A stretch of 64,000 bases of DNA from Podarcis pityusensis (Eukaryota): assembly GCA_964106645.2 (NCBI GenBank), contig OZ067041.1. The stretch is one strand, 5' to 3'. Positions 1 through 64,000 of this stretch are shown piece by piece. Every line of letters begins with the position of its first letter. Positions within the stretch are counted from its first letter, which is position 1. The notes under the pieces are model-generated. The model saw only the letters and a list, made by a program, of their open reading frames with translations, searched no databases and was not told where the DNA came from. Both the position numbers and the translations under genes were made by a program.

Positions 1-100
1 GTTCCGGCACCTCTCAAGTGTGAGCCATTGTCATTATAAGAGAATAAGGCAGGCATTCATGTTGAGTTCCAGCACCTCTTTTTCTAGAAAAATAGCACTG
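1..100. mobile_element. End of a short non-autonomous DNA element (hAT-like MITE), truncated by the window edge
   Basis: Repeated GTTCC(G/A)GCACCTCT motif and terminus ...AAAAATAGCACTG, the reverse complement of a CAGTGCT- type TIR. Confidence 0.45.
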
Positions 101-791
101 TAAAAAATGTTTCTCAGTAGGGATGCTTGAGTATTTTGTTCAATCTGCATTTTTAAGCAAGTCAGCCTGATTTGCATTTCCTGGACTAATATGTAGATTG
201 GAATGCAGTGATCCTTCAGTTTTACACTTCACTGAATTTTGCGATATCATTCTCAGTTCAACAAACAAAGCAAGATGCACATTTCAGTTTAAATGTACAT
301 ACAAAAAGGTCTTTTCAGATAAAATACAATGTGTATATGATAAAAAGAAGGCATTGAATGGTGCAGAAACGGGATGGAGCAGACTTATGAATGAACGCAT
401 GCAAAGCTGACAGGAACTGAAAATAGATTGATCCTTCCATCACTAGTTCAGTGGTCACCTTTTCGACAAAGCGTTCAAAACAGCCAACAAAGCAGTGCAA
501 GAAAATTGTTTTAGAAGGTTAAAGCAGAAAGAAAAACAAGAAGCAATGAGATTAAAGTGATCCAGCCCAAAACTATTTTCACCTGGGTTTGAAAGGACAA
601 CAAAGCAAAAGCCAGTTGTATGTCCCTAGCGAGGGTACATCCCACAACCAAGGTGCCATCACAGAAAAAGGCCCTTTTCTGATTCCCTACCTGGTTCACT
701 TCTGAAGGCAATGGTTCCTGGAGCAGAATCTCTCATGCACATCTTGATGACAGGGCAGATCACCATTAACCACCTCTGATCCTAAAAAGAT

Positions 792-939
792 GACCTGGAT
801 AGCTCAGCTGATTAGAGCATGGTTCTGATAACGCCAAAGTTGGAGGTTCAATCCCTGTATGGGACAGCTGCATATTCCTGCACTGCAGAGGATTGGAATA
901 GATGATCCTAAGGGTCCCTTCCAACTCTTATGATATGAT
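792..939 (+). mobile_element. SINE with tRNA-Ile-like head and CR1-type 3' tail
   Basis: TAGCTCAGCTGATTAGAGCATGGTTCTGATAACGCCAAAGTTGGAGGTTCAATCCC (A/B boxes, Ile-like anticodon arm), then ATTCCTGCACTGCAG...GGTCCCTTCCAACTCT, shared with the CR1 ends in this window. Confidence 0.8.
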
Positions 940-1948
940 CTCTGCAATGTTACAGTAAGGTAATACAATATGTTATGACCCTGACGTTGTGGCTAGCATA
1001 CCCTTGCCATTGTAAGCACTGGCTTGCCCACTCAGCAAGTCTTGGGACTAGGCCATTAAGTTTCCATTTGCAAGACAGCCTGAGTTCTCCACTTCAGTGA
1101 TCTCCTGCATTCAGGATGGGCTGATTAAAAAGAACAACAACACCGAGTCCAGTGCATTCACCCAGAACAGTATCCACTTCTTTCATTCTACCAGGAGTAA
1201 AAGCATTAGCATTTTATCTTAGCTGATGATGGGGCCTACTGCTGCATCCCTTACTCATAGCTTGTAGTAATTATTTAATTACTCACATGAATAGTTCTAT
1301 TTAGGCACTTGCAAAATTAGCAAGTATAACCAAATGCCAGCCTCATGAGTGAGCTGACATTTGTACGTAGCCACTCATGTTGCTGTAGCAGCACTCTATG
1401 AAGGTTAGAATCCCCTGTTCCCAATGGAAAGAGCATCTTCTCTCACTCACTGATGTTGGCAGAAAGGCATTGCCCCAAATGGCCTTGTTAGCTGTCGTTA
1501 TTCAGACACCCATATAATCAGGCAAACAAGTTACATGGCTCCAGCAAACCACTGCTGTGATAAAAGACAGCATGGAGTGAAAAAAACGAATCTCCAAGCA
1601 ATCACTTTTTAAAGCAAAACTGTTTGCTGTCACTCTCTGTTCCAGCAGCACTAATTTCAAAAGTAGCCAGGCCCATCATGCTGCTCCATTTAATAAAGTC
1701 ATATGATTTCACGGGTTTCTCAGGCACAATCCCTTAAGCATACAGGACATTTCTTATAGCTGAATTTGAATGACAATTTGTCTGATAGATGAGTTCATGT
1801 TCTGCAGCAATAGAGTCCTGAAAGATCCTGGATTTGCATTATATGAGGTGTAAATTTGTTCTAGGTCCTTTATTTCCCCTTCTTCTTACACTACCCCCTT
1901 ATCATATGTCAGAAGAAAGAACCAGGCGGTTCTTCCTTTGGAGCCAGA

Positions 1949-2554
1949 GGCTGCGTACATGCTATACCTTCAAAGCACATTTGAAGCTCATTTCCTTCAA
2001 AGAATTCTAGGCACTCTAGTTTATCCCCCACCTCCCCCAGAGTTACAATTCCCAGCAATCCTTAATAAACTACAGTGCCCAGAATCCTTTGAAGGAAAGA
2101 ATGTGTTTTGAATGTGCTTTAAAGGTATATACATGGGCATAGTCAGGATTTTTGTTTGTGGGGGGGGCAGAACCATCGTGATTGGTCAGTTAAGTATTTC
2201 TATTGCTTTACTTGATCTAGAGGGGCAGCTGCTTCCCCCCTTACGCTCATGGATATAAAGCAGGGGGTGGCAAGGTTTACCTTTCCTGGGCCGGTTCACT
2301 CCAGCGGATATCCCTCCGTCAGCTGGATTGTGCGCATATGTGTGGTTTCCGGAGTCTGTGCAGACGCGATTTCTGGCGCTGCAAAAGCGAGTCCCCATGC
2401 CGTGCCGCGCTGGTTTAGCGCAGCGCGCAGGGACTTGCCAAGCAGGTGGCTCAGTTCAGGGGCGGCTTGTGGGCCAGTTAAATGACCCCCGTGGGCTGCT
2501 TGTGCCCCATGGGCCTTTGGTTGCTGACCCCTGGTAAATAGTATGTACACAGCC
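1949..2554. mobile_element. Palindromic MITE (GGCTGYGTAC...GTACACAGCC ends, Harbinger-like) interrupted by two hAT-like MITEs
   Basis: Internal inverted arms (AAAGCACATTTGAAGC / GTTTTGAATGTGCTTT) and inverted termini; inserts at 2132-2251 and 2261-2533. Confidence 0.5.
2261..2533 (+). mobile_element. hAT-like MITE, ~270 bp
   Basis: TIRs CAGGGGGTGGCAA / TTGCTGACCCCTG; a homologous copy at 34244-34965 has an 8-bp TSD. Confidence 0.75.
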
Positions 2555-2715
2555 TTAAACTGCAGTTCTAACCCCTGCAGCGAGTCTCACTGAATTCAAT
2601 AGAATGTTTGTATGAATACGCATGGTTAGGATTGCGCTGTTAACTGCTCTACCTGTGAGCTATTGGCTCTCTCAGTTTTTGGCAACAAGACTATGCCCTG
2701 CCCAATGCTTTTTTT

Positions 2716-3061
2716 CTAGAACCCTCAAAGTGTCCCTATTTTCCAGGGACAGTCCTGGATTTACAGAAGCCATCCTGGTTTTTTATTTGATTCTGGAATG
2801 TCCTGCTTTTGAACGTCCCTATTTTCATTAGAGAAATGTTGGAGGATATGGTAGGACCTCCCTATTTTTATCAGAGAAATGTTGGAGGGTAAGGAGTTAT
2901 GTGACTCCTGAACCAAGGAGATAAGTAACTATACAACCTTTGGAAGACATCTGAAGACAGCCCTGTATCATTTTATTATGTTTTTACTTACAGTACTTTG
3001 AAATATTATTATTACTGAATAAGACAGCCCTATTTTCGTAAGAGAAATGTTGGAGGGTATG
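2716..3061 (+). mobile_element. Non-autonomous DNA element (GTTGGAGGGTATG terminus) with an internal L2-derived segment
   Basis: Three copies of CCCTATTTT..AGAGAAATGTTGGAGG(G/A)TA; homologous to 38273-39048 and 59256-59416. Confidence 0.6.
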
Positions 3062-3413
3062 GGGCAATCACCATGAAGTTTTATTCTGTTGCTTTCCTCA
3101 TCAGTGGGCTTATTTTATTGAGCTTATCTGAAAAAACATTGGCATCTTCAATCTGGATTAAAAAAGGAACACATTTTGCTTTCGGAATTAAGTTTGACAA
3201 GGCTTTCCCTTTGTGGTTCAAGCCATTCGGTCCACTTTATCAGGGTTTTCCAACCGTCCCTATAATTTGCTATAGCAGAATAAATATTAATCTGGAAGGA
3301 AGGGGTCTCACTCTAGACTCGCATACGATTTTCCACACTGAATATATTGAACTGTGTTGTCCAACAGCAGCAGTCTCCATCTGAATTTGCTTTGACAGTT
3401 ATTTTGAGGGCTG

Positions 3414-3415
<2 letters not shown>

Positions 3416-3447
<32 letters not shown>
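3416..3447. repeat. (CA)n microsatellite
   Basis: Seen directly. Confidence 0.95.
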
Positions 3448-3449
<2 letters not shown>

Positions 3450-4177
3450 CATTCTAAAGGAACAAAGCCTTCTTTTCAGCATTTACATAGCATTTGATTA
3501 GGCGTGATGAGAGCACTGATTGCCCTCTGGAGTGCAAAGCTGAACTTGGTGATCAAAAGCATTAATGCCATAGATGATAATCGGTTGCTAAAGTGCTGTG
3601 CTGGAGAGGTGACTCTCAGCCTCAAAGGCAGCACAGGGCTCTCTCTCTCTCTCCCTCCCTCCCTCTCTCCAAGTTTGGTGGCCTTGGAGGTATTTGGATC
3701 AGTTCGAGAATAAAGAGCCTCTCTGTGATGATTTGGCTACGTAAGGGATTTTGACCGGGATCCTTTATAGCAAGGAGACTGTGAACAATTGCGTTCCCCG
3801 TAGAGCCCGATCATTAAAGATTCAGTGATGCTTTTAGGGGTGACTGGCGCTCCTGCCACCAGCTAAAGATTAATGACTTGTGTGTAGGATGGCTTAAACA
3901 GATGCTTTTGTTACCTAGGCAATACCCCAGCTGGATGGAATGTATCTTGCAAGCTCCGTCTGCTAGGATGAGTTTTTGAGAGCCAAGGCTGGTCCTGAGA
4001 TAATGCCCCTTTCCATTCAATATAGCTGATTCTGCAAATTTTTGGACTTCAGGCTGATGTGAGACCTTTCCTGACAAACTCAGCATCAATGGAAAAAGGT
4101 CCTCCCATAGTAGGAGTTTAGAAAGTTATTTCTGTGGCAGGTAAATCAAAGCAAGATTCTTAAATGGGCAAAGCCAA

Positions 4178-4395
4178 CACAACTACAGAGGAAATAAAAT
4201 AAATAAATAAATAGTCCAGTAGCCCGTTAGAGACCAACTAAGTTTGTTCCGGGTATAATCTTTCGTTTGCAAGCTTATACCCAGAACAAACTTAGTTGGT
4301 CTCTAAGGTGCTTCTGGACAATTTTTTATTTTTTATTTTTATTTTGACTGTGTCAGACCAACATGGCTACCTACTTGAATCCACAACTACAGAGG
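4178..4395 (+). mobile_element. Penelope-like element pLTR foldback insertion, older subfamily, hammerhead core lost at the apex
   Basis: Imperfect inverted repeat (TAGAGACCAACTAAGTTTGTT / AACAAACTTAGTTGGTCTCTA), tail GACTGTGTCAGACCAACATGGCTACCTAC, 14-bp TSD CACAACTACAGAGG at 4178-4191 and 4382-4395. Confidence 0.75.
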
Positions 4396-4709
4396 GCCAT
4401 GTTTTGGAATAGAAAACCTACTGTGCTCAGGTCCTGCTTTCAGACTTCCCGTGTGAGAAGAGAATGGAGAGCTAGATGGGACTTTGACCTAATACAGTAG
4501 GGCTCTTCTCCTATTCTATTCTACTGGATTAAGGCAGCAGTTTAATCATTTAATCAACTGTTCAGCTGTAAATGTCAGTTTGTTTCAGTGCTGCAAGAAA
4601 TCCAGATGTTTGTGCTGTCACTGGAATACCAGGCCACAACAGAGGAGGCCTGCTTACAAAATCTGAAATGCTTCGTCCTTGTTGCAGAAACTCCTGCCTA
4701 CAGGCTTGC

Positions 4710-4954
4710 TATTAAAAAGCTACAGATAGGTAGCCGTGTTGGTCTGCCATAGTCAAAATAAAAAAAATCCTTCCAGTAGCACCTTTAAGACCAACTAAGT
4801 TAGTTCTTGGTATGAGCTTTCGTGTGCAAGCACACTTCTTCAGATACTTCTTCAGGTATCTGAAGAAGTGTGCTTGCACACGAAAGCTCATACCAAGAAC
4901 TAACTTAGTTGGTCTTAAAGGTGCTACTGGAAGGATTTTTTTTATTAAAAAGCT
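4710..4954 (-). mobile_element. Penelope-like element pLTR foldback insertion (young)
   Basis: Perfect 91-bp inverted arms at 4757-4847 and 4856-4946 around an 8-nt loop; unpaired tail 4722-4756; 12-bp TSD TATTAAAAAGCT at 4710-4721 and 4943-4954. Confidence 0.85.
4856..4893 (+). ncRNA. Minimal type I hammerhead ribozyme motif (mirror copy on the - strand at 4810-4847)
   Basis: GTAT-CTGAAGA-A-GTGTG(CTTG)CACAC-GAAA-GCTC-ATAC: stem I GTAT/ATAC, CUGANGA core, stem II, GAAA, palindromic AGCT in place of stem III; predicted cleavage after C4889. Confidence 0.75.
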
Positions 4955-5594
4955 GTTTGGGGTGTTCAACTTTAGTGATAAACAAAAACAAAGGCGTTTA
5001 GTTCCATTCAGTTCTGTGTGCTTTGCTCTAAGTCATAATTTTTCTTTGCATAATTCCCCTAACAATCATGAGATTCTTTCCCCAAATCAAGTCACTAGAT
5101 GAGTAGGCATGCCACTTACTACTAGAGGGGCAGCCATACTACAAGCAAAATTATTATTATTTCTGTTTATATAGTCACTTATCAATAAATATTCCCTGGG
5201 TAGCCTATAGCAAGATATTAAAAATGCAATATACATTAGTAATTAAAAACAATTGAGGAAGAATAAAGAGGAGAGAAAAAACTTCAGTGTATAATGGCAG
5301 CATAAAATAGTTTGCAACCACTAACACTGGTAGGGCAGAAGGCAGGGAGACTAACTGTAGGTGGTGCCAGAGCCAAGGATAGCCAGAGACAACTAATTAT
5401 AGGTTTGTCCCCACCCGCCTCCCTGAAGAATTATACAAGTAGGAAATCACTGAAATTAAGGAGGAGGAACTGACAAACAGCACCACCTGCTGGACTGGAT
5501 GTAAATAAAAAGGAAGCCAGGTGGGAGCTGGCTGAGGGCAGCCTGGGGTTGGTGGCGCAGTGCCCTATTTGGCCTAATGTAGCATGCAGCACTA

Positions 5595-5955
5595 TAAAGG
5601 GACACAGGTGGCGCTGTGGGTTAAACCACAGAGCCTAGGACTTGCCGATCAGAAGGTCAGTGGTTCGAATCCCCGCAATGGGGTGAGCTCCCGTTGTTCG
5701 GTCCCTGCTCCTGCCCACCTAGCAGTTTGAAAGCATGTCAAAGTGCAAGTAGATAAATAGGTACCGCTCCGGCGGGAAGGTAAACAGCGTTTCTGTGCAC
5801 TGTTCTGGTTTGCCAGAAGCGGCTTAGTCATGCTGGCCACATGACCCGGAAGCTGTACGCTGGCTCCCTCGGTCAAGAAAGCAAGATGAGTGCCGCAACC
5901 CCAGAGTCGGTCACGACTGGACCTAATGGTCAGGGGTCCCTTTACCTTTTACCAG
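5595..5955 (+). mobile_element. Sauria SINE, full length
   Basis: GGGACACAGGTGGCGCTGTGGGTTAAACC...GGTTCGAATCCC head, typical body, (TTTACC)n tail; 9-bp TSD GCAGCACTA at 5586-5594 and 5956-5964. Confidence 0.9.
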
Positions 5956-6743
5956 GCAGCACTAGCCTGATGGTCCATCAGAGCTCAGATGATATATTTT
6001 ATAAGTCAGGTTTCCTGATTTTCAAGACATTTCCTAGAAGAAAGTTCCACTGATGGGAGTGGGGGTTGTTAAGGAATGCAGTTAATAGGTTAACTCTTCA
6101 CGAATCAGCAGAGGTGGCTCATTCACCACAATGCATCTGCAGGCATCTTGTGACTATCTTATGTGTTACTGGGCAGATTTGGCGAGTAACTTTGTGTTTA
6201 AAAGGTCTCATGTTAGACCCTACTGTGTGGCTTGTGTTAGGAGATTGTAGGAATCTATCTGCTGGAAATGTGGATTCCAGTGAAGCCATTTTGAAAAAGT
6301 TCTCTGAGAAAGAAGTTGGAAAATTCCCAGACTTTCGAACTCAGAGAACTCTAGCAGTTGCAGGGCTTTGCAAGCAACTCAGCTTAGAACGTCTCTGTGG
6401 ACTTTAACACAGTAAGAACTTGGAAACAAAGAGCACTCTCTGGGCTCAGAGGGAGAGAAGATTACTTGTAACATCTATTATTTGCATGTATATATAGTGG
6501 TGTATGTTGGTGTTGGCCTAGTAGAGACAACTCTGCAAAAGTCTGATTTCTGTGGTGAGCTTTTGGGATGCATACACCCAACACCCCAACAAGGGTGTGA
6601 CTTCTTAATATCATTTGTCAAACTGCTCAATAAATTGAGTATTGGGTAGCTACAACACAGCCCATTTCAGAGGTGCACATTTCCCTTTGCCGGCCTTGAA
6701 ATGGGGAAAGGAAAGGGTTCAAAAAGCTCCAACGCTATGCTAC

Positions 6744-7001
6744 TATAGAATTGTAGAGTTGGAAATGACCCTAAGGGTAATCTAGTCCAATCCTCTGCAA
6801 TGCAAAAATCTCAACTAAAGCATCCAAGACCATCCAACCTCTGCTTAAAGATCTCCAGTTAAGGAGAGTCCACAACCTCCGGAGAGAGACCGTTCCACTG
6901 TCCAGCAGCTCTTACTGTCAGAAAGTTCCTCTTGATGTTTAGTCGGAATCTTTAGTCCGAAGTCATTGGTTCGAGTCCTACCCTCCAGAGCAGGAAAAAA
7001 C
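6744..7001 (-). mobile_element. CR1 LINE 3' fragment
   Basis: Reverse complement of the CR1 3' end (ATAGAATTGTAGAGTTGGAA...TCTAGTCCAA) plus ORF2 C-terminal sequence. Confidence 0.8.
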
Positions 7002-7351
7002 ACAGCGACTGACACAGACCGGTATCCAACACCAGCACTGAAAATCATAGTTTGGATCGCGTCTTCCCGTCCTGGAGGTTCACAAGGCAGCCATTCTTCC
7101 CTCATTTCCTTTTGCAGCCGAAGCCCAAGCTCATCGGAGGCCTCCAACCAGCAACACAGCTCCTTCCTGCGCCACCGCCAAGTTCATGGACGGACTCCGT
7201 CTCCAACTTCGAGGGGACGGTGCCTCCTTTGCGCCGGCAGAGGGCGCCGCGGCTCACGGTTTGGCCGCCGCAGTGGGAACGGCAGAGCCGGCTGAGAGCG
7301 GAGGCGCTGGGAGGCAGCGGGCGCCGCTGGGTGGCCGCTCCCTGCGCCGCT

Positions 7352-7358
7352 TATATAG
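7352..7358 (+). promoter_or_regulatory. TATA box
   Basis: Isolated TATATAG in GC-rich context, ~35 bp upstream of an initiator-like TCATCAGTC. Confidence 0.6.
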
Positions 7359-7384
7359 CTCCGCATCCCTTTGCGCGCGGCGCT

Positions 7385-7515
7385 GTCATCAGTCGGGGCG
7401 GGGGAGCCGGAGCTGCGCGAGTGCCGCGGCTCGGAGTGCGAGGACTGGCGAGGGGGGGAGGCGGCTCTTTGTCCTGCCAAGGGAGGAACAGGAGGCAGCT
7501 CCTCCGCGGAACCAG
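7385..7515 (+). other. Candidate non-coding first exon (5' UTR); start approximate
   Basis: Lies downstream of the TATA box, contains no ATG, ends at donor CAG|GTAGGT (GT at 7516-7517). Confidence 0.6.
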
Positions 7516-8964
7516 GTAGGTCCCTTCTCCAGCATCCTTTCCTCCTCGCTTAACGCGCACACTTTGGGTACCAACCCGCCAGAGATGCTCGCTGCAGCAT
7601 CCTTTCAGGGAGGTGATGCTCAGCAGCCGCGCGTTGGACTTAACGGCGGGGTGGGGTGGGGTGCGGTGCGGGCAGAGGACGGGGCGGCTTCGGGGGTCCC
7701 TGTGCCCACTTGCGCGCGTGGGGGGGGGGGAGAGAAGAGATGTTGAGAAAGGCTGTGATGGGTCAGGTTCACTCGAAGGCTCTGGGCGGTCTGCCGGCTT
7801 CCCTCGGATAAACCTCCCCCGCCCGCCCCCGCGGCAGCTTCTCAACATTATTTCCTCCTGCGCAAGTTTTTAAGCCTGCTGGCTCTCTTTTCCCTCCTTC
7901 TTCTCCCCAGTCACCTGCTCCTAACACGAGGAGGTGCCTTCAGGACGCCAAAGCGGCTGGTTCTCAGCGTAGGACCCAAACAAGCCCTCTCCTCTCCCCA
8001 TCACTCCCTCCCTCCCTCTCCAACATATACACTCCCGGGCAGGCAAAGACTAAATTAGCCGAATAGACATAACAGCAGCAGCAGCAGCAGCACCAAAATA
8101 ACCTCACGCCCGGCTTTTTTTGTTTTTGTTTTTGTGGGCAGATTGACTCTGGCAGTGATCATCCCATCCCCGACTCCGCTCCCCTTTCCCCGACAGCTGT
8201 TCAGATGGGATAGGAAAGAGGAGGTGCCTTGCTTTCTTTCATGCAGGCGTATTATCTGCTCCCCCACCCATCGACCCCAGTCTTAGGGGGCAAAAGAGAC
8301 TCTTCTCTGTCTCATTCTCTCCCCCCCCCCGCCCCATGTTGCCTGCAATAACAAGCAGCCTCTTTCGGTATCTTCCTAGCAGGAGAACAAAAAGTGGTCG
8401 GTGGCCTCTGCCTCGTGGAAGCGCTGCGTTCAGTTTCCTTCTTAGGCTGGACAGCCCCCTGCGCCCAATGATCCGCCTAGGCAGCGTGGAGGTGCTGGTG
8501 AATCCAACCACCATAGATGGTGGCATTGTCTGCGCAGGATACTTGACTTGTAGTGCTGCTGTGTATTTGAGCTGACTGGCAGAGGTAGCCAACGTGGTGC
8601 CCCCTCTATATGTTGGACCATCCAGCACCATGAGTAATGGTCAGAGAAAATAGGAGTGGGAATTCACCAACATCTGGAGGATGCCTGCTGTAAGGCTTTA
8701 CCTCTGCCGATTATATACAGGACTACCTATGGCTTGTAAATTGGTTTATGATATTGAATGCAGTCTATTGTTGACACGGGTCACTATTCCTGTTTTTGAT
8801 GGAGAACTGCAGTTGAGTGCATTAGCCACATGATGGAAAAGATGCTTAATAAGTGACTTTTTTTAGAGAGAGAGTGACAGGGAGAATAATCTAGGAAAAT
8901 GTATTTATCCTGCAGTGATGTAGAATTCCCTGTGCACATTCTACCTTATTCATATGAACTCAGT

Positions 8965-9142
8965 AGATGGCTTAGGCAAGTGACTATCTCTGGCTTCAGC
9001 ATTCAACTCCCATCTGCCATAGGGGGCGTGGGATGCTAATATGCCCTGACCTATCTTAAAGGGTTGTTGTCAGGATTACTGAGATGATGTCACACAAAGC
9101 GCCTTGAATACTTAAGTGCTATATAAATGCTAATTATTATGA
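8965..9142 (+). mobile_element. Old MIR/CORE-like SINE fragment
   Basis: GGCAAGTGACT...AGGGTTGTTGTCAGGATTA...TGCTATATAAATGCTAATTATTAT, resembling MIR/L2 ends. Confidence 0.5.
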
Positions 9143-9408
9143 TTGGAAATGCTGGGAAGATGAAAATACCTGATAACTACCTGTGAGTATTCTACCCTGC
9201 TGCCACCACCATTGTGAGAGCCACAGATTGGGACAGCTGCTCCATGCAGCTGCTGCCCAGTCTTGGGAAGGGAAAGAATAAATTGTGCTCTACATTCTGT
9301 ACACACACTTTTTAAAGAGAGAGAAATGCATGGGGATTATGCCAGTGTAAGAAGGATCTAATGTATGAGAGCAGTCCATGGAACACAGAAGTAAAACCAA
9401 GTCTAAAA

Positions 9409-9490
9409 CGGCAATCCGACAAACTCTTACCTAAGAGTCCCATTGAATTCAGTGGGAATTACCTCTGAGTACATCTGTGTAGGATTGCAT
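9409..9490. mobile_element. ~85-bp hairpin interspersed repeat (degenerate copies near 2560, 11965, 49600, 55060, 63815)
   Basis: GCAATCC...CCCATTGAATTCAGTGGG...GGATTGC self-complementary layout, recurring in the window. Confidence 0.55.
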
Positions 9491-9832
9491 TGTGTAACTC
9501 TCTCAGCACTAGACTACATCGTCTTCATTTTCTAGAGTATTGCTGCCACTAATGTAATCTTGAAAACAACTCTACTCAGTAGTTATTAGCATTTAATGGG
9601 TGTGGAATTGAGATGGGGAGATATCAACCGGCTGAGGGCTAAAACAGGACTTAATTCCAAGTCTCTCAGCTTCAGCTTAAGGTAGAATCCCCTAAATAAA
9701 ATGTTTTAAGAACTGTTTGTTTTTGTTCCCTTAAGTCTAAACTTTGTTCAGGGTTATGAAGCTGACTGGCCATAAAGGCAGGGTTTCTTTTGTTTTGAAA
9801 CCTCAATTGGTAATATTTCTAAAGGCTAGTTT

Positions 9833-9846
9833 GTGTGTGTGTGTGT

Positions 9847-9885
<39 letters not shown>
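9833..9885. repeat. (TG)n microsatellite
   Basis: Seen directly. Confidence 0.95.
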
Positions 9886-9887
<2 letters not shown>

Positions 9888-9934
9888 CATCCCCCTCACT
9901 TGATTTCTCTTGAGAAATTTCATGCTTGAGAAGA

Positions 9935-10110
9935 AGCTGGAGCTGATGAGTAGAGCATACATTTTGCATGTTCATGGTCCCCAATTTCAATCTCAGGCTA
10001 GGGCTGGGAGAGAACCCTGCCTGAAACCCTGGAGATCTGCTGCCTGTCAGAGTAGACAGAACTTGGCTAGATGGACCATTGATCTGATTCCATATAAGGT
10101 AGCTTTGTAC
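9935..10110 (+). mobile_element. tRNA-derived squamate SINE (Squam3-like), degenerate
   Basis: TAGAGCAT...CCTGAAACCCTGGAGA..TGCTGCC...GCTAGATGGACC; same family at 14030-14215, 15142-15290, 34075-34986 and 50137-50412. Confidence 0.65.
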
Positions 10111-10191
10111 ATTCCTTCATTACTGTATGTAGGGGGTGGCAGCTGAATGTGTGAATGAATTCCATGAGTACAATTGTGTTGGATGCTATAT

Positions 10192-10466
10192 CAAAGAGCT
10201 GCCTGTGGAAATCGAAAGCTTATCAGCATTAGTAGATAAATAGGTAACACTGCAGCGGGAAGGTAAATGGCGTTTCTGTGTGCTTTGGCTTCCACCACTG
10301 TGTCCTGTTGCGCCAGAAGTGGTTTAGTCATGCTGGCCACATGACCTGGAAAGCTGTCTGTGGACAAACACCGGCTCCCTCTGCCTGAAGGGAGATGAGC
10401 ACCACAACCCATAGTCGCCTTTGATGGACTAAACCATCCAGGGGTCCTTTATGTTACCTTACCCTA
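10192..10466 (+). mobile_element. 5'-truncated Sauria SINE (variant subfamily)
   Basis: AGTAGATAAATAGGTA...TTAGTCATGCTGGCCACATGACC...CAGGGGTCCTTT; probable TSD TTGGATG(C/G)TATAT at 10179-10191 and 10467-10479. Confidence 0.8.
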
Positions 10467-10693
10467 TTGGATGGTATATGCAAGCTATCGGTAGATGTTG
10501 AAATGAGCCAACCCTGTTATGGAAATGATTCCAATCATTGTCACACATGGCATGCTTTTAATATCCCCTGTGCTATTTGTTTGTGGGGTTGTGATGTTGT
10601 CTAGCTTTTGCACAGTCTCTCAAATGAGGATGTAATGTGTTAGCTGTATTCAGAGCAGTAGTGGTCCAGCGTTGCAGGGGGAGTTGAAGACCC

Positions 10694-10843
10694 ACTGGGA
10701 TAGCTCAGTTGGTAGAGTATGAGACTCCTAATCTCAGGGTTATGGGTTCAAGCCCCATGTTGGGCGGAAAGATTCCTGCATTGCAGGGGGTTGGACTAGA
10801 TGATCCTTGTGGTCCCTTCCAGCTCGACAATCCTATAGTTCTA
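10694..10843 (+). mobile_element. SINE with tRNA-Lys(CTT)-like head and CR1-type 3' tail
   Basis: TAGCTCAGTTGGTAGAGTATGAGACTCCTAATCTCAGGGTTATGGGTTCAAGCCCCATGTTGGGCG closely follows vertebrate tRNA-Lys(CTT); then ATTCCTGCATTGCAGGGGGTTGGACTAGATGA...GGTCCCTTCC. Confidence 0.85.
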
Positions 10844-11454
10844 CTATTTATGCAGCAGGGTCCCTGTCTCTAGAGTCCTAGAGCCACCCAATCAGCATGA
10901 AAGGGGAGCTTTTTGGACACTTCTCACCCTTTATGCTGGTTGGAGCCAATGAAAAATGAAATGAGGTGAGTCAGCCATTGAGGATTGGCTTCTAGGGTCA
11001 CTCTAGAGAAGGTATGTGGGATAAACACTGAGGAAGAGTTGTTTTGTATCTCCAAAGTTAATCATTTTGCCACTCTGAAAATGCTAGGTGTTTCAATTTC
11101 AGGAGAATGGTGTGCCAGTTCTGTTACATACAATGGAACTTCAAGGAAAACTCAATTTAAGGCAGTCCAAAAGAAGATATTGGAGCGCTCCAAATCATTT
11201 GTCCACATACATGCACAGAAAATAGATCTAGCTGAAAGGCAGCGCACTGAGACCTGCATTTATTGTTGCAATGCATCCTTAATTATTATTATTGTACTTA
11301 GATGATCCTCATGGCCCTTTCCAACTCTACAATTCTGTGCTCAACTTATTGCAGTGTAAATATGCAAACCATTTACTGGTACCATATTGTTTATACAACC
11401 AGGCAATTAGCAACTTCTATCACTGGAAGCAAAATCTACAGCTTTAAGGGGGGA

Positions 11455-11950
11455 ATTACATTTATACCCCACCCTTTTCTCCAGGATGCTCAAGGTGCCA
11501 TACATGGTTGTCCCCCTCCTCATTTAAACCCTGCAACATCCCTGTGAGATAGGTTAGACTGAGGGGCAGTGTGACTGGCCCAGATCACCCAGTGTGTTTC
11601 ATGGCTGAGTGGGGGGTCAAACCCTGGTCGGCCAGGTTCTGTTATTAACTGATTAATTAATTTTATATACCATCCTTCATCAAGAGATCACAGGGTAGTT
11701 TACAACATAAAATATGCCAAAATATGCCATATAATAATAGTAAAAGGGTGTGGGAAAGGCAACCATTCTGCTTTAAAGGGATACAGATTAACAGTTAGTT
11801 TCCTGGTTAAAGAGGAATGTTTTTGCCTGGTGCCTAAATATATGTATTGAAGGTGTCAGGTGAGCTTCCCTGCGGAGAGCATTCCAGAAATGGGGAGCCA
11901 CCACAGAAAAGGTTCTGTCTCGTGTTGCCTCACTCTGGGGCTCCATTGAG
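11455..11950 (-). mobile_element. MIR/CORE-like SINE fragment followed by an L2 3' fragment
   Basis: CAACATCCCTGTGAGATAGG...GACTGGCCCAGATCACCCAG core motif, then L2-type GAGCATTCCAGA..GGGAGCCACCACAGAAAAGG. Confidence 0.55.
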
Positions 11951-13749
11951 GGGACACTTTAACCACTGCACCATACTGTCTAGGGAATAAGTCCCATAGA
12001 GCACAATGGAACACGCTTAGAAGAAACCGCATGTAGGCTTGCACTGAAATTGGCAATGTCAGAGACAGAGCTCTGGTGATAAGGGAGATCTGGTCTCTCT
12101 CTGTCACTGTCTCTCTCAATTCACTGCTGCTGGATCCTTCAATGCACTGGCCCAACTGATGTCAGAGCTCTAGGGATGGAAGAGGTCATGTTGAGGATCT
12201 GCTAGGGGAGGATCAGGAAGGTACTTGGATCTGAAAGATTGAAAGACGTCTTGGTTCCCAAACTGGGGAGAAATACAGGTGACACCAGGAGCTCATTGAT
12301 ACCTCTTCCTTGAATTTTCCACGCATTGTTACCAATGGGAAGAAAATGGCTAGTGAATAAATATGGAGGAATGCAAGACTTTTTCTCCACTCTCGTTTCA
12401 GCTCAAGCTCAGCAGGGCATTGGAAATGGCAACTGAACCACCTTCAGATTCCTACCACCACCTCCACTTGAGGGTTTGCAGCCTAACATAGCCACCCTGC
12501 TGTGATTCTTCCTTGTGGATGATTCAAATAGGGTTCCAGAGTGCTGTTGTGGACTCTGTTTGCATCTTCAGTCCTAGCACATGTGACAGAGTAATAAACA
12601 GGGGGTTTAAAGTAACCTGCAGATCACAGTTCTCCCCTCACCAGTGATTAAAGGGGAAGCATCTTGCCCTCAATTATGTGCTTCTAAGTTAGATGCTATG
12701 CATCACTTCCGGGGTGGTATGAACTTCAGCACCTCCCGTTCTTGAAAGTGAAAAGCCCTTGATTGTTTTACCTAGTTTTCATTATAGAGGCTATAGCACC
12801 CTAATTAATAAACTGAAGTGTGTGTGTGTGTGAGAGAGAGAGAGTGTAAAACAAGATTGTAGCACAATATTATTGTAATTTTTTAATCTCACAGAAAATA
12901 ATTAACAGGGAAAACGTTGCAAGCTGAATCTTAGATCATGCATTGATCAAAGTAGCAGTGTATCAAATTGGAGCAGTGCAAGCTCACAGACTACTAATTA
13001 CATGGCAGCAAAGTTGAAGTCCTTGTTCGAGCAGTTCCCTTTGAAGTCAGGAAGGGGAACATGATGTTTAAGAAACGGAAGCCTCGGGGTCCCTATTCTT
13101 AAGTGTCTCTCTGAACTGGATCCTTAGTGTGAAACCTACAGGAGGGCAAAGGCGCCTTTAAACCTCCTTCATGAATCTCTCGTTATGGGAATGGCCAAGA
13201 GCTGGATCATTTCTACATAAATGAGGGCAGACTTAGATTATCATTTCCACCCAGGTAGTTACAACAAAAGAACTTGACAAGTGCAAGACCAGCCAGTTTT
13301 GAATGCTCAGCATTTATTTGTGTGTGCATGCCAGCATCACAGCAAATACACTTTCTTTTTGCTCAATCCATTATGCAATAGCCTTTCTGGTCTCCAGAAT
13401 CTGAGGCAAGCTATGAGCCAGATATTACGTAACAAATCAAAGCAGCTTCCTCTGACCCCAGGGGATGTTTTGGCAGCTAGGAGCAGCAGGAGCCTAGAGA
13501 TGCAGGGCAGGCAGGGGAGGGAAGTTCATAGGGGAGCTACAAAGCAGACTCAGCAGATTGTCCCTGCAGGAGGGAAGTGCTGGCTGGGTGCAGTTTGTCT
13601 TGGTGGATTGAAGCACAGCGGAAGACTGGTGTGGCCATCTACACATTGCCAGAAAAGAGGGAATGCATAGAAAAGGGGGGGGGGGGAGGACGCAGACTCG
13701 CATAAGATTGGCTGGTGGTAATTTATTTATCTTTTTACAATTCCTTTTA

Positions 13750-13850
13750 CAGTGGTACCTCAGGTTAAGTACTTAATTCGTTCCGTTCTTAACCTGAAAC
13801 TGTTCTTAACCTGAGGTAATATTTCTGGGTTAGCGGAGTCTGTAACTCTT
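13750..13850 (+). mobile_element. Internally deleted Tc1/mariner (Tigger-like) MITE
   Basis: TA-CAGTGGTACCTC terminus; matches the 32050 copy. Confidence 0.7.
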
Positions 13851-14029
13851 GTCTCACACAGAAGAGAGTGGACTCCCCCCTCCAGCTCTCAGCTGGGAGC
13901 TTCCCTTTCTTCTCCCAGCCTCCCACTCCATCCAGTTCCCCATCCCTGTCCTAAGGGTACGATTCTTTGTTTAGGGTTTAGGTTGTATTTAGGTTGTGAG
14001 GCTGGGGAGCTTGGCTGTAACTTTGTGGT

Positions 14030-14215
14030 GGGACCGTAGCTCAGTTGAAGAGCATATTGGATACAGAAGGTCTCAGGTTCAGTCCCTAGTATCTCCAGGA
14101 TCTGATACCAAGTGGTGACAAAGAAATGTGCCTGAGATCTTGGAGAGCTGCTACCATTCAGAGTAGGCAATGCTGAGCCACATGGACAGATCATATGACC
14201 TATCTTTCCTAGGGT
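14030..14215 (+). mobile_element. tRNA-derived SINE (Squam3-like)
   Basis: GTAGCTCAGTTGAAGAGCAT...AGGTTCAGTCCCTAGTATCTCCAGG...GGAGAGCTGCTACC. Confidence 0.65.
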
Positions 14216-14797
14216 TCTCTGTGGACACAGTCCTCAAAGCCATCCCTTAAAACATGGACAAACATGCATTCTAGTGCAGGAGAAAGGGAACTCAGAGCCC
14301 CTAATCAATTAAAGGCAAAATGGCATAGCGTAGCCTCTGTTCAGTAATTTAAAATATATGCCTGGTGGGATGCTTCTGTGCTGGAACTGTATAATGAGAG
14401 CAGGAGAGTGCACTGTCTCCACAGACATGTTCATGAAAATAAATACATCAGAATTCAAAAGGGAGATGTATTATAGGACAGAGTGCCCAGCAACACATAG
14501 CCTACTTAGTATTTCACTCTCAGTCAGCAGTTTAACATTTGCAAACACGAGCCTGAGATCACTTGCCTGACCACCTTACATTGTGATACTAGGATATAGC
14601 CATTATTACTATTTACTGCATTTATACCCAAATTTTATCCCATCCAGAACTCAGTGTAGCTCCCAGGAAGTTTCCTTCCCACCCAGCATTAACCAGATCC
14701 TGACCTAGTGGTACATCATCACCATCATCATCATCATCATCATGTCATAGAATCATAGAATTGTAAAGTTGGAAGGAATCCCAGGGGTCATCTGGTT

Positions 14798-14945
14798 CAG
14801 GCATAGGCAAACTCGGCCCTCCAGATGTTTTGGGACTACACTTCCCATCATCCCTGACCACTGGTCCTGTTAGCTAGGGATAATGGGAGTTGTAGTCCCA
14901 AAACAGCTGGAGAACCAAGTTTGGGAAATACTATGCCTATGCCTG
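14798..14945. mobile_element. Palindromic hAT MITE with chimeric right end, inserted in a - strand CR1 tail (14745-14980)
   Basis: TIRs CAGGCATAGGCA / TGCCTATGCCTG; TSD ATCTGGTT / ATCTAGTT. Confidence 0.85.
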
Positions 14946-15141
14946 ATCTAGTTCATTCCCCTGCAATGCAGGAATCTCAACCCTGAAAATGCCCTTAGGG
15001 CAGGGTTATCTAATGTGTCCTATCTAATGTGCAGCTCTTTTGGACTCCAACTCCCATGAGCCTTAGCCTACATAGGCTGTACTCAGGGAGTGATGGGAGT
15101 TGCAGTCCATAACATCTGCTATCCTTGGTTTAGGGGCACAA

Positions 15142-15290
15142 AGACATAGGGACATAGGAAGCTGCCTTATACTGGGTCAGACAATTGATCAGTCTAGCTC
15201 TGTATTGCCTACACTGACTGGCAGCAGCGCTCTGGAGTTTTCAGACAAGGACTTTTCCCCAATCCTACCTGGAGATGTTTAGGGGACCTA
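15142..15290 (-). mobile_element. tRNA-derived SINE (Squam3-like), 3' part
   Basis: GACATAGGAAGCTGCCTTATACTGGGTCAGAC...TCTAGCTC. Confidence 0.65.
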
Positions 15291-17804
15291 AGGACACTAT
15301 GTCAGATTCGTAGAGGATAAGTCTATCATGCCTGCTAGTCATAATGGCTTTATGTACTATTTCCAATATGAGGTGCTTTGTTTTATTCCATTGGCGGAGG
15401 GAGTATGACTCTGAATACCAGTTTCTGGGGAGCACAAGTGGGGAGAGTGCTGATCAGAACATGACTGCTTGTTGAAAAGGTAGCAAAGTGAAGACTTACC
15501 TGTTTGGGAATAGCCTGCAAGAAAAGATTAGCATCTTGGTCTTTTCCCAAAGTCCTCGATTCAAGGCAGAACAGTGAATATCTAGGATGTGGCAGGTACA
15601 TGAGTGCCCTCTTGCTTTCCTTAGGCTGTCGTGCATTGCTTTGTAAGACATGTTTGTTGCAGGCCAAAAGCTTATCAGCAAAATATGCTTTCCGTTTAGA
15701 GAATGCCATTCCCACAGTGCCAATTGATTTGTGTTGCAGACAGAGAGAGACTGGTACTGCTGCATGTAATTGGAACATCATCAACAAAAAGAGATGATAG
15801 GAGAAAAATAGTGTCATTTTTTAAATGTATTGGATCATGGCGCTCTCCCCATACATGGATTTGGGTCAAGAGTTTAGTACTACTTCTGTATCTGTGTAAT
15901 TAGCTGATAAAACGACCAAAAGATTAATGGCTTTTTGCTGCTGTTGCAGCTAAGGACAGATACTACAAACAGACATGTGATAACACTGTAACAGTCAATC
16001 CGGTTAATTATTGCTGGATTACAGTAGAAATCCTATCGATGTACTGATGAGACTCACATTAGGCTCAACAAATTAAGCATGATGATAATTATGCATGAAC
16101 TATTACAATGAAATGATAAGGGTCTGGGTTGTGATTCCAAAAGTATTACTGATATTGTTAGTTACTCAAAAGCAGGACTTGCTTGCTTCTCCCTCCACCT
16201 CTTTCTAAACCATGGATGTTTGTTCAGGTAGTGTTGGCTGCAGTGCTGAAAATGTCAATTATTTAATAGTTCAATAACATTCTGTATTGTGTTGTTGCTG
16301 GTGGCTGTGCAGAAAGCTTCAGTGTCTGCAGAATGCATTTCATATTGCTCTTACCAGCTTAAAGGTAGAACTGTTTGCTGAGAATTAATACGGTCTATTA
16401 TTCTTTTGGAGATTCTCATGCATAGTTGCATGCAGTCTCTTGATTTGCGGGGCAGATCTGATTGGAACGCTAGTCCAGCACTGGCATTCAAAGAGGAATA
16501 AATAGAACTTGACACCTAACCCCCTCCCCTTTCTAAAACCAATTTTGATAGGGGTTGGGGTGTCCTGCTTTACAGAGGGCAGTCCTCTATCTGAAGGGCT
16601 GTAATAGGACAGACCTTTATTTGAAGGAGTCCTCTATCTAAAGACCTATCCATTTTAAACCAAAATAACCAGAAGAAGGGAGGGCAAGAGGGATCTTAGC
16701 ATTACTTATCCAGAGCTAGCACCCAGATAGCAGACTGAACAGGAAAACAGAACACCTGGTCATCATATTCCTCATGGTGAGGTGCATTGTAGTTGTTGTT
16801 TTTAAAGTATAGTAATGAGTTCTAAATTTGCATCTATAATATACACTAGCATATGAAAAAGTATGCAAATCTGTGCTTCATTTGCTCACTTTTTTGGTGA
16901 TACCCAAGTGGTCACCCTGGTCTTACATTACTACAATCACAGATTTGTCACCTTAGGACAGCAATGTATTTTTTAAATGAAAAGGTTCCCTGGTTAGAAT
17001 CCAGGCAGCTGCTCTGTAACAGGTTAACCTCCCATTTTACAGCTTGGATGCCCACCTGAAAGAATAATACTTATCAATGCTTGTATCTCCTCTCTGGGGG
17101 TACTCAGTATATGGTCCATGGGCTGAAACCCAGTAGCTGAGACCATACCATCCGTCTCTTAAGTCCTGCCAATGGGCTTTTTGTTCTATGGGAGAACTTT
17201 TCTGGGTGCATCCTCCATTCTCTTTGGCTCAGACTGGTAGTTTCAGGTTTCCATAGGTCTTCCAGGCTAGAAGGCACAGATTAGAACAGAGGAACAGGAT
17301 GATCACGTGGCCAGTCTCCTGCCCAGTCTCCTGCCCAGGTGCCAACACTTGATAAGCAATGCTGAGATCCCTCTCATTTGCCCATTCTTCACCAGGATTT
17401 TGGAAAGGCACTTGGGTGGTGTAGGTTCAAATCTAGTAGTGATTGGCAGGGTGGGGCAGGCAGGACGGTGTTGTTCACCTGGATCCCCAGTGTTACTAGT
17501 GGTTACCCAGAGAGGTGAGGTGGCAGAGAGCTCAGTGTGGCATGGGCGCAGTACTGGAACCAATCTAATGTGCCTGCTTGTGTCTGCGCACTGCACCAAG
17601 CTCCTTTCTCTATGTTGGTAACCAGCAGCGATGCCCAGTGCTGGGAAGCCAAGTGAGCAATGATGCCCTGCCTGCAACATCCCACTACTACTGTTCAAAT
17701 CCCAGTTCCTTCTGTACCAGATCGAATCCTGCCCAATAGAAAAAGTGGTTCAAAAATCACTTGAAAGTGAAATGGGTGCATCCCTTTGCACCTTAAAGGT
17801 GTTA

Positions 17805-18182
17805 TAATAATTTTAATAATAATAATAATTTATTATTTATACCCCGCCCATCTGGCTGGGTTTCCACAGCCACCCTGGGTGGCTCTCAACAGAATATTAA
17901 AAACACAATAAAACAAACACTCAAAACTTCCCTAAACAGGGCGGCCTTCAGATGTCTTCTAAATGTCAGGTAGTTGCTTATTTCCTTGACATCTGATGGT
18001 AGGGTATTCCACAGGGGCGGGCGCCACTACCGAGAAGGCCCTCTGCCTGGTTCCCTGCAACCTCACTTTACGCAGTGAGGAAATCGCCAGAAGGCTGTTG
18101 GAGCTGGACCTCAGTGTCCGGGCTGAACAATGGGGGTGGAGATGCTTGTTCAGGTATACTGGCCCGAGGCTGTTTAGGGCTT
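17805..18182 (-). mobile_element. L2 LINE 3' fragment
   Basis: (AAT)n tail, TTTATACCCCGCCCATCTGGCTGGG stem-loop end, ORF2-like GCGCCACTACCGAGAAGGCCC. Confidence 0.8.
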
Positions 18183-19879
18183 CCTATTGTTTACCTGTTT
18201 AGGGTAAACAATAGGTTGCCAATCCTTTGACCAACTTTAAAAAGCCTGCTTTTGGACTACCTCTCTCTGTAAGCGAGCCAGCATTGCAGATTCTCCATAG
18301 GATTCTGTATTTACAGACAAGATTCAGGGCTGTGATGTTACAAGTTGTTTTGGAAAGGAGTATTTCCTCAGATTAGAAAGTCACATCTGACCTTGGCTGA
18401 GATGATACATAATGCATGAGAACATTTTGAGTCCATTTTTCACAATTAATCATGAATAAGCCAATTCCATGATGGGACCAAAAAGAAAGAAAGGATGTCA
18501 GATTCCATTTGTTTGCAAATGCATTGGCTTCATATTGTTAGCATGATTTGTGTGTCAGTTTAAAAAATATATATATTTACCAGTATTTATCTCTGCATTT
18601 AAAAGTGAAATGTGCATAGGAAATTGATCCTTTTTTAGGACATGTTAACTGATTAGTTTAATCTGCCCTTCACCAGCAGTTTGTGGGCATGCTTCCTATC
18701 CCCATTCTTCTCTGATGTTGTAAACTATTGTCTGTATTTCATTTAAAGCCTGTCTTTTCCTCCACATGAAGCTTCAGATCTCTCACACACCTTCAATAAC
18801 AATCTCATCCCCCAGTCATCTTCCTTAATATTGCTCAGGGAAGATTTCAAAGATCACTCTCTTTCACAGTTGCAAAGAAGGGTGAATCAAAAACACTTCC
18901 TACAGATATTCCTGGTCAGCTGAACAAATACTTCAGCAAAATCATGCTGCCCCCCACCCCCACTGTATCCCAGACAGAGATGAGATTTGCATCTTACAAC
19001 TTCAACTACTTATTTGAGTAAGACAGTATTGTTATTTTGCAGGTCATGCAAAATATTATTATGATTTTGTCATTGCCGCAATTACTTAGGTGAACAAATA
19101 GCACACCCCCCCAACAGTTGAGGAGAGTTCCCTTCAAACCATAAATCCACCACTCAGTCCCCTCAAGATAATTATTTTTGAATTTGCTCCAATTTTATGA
19201 TTCCCTTGGTCATCAGCAACATAGCTTTGCAGCCATAATTAGATCTATAAACCACTTTCCTTTCTTTTAACCAACTATGAACTGCTCTGGATGCTTTTTA
19301 AAAAAAAACACCTCTCAGCTTAAGAAAAGCTTTGTTCTGGACTGCTTCATTTATGTATTAGCTGCAGTAGAAGCAGCTAAATAAATAAATATGATATATA
19401 CTGATAATTAACTCCTTTAATGATGTTAATACTGGAAAGTTAAGCTGCTCTCACTTCTTTTATCATCCATGCTTTTCTCTTAATGGGATTTCCTTTCTGC
19501 TGCCAGAAGACATTGAGCCATATTTTGAAAATTCCTTAATAGCAGCCTTTTGCACCTTTCTTCATTGCCTAGCCCTTTGAAACCAATATACGTGTATTAT
19601 GTTTTTATTCACCTCTAATCTTCAAAGCTAACCTGAATTTAGTTATATAAAAGAATAGGAGCCATATCCTCTGGCATCCCATTGTTCCTTTCTCCTAAGC
19701 TGTGAGGAATGTTCTAGGGATCCAAGCCCCTCTTAAGCATTAAGTGCGTCTAGCAGTGAAGCTGCTGGGATTTGTCACTGAAGGTCTTTTTTATAGTTTG
19801 TCTAAAGGAAATCCATTCTGCACATTTTTCCTTGTATGCCCGATTCCAATGGACTCCAACCTTTGCAGATCCAGGATGC

Positions 19880-20070
19880 AGTGGCAAAATGGTGAATTCC
19901 ATGTTAGGGATCATTACGAAAGGGACTGAGAATAAAACTGTTGATATAATAATGTATACTTATCAACAGCAAAAACACCCTTGGAATATTGCATACAGCT
20001 CTGGTCATCTCACCTTGAAAAGGATATTGTGGAGGTGGACAAATGTTCAGAAAAGAGCAACCAGATGCCT
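19880..20070 (+). mobile_element. CR1 ORF2 fragment, degenerate
   Basis: Translates to LEYCIQLWSSHLEKDI...; CR1 post-RT motif. Confidence 0.7.
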
Positions 20071-20151
20071 GTAGGGAACCCAACTTGCTCCTTGCAACAT
20101 TATACTCAGTGTTCCCCCCCCCCCCAGAGGTACTCAAGGGTACACAGTACT

Positions 20152-20154
<3 letters not shown>

Positions 20155-20188
<34 letters not shown>
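20155..20188. repeat. (CA)n microsatellite
   Basis: Seen directly. Confidence 0.95.
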
Positions 20189-20190
<2 letters not shown>

Positions 20191-20321
20191 GTTAAAAGTG
20201 TGGTACTTACTATAACAACTTCATGGTGAGTACCGACAACCTTTTTCTTTTTGAAAAAGCACTAAATAGTTTTTACATGCTATCCACTCTACTGTACTGG
20301 CTCTCAGTTTTGTCTGAGATT

Positions 20322-20876
20322 GAACATAAGAAGAGCCTGCTGGATCAAGCCAATGGCCCATCTAGTCCAGGATCCTGTTCTCACATTGACTACCTAGATA
20401 CCTCTGGGTCAGGCATCCCCAAGCTCGGCCCTCCAGCTGTTTTGGGACTACAACTCCCATCATCCCTAGCTAACAGGACCAGTGGTCAGGGATGATGGGA
20501 ACTGTAGTCCCAAAACAGCTGGAGGGCCGAGTTTGGAGATGCCTGCTCTGGGGAAACCAACAAGCAGGACTTGGGCACAAGACCACTCTCCCCTCTTGTG
20601 GCTTCCAGTAGCTGGTACTCAGAAGCACTACTGCTTTGGACTGTGGAGGCAGAGCATAGCCATTATGGCTAGTAGCCATTGATAGCCTTTTGTCCAATTC
20701 TCTTTTAGAGCCATCCCATTTGGTGGCCATCACTGCCTCCTGTGGGAGAGAGTTCCATAGTTTAACGATGCACTACATGAGGAAGGACTTTCTTTTATCC
20801 ATCCCGAATCTTCCAACACTCAGCTTCACTGGCTGTCCCTGAGTTCCAGTGTCCTGAGAGAGGGAGAATAACTTTC
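20322..20876 (-). mobile_element. CR1 LINE 3' fragment (second subfamily) interrupted by a MITE
   Basis: GAACATAAGAAGAGCCTGCTGGATCA...CCATCTAGTCCAG; homologous to 26456, 47103 and 62147. Confidence 0.8.
20410..20545. mobile_element. Palindromic hAT MITE
   Basis: TIRs CAGGCATCCCCAAG / TTTGGAGATGCCTG; TSD CTCTGGGT / CTCTGGGG. Confidence 0.85.
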
Positions 20877-21818
20877 CTTCAATGTTATATTTCACTTTGT
20901 CCTCCTCCCCTACCTTCCAAAGTATGGTTGTGATGCCACGGGTACAACTCTTCTACCAGCCTTGCCATTTGAAAGCCAGCACCCCATCATTACCTGAGTA
21001 ACCAAAAAGCATGAATCAAAGGCAACCTTCTTCCATGTGCATTCTTCCAAGGGTGGTTTATATGAGCTTCCTCACAATCCTAATTTGTATCTTTTATTAT
21101 GCATTCATGAAACTGTACTAATGTATTTAACAGAGGTGATGATTACCGTTTCTCAGACCGTTCATCTTATAACTGTCCAGCATTTAACTACCCCTTTGGG
21201 TAATAATACACAACAATTGCAAGAAGCTTTTCACTGCCCCAAAGGTTGGGGTTAGGCAGAAGAAGAGATGTGATGCTATTCTGCTCACAGACTACCATTT
21301 AAAAAGAACATTGTTGCTAATACAACAGCAGGTACATTGAATGGGACTGCCGCTTAGGTTCTTATTTACAGTTTTCACCTTTCTTTTGAGCCAGCTGTCT
21401 TCGATAGAATCAAACCTACTCCTGAGGCAGTTTCCCTCCCCTCCCCCAATCTAAAAATAATTCACAATTGTGCATCTATTATATACTCTGTGATTTAGAT
21501 TTTTAAAAATGTAAGTTTGGCTATCATGTAAAAAGATAACGGATGGTACAAACATGTTTTGTTTTGTTTTTTTAATGTAGAAGCAAAACTTCTACAGCAA
21601 GGGCAAAAAATATTTTTAGGATTTGTTAACACAGAAAGAAAGAGTGGCCATTAAACAAGATGTTTCCCTTGACTCGCTGATCAGTGTCAATGCTAGGCAT
21701 AGTTTCAAATTATTGTTGTTGTTGTTATTGTTGTTGTTATTAAGCTACCTTGAAGAATGTAGTGGGGTGGCTATATAAATGTAGTGAATAAATACATAAA
21801 CATAAACTCTATTCTATA

Positions 21819-21955
21819 CAGGGATGGGGAATCTGTGACCAGCCAGGTGTTGCAAGGCTACAACCTCCATCATTCCTGACCATTGACTATGCTGGCTGGG
21901 GCTGATGGGAGTTGAAGTTCAACAACATCTAAAGAGCCACAGGTTCACCAGCCTT
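21819..21955. mobile_element. Older palindromic hAT (MER5-like) MITE; further decayed copies near 15000, 23715, 24715, 28255, 51295, 57735, 59215
   Basis: CAGGGATGGGGAATCTGTG...TACAACCTCCATCA...TGATGGGAGTTG...CCACAGGTT foldback. Confidence 0.65.
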
Positions 21956-24489
21956 ATTCTGAGATTAAAGCAGGTGTTCCTTGTGTATATGAGAGGAGTA
22001 GTAGCAGTGCAAGCTGGGCATGGGTGGAGCCTGGCTGCAGAAGGGCCCGGCATGCACCTCCCCTCTGGTCTACTTTGAACCTCCAACCACCCCACTTTTT
22101 AATTTTGATGAACTAGTCTAGAGAGGTCTTCAGGGTTGGTCCAGGTAAATGAGCTGCCTCTGAATCAAAAAAAGTGGACTGTTGTTTTATTTTAAATTGT
22201 TAAGCTGTTGGATGTGTGAGTTAGGTGTGGGACCATGCACAAGAACAATGAAAGAACAGAGGACATTTCACAGATGTGGGGATCATGGACAAAGAAGGTC
22301 ATCTCTCCAGTCATGGCTACATAAAATAGAGCACATGGTTTGTAAGCTCTTGTAGATTCATACATAATGCTGAGCCAAGGTTTGAATTTAGAAATCATGG
22401 TTTGAAATTATGTCTGTATACAACCTAAGGATTGCAGGGGGTTGGTTGGACTAGATGACCCTTTGGGTCCCTTCTCACTCTACCTTTCTAGGATTCTATG
22501 TATTGCAACCCCCATGAAGGCTGTTGCAAAATGAAATCACAGCTCCCCCCCCCCCCCCATGAACAACCACATTGCAATTTCATTTTGCTATCACAGTAGA
22601 ATCTGATATAAACACAAGTCTCCCTGGAAGCTATAAATTGCACAGCAATTGCCTCACTACAGCTCAGTTTTGTTAAGTTTCACAGACCATTTTTAAAATC
22701 AGATGCCACTTATTATTTTATCTGGAAAGCACCTAAATCATCAGTGTTCATATAGATATCACATAAAACCATATCATGGGAGAGGTCCAATGAGCTTATT
22801 TTAGTCATTTCGTTGTAATTCAGATTTTCCATTTGGGTTCATATTAATCAAAAACAGGACCAATCATTTTTACTTGGCATTCTGGTAGCAGAGATTCAGC
22901 TTCCTCATGACATCAGTTTTGAGATGGCTGGTCCCATGTTGGTCATCTTTATGCTGCGGGTTGAATGGGAGTCAAGGCATTAAACATGTACCCCACTGCA
23001 GGGTCGATAGATGCCACACTATAGTTATTCATTATCCAGTCTGCCTTAAGATCAAAGTCCCACCTGGAAGCATAAAAATGCATGATCAAGACACTAGATT
23101 TTATATCCCAGAGTGGCTAGCTCTGTGGTTACTCTTGGTTTAAGATCATGAGTTATGGGAAACAACAATAATCAGTTTGATGAGTTAAAGCATTCCACAC
23201 AACTTTGAGAAAAGGAGGAACTGGAAGTCCTGTAGAGGTGGAAGCTGACTTGTATTTTTCTTTTGCAATGCACATCACTGAAAATGATGCAAACCATCAA
23301 GCCCTGTCAGTTTTTCTGCAAAGGAATTGGGTGTGCAATACTTATTTCAGACCTGTAATGATTCCATATTGAGATAACTCACTCTATGCTGTTTGCATGA
23401 TCCACTTAAAGAACACTTGGTCATATCTTGATTTCCCCCCAAAACAGACTCCTTCAGCAAAGAGTGTACCTGCATCAACCTAGCTCACTTTCACTGCAGG
23501 GAAAGTTCATCTGTACCAATAGTCTCCTTCAGTCTTTTCAGACCTGCTTTTTAGTCCAAATATGCATTTCCTCCCTTCTTCTTTTCTTTTTTCGGTAGGG
23601 TGGTCATGCTCCTGTTGTGATCCACCTTACATCAGACCTAATTGTGGTTTCTGGCCCACGGTCTTCATATACTTAGTTTTTTTACCTGAAATTAGTCTGT
23701 GAGCCTTTTAGGCATGGTTTAGGAACAGTTGTGCCTCCTGAGAGTGTTGGACCACAGCTCCCACCAGGCCCAGGAATTATAGGAATTGTGATCCAGCAGC
23801 ATCTGGAGGGCTGTAGGTTCCCTGTCCTCATCTTAGCAGGCATTGTTTGAAGCCTAGACTGTCTCTTTAAGCGTTGTTGTCTATGACAGTATAAACATAA
23901 GATGGACTATGAACTCCTGTCAATGACAAGACACAGCAAAGTAAAGCAAAAAGTGAAACCAACCCATTTGACATGCTGAAAAAATATATACTGAGCTCGT
24001 TCCAAGTATATATTTCTAGGATAATAGCAGGTCAATTTATATCTCGATTTTCTATTACTGTGCAAGATTACTAACAAAAGAGGGAAATACTGTTATTTTA
24101 CCCTGGGGGCGGGGAGGGAAAACTGTGTTTTGTAAGCCCCGAATGGCTTTGGATTGTAGTAGTTTGCACACCTAAAAAGAAGAAAAAGTGCAACCATCTG
24201 TTTTATTTTGTGAAAGTCTTGCTTTTCTGAAACAGAAACCAAGGAGGCATAGCCTTTAAAGCTCGGATATGAAGCTCTTGAGCTGTTGACATGCCACCAC
24301 TGTAGCCACTAGCTCTTCCAGTTTTAAAACTAGTTTCTGTAAAGCTCCCAGCCATTCTGTGCAAAGCATTTTCTCTTTCTCTCATACTCATGAGATAGTG
24401 CTCAGACTGACTCCTGCTCCTTACAGCTTCCTTCGTTCACTGTAAGGTCAACTGCTCTCTTATAGCAAAGTGTGAATGCATATCTTCAT

Positions 24490-24665
24490 TACACATCTTT
24501 AGGTGCCAGGTGAAAACATTCCTTTTCTCCCAGGCCTTTGGCTAATTAAACACACAATGGCCTTTTAAAGGGGGGTTGCATTGCTTTGTTTGTTACTTTG
24601 TTATGCATTTTTGTGTTTTTATATTGTAAATGATGAAGGGCGGTATAGAAATAAAATAAATAAAT
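24490..24665 (+). mobile_element. L2 3' fragment
   Basis: TTTAGGTGCCAGGTGAAAACATTCC...GAAGGGCGGTATAGAAAT(AAAT)n. Confidence 0.6.
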
Positions 24666-25604
24666 ATCTGTGGAAGCAGTGGTGTCTTAGGGCAGCCCAA
24701 CAATCTAGAGCAAGGTGTGAGGAACATGTTGGAATCCCATCAGCCCCAGCCAGCAGGGCTAATGCTCAGGGATGATGGGAGTTATAGTCTCAGTGTCTCA
24801 AGGACTACAGCTCCCCCTTCTCTGGTTTAGAGCATTTGGGGGGGTGCGCATGGTATGGTCATCTCCAGCAGTCCTCATGCACTGATTCCCTTTGGGTACC
24901 CAGTTGGTGATGAGCAAATAGTGTCTTCATTTCGTTTCCATGTGTGCCTTTAAGCTCCTATGAATTGACCACACTTCTTCAAGAGGTTTGGTCATGAACA
25001 AGGCATGGGGTCTCAGCATTGCCACCCAACTGACTTGCCAACCTTGTGGCCATTTTATTTCAGTTTCCTTGTCGGCTATCCAGCTGCTCCATATATTGCT
25101 CTTTCCTTAGCTTTCTCTCTCAGTTTATAACTTATTAGGAACCCGACCTTATATATACCATAGCTTAGGTGTGCTGGTCTACCTCTTCCAACTTGGCTCT
25201 AAAAATCCTGAAATCATTTGCACCTGTCTAGCCACCATAGCCATTTTGGCACCTTGAATAATCATTTTAAATCTGTACAAAAGGAATGTAAAACACTTAA
25301 AACAATCTACGACTTCATGTTCTTGTAGCATACAGGTGTTGAGACCCAAGAGAGCCAAACGCATCCTTTTTAAGTATCTTGTTGTTGTCCTTCCTGTTTC
25401 CCAGTCAAGACTGAAAACCTAAAAAACTAAAACCACACTGCAAACATCCAGAATACATCTTCAAAGAGAAAACACTTCATAGCTTCAGAGAGGCCCACAG
25501 CAAGGTGAGCTATGGATTACACAGCCAAACTTTGCCTAGAAAAGTTCAATCTCTAAATGAAATTCTTTGATTTGTTAACAGTTCAGCTCCAGACTGTTCT
25601 AAGG

Positions 25605-25901
25605 CAGGGATGTCCAGTAGGTCAATCACGATCTACTGGTAGATCCCCGGGAGGTTTTGGTAGATCATGGTCGATCGCTGGGTCCCTTTCCTTAGTGTTG
25701 GTAAAATAGAATCCGAGTTTACTCAGTGAGGTTGTTTGTTTCCCCGGCAATCTGTTAGTTAGCAGCTGTTCCCCGTAAGGCTTTCCTCCTCCCTCAAAAA
25801 CGCTCAACAACTTTGACCTGAACCCCCCAAAAGGGGGTAGATCACTACCAGTTTTTAATTCTGTGAGTAGACGGCAGTCTCTTGGGAGTTGGCCACCCGT
25901 G
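25605..25901. mobile_element. hAT-like MITE
   Basis: TIRs CAGGGATGTCCAG / TTGGCCACCCGTG, subterminal GATCTAC/GTAGATC repeats, TSD TTCTAAGG / TTGTAAGG. Confidence 0.8.
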
Positions 25902-26252
25902 TTGTAAGGAAAAATACCTCCCAACTAATTTCCCCCTCCACCTCCAAATCCTGAAACATTTTGCAGCAACTTGCATTTTATAAAGTCTGCACTGATAATG
26001 TCTGAACTTGAATCTTGGAATGTCAGTTTGCAAACTCTTGAGAGCAAAGCATTCCAGTGTAAAGGTGCCCTCTCTTCGCCTCTCAGGCTTCTTCAGTATA
26101 TGGCAGCTTCCAATGTGCATTTGGTTTGGGAAATGTGAACTAGGTGGGTTCCCATTAAAATGCAAACTGAAATTAATCTCCGCCCCAACTTTAGTGGTAT
26201 GTACAGGTCTTCTCCTCTTCCCTGAATGTTCAACTCTAATTTTTTTAACCCC

Positions 26253-26407
26253 CCTCGGGGGGTTGTGGACTCTCCTTCCTTGGAGGTTTTTAAGCAGAGG
26301 TTGGATGGCCATCTGTCATGGATGCTTTAACTTGGATTCCTGCATTGCATAGGGTTGGACTAGATGAACCTTGGGGTTCCTTCCAACTCTACAATTCTAT
26401 GATTCTA
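26253..26407 (+). mobile_element. CR1 3' end
   Basis: GACTCTCCTTCCTTGGAGGTTTTTAAGCAGAGGTTGGATGG...CCTTCCAACTCTACAATTCTATGATTCTA. Confidence 0.85.
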
Positions 26408-26455
26408 AAAAGGAGCAAGCCACTAACTCAGGCAGTGTTTAGGCCGATTAGTATT

Positions 26456-26680
26456 AAACATAGGAACGTAAGAAGATAACCTGGCCGGTCAGAACAATGA
26501 CTTATTTAATTCAGCATCCTTTTCTCATAGTGGCCATCCTGTGTGAAACCCACAATCAGGGTTCAAACACAAGAGAACTCTCCTGTCCTGTGGTTTCCTG
26601 CAGCTGGGATTGAGAAGCATTACTGCCTCCAACCATGGAGGCAGAGCGTAGCCGTCACAGGCAGCAGCAATCATTAGCCA
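26456..26680 (-). mobile_element. CR1 3' fragment
   Basis: Homologous to the 20322 and 47103 copies. Confidence 0.65.
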
Positions 26681-27211
26681 CTGAAATCTGTGTCTGCCTT
26701 CTGGCAAATGAGCACAAAGGCACTAAAATAACTGGCATGAGGATGGAGGGAGGTAACAGGAAAGAGCAGGTAGGCCTCATCCACACCTTCATGACTACCA
26801 TCCTCCCCATTCTGGTGCAGTTCAGACTGGACTGAGCTGCCATTTGCTCATTAGAGGGAGAAATATATGCCTTAAAATATTCCAGAGTTATCTCTCCAGC
26901 ACTTTTAATAAACACTTCTGTCATTTACCAAGTAGCATCTTGTATATGTACTCATAAATTTTCATCCCACCATGAACTGTTAAAAACTCATTATAGATAA
27001 CAGGGCTTTCTTTTCCACTTTATATATGTGCATATTGTGACACTCATTTTCAAAGGTAAATTATGTATGAGGATGTCAAGTGAAAATGGGGTCTATTGCT
27101 GTTCCAGGGTCTGCACTTTAGATGTTCACAATAAAATTACAGCAAGGGAGTTGGTATTCTGATCGCATTTTGACAGAAAACAGCATGGGTTGAGAAATGT
27201 TCCTTTCTCTC

Positions 27212-27216
<5 letters not shown>

Positions 27217-27244
<28 letters not shown>
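27217..27244. repeat. (AG)n microsatellite
   Basis: Seen directly. Confidence 0.95.
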
Positions 27245-27250
<6 letters not shown>

Positions 27251-29176
27251 AAAACATTTTCGAAGTTTAGATTTTGGAGATCCCTGATTTTGGATGCTTG
27301 CCAGTTTTTGCCAGTTGATGAAAGCATTTCAGTTCAGGCACTCTGTGTTCGTTTGCAGATGGTTGGACACATATTGCTCCTGTTGTGTCTGATTTGCAAG
27401 CCCAGCTGTTTCTCCTCCTACATCTTCCTTTGTGGCATTGGTTAAACCAGGTTTTTCATACATTTCTGCTGTGTTGTTGCTGGCTCGACTACTGAGGATT
27501 GTTTACATTTGTACAGGAGAAATGCCAAGTCCTTCCAGAGGAAAACTAATGCTGATTCTGTGTGATATCCAAAGGTCCCGGAATGTATGTTAGGACATTT
27601 CCCCACCTGCTTGTTTCTTAAAGTCAGCAAGGGAATGTCTTACAGGACATTCTGCCACACTGGGTGCCGAGCCTATGGGGCGCTGCAGCGCACCACAGCT
27701 ATGACATACTGAATTATTATTATTATTTATTTAATTTATATACCACCCTATACCTGGAGGTCTCAGGGCGGTTCACAGACAGGCAGGGGGTGCCAGAATT
27801 TGGCCTTGCACAGGGTGCTGCTGCAATTTGAAAGACCAAAGTCCACCCCTGAAATGAATCCTGCAAACCACAGGAACCAATTCCTAGGGGCCAAGGTCAC
27901 TTCGGCCCTCTAAAAAGATATTTGAGAAGGCCGCCCCCCCCCCAAAAGTTGATGGGCATTGCCATTTAAATGGTTTGCATGCACCACATATTGTGATGGA
28001 TTATATGGGACATGGCTTACCCCTCCCAATATTTTAGTCAAGTTGGCACCCCGAGAAGTTTGTTAAGGGTGCTGGGAACTATAGCTCTTTTAGGGGGGGA
28101 TGGCAGTTCCTAGGATTCCCATGATGGGGCCTGAAGGGATCCAAATGGTCCACATCTTCCAGGCGTGCCTGGAGTTGTTCAGCGACCACCCCCTCAAGTC
28201 ACCTTGCCCAGGAATGGAAGATTTTGGTTGAACAGTTGCTCTAACTCCACTTAAAGCAATCCTGTGGCCTTCCAGATGTTGCTGGGACTCCAATTCCCAT
28301 CAGCCCCAGCCAACATGCCCAATACTCAGGAATGATGGGAATTGTAGTCCAGCTGCAACTGGAAGGCCACACCTTCCTGATCCCTGATTTCAGAAAAACA
28401 AGGATGGGACAATAATTAATGGGTTTAAATTACGTGAAAGTGAAGTTTATTTGATACCTGGGAGAAATGCCCCAGGAGAAAGAACGGTTTGGCAGAAGAT
28501 AGAACAGAAGTCTGTCAATGACCATGGTGGCTTTTATGGAATTTGCATATCCAGAGGCAGAGCGCCACCATGACATTTGCTGGGGAGAATAGATTAAGAC
28601 TGTTGCCTTAATACCCTTTTATGACTTTCTCAGATGCATTTGGTTGGCTGCTATGGAAAACATAATACAATACAACTCTTTGGTCTGATCTAACAGGCTC
28701 TTCTCATATTCATTGCAGTGCCTGGAAAGTTTGTGGATGTTATTGGAGGTTTTCAAAGGCTTCTCAGGTAGTTGGGGCTGAATCCTTATGGGCTTTTGTA
28801 GAAACCTTTCCCACCTTTAAAAGGAATCCTCTTAAAAACAAATAAAGCTGGTGTGCAGAATGCTTACCTCTGAAGACTACCACCATGTCAACAAGATGCA
28901 TTCTTTAGAGTCAGCAGGAAGACAACAAATGACACAAACACTGAGCACGCAGCTCGTTGTTCAAAGTGACAGTTATGCATTCATTGCTGGCTTTGCAGTT
29001 CAAACTGTAAATGTGACTACTATTTTAAGATTTGAGGACTCTTTACTTACCTCCTAGGTATACTTGCAGTGCATGCCATCATTTGGTGGACATGTGCCAT
29101 GCTTGTATGAAGGAGAGTTTGGTGGTCACATCCAAACTTTGGAATAGCCTCCTTAGAGAGGCTTCACTGGTCTCAA

Positions 29177-29178
<2 letters not shown>

Positions 29179-29222
<44 letters not shown>
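29179..29222. repeat. (TG)n microsatellite
   Basis: Seen directly. Confidence 0.95.
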
Positions 29223-29224
<2 letters not shown>

Positions 29225-30279
29225 TAATTTAAGTAACGCTCTACATGCAAAAGAACCCCAAACGGTGTATACAAAAACTGAACAGGGAAGAGAATACAAG
29301 TCATAAAACAAAGTTAAGAATATGAAACCAAGAATAATTCAAAGCCACTGAAATAAGGTGGAAGGTTATGTGAAAAGGCTTATGTGATGGAAAAATGTCC
29401 ATCAAGTGTCAAAAACATAACATTGGCGCTATCTTCATATTTAGAGGAAGAAAATTCCCGAGAAACGGTGCCACAATGCTAAAAGAATGTGCAAGAGTTG
29501 CATTACAACATTGGGGGATATTTTCTTGTTTGCCCAGGCATTCTTCAGGCATCTTGGTCTATATTCTGTTTGGTTTCTGTTGTTGTTTTATGGTGAATTA
29601 TGTTTTGGTCTTCTTAATTGGTGTTGTTGTTATTGTACACCACAGTGGAATATAGGTCGCCTTAGAAGTTTTCTTTAAATGAATTAATGAACGGGTATTG
29701 CACTTGCATTAAAATTCAGTGAGTGGGAAATACCATGCATGCACATTCAACATTCACTCTTTGGTGCCTCTTCAGTTCCCATGTAGCTGAAGGCACGCAG
29801 GGTTTACCATTAGTGTAGCATTTGGCTAAAATGAGCATTGCGGTGTGTCCATGAAACCCTGCTGTACCGAACTCTGGTACAACATGCTTCCTGGCCCATG
29901 TGCAGTTATAGTGTAAGTCCTGTTATCTTCTTTCAGTCTTGTTTATGTCATTGCCTCTGCCAGTGGCCAATGAAAACATTAGCTAACAAATCTTATAATA
30001 GCTTTGCAGGCAGGGGCTCTCATTACAGCCAGCAATGGAATTTGATTTTGCTTTAACAAAACAGACAAATGCCCAGAGATTAGTCCTGCAGAGACACATG
30101 ATAGAATTTTATACTTGCTCTATATATGACAATCAGCTAAATTTACCAAAGGACAACAGAGTGCAGTAGCGAACATCATATTCTTTGCTTTGTAAGAATG
30201 TCATACTTTTTATATACACCTATGCGATATATTTGTCTGGCGCTAAGTGCAGCTGAATGGATACTTCCTTGTTTGGCCT

Positions 30280-30612
30280 GGACGCGGGTGGCGCTGTGGG
30301 TTAAATCACAGAGCCTAGGGCTTGCCGATCAGAAGGTCGGCGGTTCGAATCCCCGCGATGGGGTGAGCTCCCATTGCTTGGTCCCTGCTCCTGCCAACCT
30401 AGCAGTTCGAAAGCACATCAAGTGCAAGTAGATAAATAGGTACCGCTCCTGATGGAAGGTAAACAGCGTTTCCGTGCACTGCTCTGGTTCACCAGAAGCG
30501 GCTTAGTCATGCTGGCCACATGACCTGGAAACTGCACGCCGGCTCCCTTGGCCAATAAAACGAGATGAGCACCGCAACCCCAGAGTCGTCTGCGACAGGA
30601 CTTAATTTTTAC
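30280..30612 (+). mobile_element. Sauria SINE with a 37-bp target-site duplication
   Basis: Near-full-length match to the 5595 copy; flanks 30243-30279 and 30613-30649 identical at 36/37 positions. Confidence 0.9.
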
Positions 30613-30988
30613 CTAAGTGCAGCTGAATGCATACTTCCTTGTTTGGCCTTCCCTGAGAAACACAGGGACTTGAGCTGAGAGCAAACAAACCAGACATGGT
30701 CCTCAGGGATTGGCTGAGGTCAGTCAATATCATTTTTTCAGATCCCGAGTATAGTGAAATGGGCGCAAACAGAGCTTAATAGACAATGCAAGAAGGGGTG
30801 GAGAGATTGGAGAATCAATTCCAGACGTTCGGCACTTTGCGTCCAACAATGGAACATCCAACAAGGGAGCTGGGCAGCAGGATTCATAAAGAGGGTCAAA
30901 AGCAGGTACATATATGTAGTGAGTGAGAAGCTCTGGTCATACACCTTCCCTGATATACTCCTGCTCATTCATAAGAATGACACCGAGC

Positions 30989-31177
30989 CAGGGGTGCCAA
31001 CTTGAAAGAAATATTGTGGGGACCCAGATAAGCCCTGTCCCGCAGAATCGATCACACAGCATGGTGCATGCACACCATTGAATGGCAATGCCCATCCATT
31101 TTGTGGGGACCCAGCCCCCTCAAATATTTTATTGCGGGGCTTGAAGCCCCCATGGCCCCTAGGAGTCGGATCCTATG
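30989..31177. mobile_element. hAT MITE (inverted homologue at ~27868-28053)
   Basis: Ends CAGGGGTGCCAAC / GTCGGATCCTATG; perfect 8-bp TSD CACCGAGC at 30981-30988 and 31178-31185. Confidence 0.85.
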
Positions 31178-32049
31178 CACCGAGCTATGCAGTCAGCACA
31201 CTACTTCTCACAGAAGATAAAATGTGTTTTGTTTCTTTTTAACAGATGACAACAAAACCACAGAATGTAGGTTAGATCATCATCTGTCTGCATCTGTTTA
31301 CTTTGGACTTGTGCCACTGTATATAGAAAACCTCTGAAACCTAATTGATGAGCTTTTTGTCTGTATGGAGAATTGGAAATTTTCATTGATGAATTTTGTG
31401 TGTGTGAAAAAGAAAGCGGGGGAGAAAGAGATTTATTGAAGTGTGTTTTTTAAAAGAATGTTGTTGGCTCTCTCTCAAGAGACACAATTTTTATTCATAA
31501 TGAATATCTGAAATAAAATCCCCAACTAAAAACGCATATCAGGACTATGATGATTATAAAGATCTCTCTGGAAGCCAGAGGTATTAACCTTCCAATGTAC
31601 TGTAAGTGCCCTTTTCTATGAGAACTGGAGGCTTGAATGTGAAGTTCTGTCAAAAGTCTAAGGCAGAAGTCAAAAGTTCATGGTACCTAGGGCACCTGTG
31701 GAACCCTGGAGAGCTCCAAAGGTCCTAAAATGGCAGCTGTGCAAAGTGTTGCCTCTGCCAGTGGCTAGTTCCAGTTGAAGCCTTATATGCTGGACTGTAG
31801 TGCACTAAGTCCCACCTCCCCAGAAGAGCTTTTTGCCTCTTAAATCTTATCCTGAGTCTTCGGCTCCTGCAGAGCTGGGGAGAAAAGATTACTGTGGGGA
31901 GACTCCTCCCCCGAATCAAGCAGCATCTTGAAGATGATCTTGGCAGTTTTTTCCTCCTCCTCCACTGAGGCTGTCACACAGTACATGGTCTCTGTGTGGT
32001 GGGCAATAACAATAAGCACATTTTATTTTAATTTTTTTAAAAAAAAATA

Positions 32050-32291
32050 CAGTGGTACCTCGGGTTAAGTACTTAATTCATTCCGGAGGTCTGTACTTAA
32101 CCTGAAACAGTTCTTAACCTGAAGCACCACTTTAGCTAATGGGGCCTCCTACTGCTGCTGCGCCGCTGGAGCACCATTTCTGTTCTCATCCTGAAGCAAA
32201 GTTCTTAACCTGAAGCACTATTTCTGGGTTAGCAGAGTCTGTAACCTGAAGCGTATGTAACCTGAAGCGTATGTAGCCCTAGGTACCACTG
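32050..32291 (+). mobile_element. Tc1/mariner (Tigger-like) MITE
   Basis: TIRs CAGTGGTACCT / AGGTACCACTG, TA at the left flank, internal TAACCTGAAGC repeats. Confidence 0.85.
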
Positions 32292-33581
32292 CAAACTTTG
32301 CTGTGTATTGTGGAATGAATACAAGGAGGGCCAGAAATGGAGCATAACAACGTTAGAGAGGACATTATTATTATTATTAATGGCTTGTATAAGGCAAATC
32401 ATTACAAACCTGATTATATATAGTTGTTAGTGGGGAAATAGATGACAACGACAGGAGCATTTCTGTAGTTTGCCTTCCCCAATGTTTAATATTCTATCAT
32501 AAGAAATTAAGCAAGATGGCTTTGAACTTGAGTGTTGTGTAACACATACAGAATTGTGCCATAAAATGTAGTAAATAAAACATAATGAACAATAACCCTG
32601 TATCTAGTTGTCAGGTGAGGAGTGTGTCTCCCAGGAATTGGTGGAAGATGTGGCTGTAATTAATGACCTCTGAGGATGAAGAGCAGGTTAATTAAATTTT
32701 CAGATGGCACTAAATCAGGAGATAGTGCATGAACATTAGTAATTCAAGAATGTTCACCTCCCCAACAGATGTATTTATGTTGAAGGGAGAGTGGGAAGTG
32801 TGTAAATAAATAGCTTTCTTTGCAACAGTACTTAGCGTTCTGTCACGCAGAGGGCAAAACCCAGGTATACAGTGTAGGTGGAACAAGTGCTTTTCAATGC
32901 AAGTGTGGTTTCTAACACATGCTATTTTTTATTTACAGTCTTGGGCTTTCTGTTTAACAGATCTTATCCCTCTCTCAATCCCATTATTACTGCCCATTTC
33001 CCACCCTATCTTTCCAGTGACCCCAAATACTCTAGTTATTCAGACATTTACACACAACAAATAAAGGAGAAAAATGCACATCTGTGTATATGTGTGAAGG
33101 TAAGATCAATGCTTGAATGTGGAGACAGCATGCATCTGATATATTTATAGCTATTTTTGTGGTGCTGGTATATTGATCGACTGGTGCATTCTTGTGAGTC
33201 TTATTTGGAGAAGGAGCGTGTAAATATATTGGAAGGTGAAGTTGCATCATTTATGATAGCATATCATTAAGACTCACACAGCTCAAGAAAGAAAGCTCAA
33301 ATACATAAAACTTCTCAGGTGCATCTTGTCTGAATGCCATCTTTTCCTTTACTGCTAAGTCCCGGTTTTGCAGAGTATCTGCACTTAATTATTTTCATTT
33401 AGTTGCACTTCTCTACACCTTCTTATCTTAAATTAATTGGGGAGATAACCAATTGTTTAAAAATACATTTTTGATAACTTTCAACCAGGCCAAAACCTAA
33501 ATCTGCTGAGATATCCATCCCTGACCAGCTTAGCTCCAGCCACCAAGAGCCAGATCAAATTTTAAAAGGGTTTTAGAACAC

Positions 33582-33930
33582 TTTTTTTTATAATAATAAT
33601 TTATTTCCATATAGAAAGTTACATTTGTTACTCCATAGTTATATTCCAATTCGAAAAACTAGTGACTGCCTGCTCACCCAGTGTTGATGTTTATAACCCA
33701 GTTTACATTTTAAGGTTCCTTCTTATCTAATTTCATCCTCTCCAAAATATTTCTTAATATATTCTGCTATCTTCTTACACTTCAAACCCCACTGTGGTCT
33801 TTGCATATGGGGGAAAAACTTTTTTTATATAGACTAGAAAGGGTTTCCAGTCTTCTTTAAAAGATTCTATATTTGTATCTTTTATCAGTGCCGTCAATTT
33901 TGCCATCTCTTGCATATTCCAAGATTTTCA
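33582..33930 (-). mobile_element. L1 3' fragment (divergent family)
   Basis: - strand encodes ..EMAKLTALIKDTNIESFKEDWKPFL, homologous to the C-terminus of the 52 kb L1 ORF2; A-rich tail. Confidence 0.7.
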
Positions 33931-34074
33931 TCAGCGATTCTTCCTTTGAAGGTGTTCTCTCCTCCTTCCATTTTTGTGCATGGAGAATTCTTGCCACTGT
34001 AGCCACATACATAAATACCGTTGAGGCTTTCTGTGGGATTTCGCTGTTTTAGAACACTTCTGACAGATTGAGGA

Positions 34075-34986
34075 AGCACCGTAATTCAGTAGCAGAGCAT
34101 CTGCTTTGAATGTGGAAGGTCCCAGATTCAGTTACTGGCATCTCCAGAGAGGACTGAGAAACACCTCCGTGGGAAACCCTAGTGAGCTGCTGCCAGTCAG
34201 TGAACACAGTACTAAGCTAGGTGAGTCAGTGGTCTATATAAGCCAAGGGTCGGCAAGGTTTACCTCACCTGGGCCGGTTCACTCCAGCGGAGATCTCTCC
34301 GTGGGCTGGATTATGCGCATGTCTGCGATTTCTGGCGTCTTCACAGACGCAATTTCCAGCACCGCGAAAGCGAGTCTCCGTGCCGCGCTGCGCCGGTTTA
34401 GCACTGCACGTGGGGACTCGCCAAGTGGGCGGCTCGGTTCAGGGGTGGCTTGTGGGCTAGTTAAATAACCCCCGTGGGCTGCTTGTGGTCCATGGGCCTT
34501 AGGTTGCCTTGTTGTTGTTGTTTAGTCGTTTAGTCGTGTCCGACTCTTCGTGACCCCATGGACCAGAGCACGCCAGGCACTCCTGTCTTCCACTGCCTCC
34601 CGCAGTTTGGTCAAACTCATGCTGGTAGCTTCGAGAACACTATCCAACCATCTCGTCCTCTGTCGTCCCCTTCTCCTTGTGCCCTCCATCTTTCCCAACA
34701 TCAGGGTCTTTTCCAGGGAGTCTTCTCTTCTCATGAGGTGGCCAAAGTATTGGAGCCTCAGCTTCAGGATCTGTCCTTCCAGTGAGCACTCAGGGCTGAT
34801 TTTCTTAAGAATGGATCGGTTTGATCTACTTGCAGTCCATGGCACTCTCAAGAGTCTCCTCCAGCACCATAATTCAAAAGCATCAATTCTTCGGCGATCA
34901 GCCTTCTTTATGGTCCAGCTCTCACTTCCATACATCACTACTGGGAAAACCATAGCCTACCCCTAATATAAGCAGCTTCCTATGTC
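34075..34986 (+). mobile_element. Squam3-like SINE split by a hAT MITE (34244-34965), which is itself split by BovB
   Basis: SINE body 34075-34243 resumes as AGCTTCCTATGTCC after 34973; MITE TSD ATATAAGC at 34236-34243 and 34966-34973. Confidence 0.8.
34510..34956 (-). mobile_element. BovB (RTE clade) LINE, 5'-truncated; open C-terminal ORF remnant at 34522-34953
   Basis: MVFPVVMYGSESWTIKKA...DAFELWCWRRLLRVPWTA...VHGVTKSRTRLND is the typical BovB C-terminus; (AAC)n tail. Confidence 0.93.
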
Positions 34987-35314
34987 CCCATGAATTCCCA
35001 CGAGAAGTGGCTACTTCACAGCTGTAGGGTATATTTCCCTATGGGAAGCCATTCTATTCCTCCCACACACCTTTTGTATCCTATCCCCATTCATTAAAGA
35101 TGCCCCATTAATCATGGTGGATCTACATAAAGGCAACAGACACCACAAGGTTTCATTTCAGAATAAATCTTGCTAATCAATACTCTACTCCTTAGATTAC
35201 CCCACTCAATATCTCTCTGTGCCAGAGGACATTAACTTACATATTTACCTACTCTGCGGTTCGTTATAGGTCATGTACGTGACAATGAAACTGATGGTTT
35301 TTATTTGCTCGTAC

Positions 35315-35636
35315 ATGGGTTTTCACCAGTGCAAAGAACATTCAGGAGGTTTGGGAAAGGGCAACTGAAATAATCAGAGGATGGAGTGACTCCTGGATGA
35401 GGAAAGGTTGCAGCATTTGGGATTTTTTTAATTCAGAGAAAAGGCGAGGAAGAGAAGACATGATAGAAGATTATAAAATTATGTCTGGCATGGAGAAAGT
35501 GGATAGAGAAAGGTTTTTCCTCCCTCCCTCATAAGGCTGGAATTCATGAGCATCCAATGAAGCTGAATGTTGAAAGATTCAGGACAGATAACAGAAAGCA
35601 TTTCTTCACACAGTGCATAGTTAAACTACAGAATTT
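35315..35636 (+). mobile_element. CR1 ORF2 C-terminal fragment
   Basis: GAGAAGACATGATAGAAGATTATAAAATTATG...TTCAGGACAGATAACAGAAAGCATTTCTTCACACAG. Confidence 0.75.
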
Positions 35637-37345
35637 TACTGCAAAATAAAGGGGAAGGAGATCCCCAAAGCCCATGAAGATTGGACATAGACAGTGACTG
35701 CAGAATGCTGACTGATTATTGGAGGAAAACATTGAAAACCCATGGATAATATAGTGGAATGTCTGGAACAGCAGCACTCCACAATGGCCACATCCTTTTG
35801 CAGGACTCGCTTGTTCAACCTAATACCAATTGACATGCTGTTGCATTCAATGCTGCTGTAGAAAGCCAGGGTGGGATTAAGGCAGCAGAAATCCTCATGA
35901 AGTATTAAGCTTTAATAGGAAGGCAGGAGCCTGACATACCATTTCAGGCCCCTGAAGCAGAGTATTGCATTATTATTCCTTTGGAAATACATCTGAAAAT
36001 GAATCTGTACTTGGTTATGCAAATTAACAGAACATTGGGGCTCTACCATGTGGAGCTTCAAAATGAAGATTTGGAGAGGGTTTTTTTTTTTTAAAAAAAA
36101 CACCCACATAACCACCATACAAAACATCCGCTGCAGCTGCTTGCTTTTGCGGAGCAGTGGTTCATTTGTGGATGGTTCTGCATGCATCTACTGAATCATA
36201 ATTGTTATTCTGCACAGAATTATCCATCTGATTGAATCGCAGTAGAAAGAGCAGTAATGTGGAGAGCAGGCTCCAGGTTTTCCCTATAGTGACATTCTGC
36301 TAAGGAAGGGGACGCTCCCAGAGTGCAAGCCTGAAAAGCTCAGCTGCTGAAGGTCTTTGTTAATTGCTAGTCTCTGGAGGCTTTATTGCCAAGTGATCTG
36401 AAGTGCTCCCAGAGCAACCAGGCCAGAGAACAAAACATTTGATTTGCCACCAGTGTAAAACTCTTGCTTCAGTTAAGCCACCTTTGCTACATAGCTTGCT
36501 TTTATTGTTCTATGCATTCACTTCTCAATATTTCATCTAAATGTATAGGGCTCCATGGTAAAAAGTGGAGAAAGTTGTTTACAGAAGCCGAAGCAATGTT
36601 TATTTTTTTATTATTATCAGGGCAGCTTTAGCGTCTCTTCAGGTAGGAGGATTTGATGCTTAATTAGCAAGGGGATGGGATTCTGGTTTCTAGGACATAT
36701 AAACATGCGATCTATACTTGGTTTAATAAACAAATGGCAGTCAGTGAAATTGGCAGCACTAGCAGGAGCCAACACTACTGTTTCCCTTTTATTTTTGATG
36801 AGGGGGGGAAACAGGAGCTGGTAACATTTGGGGGAGGTATTTTTTTTTTTTTTAAGGTCACACATCTACAAAATAATATTGTATTTTTAGCAAGTGTAGT
36901 ATTAAGGCTGCCGAAAGAAGCCCACAGGCTAGATCTTTTACAAGGCTACTGGATAACCATGGTCTAAATAAAAACGATATCTTTCCAGGATTTTTTACTG
37001 TTTGAATATTTGTGCTGTTAATATTTGGATAGTATTTATGGCAAATCATGAAATTTGCGGTGCAAACTGTACAAGTGATCATACCAGACAACCCAGTGTC
37101 TTATTGAGAGGTGAATTTCTGTTCAGATCTATGCTTAAATTAGAGGGGAAATTATCTGATCCTGAGCTGAGCAGGGGGTTAGATGAGATGACCTGCCAAT
37201 TATTATTATTTATTTATTGAATTTATAAATTTTGTGATAAAGTTCTATGCATACAGGGGAACAAGGTTCCCCTGATTTTTCTTTAAAATATTGAATCTGG
37301 CAAATAGATATGAAATAGCTTAAGGCTATCAAAAGTAACAAAGAG

Positions 37346-37848
37346 TACCCACCTTGGAAGAATGGCAGATGAAGGAGATGGACTATATGGAATTGGCGGA
37401 AATGACTGGCAGAATCCGAGACCAGGGAGAAGAGTCGATGGAAGAAGATTGGAAAAAGTTTAAAGACTATTTACAGAAATATTGCAAAATTAATGAATGT
37501 TAGAATGATGTCGGATAGAAACTAAGTGGTCTTTAGCCGAAATGTTATACGGGAATATGAAAAAAAAAAAGGTTTATTAATAGGTAAAAATCTAAAATTA
37601 CAGATATTTTATGATTAACGATTAGGATACATAAAGAGGGGAGGGATTTGTTGAACTAATAACTGAACTGGAATACAAAAAAGGGAGGTGTGAGGAGGTC
37701 CTGGAAATAAGCAAATGAAAGCTAAGTAACGGAAGGAATGATTTGTTTTTAACTGTTTTTACTTTGTATCTTTCTTTTTTCTCTTTTTCTTTTTTTGTCT
37801 TGTAATATTCTGAAAATCTTAATAAATATCTTATAAAAAAACAAAAAA
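37346..37848 (+). mobile_element. 5'-truncated L1 (last ~50 codons of ORF2, 3' UTR, A tail)
   Basis: PTLEEWQMK...EEDWKKFKDYLQKYCKINEC*, AATAAA, A-rich tail; 16-bp TSD CAAAAGTAACAAAGAG at 37330-37345 and 37849-37864. Confidence 0.9.
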
Positions 37849-38272
37849 CAAAAGTAACAAAGAGGCATGTGTTACTTTAAAACTAAGGTTGCAATCTGGA
37901 AACCACAGACAGTGCAATTTTAAGGTGGAAAGGTGAAATACAAAGCAGTCTATTGCCTTATCCAAAGCCATACTGCACTGAAGCTGGGAAGGTGGAAGGG
38001 TGTGTGGAGGGATGTGTGGTGGTTGTTTTGGTTTTTTAAAAAAACCCCACATAATTTTTATTAAAGATTTTCTTGGTTTACAAAAGTACGTGCATTATCT
38101 CTTTTTTCAGGTTGTAGACACTTTTCTACAGATCATTTACATTTGATGTAAGACATTGTTGTATACAGAATAAGGATGGGGAAGAAGAAGAAGAAAAAGG
38201 GGGGCGAGGGTGTTGGGGTGGTAAAACAGATTTTTTTTACTTAGTGTGTGTCGGGGGGAGGTTATGTGAATG

Positions 38273-39048
38273 CAGATCCTTCAAGTCCCTATTTTCGAGG
38301 GACGTCCCTGATTTAGAGAAGCTGTCCTGGTTTCTTTTCCTGGAATGCCCTGCTTTTCCTTAGGTTGTCCCTATTGTCATTGGAGAAATGTTGGATGGTA
38401 TGGCGTTATCCAACCCCCAAGCCATCTGAAGGCAATCCTGTAAAGAGAACTTTTTTAAAATGTTTGTTTTTTTATTATGCTTTTGTATATGTTGGAAGCT
38501 GCCCAGAGTGCTGGGGCAACCCCATAAGATGTGTGGGGTATAAATAGTAAAATTATCATTATGGAATGGGATGTCCCTATGTAGTGGTTCTAGGGGTTGC
38601 TCGTGCGTAAGCCGGTGCAAACACCTGGCTGGGTTGCCTGAGTGAACCTTTTCTGTCCGGACAGCCACTCACCCGTGGCTGTCTCAATCACTGGCAGAAT
38701 CCGTCAGTGGGCGTTTCTTAAACTTCTTCCAGCAAAGAAGCTCTTTGACGCCTAGTCGCCTCCTACTCTCTCTGCGCGAAAGCCTTCTGTGCAAGGAGGG
38801 CGTAGGCAGAGGAGGACCCCTACTCTCCCCGCTGGTCCCCGGCAAGGAGTCATGGGACCGCCTCGCCGCTTCCCCCATCTGCCCCCCTTCTCCACTGGTG
38901 CTACGCTGATTCTCTTCCCCAGAAGATGGGCTGCCTCTCCCAATCCCGGGACGCTCTCTGGAATCCCTCTGGATCTTGCTCTCTCCCTCCGGCACTGATG
39001 GCAGTTCCCTGACACCCTATTTTCATTGAAGAAATGTTGGAGGGTATG
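38273..39048 (+). mobile_element. Non-autonomous DNA element (same family as 2716-3061) with an internal L2 end and a nested solo LTR
   Basis: AAGTCCCTATTTT...GAAATGTTGGAGGGTATG terminus; internal L2-like segment at 38421-38562. Confidence 0.6.
38580..39014. mobile_element. Probable solo LTR (Gypsy/ERV type)
   Basis: 435 bp, TGT...ACA termini, 5-bp TSD CCCTA at 38575-38579 and 39015-39019, GC/CpG-rich. Confidence 0.65.
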
Positions 39049-39439
39049 TCTGCCTCACTTGGGTAGGTTCTCTTTCTATTTGTTATATTTTTTTTGATAA
39101 TGAGAGAGGTTGTGGGGCTGGGCATGGTTGGTTGTTTTTAGTTGGCTGCAGTAAGATTTGTTTGTATGTGTGAAAGGGGGGGTATTGTTGGGTCAAGTTA
39201 GCCATATTGATTTGTATGCTATCGGTAGGTTCTTGTTGTTGTCCTGTTGGGCTGTGTATAAAGGGGAGCCAAACCAGGGTGGAGGAATGCATTGTTGATT
39301 AAAATGGTGCAAAGTGTGATATGGGAACAGTGAGTAGCGGAAGAGAGGAAGGACATGTTGGCCCAGGGTTCTTCCCTCTCCTCTTGCACTCCGCTCAAAG
39401 CAGGAAAAGAAAGCTATCATGGCATTCTGCAACTTACCT

Positions 39440-39720
39440 GGATAGTTGAAGCCAGAGTATTCAGATGAGGAAAATAACACTCTTCTTACTTGTGTGCCTA
39501 GTCATTGTCAGAACCTGCCATCTACCAGGTGGGAGTTTTCTTGGAAGAGGAAAGGAAGACTCCCAGACCATACTCCCCCTAACTGGCTCCCCCTAGTTGA
39601 GGACTCAATAATGTCCAGGCCTTGGAACCTGCTGGACTTGCCACATGCCTGGGCTCTTTCTGTGCTACAGAACATCCATGGCCATCTCCTGGAACTCAAG
39701 AACAAAGATGGCAATGATCT
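39440..39720 (+). mobile_element. Possible old L1/Tx1 ORF2 C-terminal fragment
   Basis: Weak translated resemblance (W-K-..-P-P-N-W-L) only. Confidence 0.3.
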
Positions 39721-40439
39721 CAGATGAACCTCAGCATGAGATGGTAGAACAGGAGGCGTCTCTTCACCCAACCAGGCTCCTAAGGGCCAAAAGTGTTTCC
39801 AATACCAGGGCCTCCTATGATGTACCAGGAAAGGTAGCACTGCAAGGTCTGCCATAAGACCTTGTAGGTGATTGGCGGCTGCTGCTGCAACATCCTTTGT
39901 TCCTTGGACTATGTCTCAAATCCTCTGTTGTTTCAGCGATCCTGTTCAGGACTTTGATTCCAGTGCTGGCTTACTTTCCTAGATGGAAGCCCTTCACCTC
40001 AACCTCACTTTCAACCCTGTGACTCCAGACCTACCTTTTTCTGCATATCCTCCAACATGTTGAGGTGAAAGACTGGGATGTGTGTCTTCTGGGCTGTGCT
40101 TCTGCTTGAGTCATGTGGGAGTCAAAATGGCTGCGGTGCTCAGACGTGAAAAAAACAGGATGTCCCAGTTTGCTGGGACAGTTGAGTGATATGTTCCTGT
40201 GCCAGGGAAATATGACCCTTTCAGCTCCCCACCTGCACTCAAAATCTCAATGAAAGCATGAGAAGGAAGTGTGATTGAAAGGGGGACATCCGTAGTGGCT
40301 GCTGCAGAAATAAGAGGGAATGGGGAACTCTGCTTCTCTTAACCCATTTGGATTGGATTTTTATTAATAACATGCAAATCTGATTTGCATAATCTAACCT
40401 GCGTATACTCAATATAGTCAGTAACTCTATTACCAGCAA

Positions 40440-40558
40440 TTAATTAATTTTATAATGAATGATTTTAGAGTGTTGTTTATGCTGTACTTTTATACTGTTT
40501 TATTGTTGTTAGCCGCCCTGAGCCCGGCTTCGGCTGGGGAGGGCGGGATATAAATAAA

Positions 40559-40598
<40 letters not shown>
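40440..40598 (+). mobile_element. L2 3' end with (TAT)n tail
   Basis: GTTAGCCGCCCTGAGCCCGGCTTCGGCTGGGGAGGGCGGGATATAAATAAA followed by (TAT)n. Confidence 0.8.
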
Positions 40599-40603
<5 letters not shown>

Positions 40604-41200
40604 TTCTTAGCAGTAAATCAATAGGGCCATACAAGGTATAAGAACATCAGCAACACCCAGAGCTTGACTTTCACTTAGTTTTCCATAAATTGGAAATCTG
40701 GGTATTGCTGATGTCTTTACAAATCCTTTATGGCTCTATTGATTAACTACCAAGAAATTGTGCAAGGTTTGTGCACACTTTCTTCTCTGTGGCAGTATTG
40801 GAGAGCTCACCTAATTAATTTTGGTTCCATCCTCATGGCAGTAAGGTAGCATTTACCAGCATGTCTCATTGCACTCTTAAGTCTGAACAAAGGAGAAGTC
40901 ATCTTCAAAAATCCATTGCAATTTGCTCTTAGGTCAATCCCTGCCTGTATTCTGAGCGGCATGAGGATTATAGCATTTCGCAAGCTATTCATTGCTTTGC
41001 ACAGTTAGGTCTAGAAGTCATCAAGCCAGGAGTTTTGTAGCTCAAGAACTGACACCCTACTGTCTGTGCCACTGGAACAGCAGGTTGGAGAAGAGAACTG
41101 AAGGCAGTTCAAAAGGGTACACTAGGAAAACACAAAACCTGATCTGCTCTTCAGATTCAAGTGGTACTAGGTAGCCATCCCATAGCACACAATAAAGCTC

Positions 41201-41280
41201 CCAGATTTGCTGCAGTGGATAATGTTGCTGAGGCTATGTACCAGATTTGCTGCAGTGGATAATGTTGCTGAGACTATACA
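41201..41280. repeat. 40-bp tandem duplication
   Basis: CCAGATTTGCTGCAGTGGATAATGTTGCTGAG(G/A)CTAT.. twice. Confidence 0.9.
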
Positions 41281-41359
41281 CGATCCAGGTACTTGCTGGC
41301 ACTAGAACCTGAGCTTCTGACATTCAGCATGCATTCAGAATGGAGTGATTGTTCATTCT

Positions 41360-41528
41360 ATCATTGGTTGCTAAATAATGTGCAGAGTGCCATTTTCTGC
41401 TGGGGATCATGGGGTTTGTAATCACTCCACTGTGGAGTATTTTCTCATTGGTGGTTCAATTATGCAAAGAGCATCATTTTCTGCTGGAGACCATGGGGCT
41501 TGTAGTCAGTCTCCTATGGAGCATTCTG
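41360..41528. repeat. ~85-bp diverged tandem duplication
   Basis: TCATTGGT...CATTTTCTGCTGG(G/A)GA(T/C)CATGGGG(T/C)TTGTA...TGGAG twice. Confidence 0.75.
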
Positions 41529-44500
41529 CCACCTGCCACCGCTTCTCCTTCTCCAAGGGATCCCCCCACTCTGGGGAGAGGAGGAGATAATTGGGGTAGC
41601 AGGGAAGTGGGCTGAGGTCCCTCCTGATCTCCTTCCTTGCACAGGAAGGAGAGAAGTAGCAGGGAAGAAGGACAGACCCATCTGGGTTTTGAGAACATCC
41701 CTTGCTTGCAGAGTTCAGGTGGGTTTGAAAGGCAAGCAAGAGTGGCATTGTGCCATCCCTAACATGTAGTAGAATTGCTAATGGCTGAGGCCATTTGTGG
41801 CTAAGACATTACAGTACTGTACTGTTTGTCCTTTATGCTAATCAAGGTGTTGCGAGTAGAGCAAAGAGGACAATTGCTAGGAATGAATGAAAGAATGTCT
41901 CTATTGAGCAGAATGAATCTGTCTAGCAATATTCCAGCAGGGAGCCTTGCAGGCAAAACATCTGATTGTGCCGTAAGAGCAGTATGTTTTACTCTTGAAT
42001 CTGGTGAAGTGTGAAGTGTAGGTTGTGGTAAAATTCAAATGTTTTCACATCAATCACTTGGAATCTAATTGTCTTTGGCGCTACATGTTTTGCTTAGTAC
42101 TGCCTTTAGCAAATAAATAGAAGGAAAGAGAGAGAAGCCTTAGGGGAAGCCTGTTCTCCCCACCCCACCCCCCACCCCGCCCTGGAAACTCAGAGGTTGT
42201 TCATTTTGCTTAAACCATTAATTCTGCTCAGATGTGTGTGTATATAATCCATCAATTTCATAGCCTGCCAGATATCTATTGCTACCTGAAGAAACATAAC
42301 CACATTGTGGTTTTGTGCTCTGAATGCATTTCTTAACAGCAGCTATCCCTGATATTTCTCTCTGTGTCTCCAAATATGTATAATAAATGAGTGTGTATTT
42401 TATTATTAAGCAGGCAGGTTAAAAAAAACCACGAACACCTTGGGTTAATGCATCAAAATAGCTTTGATTGCTAACTCTATTTTTTGTTTTATGTGCATAT
42501 CATTTTCTCATACATTTTCTCAGATCTGAAAGGCATTTAGGATGAACTTTGTAGAGCAGGGGAACATAGTGCATAGTACAATGAGGTTTGCTAGTACATG
42601 CTGGAAAAAATAAATTGAAAATAGCCTTATCAGCCCTGTTTCAGAGCTGATTGTAGGATAACCAGCCTCAAATAACCAAAATGCTTAAGCCCTATTAATG
42701 CATGAAGGGGTTAATGCCATCGAGTAAGCTGTCCTGCCAGGCTTAGCTAGGTCACATCCACTCACCTTAGGAGGAAGCAAGTCAAACCTATTGTTCCCTC
42801 AGTCTGCCATGTGAATTTTGGTGTGTAAAGAGATATGAGCTGGTTGCTCCAAGCTCAGTCCGCATGCTTCAACACTGAATGCCATTCTTATGTTGGGAAC
42901 TTTCACCACTGTGGAACTAGCCTATTTTTTGCTGTCTGTGTTTTCCGACTGCTGTATGGAAAAGCACATGAACCTGACCTTTAAGGAGTTTGTAAGTAAA
43001 CTATTTTAAACTTACCGAATGTCTTGTCTTTTTCTATACTAGGGAAAGAGGAGAGCTTTGAAAGGAACTTAAAAGGGGATATTTTAAAGGTCTAATAGCT
43101 TATATTTCCACACTTTACTTCATTGCATGTTTTGTGATTTTAGATCTCTGCCGGGGTTCTTTTACCAAAGCGTACTTGCCACAAACCTGGAAACTGACAT
43201 CCATTGAATTCTCCTTTTATACCTATTTTTTTCCTTGCCAAGCAACAAAGATTGCATGCATGGAGGATGCTGCCCTGTCTGGCGGCTGTTGCATCTAGGG
43301 ATGTAAGAAGGCATAATTTCCCATTCTATCCTGTGTTCATCACACACAGCACTGTTTCCGTACCACTGCAGTTTATCTGCCACCCAAACCCCACATTATT
43401 TGTCTTGTTGTCTGCTGTGGTGAAATTAACTTCTGCAATTTATGTAATTAATTATGAAAATTACATTGTTATTAAATTGTTCAACCCTATTCATTTCAGT
43501 GCAAATGAAATGCAATTCCAATTGGGAGGGACAGTAATCAATTATGTACTGTTTGAGGACTGAAAGCAACAGTGGCTACTGATCATATTGGCTGGATTGA
43601 TTTCCATTGCTGGGTACAGAACTCCTAGTAGGTATATACACAGACATTTGTGGTAGCAGTTAGTAGTGGGGTAATGGAGGTAACTCATGTGGCAACAACC
43701 TGCTGTATCTACAGATACCATTTGAGGCAACTGGTTCCCAGAGGCAGTTGCAAGAAGCACCTATTTGGTTGTGTTGAAATGTAGACACTGTATAATGAGA
43801 GAGGAAGAAAACTTTGAAAGTTTAAAAGTGACAGTGTCTTGCAGAGATACTTTTGCAAAGAGTTTTACTACTCACTCTGCAGTAATTAAGGTTATTTCCA
43901 TAGCAACCTTATCAGTTCAGCAGCAGAATGTTGAGATTTTGTGTGCACAATAGTGAGAGTGTTTTTCTAATTTTAGCACATTCATTGTGGGCCCCTATTC
44001 AGCGAAAACTTGGCATCTTCATGCGCTTGTGAGATGATGAAATAAAACTCTGTTTTGTTGCAGGGGGTTCCCTTCTTATACTGCAGTAGTTAAGATCAAA
44101 ATCTCATGCTTTTTCCAAAGTGTTTTCAAGTGTCATTAAGTTAGTGATATCTCAGGTGGACAAAGAGCTTTGTGTTTAAAGTCAGTTGCAGTGCTCAAAT
44201 TTACCTTGTGATTTCTGCTAGAGAAAGGCCCTTCTTTTCCAGTTTCTCATAATTTGGGGGAATACCACTTCTGCCCTTTAGCATGGGTGAATTTGCCGCA
44301 CACCCTTTCTAGGGAGAATACATGTTGATCTCTTCCACAAAGGATCATCACATGGGCACGAGTGCCCAATAGGAGAAAAGCATTCCAGCTGCTGTTGAAG
44401 TCTGCTCTGCGCTGCACTCTCTACTTCCCTCTTCTATTTTTCAGTGCCCTCCCTCTACAGTGTGGTGTTTTATTAGTTGCTCTTTCTTGGGGGCTGAGTA

Positions 44501-45195
44501 GGAATTTAGTGGGATGCCATGGAATGCAGCTATTTACATGCCCATGGGAGTAGAAGGGTGTGTCTCTCTTATATGCCAATTCAAACCCACCTGCCAGTAC
44601 TTAACATAACATGGCAGATCTTCTGTTGTTATATTTGAACTTGTTGTCACCCAACTCATGCTGAGTTGATATACCCACATCCCCTTACCTTCCGTTACTT
44701 GACTCTCAACCTTTAAGCTGTTCTTAAATTGTACATATAATTGGAGAGACACCTTCATTGTTTAACTAACTGGGTCATCCTTTTCTCTGAAAAGAGTTGG
44801 GTGCATTATCAGTGTCTTAAAGAAGTGCCCCTTTTAAAATAAAAAACTACAGAAATATGGCAATATGGGAGTACAAGGCCAATGTAGCATGCACGGAATA
44901 GCATCTGCAGCATAATTTTTGTTGCTAAGGAATTCTGGAGATACAAGAATAGCTAATGTATTCATAAAAAGGCATGAAATTGTAGTGGATTGTAAATAAT
45001 GTATGGTCTTCAGTGAGTGGAAAGCAAAGTACCTTAAAAGTATGGAGGACCCAAATGGACAGTTATTTCATTTTGCTGCAAATATTTTTTGGGATGTGAC
45101 GGTACAATTCAGCAGCAGGATGTAAAAGGATTTTATTTGTCTTTTAATAGAGTGCCTTAGTTAATTTGGTTGTCATGGTCTCTAGAGATTCTGTT

Positions 45196-45200
<5 letters not shown>

Positions 45201-45234
<34 letters not shown>
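45201..45234. repeat. (TC)n microsatellite
   Basis: Seen directly. Confidence 0.95.
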
Positions 45235-45239
<5 letters not shown>

Positions 45240-46018
45240 CTTGGACAAGATAAAATAAATGTTTTGACTTACTTGTGTTTATCAGCAGTATTTTTTTAAA
45301 AGAAATCTTGGTTTGTCACTTACTACCATGGTTTAAACTTAAGCCTGCTGCTAGGAATCGGTTGATGTGTGAATTGTAATAAATTTAAATGTTAAATAAG
45401 GTTAATTGAATCTGGAGCCTTTATGTCTTTTTACCATGGAAGCTTTAGATTTGTCAGCATTTCAGCCATGTTTTAAGGTAAAAATTATTCTGTACACATG
45501 GTATTGCTATGTAACTGATTATGGTGTGAAATTCTATTGCTATTGTTCCAACCTGAAAGTGCAGAGGTGGGGGTGGGAGGAAGATGCTTAAATGTAGAAA
45601 GGGCAGCATAATCTCATCTCAATGGTCTCAGGTATCTCCACACCATGGACTGGTTCACACATGCTTCTTAATCATTTGACCAATACAGCATCTAGTGATA
45701 ACTCACATATATGTGTGGGACATCAGAGACCATAGGTAGAACTTTTGTATTGGCCCCTCTCAGGCATTATAAAAAAGAAACTGTGTTGGTTGGTGCAGAG
45801 TCATCCACACTAACCACAGTTCCTCCACTCCACCTTGCTGCATTCCACTGTACCTGAGGGAAACTTGTGAGTTTACAAACATTCCAGCCAAGCAGACAGG
45901 ACCATGGACAGCTCCATGTAGAGCTAGCTGAAACCAGCTCTTCAGTACAGGAGGCTAGGATGTTGCTCCAACAAAAATCTGAAGCCAACTAGGTTTTAAG
46001 GAAGCTAAAGGGAGGGTA

Positions 46019-46626
46019 AAAAGGTACAGCGGTACCTCGGGTTACAAACGCTTCAGGTTACAGACACTTCAGGTTACAGACTCCGCTAATCCATAAATAG
46101 TACCTCGGGTTAAGAACTTTGCTTCAGGATGAGAACAGACATTGCATGATGGCAGCATGGCAGCAGCGGGAGGCCCCATTAGCTAAAGTGGTAGCTCAGG
46201 TTAAGAACAGTTTCAGGTTAAGAACGGACCTCCAGAATGAATTAAGTTCTTAACCCGAGGTACCACTGTAAAGGTAAAGGACCCCTGACAGTTAAGTCCA
46301 GTTGTGAACAACTCTGGGGTTGCGGCGCTTATCTCGCTTTACTGGCCGAGGGAGCCGACATTTGTCCGCAGACAGTTTTTCCGGGTCATGTCGCCAACAT
46401 GACTAAGCCGCTTCTGGCAAAACCAAAGCAGCACATGGAAACGCCATTTACCTTCCCGCCAGAGTGGTACATATTTATCTACTTGCACTTTGATGTGCTT
46501 TCGAACTGCTAGGTTGGCAGGAGCTGGGACCAAGCAACAGGAGCTCACCCCATCGTGGGGATTCGAACCTTCCGATTGGCAAGCCCTAGGCTCAGTGGTT
46601 TAGACCAGAGCGCCACCCGCGTCCCT
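46019..46626 (-). mobile_element. Sauria SINE with a Tc1/mariner MITE inserted in its tail
   Basis: Reverse complement of the Sauria SINE; TSD TA(A/G)AGGGAGGGTA at 46006-46018 and 46627-46639. Confidence 0.88.
46027..46268 (-). mobile_element. Tc1/mariner (Tigger-like) MITE
   Basis: TIRs CAGCGGTACCTCGGGTTA / TAACCCGAGGTACCACTG, TA TSD on both sides. Confidence 0.9.
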
Positions 46627-47102
46627 TAGAGGGAGGGTAGGTGGGGTCAAAAAAAAAGAGAAAAGCAAGGAAGAGTGAGCAGTAGGCTGTGTTGGCCTCT
46701 GGGTTTCTTCTCTCACAGAGATCCCTGGCTGTGAAGTTTATTTGGGGATGCCTCCTGCACACAGTTCCTTCCTTCTGTCCCCAAATCCTTCTCTGGTCAG
46801 ATGGGTCTGATTTCTGGTTCCCAGCAATTCATTCCTTTCCCAAAAGTCTCCTCTACCTCACCTTGCATGCTGATACTTACCTTTTGCTTCTCAGTAGCTC
46901 TGGTTTGGCTACATACGTATCATAACTCAGCAGCTTAATTTGGTCTTGGTTTATATCAGGGATGGGGAACATGGACTCCAACCCCCATGATACCCTCCTG
47001 CCTACCAAGGAATGAGGGGAGTACAAAGAAATCATAAATGAAAACAGAACTGGAAGAGAGAAAATATGATTCTGTGATTCCATACTTCTTTTTCACATCT
47101 TA

Positions 47103-47570
47103 AAGAACATAAGAGTCTGCTGGATCAGGCCAATGACACATCTAATCCAGCATCCTATTCTCACAGTGGCCATGCAGATGTCTACAGGGAACCGTCAAGC
47201 AGAACCCAAGCACAATAGCACTCTCCTCTCCTGTGGTTTTCAGCAGCTAGTATTCAAATGCATTACCGCCTCTGACTGTGGAAGCAGAGCAGAGCCACCC
47301 TGGCTAGCAATCACCAAAAGCCTTATCCTCCATGAATTTGTTGAATCCTCCTTTAAAGCCATCCCAGTTGGTAGCCATCACTGCCTTAAGGGGAGGGGTA
47401 ATTCCACATGTTAACTATGCACTGCATAGAAGAAGTCCTTTCTTTTATCCACCCTGAATTTTGCAACATTCAGCTTCTTTGAATGTCCACAGGTTCTAGT
47501 GTTATATGGGAGGGAGAAAAACTTTCACCTTTCTCCATGCCATGCATAATTTTATAAACTACTATCATGT
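47103..47570 (-). mobile_element. CR1 3' fragment
   Basis: AAGAACATAAGAGTCTGCTGGATCAGGCC...TCTCCATGCCATGCATAATTTTATA. Confidence 0.8.
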
Positions 47571-48039
47571 GAAACAAAGCAAAACAAAAGAGGCCAGCTG
47601 AATTTTTAATGGAAAGGAGCTCCAAGCATAAAGAGCCAAAAGGGAGAAATTACTGATATGAGAAATAGCTCAAGGGAGCAGAGGTTTAATAAGATTAGTG
47701 TTAGAAAAGGCTGAAATGGAATTTGAGGTGCAAGGAAGTGAGACAAATTCATGACGGATGGCTGATAGTCATTGTGGCTCTGCTACTTACCACAAGTATC
47801 ACAGGAAGTATGCTGTGGAATACCAGTTGCTGTGGAGCATGTGTGGAGAGTTTGGTTGTTCTCAGAACCTGCTTAAGGGCTTCTCATGAGGATGCTGGAT
47901 TAGACAAGGCTTTGGTCTGATTAGGGAAGGCTCTTCTTCTTTTTTTAGTTCAAGTAAAAGTTTACTAAGATCAGGGGCACCATCTGGAAAGGCCAAGCCC
48001 CGCCCCCATTTTTAAGGAGCGATTCAGCTCCCAAGTGTT

Positions 48040-48282
48040 CTGCAGCCTGCAGTGGGCCCTGCCGGTCTTTCCCAGATCTCCCTATGCCTTCCCGCAGCCG
48101 TGGCGGGCCTTACCAGGCCTCCCCGTAGCCATGGCAGGCCTCGTTGGCCCCATCTGGCCTACCTGTGGCCATAGCAGGCCTCACAGGGCCTTCCTGCAGT
48201 CACAGTGGGCTCCCTGTTACCACAACGGGCCCTGTCTGGCCTCTATGTGGTCACAGCGGGCCTCACAGCCTCCTCCGGCCAA
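48040..48282. repeat. GC-rich degenerate minisatellite, probably internal to a DNA element starting near 47971
   Basis: Repeated (G/T)AGCC(G/A)TGGC(G/A)GGCCT-like units. Confidence 0.55.
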
Positions 48283-50185
48283 GTGATATCACACCTGCAC
48301 TCTGCCCCGCCCCAAGTTGTGCAGAACCCAGTGCCTGTGACTAAGGTTGTGATTCTAGAAGAGGGAAGTTTTTTCTCTTGAGACTGTTCCATGGTCTTGG
48401 TTGCATAACATGACAAATGTGACAAAATGCACATTTATTATCTACGGGGGCTTACTTCCTCTGGAGCTCATGTACTTAGTGTAATTAACTTGTCTGGCTA
48501 GTGAAGATTACTATATATGCCTGAAAAGTCTCTCTTTCTACATGGTAGAGAGAATCTGATGAAGAAGGCTGAGAGCCAACACAGCCCTACAATAAGCAGG
48601 TGTCTCTGAATGATTCATTTGGTGTTGTGCCCACTTGCGATACAATAGGATAGAGACTTAGGGAATTTTGGCACTTCTCTTGGCTTCTTTTATGTGCAAA
48701 GCTTTCCGTCAGTTAAGATGAGATTAATATGTTGTGCTTTTTAGTTTCCTTCCCTCCTTATTGGAACAGTGTTCCAGAAAAAACTCCTTAATGTGTCATG
48801 AACAACAACGCTTTGGGTGTAGGCTGTCCAAAAACTACTTGTTATAAATCATAGTGGTTCCTTTCTTACATGGGACATACCTGGTGCATTGGATTCATGG
48901 TTTAGTAAAATCTAGCAAATAGCAATCAAATAATTTTTCTTGTCCTTTAAAACATTAGAAAAAATACAAAACAGGCAATAGGCAGTGTTCATTTTACATT
49001 TCAAGTTATAAATAGCATGAGAAAATCAAAGATGAGCAAAGATTGCTATTCCAGAGCTATTTGTGTGTTTTGTTTTTTCCCTTTCCCCCCTTCTTTTAAT
49101 ATTAGAAAACAATACTGAACTCAGAAGCAACTGTCTTCTATGCGCTGTTTTCGTTTAGACTACACATGTAACCCCCCCACCCCGGAAAGTAATCTGCAAC
49201 AAACTGGCTACATATCTTTAATTGAGGTTGAACTGTTGTCCATACAAAACAACCAGAAAAAAAATCAGCAAATACTTGTGTTGCTACTTTGCCACTACCT
49301 GCAATTAAGCTGCTGTTAATAATATGACATCTCCTCTAACTTTTGTCTTAAATGTATTTTTGAGAGACTGCTTGCAAGTGCTCCAGAGATTAAGAGGCTG
49401 GAGAAACACCACCATATTATGTAGTCTGCTTTATGTACATAATGCGTTCTGGATAGAATTGAGAAAAATAGTGGGCAGGGTGGGTGGGGAAGGAAGCCAA
49501 GGCTGTAAACTGTTAAGCTCAGGAGGAATTGAAAGGGGGCAGAGGAAACCCATGAAAACAGAACAGAACAAATGAAACCTGCTTGTCCCTAGTTTTGAAA
49601 AGGTTGTATCATTGCAATTAATGAGCATGGCTAAGCTAAGACCGTTCATTTCAGGGGGCCTACTCTAAGTAAAACTTAGTTAAATACCCCCTGTGCAGTC
49701 TAATGAGGAATCTGAGAGCCTTAGGGTGCCTTATTCTGATACCTGCAAGAAAGACCCTAGTAATTGCTCCCTCATCATCTGCTTTTCAGGCTGTGAGTGC
49801 CATTGCTTACGTAGTCAAAACAGGACAAGTCCCACACAAGAGGGAGGGAGATGTCAGCAGGCAGGGGGGAGCCTAAGGTTGAAAGAACTACAAAGAGCAC
49901 CATAGGGAACTAGAAAACCTAAGGGTGGGGAACCCAAAAAATGAGGACTTGAGAGTACTCAGTCACTATTGCTTGTTATGGTGGGAGATGTAAAACTCTG
50001 GAAAAGGGGAAAGGAGTGGAGTAGCTGGATTCCTGAACTGCACTAGTCCACACTGTAGCATTTTGTTGCAGGTCCCAGTTGTAAATAATAGATTTTGATG
50101 TTGCTATCTCTATCTCTTCAGTCAAGATAACAAACACAGGAACATAGGAAACTGCCATATCCATCTAGCTTAGCACTGTCTATAC

Positions 50186-50321
50186 CACTGTTTCCCAAAC
50201 TTGGGTCTCCAGTTGTTTTTGGACTACAATTCCCATCATCCCTGGCCACTGGTCCTGCTAGCTAGGGATAATGGAAGTTGTAGTCCAAAAACAGCTGGAG
50301 AACCAAGTTTGGGAAATACTG
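50186..50321. mobile_element. Palindromic hAT MITE inserted in a - strand Squam3-like SINE (50137-50412)
   Basis: TIRs CACTGTTTCCCAAACTTGG / CCAAGTTTGGGAAATACTG; TSD GTCTATAC / GTCTACAT. Confidence 0.8.
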
Positions 50322-51535
50322 GTCTACATTGCCTGGTAGTGGCCCGCCCTGCCTGGAGATGTCAGGGATTGAACCTTCCACAAGTGGGGTAGATGTTCTA
50401 TCTCTGAGCTATCACCTTTCTGCTGAAGGCAGCTATGGGCTGGTGTATGCTATGTTTACACCTTACTAAATATTTTTGCCTCTTGTGTACACTTAACTAC
50501 ACAAAAGCAGTTCTCCTGTGATTAAATGGCAGCTCTTTTTCATAGCCTCCAATTCTGCTTCTGAGTGGCCCAATAATATAACAAACCTTAATCACCAGTC
50601 CCAAGATTTTGCTACATTTTTAATGCATCCATGAAAGTGTTAGCAGGACTTGCAGCCTTATTATTTTGGAGTTTATGTGATTTGCTTTGCTTTACCCAGT
50701 CAGTCTGAGCGAGTTGGAGCTGTTAACGCATAGATATATTTTTTGGCCTGTCTCTGTGTGAGATTCCTTTGCTCACTGCACACACACACACAAAGAAAAT
50801 GGCTGGGTACATTTAAGGTTTATAGGATTGTGGAGGATCTACTGAAGATTAAAGAGGACAGGAAAGTCAAATGAGCACTGTGTTAACTTTTGCTTGATAA
50901 AGGGATTTGTATAGCAGTCTGCTGCAAAAGATAAGACAAATGGGATAGCAGATGACCAGCTGAAAAATTTGAGAGTGATATTCATTGCTACATGTAAGAA
51001 TTGAGAATATGATCTTGATTCACTTTCATTTTAGCTCTTTATAGTCAATTCAATTTATTTAGTATCAGACCGAATAGAGCAAGAAAGCCACTGCCTCCGG
51101 CAAATAATTTCTCTCTAACAATTTTCCTTGTTAAGGCACTATGTATAAAAAAAGCTTTTATAGGTCAATTGATATAAGGCTGCTCCTTCATTTTAGACCT
51201 TTATTATCCCATTGATTTGATGCTTAAGATGAAGTGAAAGGGAAATACCATCTTACTGAATATAGTATCTTTCATCCCAGTTGTTCCTCTAGTACAGGGA
51301 TAGGGAATCTGTGGTCCTCCAGATTTCATTGTTCTTCAAACCTCACCAGCCCCAACCAGCATAGGCATTGTTAAGAGATGATGGAAAGTGAAAAACTCAC
51401 TATCCTGCTCTGGCGCTTCTCAAACAATGAAAGGGATCTTTTCATTATCCACTGAGATTTCATGAGGCACAGCCTCCACTGGGGATGCAACCCATACCAA
51501 ACAGAAGACAGCTATTTGAGAATGAGGGTGGTACT

Positions 51536-54500
51536 TTAAACAGATGAGACAAAAGACATTTGAGTCGGCAAATAAGTGTGGTAAACTGTTGGCTTGGCAA
51601 ATGAAAAAAAGACAAAAACTTAATACCATTACGAATTTGGAAGTAGAAGGAAAGAACATACAGAATCCTGTGGAAATTAGAAAGTGCTTCCAGAGGTATT
51701 TTAAACAACTTTATACACAGGAGAAGCAGAAAGAAATGGATATTGATAAAATTTTGAAAATGAAGGGACTACAAAAAATTTCTCAAGAAAATAAATTAAT
51801 GCTGAACTATAAAATAACGAAACAGGAAGTAGAAGGGGCCATTCAGAATATGCAATTAGGTAAATCTCCAGGACCGGATGGACTGACTTCAAGATATTAC
51901 AGATCTCTGAATGGTTAATACAACCTTTAAAGGAAGTCTGTAATGAAATACTTGAAGGGAAAAGGGCACCAGAGTCGTGGAAGGAAGCTTACATCACACT
52001 TATACCGAAAACAGAGACTGAAAAGACACAACTCAAGAATTACCGCCCCATATCATTGCTTAATGTGGATTATAAAATTTTTGCAGATATTTTGGCTAAA
52101 AGACTAAAAAAGGTGTTAATGGAAGAAATTCATAAAGATCAAGCGGGCTTTCTCCCGGGCAGACATTTGTCTGACAATACGAGGAATATAATTAATATTT
52201 TAGAAAAACTACAAGTGAAGATTAATACCAAAGCAGTTTTGATCATTGTGGATGCGGAGAAAGCTTTTGACAACATTTCTTGGAGTTTCATGAAGAAGAA
52301 TTTATTGGGGATGGGGGTGGGTCAAGGCTTTGGAAACGGTATAAGTGCAATTTATTCAGAACAGAAGGCCAAGTTAATTGTGAACAATGTAGTGACGGAA
52401 GAATTTAAGATTGAGAAAGGAACACGACAAGGTTGCCCAATCTCCCCATTGCTTTTTATATCGGTCTTGGAGGTTTTGTTAAATATGATTAGAAGGGACC
52501 AATTGGTAAAAGGTATACAAGTGGGAGCCAAACAGTACAAATTTAAAGCATTTGCTGATGATTTAGTATTGACTTTACAGGAGCCAGAATCTAGCACTAA
52601 AAGAGTATTAGAACTAATTCAAAAATTTGGTCAGGTAGCAGGTTTAAAGTTGAATAAGATGAAAACTAAGGTTTTAGAGAAGAACCTAACAGAGATTGAG
52701 AGAGAGAAGTTTCAGAAGGAGACAGGACTGACACTGGTTAAGAAAGTGAAATATTTAGGGGTTAATATGACTACTAAGAATGTGAATTTATTTAAGGATA
52801 ATTATGAAAAATGTTGGAATGAAGTGAAAAAAGATTTAGAAATATGGTCAAATTTGAAGTTATCGTTGTTAGGCCGAATTGCTGTGATAAAAATGAATGT
52901 ATTGCCAAGAATGCTGTTTTTGTTTCAAACACTGCAAATTTTGGACAAAATGGACTGTTTCAAGAAGTGGCAGAGAGATATCTCCAGATTTGTCTGGCAG
53001 GGCAAGAAGCCTCATATAAAATTTAAGATATTAACTGATGCTAAAGAAAGAGGCGGATTTGCCCTGCCAGACTTAAAACTTTATTATGAATCAGCCGCTT
53101 TTTGTTGGCTGAGAGAATGGATGCTCCTTGAAAACACGGATGTTTTGGATTTGGAAGGTTTCAATAATGTATTTGGTTGGCATGCATATTTGTGGTATGA
53201 TAAGGTTAAAGCACACAAAGCGTTTAAAAACCATATTGTAGGAAAAGCACTGTTTAATGTCTGGATAAGATATAAGGATTTGTTAGAAAATAAAACCCCA
53301 AGATGGTTGTCACCAATGGAAGCAAAGGCTCAGAAAAAACTCAATATGGAGGCCAAATGGCCGAAGTATTGGGAAATTTTGGAACAAGAGGGTGACAGAT
53401 TAATACTGCAGAGCTTTGAAAAATTAAAAAATAGAGTACGAGATTGGCTCCATTATTATCAAATAATGGAGGCATATAATTTGGATAAAAAACTAGGCTT
53501 CCAGGTGGAAAAATCAAAGTTGGAAACAGAATTGCTAGACCCTAAAGTTAAGAAATTGTCAAGAATGTATAACTTGCTGTTGAAATGGAATACTCAAGAT
53601 GAAATGGTGAAATCTGCTATGATTAAATGGGCACAAGATGTTGGACATAATATTATGATGGCCGACTGGGAACAGTTATGGACCACTGGTATGAAATTTA
53701 CGGCATGCAATGCCTTAAAAGAGAATTTAATGAAAATGATTTATAGGTGGTACATAACACCAGTCAAGCTTGCAAAAATCTACCATCTGCCCGATAACAA
53801 ATGTTGGAAATGTAGTGTAACTGAAGGTACATTTTTTCACCTTTGGTGGACATGCCCAAAGATTAAGGCATTCTGGGAGATGATCTATAATGAAATGAAA
53901 AAGGTATTTAAATATACCTTCCTGAAGAAACCAGAGGCCTTTCTCCTGGGCATGGTCGGCCAATTGGTGTCAAAGAAGGACAGAACTTTCTTTATGTATG
54001 CTACAATAGCAGCAAGAATACTTATTGCAAAACATTGGAAGACACAAGATCTACCCACCAGGGAAGAATGGCAGATGAAGCTGATGGACTACATGGAACT
54101 GGCGGAAATGACTGGCAGAATCCGAGACCAGGGAGAAGAGTCAGTGGAAGAAGATTGGAAAAAATTCAAAGTATACTTACAGAAACATTGTGAAATTAAT
54201 GAGTGTTAGAAGGATGCTGGAATGAAGTTATATGGTTTTAGTAGAAATGCAACAAAGAATTAAGTAAAAGTTGATTGATAACGGGTTAAAATGAAAAAAT
54301 TTAAGGTTAGACCGTTAAGATAAATTATAGGAAAAAAATGAAGAAAGATGGGAAGAATTTGCTGAAATAGTGAATAGAACTAGAATACAAAAAAAGGGAG
54401 GTGTGAGGAGGTCGATGAAACAAGTAAAGGAAAGGTAAAGATATGGAATATTGGATGTGTGTTTTAGTTCTCTTTTTGTTTCTTTTTGTTGTATTGTTGT

Positions 54501-54609
54501 ATTGCTTTTCTATGTTTTTTTTCTTTTTCTTCTTCTTTGTTATTGTTGTCTTTTTTCTTTTTTCTGTAATTTTTAAACTTTTAATAAATATCATTATAAA
54601 AAAAAAAGA
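51536..54609 (+). mobile_element. Young 5'-truncated L1-clade LINE
   Basis: ORF2 remnant, 3' UTR, AATAAA, poly(A); perfect 18-bp TSD GAGAATGAGGGTGGTACT at 51518-51535 and 54610-54627. Confidence 0.95.
51538..54209 (+). pseudogene. L1 ORF2 (reverse transcriptase and C-terminal Cys/His domain); endonuclease domain missing, one frameshift near 51910
   Basis: KSPGPDG, NYRPISLLNVDYK, DAEKAFD, GTRQGCPISPLLF, FADD and CWKC..HLWWTC motifs; 717 open codons at 52056-54209. Confidence 0.93.
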
Positions 54610-54699
54610 GAGAATGAGGGTGGTACTAGATGCCAGTTTGGTTGGAATGCTTAAGAACTCTGAACTAACCTATAATTAGGGTAACAGGCTTTATATATA

Positions 54700-54938
54700 T
54701 AGTGGTACCTCTGGTTATGAACTGAATCCATTCCAGAGGTCCGTTCATAACCGGAAATCGTTCTTATCCTGAGGTGCGCTTTCACTAATGGTGCTTCCCG
54801 CTGTGCGCGCACCTCTGGCACGCGATTTATGCTCGCATCCCGGAGCAAAGTTTGCTATCAGGAGCTGCTACTTCTGGGTTAGCAGAGCTCATAATGCGAA
54901 GTGTGTGTAACCAGAAGCATTTGTAAACAGAAGTACCA

Positions 54939-54941
<3 letters not shown>
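54700..54941 (+). mobile_element. Tc1/mariner (Tigger-like) MITE, older subfamily, followed by (TG)n to 54972
   Basis: AGTGGTACCTCTGGTTA / TAAACAGAAGTACCAATG termini. Confidence 0.75.
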
Positions 54942-54974
<33 letters not shown>

Positions 54975-55235
54975 TCTTTTGAATTGCCTGTTTTTAACAG
55001 TCTAGGTAAATCCAAGATGGAGTAATCAAGTAAGAAATAAAAACCTTGAGTAGACTCTTTGGGTTGTAACTAAGTTTTACTTAGAGTAGTCCTGTTGGAA
55101 TCAAAGAACTTACTCATTAATTTATGTGTGTCTACTCTTAGTAGGACTAGCATTTGACACAACCCTTTCATTCTGCTTTTAGATTATCACAGCATACCAC
55201 TCTTAGCCAGGTAGACAGATATCTAGCTTGCCCAA

Positions 55236-55313
55236 TTCTAAGGTTTTAGAACAAGTGTTAGCCACAGCTAATATTGTCCAGTTCTAAGGCTTTAAAACAA
55301 GTATTAGCCACAG
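55236..55313. repeat. 46-bp-period tandem duplication
   Basis: TTCTAAGG(T/C)TTTA(G/A)AACAAGT(G/A)TTAGCCACAG twice. Confidence 0.8.
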
Positions 55314-57249
55314 TCCTCTCAAACATGTTGATTCCTGTGCCATAAATTCACAGCCTAGGGGCTGCTTTGCATGTTGTTCTCCTATTTCATCTAGGTACAG
55401 AGATGTCTGTAGCAGGGGAAATAGCTGGCAACATTTAATAACAGCAGGTAACTGGCAACAGAGGCACAATATTCAGGACCTGGGACAGCTGCAGAGTACT
55501 GAAGGCTTCAGAGCGCTGAACCCTTAAAAGGCTGGTGATTTCCCAAGCTCAGTCTGACAACTGGGAATCAGAAGAATTTTAAAAGAGCAATGTTTTGACT
55601 TAGAGTTATGCATTCTAATGTTACTGAGTGGACCTGTAGATCTTCCCTGCCATCAAATGTTGGGACTTAAAACAGAACATAAGCCTAAAGTTTAATCCCC
55701 CTCATACAGTACTGACAATTTGGAGGTGGCCCTCAATTTCCTAATGTGATTTGTTTTCTCATCAGTTCATAGAGAATGGTTGGGAACTAATGCAGGAAAT
55801 TTTTTTGGCACAGCACTGGTTGCTCTCCGCCAGCCTAACCAACCTTACAGGTTGTTGTGCAAACAGCAGGGGTTGAGGGAGAATGTGCTGTCGGGAGCTC
55901 TTTGGAGGAAGTTTATGAAAATACAACAGTGCAATTGCAATCATACAAAACAGGTATAGGTGCCTCTACTAAAAATATTCCACTTTTTAAAACATTGCTT
56001 GGAATTGGCTGCAAGGGTCACCCAATAAATCTGCTAAAAACAAATCAAAACTCCATTCAGATTCGTTTCCCAAACTGTAAACCGGTCAGTTTGAGTTAAT
56101 ATTGTTATGCCACGCTATTTAGAAATGAGCTCTCGTGAAAAATCAATTAAAATAATTCAAGGAAATTAAAGTGCTGACAAGTTAATAACAACTCTTCAGG
56201 TTGTTAAATAGGATTGGCATGGATTAGCATCAGGAGGTAGGCAAGAATTTTCCATTTTACCAACTGCAATGACAGCTTTGTGGATTGAACCACACCCAAG
56301 CATTCAGATATGGTCTATTACAACCACCAGTGAGTGAGTGATGTTTAATCCCATAAGACATATTTCTGTTGAGGACTGTTACTTTCTTTATCATCATGTG
56401 AGCTCGGTCACAGATATTATAGATTGCATTTTATCTTGGCTTGTGTCTGTTTGAGCCCTCAGCAGTTATCCAGTTTATCCAACTTCCATTTGTTCTGGTT
56501 TAATCCATTTAACTCCATAGATTTTTTTTTTGTATGGTGATTATTTAATATCCATCCTGGTGTGAAGAAAACATGTTTATAGAAGTTTGAGTTGCTTGTT
56601 CTTAGATTTATTTCATTTCCCTTCTAAAATGATTAAGATCACTGGACTTCAACTGGTGGGGGTTGCAGCTTGATCCAAGTTGGGTTGCAACAGGAGTAGT
56701 GCCACTGTGCAACTATATGGTAAAAGATTAAGAAATAGGTCCCCAAATTCTTTTGTTTGTTGGTTTGTTAAAAGTGGGTCCTGGGTCCAAAAAGGTTGAT
56801 TTAGAACAATAATATGCAGACATTTTGAATTCCAGCTTGTTCCTGTGATATAAAGCAAAAGCTAATACTGTACTGTAAATTTAGGAAAATCCTGACATTG
56901 CCAATGACTAGCTGGAAGCCCCTTGGTGGAAGAATGTGTGGCTGTTGCCAGGAAGAGAATATAATTGGATGGAGCACCCGAATAAATTACCTTTATTCTA
57001 TATCCCTTCCAGCTCTATGATTTGACATGTCTGGGGACTAATTTGACATAAATCTGAGAGGACACCACCCAAAGTGAAGTTCACTGCAACTCTAGCCACC
57101 ATAGACAGAGAATCACCCCATTCTAAGATGACATTCCATAATCCAGAACAGCTGCATCTGCCTTGTCCTTCAAACGCTTCCTTTAGAGACAGGGAGAAAC
57201 ACACATTTGCTTTGATTTCCATGTCCTCATGTTCTCCTGTCCCATTAGA

Positions 57250-57430
57250 ACTAGCGTAGTGCGGTGACTAGGCTAGGACCTGAGAGATCAGGGTTCAGAT
57301 TCCTAGCTGGCCATGAAGCTTACTGTGTGTGGCTGAGGGCCAGTCACTGTCTCTGACTGATCCATCACTCGTGGGAGTATAATGTACGCTGCCCTGAGCT
57401 CCTGGGAAGAAGTGGGGGATATGGCTAAGA
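57250..57430 (+). mobile_element. MIR/CORE-like SINE
   Basis: AGGGTTCAGATTCC B box, GCCATGAAGCTTACTG...GGGCCAGTCAC core, GCTGCCCTGAGCTCC tail. Confidence 0.6.
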
Positions 57431-59087
57431 ATAGGCAGATAAGTCCATGTCACTTTTACATGTGTGAACTACAAAGTCTGTTCTCTCACATTTCCATATT
57501 AAACATATTTTCCCCATCCTAAAAAAATCTGCATAGAATTATTATTACAAAATCCTGCTCTATTCTGGAGCCCATCTAGAATCTCAATCTATTTTTTTTT
57601 ATGTCTAGAGGAGTCCAGAAAATTAATCTACTTACACTGGATTGAGTTTGGCCAGAGCCACCCATAATTAGTGACATCACACCTGAGAACCTGCTCTGTC
57701 TTCTAGAAGGTTTTAGCTTATCAAATTAAAGAGTGGGGAACATGTGGTCCTATTGATGTTGCTGGACTCTAACTCCCATTATCCCAGACCATTGGGATGG
57801 CTGGATAGGGCTAATGGAGGCAGAAGGACCAACAAGTTTCCCATTCCTGAAGTACCCAGAGCAGGACCACCCCCATAAATCATGAAGGGGACCCAAAGGT
57901 TCTTGAGATAAGTCAAGCTCTGATTCTTAAAAGGTGAAGTGAACTGCCTGAAGAATGGCAACTATATTCTACCTAAGAGACTTGCTGGCTTATCTGTCTA
58001 TATACAGCACACATTTTGAGGAAGTGGGGGGGGGGGGGATGCAAGTCAATATTTCTGTTCACATTGCAGAATGAGCAATGTAAGGGCAGCCTGCCAGCAT
58101 TTGACACAGCTGCTTCCAGGGATCAAAACTGCTCAATGTTGTTGTTTTTCTTTAGGTCAAAAAAGAATGTAGTTAATTGACTTATGGCAAGGAACTTGTC
58201 ATTCACAGGGCATCAGAACTATAGGCCTACAAAGTGAATGTGTATTAATTCTCTGCCAGTAGAAAATTATGGGAAAGCACTTGGCTTAATTACACAACTT
58301 GCCCCTCTCTATAATTTGCTTATGTGGAAGAGCATGTGAGGAATATTCAGCATTTAAGAGGTTTGGTCCTAAAGCCAGTTACTCTAGAACAGCATCTTCA
58401 CAGCCAGTGAGGTTATGGTGGGCAAACCAGGAATAGGAACCAGTGTCACTTCACATATTGTTGGACTTCTCCTCTCACCAGTTTCAGCCGGTATGGCAAA
58501 TGAGTCGGCTTTGGAATCTGAGATTGGTGGATTTCCCCCGTTACTCTCCAAAGAGCTCTCTCTACCTGCACCCCCTCCCCATCCTGGCATTTTCTTTGTG
58601 GCAAGCTTGGAGAAAAAGGTTTCATTTTCAGCAGACACATGGACTGGAGGTTTTTCCAATCTCCTGAGCACCCTGAAGACTTCAAAGAACCATGCTTCAG
58701 TTTCAGGCACTTTGGGGGTATCCCATTTCTGTTCAGACAAGCCCAAATCTGCCTGAAACATCCAAATCCAATGTGTATGCCTAATAGAAAAAAATCATAG
58801 GGATGTTGATGCTTGTGTTTCTGTCTGGTGTAAGATGGGGATGTATTTATAGGTCACTTCACAGCATGGGATGTGTGATACCAAAGATACTTCTGAAAGA
58901 AAAAAAATGACCTTTCCATGCTGGACCTCTTAGCTGAACTAGCAGACCATGAATGCTCATTATTGAATTGCTTATAATTCTTGGATCTTTGGCAAAATGC
59001 ATGTCAAGCATCTACCCATAGAGACTCGGCCTTTGCTCGCTGCTAGCTTGTTTAATCCTGGGCTCTGAACCCAGGGAACAGAAATAT

Positions 59088-59214
59088 AATATATAATAAT
59101 AATAATTTATTATTTATACCCCACCCACCTGGCTGAGTTTCCCCAGCCACTCTGGGCGGCTCCCAATCAAGTGTTAAAAACAATACAGCATTAAATATTA
59201 AAAACTTCCCTAAA
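59088..59214 (-). mobile_element. L2 3' end
   Basis: Same family as 17805-18182. Confidence 0.8.
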
Positions 59215-59255
59215 CCTGTGGCTCTCCAAATGTTGTCATCCTCTAGCCTCCATCA

Positions 59256-59416
59256 CATACCTGTCAACTGCTGTGCTTTGAGTGGGAAGTCCCAGAATTA
59301 CAGAAGCTATCCTGGTTTCTGATTGGATCCCAGGATGTTTTGTTTCAGCTCTCGCAAGAACGCAACCCCAAAAGACTTACATCCTGATTTTCCTCTGCAG
59401 GATGTTGGAGGGTATG
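59256..59416. mobile_element. Short TIR DNA element with a 6-bp TSD
   Basis: TIRs CATACCTGTCAAC / GTTGGAGGGTATG; TSD CCATCA at 59250-59255 and 59417-59422; nested in an older hAT MITE. Confidence 0.7.
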
Positions 59417-59798
59417 CCATCAGCCAGGCTAGCAGGACCAATGATCAGGGATGATGTGTGCTGTACATCTGGAGGGCAACAGGTCCCCATCACTGTTCTA
59501 AACCAACTCTTATTATGTGCATAAGTGATAAAGAATTTGATAGTACATACTTCTGAATTATCTTTTGAGATAGCAGCTAATAGCTTATGGATTGGTTAGT
59601 GTCATACATCAGTGTAGGTGAACCGTAATCAGATTCCTTTCCTGGAAAGGCAGGCCAGAGCTGTTGAATTTTGCTGCATCTTCCAGGAGTTCCCCATTTC
59701 TTTCCCTTACAATTAGAAATAACTGATGTAAGTGCGCTCGTGCACACACACACACATACACACATGAGTGGCTGGGGAAACCCAGCCAGATCAGCAGG

Positions 59799-59799
<1 letters not shown>

Positions 59800-59840
<41 letters not shown>
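59800..59840. repeat. (TAT)n microsatellite, the tail of a tiny L2 end at ~59765-59800
   Basis: Seen directly; preceded by GAGTGGCTGGGGAAACCCAGCCAGAT. Confidence 0.9.
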
Positions 59841-59842
<2 letters not shown>

Positions 59843-60404
59843 TCTCAACATTCTGTCTAGTGATGGCAGCAAGCTTCATAATGACTTTTGCCATGGGACT
59901 GTGGCATAGTGTCTGCCACAACTCAAAGACCAGAAAAACAGACAGTACTACAGAATGGTGCAGGTATGCTCTCCCCTATCAATAGGGAAAAGATATCAAC
60001 ATCAACCACTCCCATGCTTAGTCAGAGAGAGAGGCTCTTTGGTCCTCTCCTCTGTTCACTACAGATGGGAGGTTGGTTGTCTAATCATAGCCACCAGTGA
60101 AATGTGGGCATGATTTAGTGGGCGGGTCCAATGCCAGTGCACCCAGGAACTGAGCAGGAAACGCAAGCACTCTTGTTGAGCTTTCTGTATTTTTGAAGGG
60201 ATATTACTGAGATCTTTCACAGGCATCATAGCTTGTGAGCACACTACAGCCTACAGATGCCAAGTTGGTGACACCCGAAAGATGCCATCCATTGGTATTT
60301 ATTAGCTTTTGTTCAGGTGAGCATGCTTAGAATTATAATGTTTTATTTTAATTTTTTTTGCTTCAGTAAAGTGAAGCTATGGTGCACCAGTTATCTTCCA
60401 GTGT

Positions 60405-60638
60405 GAGCCAGTATGGTGTAATGGTTAAGAGCAGTAGACTTGTAATCTGGGGAACCGGGTTCGCGTCTCCACTCCTCCACATGCAGCTGCTGGGTGACCT
60501 TGGGCTAGTCACACTTCTCTGAAGTCTCTCAGCCTCACTCACCTCACAGAGTGTTGTTGTGGGGGAGGAAGGGAAAGGAGATTGTTGGCCGCTTTGAGAC
60601 TCCTTCGGGTAGTGATAAAGCGAGATATCAAATCCAAA
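60405..60638 (+). mobile_element. Young tRNA-derived CORE-like SINE with an L2-type end
   Basis: A box TGGTGTAATGG, B-box-like GGTTCGCGTCTCC, CORE-like GGGTGACCTTGGGC, end GCCGCTTTGAGACTCCTTCGGG...GATATCAAAT. Confidence 0.8.
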
Positions 60639-60731
60639 CTCCTCCTCCTCCTCCTCCTCCTCCTCCTTCTCCTCCTCTTCTTCTTCTTCTTCTGCTTCTG
60701 CTTCTGCTTCTGCTTCTGCTTCTGCTTCTTC
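60639..60731. repeat. Compound microsatellite (CTC)n-(CTT)n-(CTGCTT)n forming the SINE tail
   Basis: Seen directly. Confidence 0.95.
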
Positions 60732-61801
60732 CACAGTGGCAAATTTTTGTGGACTGTGTGGGAAAGATTTGCCCTCTTTATGAATATTGCAAGGACATGC
60801 TGGTTTAATTTAAGACCTGAACAAAGTCTCTACAACCACAGTATCTCAGCGTACATAACATCTTCCCTGAACTTGGCAGGTAATTATTGGTATAACTAAA
60901 TAGATAATTACATATTTCAAACTACAAGACAACAGAGAGCTCATTTTTTTCTATGCAGCTAGCTAAGCAGTGCTCTTTTTTTAAAAAAAGACTGTGTCTC
61001 ACTGAAACTTGGCAATGGTCTGTTTTGTGTCATTTTAATTAGCTGTTGTTGTGTGAAATATGGGAACTGGGAAATGGTTATAAATCCTGAAATCCCAGAT
61101 CACATAGTAGGTACATTGTTCAGTCATGCCTCGTTCCTAATATTAGTTCAAATGTTTCTGGCGTTGTATTAGAGGAAACTGATTATAATGAGAGAAAGAA
61201 ACCAGAAGGGAAATAAAAAGCAGTGTGACCCAAAGGTTTACAATATAGATAAATGCTGTATGATAGAATGGTGGTCTTTGATGCATCTAATTTAAAGAAT
61301 GCCTTTCCACCTGTCTATTCTGTTAGTGTTTTTAGAAAACTAGAAACTGTGTGTCTGTGTCTCGGTGTTCAGAAATCTTTTTTTTTCTTGTAAGTGATTT
61401 CATTTTTAAAAGGACATTTTTGTTATTCACCATGCCACCAAAAATTAATCTTCACCTTTGGTAATATAAACACTGCACAGTTTTTTTATTATTCCTGTTT
61501 TCCACCTACCAAGGCACCTCTGTTTTGTTTAAGGATGGAGGCAGGCCTGGATGGCAGCTGCTTTTTATATTTACAGAAATGGGAAATCAGCCACTATATG
61601 CTTCTCCTTACCCAAGAGGCCTTGGTGCAACCTGAAACCTGCATAGCACCCAACAAGGTTCATTGAGATCCAAGGGATTGTGGGAGCATATGCTGTTGGG
61701 TGGCCACATAACCCATAAAAAAGTGACTACTTACACAAAACAAAGGCTTTTCCTGGGGTAGAGGGGGAATGGGAAAAGGCTCTCCTATAAGTTTGTTCTT
61801 A

Positions 61802-62066
61802 GTCCAAGGCACTAGTTACAGATAGGTAGCCGTGTTGGTCTGCCATAGTCAAAATAAAAAAAATCCTTCCAGTAGCACCTTTAAGACCAACTAAGTTAGT
61901 TCTTGGTATGAGCTTTCGTGTGCAAGCACACTTCTTCAGATACACTGAAGAAGTGTGTATCTGAAGAAGTGTGCTTGCACACGAAAGCTCATACCAAGAA
62001 CTAACTTAGTTGGTCTTAAAGGTGCTACTGGAAGGATTTTTTTTATTTTGTCCAAGGCACTAGTTA
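61802..62066 (-). mobile_element. Penelope-like element pLTR foldback insertion (young)
   Basis: Perfect 96-bp inverted arms at 61850-61945 and 61955-62050 around a 9-nt loop; 17-bp TSD GTCCAAGGCACTAGTTA at 61802-61818 and 62050-62066; arms and tail match the 4710 copy. Confidence 0.85.
61957..61994 (+). ncRNA. Minimal type I hammerhead ribozyme motif (mirror copy on the - strand at 61906-61943)
   Basis: GTAT-CTGAAGA-A-GTGTG(CTTG)CACAC-GAAA-GCTC-ATAC, identical to 4856-4893. Confidence 0.75.
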
Positions 62067-62146
62067 GCTTCTGTTCCTTAGACAAACTATAGAATGTGAT
62101 GGAATGCTGGGCCATGGCTTTTATAGAGAGAGAGCAGGAAAAAACC

Positions 62147-62258
62147 ATAAGGACATAAGACAAGGCCTGCTGGATCACACCAAAGGCTCATTTCATCCAG
62201 CATCCATGTTCTCACAGTGTCCCACCAGGTGCCTCTGGGAAGCCTGGAAGCAGGATCT
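62147..62258 (-). mobile_element. CR1 3' end
   Basis: GGACATAAGACAAGGCCTGCTGGATCA...TCCAGCATCC..TTCTCACAGTG. Confidence 0.7.
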
Positions 62259-64000
62259 GTAATAATAATAAAAAATTACTATTGTTGGGAGAGCTGTAGC
62301 ATAACACTGTGCTTGAAATAACTTAGCGAGTCTGCCTTTCTTCTGGAGCAGCAATATTTCAGAGGACAAAGAGGAGTGAAATGCAGGAAGAGTAATGGAA
62401 CAGGTAGGTTGCCAGGTGAATTATTGGCAATGCAGGAAAGAAGCAGAGAAGAGGAATGGACACAGGCTGAGTAGCACAGGCCTGCTGTCTTGCTTATTTT
62501 GGACAGACATTATTTCCAACAGGGAGCATCTGTGCTATGAGAATCTTACAGAAGAGACAGAAAAGAACATGTCAGGACCTACGTTAAGTAGAGAACTTGT
62601 ACCAAAGACTATTATTTTATTTTTATTTTATTTTTAAAAGAAATGTTTCCTATACAATTTCTGAAGGTACAAGGAAACCAGAGCCAAACATACAGTTGGT
62701 TTTTTAATGCACCAGAAGCTCTTCACTTTAAGTGTGCAAAACTCAATTTCAGTCTCTTTGAAGCATCTTAATGCAGCAGTTTTAATACAGCTTTTAATGG
62801 TGAGAAGAAGCCACCCTAATTGCTTAGGGAGGGCAGAAATCTTTTTAAAACAACAGCAACTAAAGTAACAGGTTAAAATACAAATTTTAATCAAATTAAA
62901 GTACAGGTAACTCTTCATTTACCTGGGTGTTACATTCCAAGGCACTGCACAATTAAGTGAAATTGCATTTATTGCAAACACCATTGAAAAAGCCTGAAAA
63001 CACTCTCTAAACCGCTGGAAACCCTTAAAAAAAACCCTTTAAAAACCAAAAAGCCACCAAACACCTACCACAATAGCTCCCTCCAAACCTTCTTGCTCAA
63101 ACTCCAACTCTCCACAGGCCTCAAAGGTTGGTAAAAAGGCTCATGGGATTGCTAGGCCCTATATTTTTGCCATTTTTGCACTCTCTTACGGCCACTTTTG
63201 CCCTTTTTATGTCACTTCTAGGTTTGTGGTGATGCACAGTTGCACATGCCTCAAATGTTTATAAATGTGGGGTTGCCTGTATGCAATACTCAGATTAGCC
63301 CTCATTGCCAAAAGCTAGCCCACTTACATTTTTTGTGGGAAATCCTAAGATTTCAATGAGTTTCCAGAACTTTTTTGTGTAGCTGCTGTTACCATCCAGT
63401 GGGCCCCACAAATGCCAGGCTACTACATTGCCCAGTGGCCTGGCAATGATGTCCAACACAAGCTGGGATGTGTATTCCAAACAGGCACATGGGCTAGTGC
63501 ATCCTACTGTATCATCTTGGATAAGAATCATTCATCTTTCTAGTTTACATTGGGTTTTTTGTTCATACAATTAAACATTTTTGCTTTTATCTGATTGGAG
63601 GCATAATATTCAGAAAGAGCTAATTAATAGCTGATTTTCTCTCATGAAACAAACCATTTTATGTAGCTGAATTTTTTGGGGCCCAAAGTGAAGGCCAACT
63701 GTTAAAAATTTTAATTTGTCAACAGAAAATAAACAGAATATAAAGTGTGGCATTCACCTCCAGTCTCCAGTGTAAGCTAATACTCCAGTAAATTTGCTGC
63801 CTTGTTTGTATGTGCAGCTTACTTAAGAGTAAATTCTACTTAACTTGGTGGAACCTACTTCAGAGTAAGTATGCGAAAGTAGAAAACTGTGCTGCAGATC
63901 ATATATGTACAAATATGTACATTAATCTTGTAACAAATTACCAGTGTTTTTAATGATTTGCAATCATTACCGTGAATAAACTAAGATTACCGGTAATTAT

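Follow-up and report, generated by a model that had tools for sequence, protein, structure and literature searches.

A Young Head-to-Head Insertion from a Neptune-Type Penelope-Like Element in Podarcis pityusensis and Its Probable Origin by Priming from Both Target Ends

Within a window of 64,000 nucleotides from Podarcis pityusensis (assembly GCA_964106645.2, contig OZ067041.1), by which we mean the whole stretch of DNA that was analysed, positions 61802-62066 hold an insertion that is real and young and that is absent from the compared runs. Taking identity and origin as one joint claim, we consider it probable that a Neptune-type Penelope-like element (PLE) supplied the 5' unit, which is copied here head to head and in ORF-less form, and that the copy was built on site by twin-primed synthesis. 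The unit present in the insert comprises a hammerhead, a leader, and the first codons of the ORF, the last forming the so-called tail. As a single insertion it is ordinary, and it is the family that is useful as a mechanistic record.

Results

Anatomy of the Insertion

The coordinates of all features are collected in Table 1; unit positions are counted from window position 61943, which is unit position 1 in the minus-strand reading. Two perfect arms of 96 nt enclose a loop of 9 nt, and the tail is found on one arm only. That a PLE tail consists of the first ORF codons has already been described (PMC3846280, in its accessible text).

Table 1. Coordinates of the insertion, of related copies, and of the possible host gene start within the window.
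Feature	Position	Strand	Remarks
Target duplication, left copy	61802..61818	+	17 nt apparent; single copy at empty site
PLE tail, on one arm only	61815..61849	-	start codon 61846-61844 and first ORF codons
Tail-bearing arm	61850..61945	-	leader and hammerhead of the element, up to the predicted transcription start
Minimal type I hammerhead motif	61906..61943	-	own descriptor
Junction loop	61946..61954	.	short duplicate of adjoining arm sequence
Tail-less arm	61955..62050	+	terminates at the inner start, near unit position 94
Minimal type I hammerhead motif	61957..61994	+	predicted cut 61990/61991
Target duplication, right copy	62050..62066	+	repeat match; single copy at empty site
Sister insertion, same subfamily	4710..4954	.	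12-nt duplication, tail, 91-nt arms, 8-nt loop
Older diverged head-to-head copy, opposite orientation	4178..4395	.	14-nt duplication, most of hammerhead gone
CpG island	7001..8000	+	candidate splice donor 7515/7516; possible host gene start

A sister insertion with perfect arms (4757-4847/4856-4946) and direct repeats of 12 nt (4710-4721/4943-4954) lies in the same window. An initial sequence-only reading had described the copy under study as identical to this sister in tail and arm, and indeed 61817-61943 and 4721-4847 agree at 127 of 127 bases, with the exact match ending on both sides. The differences it had listed in arm length (96 vs 91), loop, and flanks were likewise found, and its conclusion that the two are separate insertions rather than a segmental duplication stands: the flanks of the two insertions are unalignable (local scores 19 and 22), and the empty site described below carries a single copy of the repeat. 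The older head-to-head copy belongs to a related subfamily, is about 78% identical, and is separated from the young sister copy by 315 bases.

On each strand the insert carries a minimal type I hammerhead, with a CUGAnGA and GAAA core, a UH site, helices I and II, and a helix III stub; four of four arms fit our own descriptor. At the gathering threshold, the only Rfam match in the window is a tRNA-like one outside the insertion, and the hairpin and hammerhead families are both unmatched. The label "hairpin ribozyme" given to the motif in the sequence-only reading is therefore a misnomer, as each arm holds a hammerhead-type core and the Rfam hairpin family is unmatched. According to the accessible text of PMC4209133, minimal hammerheads of metazoan PLEs occur as opposite-strand pairs 100-700 bp apart, and the motif found here shares with them the core, the extra base before helix II, the 4-bp helix I, and the palindromic stub of helix III. 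Those pairs are presented there, so far as that text goes, with no mechanism, and the hammerhead here is a candidate ribozyme. The folded insert has a predicted energy of about -190 kcal/mol on either strand, so that hammerheads in a host transcript would be locked within the duplex.

Recency and Abundance

The site before insertion can be read directly: In single contigs of three runs (X1, X2, and X3), 61801 joins 62050 with only one repeat copy, and a fourth (X8, organism C) also has the empty site with a few gaps. X1 and X2 stem from two studies of organism A, which, with word shares of 0.87 and 0.86, is likely the window's species; X3 is organism B. The comparison for presence or absence across resequencing runs that the sequence-only reading had suggested thus gave the empty site in four of the four runs compared, out of 23 listed, two samples being likely of the same species. 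The filled allele is represented by the assembly only; among the matches listed, no contig carries it, and rare variants are lost in contigs.

The genome matches 61 window bases exactly at 1,209 places, a 33-nt tail of a sister subfamily at 1,003, and an 18-nt tail motif at 6,058. Head-to-head junctions of the window type occur 738 times, the reversed controls 0 times. Together with the empty site and the intact ORFs reported next, the 1,209 matches uphold the earlier proposal that the family is target-primed, recent, and abundant.

The Source Element

A protein search, in which 150 of 6,248 candidates were scored, yielded open frames of at least 900 residues in many cases, and in most of the 14 long-ORF loci that were fetched the ORF is flanked by the unit on either side. 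At one of them, L139, the unit matches at 127 of 127 bases and lies beside a stop-free ORF of 910 amino acids. In Pfam, the source ORF matches RVT_1 above the cut-off (46.6 bits, E 4e-12), and GIY-YIG at 21.7 bits (E 2.5e-4), just below the cut-off of 22.6. A CX4CxxC linker is positioned at residue 770, about 40 residues ahead of the GIY-like motif. A CX2-5CxxC motif upstream of GIY-YIG is a trait of Neptune and Nematis in the accessible text of PMC8557442; judged by its sequence, the source is accordingly an EN+ PLE, Neptune-type by its CX4CxxC linker.

The further hallmarks of such elements are present as well. The source copies have a single ORF that encodes RT and, at its C-terminal end, a GIY-YIG endonuclease; the unit flanks this ORF on both sides as a pLTR, recurring about every 3.0 kb; and the tail contains the ATG and consists of the start codon and the first ORF codons. 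An inverted 5'-truncated copy adjoins the 5' end, with 123 of 169 sampled loci being two-armed. Longer copies run upstream of the unit into an ORF with the GIY-YIG domain, and there, by eye, a TATA-like box precedes an Inr-like TCAGT by about 30 nt; the palindromes are devoid of this upstream promoter-like part that is seen in the longer copies. A search with an 11-nt TATA pattern gave a count near background. To judge from these motifs and from the pile-up of arm ends, the element RNA would start at the TATA/Inr-like site.

Starts and Stops of the Arms

Two samples of young insertions were analysed. Set A consists of the first listed matches to the 61-nt query on contig C1 (90 loci, reduced to 86 by excluding 2 duplicates and 2 complex loci), with an anchor that admits only loci whose tail arm extends as far as position 59. 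Set B consists of the first listed matches to the 33-nt tail of the sister subfamily (90 loci, of which 7 complex or cut-off ones were dropped to give 83); it leaves out 3 matches that belong to a single tandem array, as well as second hits where a locus was already represented, and our predictions for it were written before examination. A third set of 52 hairpins overlaps A and B and is independent of neither.

ORF-less palindromes, in which both arms are short, make up 90 of the 169 loci. Three loci on contig C1 (L094, L100, and L186) seemingly have a single arm, yet show a second-arm stub of 10-20 nt before the duplication, and two-armed events are therefore undercounted. Several other arrangements were observed. 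Two tails or three arms occur at L025/L154, L035/L265, L188, L291, and L299, for which jumps between templates or successive insertions into a single site are possible; the pairs L084/L085 and L197/L198 have identical insertions and flanks 10-12 kb apart and are local segmental duplications postdating the insertion; and at L002, L010, and L018 other repeats have inserted within one palindrome arm.

The arms have two fixed starts, at about unit position 130 with the tail and about 93 without it: Tails end at 124-139 (mode 130), and 114 of 120 tail-less arms terminate within 78-101. At their other end, arms that reach +5 stop between -5 and +5 in 45 of 102 cases in set A and 75 of 109 in set B (120 of 211 together), compared with 1.5-5% per 11-nt bin elsewhere. 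The most frequent stop is -1, after which the next base of the cDNA strand is A in 40 of 44 arms, the element itself having T, a count that is partly confounded by the other arm. In the arms of both sets ending at -1, AC follows on the cDNA in 15 of 44; a telomerase-related RT could have re-added this dinucleotide on reaching the end of its template, a reading confounded by templated inserts. The full-length arm of L139 stops at position 1; of the other ORF-bearing units, nine continue beyond this point in the upstream direction as partial tandems and one is truncated at position 84. The stop site has the look of a splice acceptor as well, yet the junctions share no upstream exon sequence, which disfavours a spliced-RNA boundary.

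Template RNA cut by the hammerhead was considered as a separate class and rejected, as genome-wide the predicted cut has 17 junctions, no excess over the control windows (30 and 28), whose patterns differ somewhat from the cut window in subfamily reach. Each sample contains an excess of loci with both arms ending past the predicted cut (6 and 5). Symmetric arm ends are explained better by local self-complementary sites than by a hammerhead-cut template.

The Target Site

Target repeats of at least 10 nt flank 145 of the 169 loci, with a mode of 12-13. In the copy under study, the 17-nt repeat shares 1 and 5 nt with the element ends, so the true duplication may lie anywhere in the range of 11-17 nt and the repeat shows no variable stagger; a 12-nt duplication is compatible with both young copies in the window. 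Here its core is likely 61803-61814, the remaining repeat bases overlapping the element ends. The duplications of variable length that had been read from 17 vs 12 nt find no support: When ambiguous bases of this kind are allowed, a length of 12 nt is compatible with 121 of 147 sites, more than any other, 11 nt with 107, and 13 nt with 79.

Unambiguous left boundaries have A (37 of 61) followed by C (37 of 61), unambiguous right boundaries G (29 of 40) followed by T (23 of 40), with p from 3e-4 to 9e-9 for these preferences against background. The full motif with 12 nt between AC and GT is realized at 22 of 147 sites, and its inner part, C and G, at 48. The target of L139 is an exact AC-12 nt-GT, the sister copy at 4710-4954 has GC-12 nt-GT in the host bases, and the copy at 61802-62066 has AG-12 nt-GT, thus AG rather than AC on the left. 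These data show a symmetric AC-12 nt-GT target preference, which is not a strict site.

Discussion

Proposed Mechanism

In the mechanism that we propose, a dimeric endonuclease would nick 5' of GT on each strand, leaving 12-nt 3' overhangs. Each 3'-OH would prime reverse transcription of the element RNA at one of two internal start sites, and on the 5' unit copy the resulting cDNAs would reach about 130 and 95 nt before running off the RNA 5' end. Host microhomology-type end joining, accompanied by short templated inserts, would then connect the two like-stranded cDNA ends, and the palindrome would be built anew at each site. We regard on-site twin-primed synthesis of an ORF-less head-to-head PLE unit as the probable explanation of the insertion. 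On its fully specified form, in which a dimeric GIY-YIG enzyme cuts AC-N12-GT, both overhangs prime, sometimes on two RNAs, and the arms are strong-stop-like run-off pairs, our judgement is evenly balanced.

This proposal draws on the relation between the two arms. In pairs of unequal length the tail-less arm extends further 5' in 58 of 78 cases, by up to 1.5 kb, which a fold-back from the tail arm could not produce, and the tail arm does so in 20 (p 2e-5); the bias is 35 vs 9 in set A and 23 vs 11 in set B (p 0.058, weak in the replicate alone). As the tail-less arm often has sequence that the tail arm lacks, and the tail in turn is missing from the tail-less arm, priming on the element must have taken place at both target ends. 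The loops, often short duplicates of nearby sequence, comprise 44 different sequences among 52 copies, so that the palindrome looks like a by-product built anew rather than a self-copying family, and three recurrent loops accompany different arm ends. Having neither promoter nor ORF, the product is likely a dead end.

Whether the two arms are synthesized independently of each other is a question on which the observations point in both directions. In favour are locus L178, whose arms belong to two different recurrent haplotypes, the fact that either arm may be the longer, and many centres that are self-complementary with no loop (for example, 6 of 17 at AGCT). Against it, arm haplotypes are concordant in 46 of 46 scorable hairpins of the 52 (shuffle mean 14.8), and four private variants are common to both arms, all in set B and 0 in set A; these four compare with 34 one-arm variants in about 13.9 kb, many of the latter being CpG decay. 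Moreover, arm lengths are coupled: Among 123 two-armed loci, 32 have both arms long, 90 both short, and 1 is mixed, with about 19.5 mixed loci expected. These three observations favour one RNA or source, or a fold-back, and the coupling is left unexplained by the twin-priming model.

The same concordance, shared variants, and coupling, together with the bias toward a longer tail-less arm, are what one would expect if both ends were primed and one cDNA, usually the tail-less one, then folded back, copied itself, and joined the other short cDNA by homology, and self-priming has been suggested for palindromic PLE junctions in the accessible text of PMC3846280. We nonetheless consider this course of events unlikely in view of the 20 of 78 pairs with a longer tail arm and the two haplotypes of L178; in addition, the unpaired centre measures 0-2 bases in 26 of 52 hairpins, and several are even palindromes of 2-4 nt, which is hard to achieve within one strand. 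A simpler variant, in which a single tail-primed cDNA folds back or an antisense RNA primes itself and the centre is later trimmed as an unstable palindrome, would agree with the coupling and with the reading of head-to-head polarity as self-priming on an antisense template (PMC3846280, accessible text). It is quite improbable: The tail arm should then be the longer or equal one, or trimming should be symmetric, which the 20 vs 58 split contradicts, and the fixed second start and the symmetric target remain unaccounted for. Copying of the palindrome as a whole, as a SINE-, retrozyme- or MITE-like mobile unit, would fit the 127-nt identity of the window copies and the 738 junctions, yet this is very improbable given the diversity of loops, the recurrent loops with different arm ends, the lack of upstream promoter-like motifs, and the common ends of short and long two-armed insertions; MITE-type copying, which entails fixed termini and a shared interior, was rejected on the 44 loops in 52 copies and the variable ends. 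That no contig among the matches listed holds the filled allele might suggest an assembly artefact or a segmental duplication, a notion barely credible for an insert that is bounded by a duplicate of the exact sequence found singly at the empty site, that has unrelated flanks, and whose sister loci carry target repeats in 145 of 169 cases.

Twin-primed synthesis, to which we return as the preferred reading, has a counterpart in L1 elements, in which both target nicks prime cDNA and an inverted junction with microhomology results, the L1 arms being non-overlapping. Our element works like L1 twin priming, though in a different form, since here the arms cover the same sequence instead of non-overlapping halves. 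Twin priming of the classic, non-overlapping kind was rejected for this family: a nearly tail-only arm was found in just 2 of 83 loci of set B.

Comparison with Known Systems

Much of what the insertion displays is already published, namely the architecture, the tail, and the opposite-strand hammerhead pairs (PMC3846280, PMC8557442, PMC4209133, each in its accessible text). Known EN+ PLE insertion units have an inverted 5'-truncated pLTR and a tail of 30-40 nt, and they share with the copies studied here the head-to-head inverted pLTR, the short target duplication, the tail of first ORF codons at one end, and TATA/Inr-like motifs in the pLTR (PMC3846280, PMC8557442, accessible text). Unlike those units, 90 of the 169 young insertions here have the minimal ORF-less form. 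The accessible text of the same two sources attributes the inversion to self-priming and the tail to resolution by the endonuclease, with the AC-12 nt-GT motif absent from the account.

The closest biochemical reference is PAc, the Poseidon element of Anolis carolinensis, which in vitro nicks and extends both strands, starts reverse transcription at two internal positions by which the tail is defined, and does not depend on hammerhead cleavage (PMC11167929, accessible text). PAc and our element are alike in the nicking and extension of both strands, in a predicted dimer, in the two starts, and in having no need of hammerhead cleavage, all of them proposed in our case from genomic copies. The mechanism put forward here links the published PLE architecture with this in vitro behaviour. 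They differ in that PAc belongs to the Poseidon clade and our element has the CX4CxxC linker; in that PAc prefers ATT, vs the cut before GT that the copies suggest here; and in that the start site of PAc shows no strand difference (PMC11167929, accessible text). In the accessible main text of that work there is no mention of target duplications, stagger, or inverted insertions.

Non-LTR retrozymes are likewise short, non-coding, hammerhead-bearing, and PLE-derived (10.64898/2026.07.22.740005, accessible text). They are head-to-tail tandems thought to propagate, whereas the copies here are head-to-head and seemingly built anew; with arms in this orientation, an identity as non-LTR retrozyme was rejected.

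Our search of literature available without subscription listed no paper that states twin or head-to-head priming or the AC-12 nt-GT motif for PLEs. What the locus adds is the empty site, the replicated run-off pile-up, the two-haplotype event, and the symmetric target motif.

Host Locus

The insertion lies between the CpG island (Table 1) and a large downstream coding exon, a frame of 781 codons on the plus strand that starts about 21.5 kb beyond the window (L147:2222-4564, at about 26,559,500 of contig C4 in G000). The first Atlas match of this exon is MTUS2-like (0.84-0.87), which serves as a lead only; the assignment agrees with what we take to be the features of that protein, and Pfam gave matches for 0 of 5 candidate host exons. 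The MTUS2-like exon likely belongs to the host gene of the insertion, and on this arrangement of the sequence a position within a 5' intron of that gene is plausible.

Two other features of the window were observed. Positions 51526-54209 (plus strand) contain two long frames of 130 and 781 residues that resemble a LINE reverse transcriptase, the 781-residue frame being stop-free. The tRNA-like Rfam match mentioned above is located at 10701-10758 (plus strand), is probably the head of a tRNA-derived SINE, and has similar repeats that recur in the window.

Conclusion

PLE integration, the inverted ends, and the one-sided tail are still treated as open in the accessible text of PMC11167929, PMC3846280, and PMC8557442. 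If the proposed mechanism is true, a single process would account for the inversion of the pLTR, for a tail on one side only, and for the duplicated target, and roughly every second new insertion would add a perfect hairpin to the genome. In thousands of near-identical young copies, the cut site, the stagger, the starts, and the stop can be read, and each is testable in vitro. For the lizard itself, a segregating element that adds perfect inverted repeats of 90-100 bp to introns would be a potential standing source of dsRNA and unstable DNA.

What the first reader, a model, noticed from the sequence alone, without database searches (positions are those of the whole stretch)
61945..61973. Both young hairpins fold back at the ribozyme 5' boundary, and their loops are extra copies of the catalytic core
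Seen: the loop region here reads CTGAAGAAGTGTG (61945-61957), duplicating 61961-61973. In the other copy the loop TTCTTCAG (4848-4855) duplicates 4836-4843, the reverse complement of CTGAAGAA. Breakpoints fall within 2 nt of hammerhead stem I in both independent insertions, and the duplicated core lies on opposite strands in the two. Inference: the hairpin is built de novo at each insertion by RT stalling, re-priming or template switching at the hammerhead, which would give a mechanistic footprint of how inverted pLTRs form. Sequence 5' of the predicted cleavage site is retained, so the template was uncleaved at this ribozyme.
Basis: partly seen in the sequence, partly recalled or inferred. 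Interest (0 to 1): 0.7.

Follow-up and report, generated by a model that had tools for sequence, protein, structure and literature searches.

The report
Penelope hairpins joined at transcript start
These hairpins are real, individually made scars of a Penelope-type jumping gene; their turning point likely marks where the element's RNA begins rather than a ribozyme roadblock, and each likely forms when both cut DNA strands copy the same RNA and the two copies are patched together back to back.

Summary
The base-level observation is exact. Both hairpins are short insertions of an abundant Neptune-type Penelope-like retroelement (951-codon RT + GIY-YIG frame); about 1,000 such hairpins exist genome-wide. 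De novo formation holds: 43 distinct apices in 51. Clustering holds: 28 of 58 arms that reach the ribozyme core end within 8 nt upstream of it. The edge falls on an initiator-like site 30 nt after a TATA-like box, also in hairpin-free copies and template jumps, so it is likely the RNA 5' end. Core copies are a minority (14 of 51), and equally templated inserts occur far from the ribozyme. Arms share variants (377 of 378), yet neither arm contains the other in 26 of 105 insertions. That argues for two cDNAs primed on both target strands (12-nt stagger), then joined. The transcription start is predicted, not measured. The inverted-repeat structure is published. The scan already noted twin priming in other genomes; I did not find the start-site explanation in its notes or in my paper searches.

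The parts
61802..61818 (+). Copy B left target-site duplication (17 nt; last 5 nt also match the element start, so it fits a 12-nt stagger)
61814..61945 (-). Copy B long (L) arm: element +125 to -6, with tail and a mirror hammerhead (61906-61943)
61946..61954 (+). Copy B apex insert TGAAGAAGT; likely snap-back copy made by the L-arm 3' end
   Evidence: mechanism inferred
61955..62050 (+). Copy B short (S) arm: element -6 to +89
61957..61994 (+). Minimal type I hammerhead motif; predicted cut after 61990
   Evidence: features compared with passages; activity not tested
62050..62066 (+). Copy B right target-site duplication
4710..4721 (+). Copy A left target-site duplication (12 nt)
4722..4847 (-). 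Copy A long (L) arm: about +122 to -4
4848..4855 (-). Copy A apex insert; likely snap-back copy made by the S-arm 3' end
   Evidence: mechanism inferred
4856..4946 (+). Copy A short (S) arm, -4 to about +86, with hammerhead motif 4856-4893 (predicted cut after 4889)
4943..4954 (+). Copy A right target-site duplication
4192..4381 (.). Older, diverged hairpin of the same family; apex inside the ribozyme; 14-nt duplications at 4178 and 4382

Best explanation
Each hairpin is a new insertion of a Neptune-type Penelope-like retroelement, likely made when the element's enzyme nicks both target strands about 12 nt apart, each nick primes its own cDNA on the same uncleaved RNA, both cDNAs run off the predicted RNA 5' end 6-7 nt upstream of the hammerhead core, and the two ends are then likely joined head to head by synthesis-dependent end joining. 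Shown: family identity, de novo apices, 12-nt duplication mode, two fixed outer ends (about +125 and +83 to +90), a sharp 5' edge at -6, shared variants in both arms, mutual non-containment of arms, and templated inserts in both orientations. Inferred: that the edge is the transcription start, that both strands prime on one RNA (the rear polymerase displacing the front cDNA), and which polymerase makes the inserts. The loops hold CTGAAGA because it is the nearest sequence to the free ends. In B, the L end folds onto its own AG and copies GAAGAAGTGTG, whose GTG pairs with the CAC end of S. In A, the S end does the mirror step.
For: Parent: 3.0-kb unit, 951-codon stop-free frame, RVT_1 E 3e-12, GIY-YIG just under its cutoff. 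TATA-like box starts 30 nt before the A of TTTC-A-GT at -7 in 70 of 81 copies that keep the upstream part (one family, so not independent). 5' ends: 111 of 210 in -8..0, 41 at -6, 1 at -9. Tail-anchored sample: 28 of 58 arms that reach 0 stop in -8..0, against 4 of 30 in -30..-9 and 2 of 83 at the cut site. Single-arm copies stop there too (7 of 19). All 5 genuine direct template jumps leave from -4 or -6 and land at +167..+179, ORF sequence that follows only a 5' pLTR. An RNA-read joint runs +185 to -7. Outer ends: 47 of 49 apex-anchored hairpins have one long and one short arm; 0 of 105 have two long or two short arms. S reaches more than 10 nt further 5' than L in 26 insertions, L further in 8 (p 0.003). 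Copies made of an S arm with its own duplication exist, two with only a 10-11 nt stub of the L tail (L245, L259). 94 of 105 duplications fit a 12-nt stagger plus microhomology. Arms agree at 377 of 378 polymorphic cells, against 42% discord for random pairs. 21 of 51 apices have 0-2 unpaired central bases, too tight for a priming loop. In vitro, an anole PLE extends both target strands, starts at two adjacent internal RNA sites and uses uncleaved RNA (PMC11167929).
Against: No 5'-end RNA data: the RNA runs laid were dominated by host transcripts that carry insertions and showed no pile of starts at -7. Arm lengths are coupled: 10 of 20 long insertions have both ends within 25 nt, and only 2 of 105 pair a long with a short arm. 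Fold-back predicts this as well as the same-RNA model. The S-over-L bias is not significant at the 3-nt (36 vs 21, p 0.06) or 20-nt (15 vs 7, p 0.13) thresholds. Asymmetric deletion at a palindrome centre after insertion can also break containment. In vitro, RT start sites did not differ between the two strands (PMC11167929), whereas here one arm always uses each site. The measured D. virilis Penelope promoter is TATA-less, with an intron (PMC2377424). Start site and stem I lie 2-3 nt apart, so position alone cannot separate them.
Confidence: 0.6

Rival explanations
1. One cDNA (the long arm) runs to the RNA end, folds back and is copied into the short arm; later deletions at the palindrome centre make the arms unequal.
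For: Arms nearly identical (49 mismatches in 12,959 aligned bases). Arm lengths coupled. Snap-back inserts show that folding happens locally. Palindromic junctions were read as self-priming in PMC3846280.
Against: It needs deletions biased to the long arm (26 vs 8). It needs almost the whole long arm lost where only a 10-11 nt tail stub is left. Template jumps appear in short arms that their long arms lack (C1:10410660, 46650015, 16461048). It gives no reason for a fixed short-arm end. Extra cores occur in both orientations, 7 and 8.
Confidence: 0.17
2. One reading: RT stalls at the hammerhead fold and re-primes or switches template there, copying the catalytic core into the loop.
For: Breakpoints cluster within a few nt of stem I. 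A weaker shoulder lies inside the ribozyme: 10 of 68 ends at +1..+9 and 13 of 81 at +10..+30. 14 of 51 apices carry a core copy.
Against: A fold should block RT at its 3' side (+21 to +33), where ends are at background. The edge is sharp upstream and trails downstream, as expected for run-off plus trimming. 30 of 58 arms read through. Inserts far from the ribozyme are equally templated. The predicted fold of the -7..+45 RNA is weak, -7.8 kcal/mol.
Confidence: 0.08
3. The edge is a 3' splice site (TTCTGTTTCAG|TG): spliced RNA loses genomic similarity at -6, as the D. virilis Penelope intron ends at helix I.
For: The sequence fits an acceptor. The D. virilis intron end maps to the 5' end of helix I (PMC4209133; PMC2377424).
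Against: No fixed upstream exon follows -6 in the copies; the next two bases are mixed (AC 19, TG 15, AG 13, AT 5). No GT..AG joint ending there was listed in four raw RNA runs (6-12% of each run read).
Confidence: 0.05
4. Self-priming on an antisense template creates the head-to-head palindrome, as proposed for Adineta PLEs.
For: Proposed in PMC3846280 (passage) to explain palindromic junctions and intron retention.
Against: It does not predict an edge 30 nt after a sense-oriented TATA-like box, sense-template jumps from -6 to ORF sequence, or S-only copies with their own duplication.
Confidence: 0.05

Closest known systems
Inverted-pLTR insertions of endonuclease-bearing PLEs (Adineta Pen2a_Av, PMC3846280; Fig. 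2 legend of PMC8557442)
   Same: Head-to-head inverted 5'-truncated copy; one arm about 37 nt shorter there, 24-56 nt shorter with mode 38-39 here; one-sided tail; target-site duplication; TATA and Inr-like motifs in the pLTR.
   Different: Those papers read the junction as self-priming or leave the mechanism open. Here about 100 junctions point to two primed cDNAs, a 12-nt stagger and an apex at the predicted RNA start.
Poseidon from Anolis carolinensis in vitro (PMC11167929)
   Same: Both target strands cut and extended; two adjacent internal RT start sites bounding the tail; hammerhead cleavage not needed.
   Different: This element has the CX2-5CxxC linker of Neptune/Nematis, absent from Poseidon. 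In the parts I read, the paper does not link the two sites to inverted repeats, and it finds no strand difference in start sites.
LINE-1 twin priming (recalled, not from a call)
   Same: Both target strands prime on one RNA and the products are end-joined, giving a 5' inversion.
   Different: Twin priming inverts without duplicating. Here both arms cover the same stretch, so a hairpin results.
[quoted passage not shown]
   Same: Blunt, microhomology and templated-insert junctions from one process: 9 blunt, 30 microhomology and 66 with inserts among 105 here.
   Different: The polymerase here is not identified; the element's own RT could do it.
Minimal type I hammerheads of PLEs (PMC4209133)
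   Same: Extra base between 9 and 10.1, G10.1-C11.1 pair, palindromic helix III region.
   Different: Here the motif sits in mirror copies and appears to be a passenger.

Membership tests
Endonuclease-bearing Penelope-like elements | Single ORF with RT and C-terminal GIY-YIG endonuclease in the parent | tested here: met
   L129: RVT_1 E 3e-12; GIY-YIG E 2e-4, 21.8 bits against a 22.6 cutoff
Endonuclease-bearing Penelope-like elements | [quoted passage not shown] | tested here: met
   VYGIKCQQCPSALYIG in the translation; definition
Endonuclease-bearing Penelope-like elements | pLTR partial tandem, inverted 5'-truncated copy, one-sided 30-40 nt tail | tested here: met
Neptune/Nematis clades | CX2-5CxxC motif in the RT-EN linker | tested here: met
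   CNKPRCQLC; definition
Neptune clade | RT phylogeny places it in Neptune | not tested
   No tree was built; 'Neptune-type' rests on the linker motif
Penelope/Poseidon clade | Linker motif absent | tested here: not met
   Motif present
Minimal type I hammerhead of PLEs | CUGANGA and GAAA boxes, extra base after A9, G10.1-C11.1, palindromic helix III, UH triplet | tested here: met
   against passages; no Rfam hammerhead model matched at E up to 1
Minimal type I hammerhead of PLEs | Self-cleavage | not testable with these tools
   Needs an in vitro assay
Non-LTR retrozymes | Direct tandem units, each with a hammerhead | tested here: not met
   Window copies are inverted pairs; definition
Self-propagating hairpin element (MITE-like) | Inherited apex shared among copies | tested here: not met
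   43 distinct apices in 51; the commonest occurs 4 times
RNA polymerase II TATA/Inr promoter | Capped transcripts start at the initiator | tested here: inconclusive
   Spacing fits; the RNA runs are not 5'-end libraries

The most novel reading that the evidence does not exclude
Penelope-like elements integrate by obligatory double priming: one enzyme dimer nicks both strands 12 nt apart and copies one RNA twice from two fixed sites, so the inverted repeat and the one-sided tail are the direct product, and the apices of these fossils map the element's transcription start to the base.
Probability: 0.5. Interest if true: 0.7.

Novelty: new member of a known kind. Interest (0 to 1): 0.5.

Why it matters
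How Penelope-like elements make their inverted repeats and tails is described as undefined (PMC8557442). The junction statistics turn that into testable predictions for the existing anole in vitro system: a 12-nt double nick, one start site per strand, an apex that moves with the RNA 5' end, and no role for the ribozyme. The two window hairpins themselves are ordinary dead copies among about a thousand.

Tried and rejected
Rfam gave only sub-threshold microRNA matches, an effect of the perfect hairpin, and no hammerhead model. No indexed holder was on record as RNA. Four raw RNA runs added by species label and four contig runs were laid. In the raw runs 86-90% of laid reads ran on into unlike sequence, and ORF coverage was near zero, so they neither show nor exclude a start at -7. 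I looked for a second hairpin-forming family with a different promoter-ribozyme spacing as a natural control. Patterns gave 8 and 7 places, 37 matches of an old family (30 examined) and none. The old family is too diverged, with about 3 hairpins, so this was inconclusive. A pile of ends at +50 was an artefact of a variant in my reference copy; it was corrected, which moved the count from 27 vs 8 to 26 vs 8, and one search was not rerun. Three apparent jumps (-2750 to +259) are the reference's own wrap point and were left out. PMC9977147 held nothing relevant. Rejected: an inherited loop, a MITE-like family, and cleavage as the cause of the apex.

Full report
Observation. The two duplications are exactly as reported. 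Copy A (4710-4954) and copy B (61802-62066) are perfect hairpins with arms of 91 and about 96-105 nt, each between its own target-site duplication, with the longer arm on the left. On the + strand of each right arm lies a minimal type I hammerhead motif: GTAT, CTGAAGA, extra A, a 6-bp stem II, GAAA, GCTC, ATAC. It matches the features listed in PMC4209133 (passages). Positions below count from the C of CTGAAGA as 0. A third, older hairpin at 4192-4381 turns inside the ribozyme.

What the element is. The genome (1.5 Gb) holds 1,002 matches per strand to a hairpin pattern with an apex of up to 30 nt and 8,524 matches to the hammerhead motif. Two fetched loci carry a whole 3.0-kb unit between pLTRs; L129 has a 951-codon stop-free frame with RT and GIY-YIG domains. 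The linker motif CNKPRCQLC marks it as Neptune-type by the definition in PMC8557442 (passages); no tree was built.

Sample. I fetched loci from the first listed matches of four pattern searches, all in the first 65 Mb of contig C1, and added the window. Alignment to one parent copy gave 120 head-to-head junctions. I dropped 15: 14 with no duplication of 10 nt or more, and one segmental duplicate. That left 105, the three window copies included. This set mixes tail-, apex- and upstream-anchored samples. For the breakpoint rate I used only the 95 insertions recovered from the 100 listed tail matches: 67 inverted and 28 single-arm.

De novo formation and loops. An extra core copy is present in 14 of 51, 7 sense and 8 antisense with one holding both. 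Inserts of 7 nt or more match nearby sequence better than shuffles in 26 of 34: 12 of 16 near the ribozyme and 14 of 18 elsewhere. The core is therefore copied because it is adjacent, not because it is catalytic.

Why the apex is there. Of 58 long arms that reach 0, 28 stop in -8..0 and 30 read on. Only 4 of 30 stop in -30..-9, and 2 of 83 stop at the predicted cut site. Genome-wide, 6,096 arms match to -6 but 3,446 to -16 (mutation accounts for part of the drop). The peak is at -6, with 41 of 210 ends, and it trails downstream. In the parent, a TATA-like box begins 30 nt before the A of TTTC-A-GT at -7 (70 of 81 copies), the usual TATA-initiator spacing (established knowledge). Single-arm copies stop there too (7 of 19). 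All 5 genuine direct jumps leave from -4 or -6 and land at +167..+179, and one RNA-read joint goes from +185 to -7, probably a transcribed genomic tandem. Jumps are expected where a template ends. A ribozyme fold would block RT on its 3' side, and at -6 RT has already copied it. I infer that short hairpins come from priming at the first tail in the transcript and run-off at its 5' end, and long ones from priming at the downstream pLTR. The start site is not measured.

How the second arm arises. The outer ends are fixed and unequal: long arms at +114..+137, and 101 of 105 short arms at +71..+94. No insertion has two long or two short arms. The duplication mode is 12 nt (50 of 105), and 94 of 105 fit a 12-nt stagger plus microhomology. 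A copy of the long arm cannot reach further 5' than the long arm, yet the short arm does so by more than 10 nt in 26 cases against 8 the other way (p 0.003; weaker at 3 and 20 nt). Some insertions are a short arm plus a 10-11 nt stub of tail, and template jumps occur separately in either arm. The arms share variants at 377 of 378 cells, and their lengths are coupled. One RNA copied twice, with the rear polymerase trailing, explains both sets of facts. Fold-back explains the second set and needs biased later deletions for the first. PMC11167929 (parts 1-2 of 4 read) shows both strands extended and two start sites in vitro, but no strand difference in start site, which counts against a strict one-site-per-strand rule.

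The two loops. In B, a long-arm cDNA ending at -7 can pair its last CT with its own AG over a 5-nt loop and copy 11 nt. That gives exactly the observed sequence and a GTG end that pairs with the CAC end of the short-arm cDNA. In A, the short arm makes the mirror product. This is inference from sequence, and it resembles synthesis-dependent end joining (PMC2943611, abstract).

What is known. The inverted pLTR, its shortfall of about 37 nt, the tail, and TATA/Inr-like motifs are published, with self-priming as the proposed cause (PMC3846280, passages). PMC8557442 calls the mechanism undefined (passages). Seven searches of the held library showed no paper proposing double priming or a start-site apex for PLEs. 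Most subscription papers are not held, and I read no supplements; those of PMC11167929 may bear on start sites. I also saw part 1 of 5 of bioRxiv 2026.07.22.740005 and passages of PMC2377424. This scan's notes already give a twin-primed reading in other genomes; I had written my reading before seeing them, and they are not independent support. One note leaves the cause of the clustering open, and a look-up for a TATA or start-site explanation returned nothing.

Verdict. A real feature of a known element kind. Interest 0.5, for the testable mechanism rather than for these two copies.

Noticed in passing
L241:520-872 (G000:C1 near 6051820): One insertion whose short arm holds three direct 74-nt units (-4 to +68), each with a full hammerhead motif: a retrozyme-like tandem arising inside a single insertion.
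   Followed up: partly
G000:C1 10410992, 16461138, 27535214, 30675318, 46650103: Template jumps land in a narrow zone, +167 to +179, which suggests a third preferred RT entry site or an RNA end in the 5' part of the ORF.
   Followed up: partly
apices of the C1 hairpins: After an arm reaches -6, the next base is a non-parental A in 37 of 61 cases against the parental T in 20, and a 3-nt ACT/AGT centre recurs. This may reflect untemplated addition or stutter, but some A's can belong to the other arm.
   Followed up: partly
G000:C1:33931976 (L076): A palindrome with 1.6-kb arms has three tandem 21-nt templated copies at its apex, far from the ribozyme.
   Followed up: no
L261-L290: A second, old hammerhead-bearing PLE-like family (core CTGATGAAG, 37 matches), with a few hairpins.
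   Followed up: partly
window 20410-20545, 14798-14932, 50181-50326: An unrelated dispersed family of about 130-nt hairpins, likely non-autonomous DNA transposons (recalled label).
   Followed up: no
window 10701-10758 and 800-858: tRNA-like matches inside dispersed repeats, likely SINE heads.
   Followed up: no
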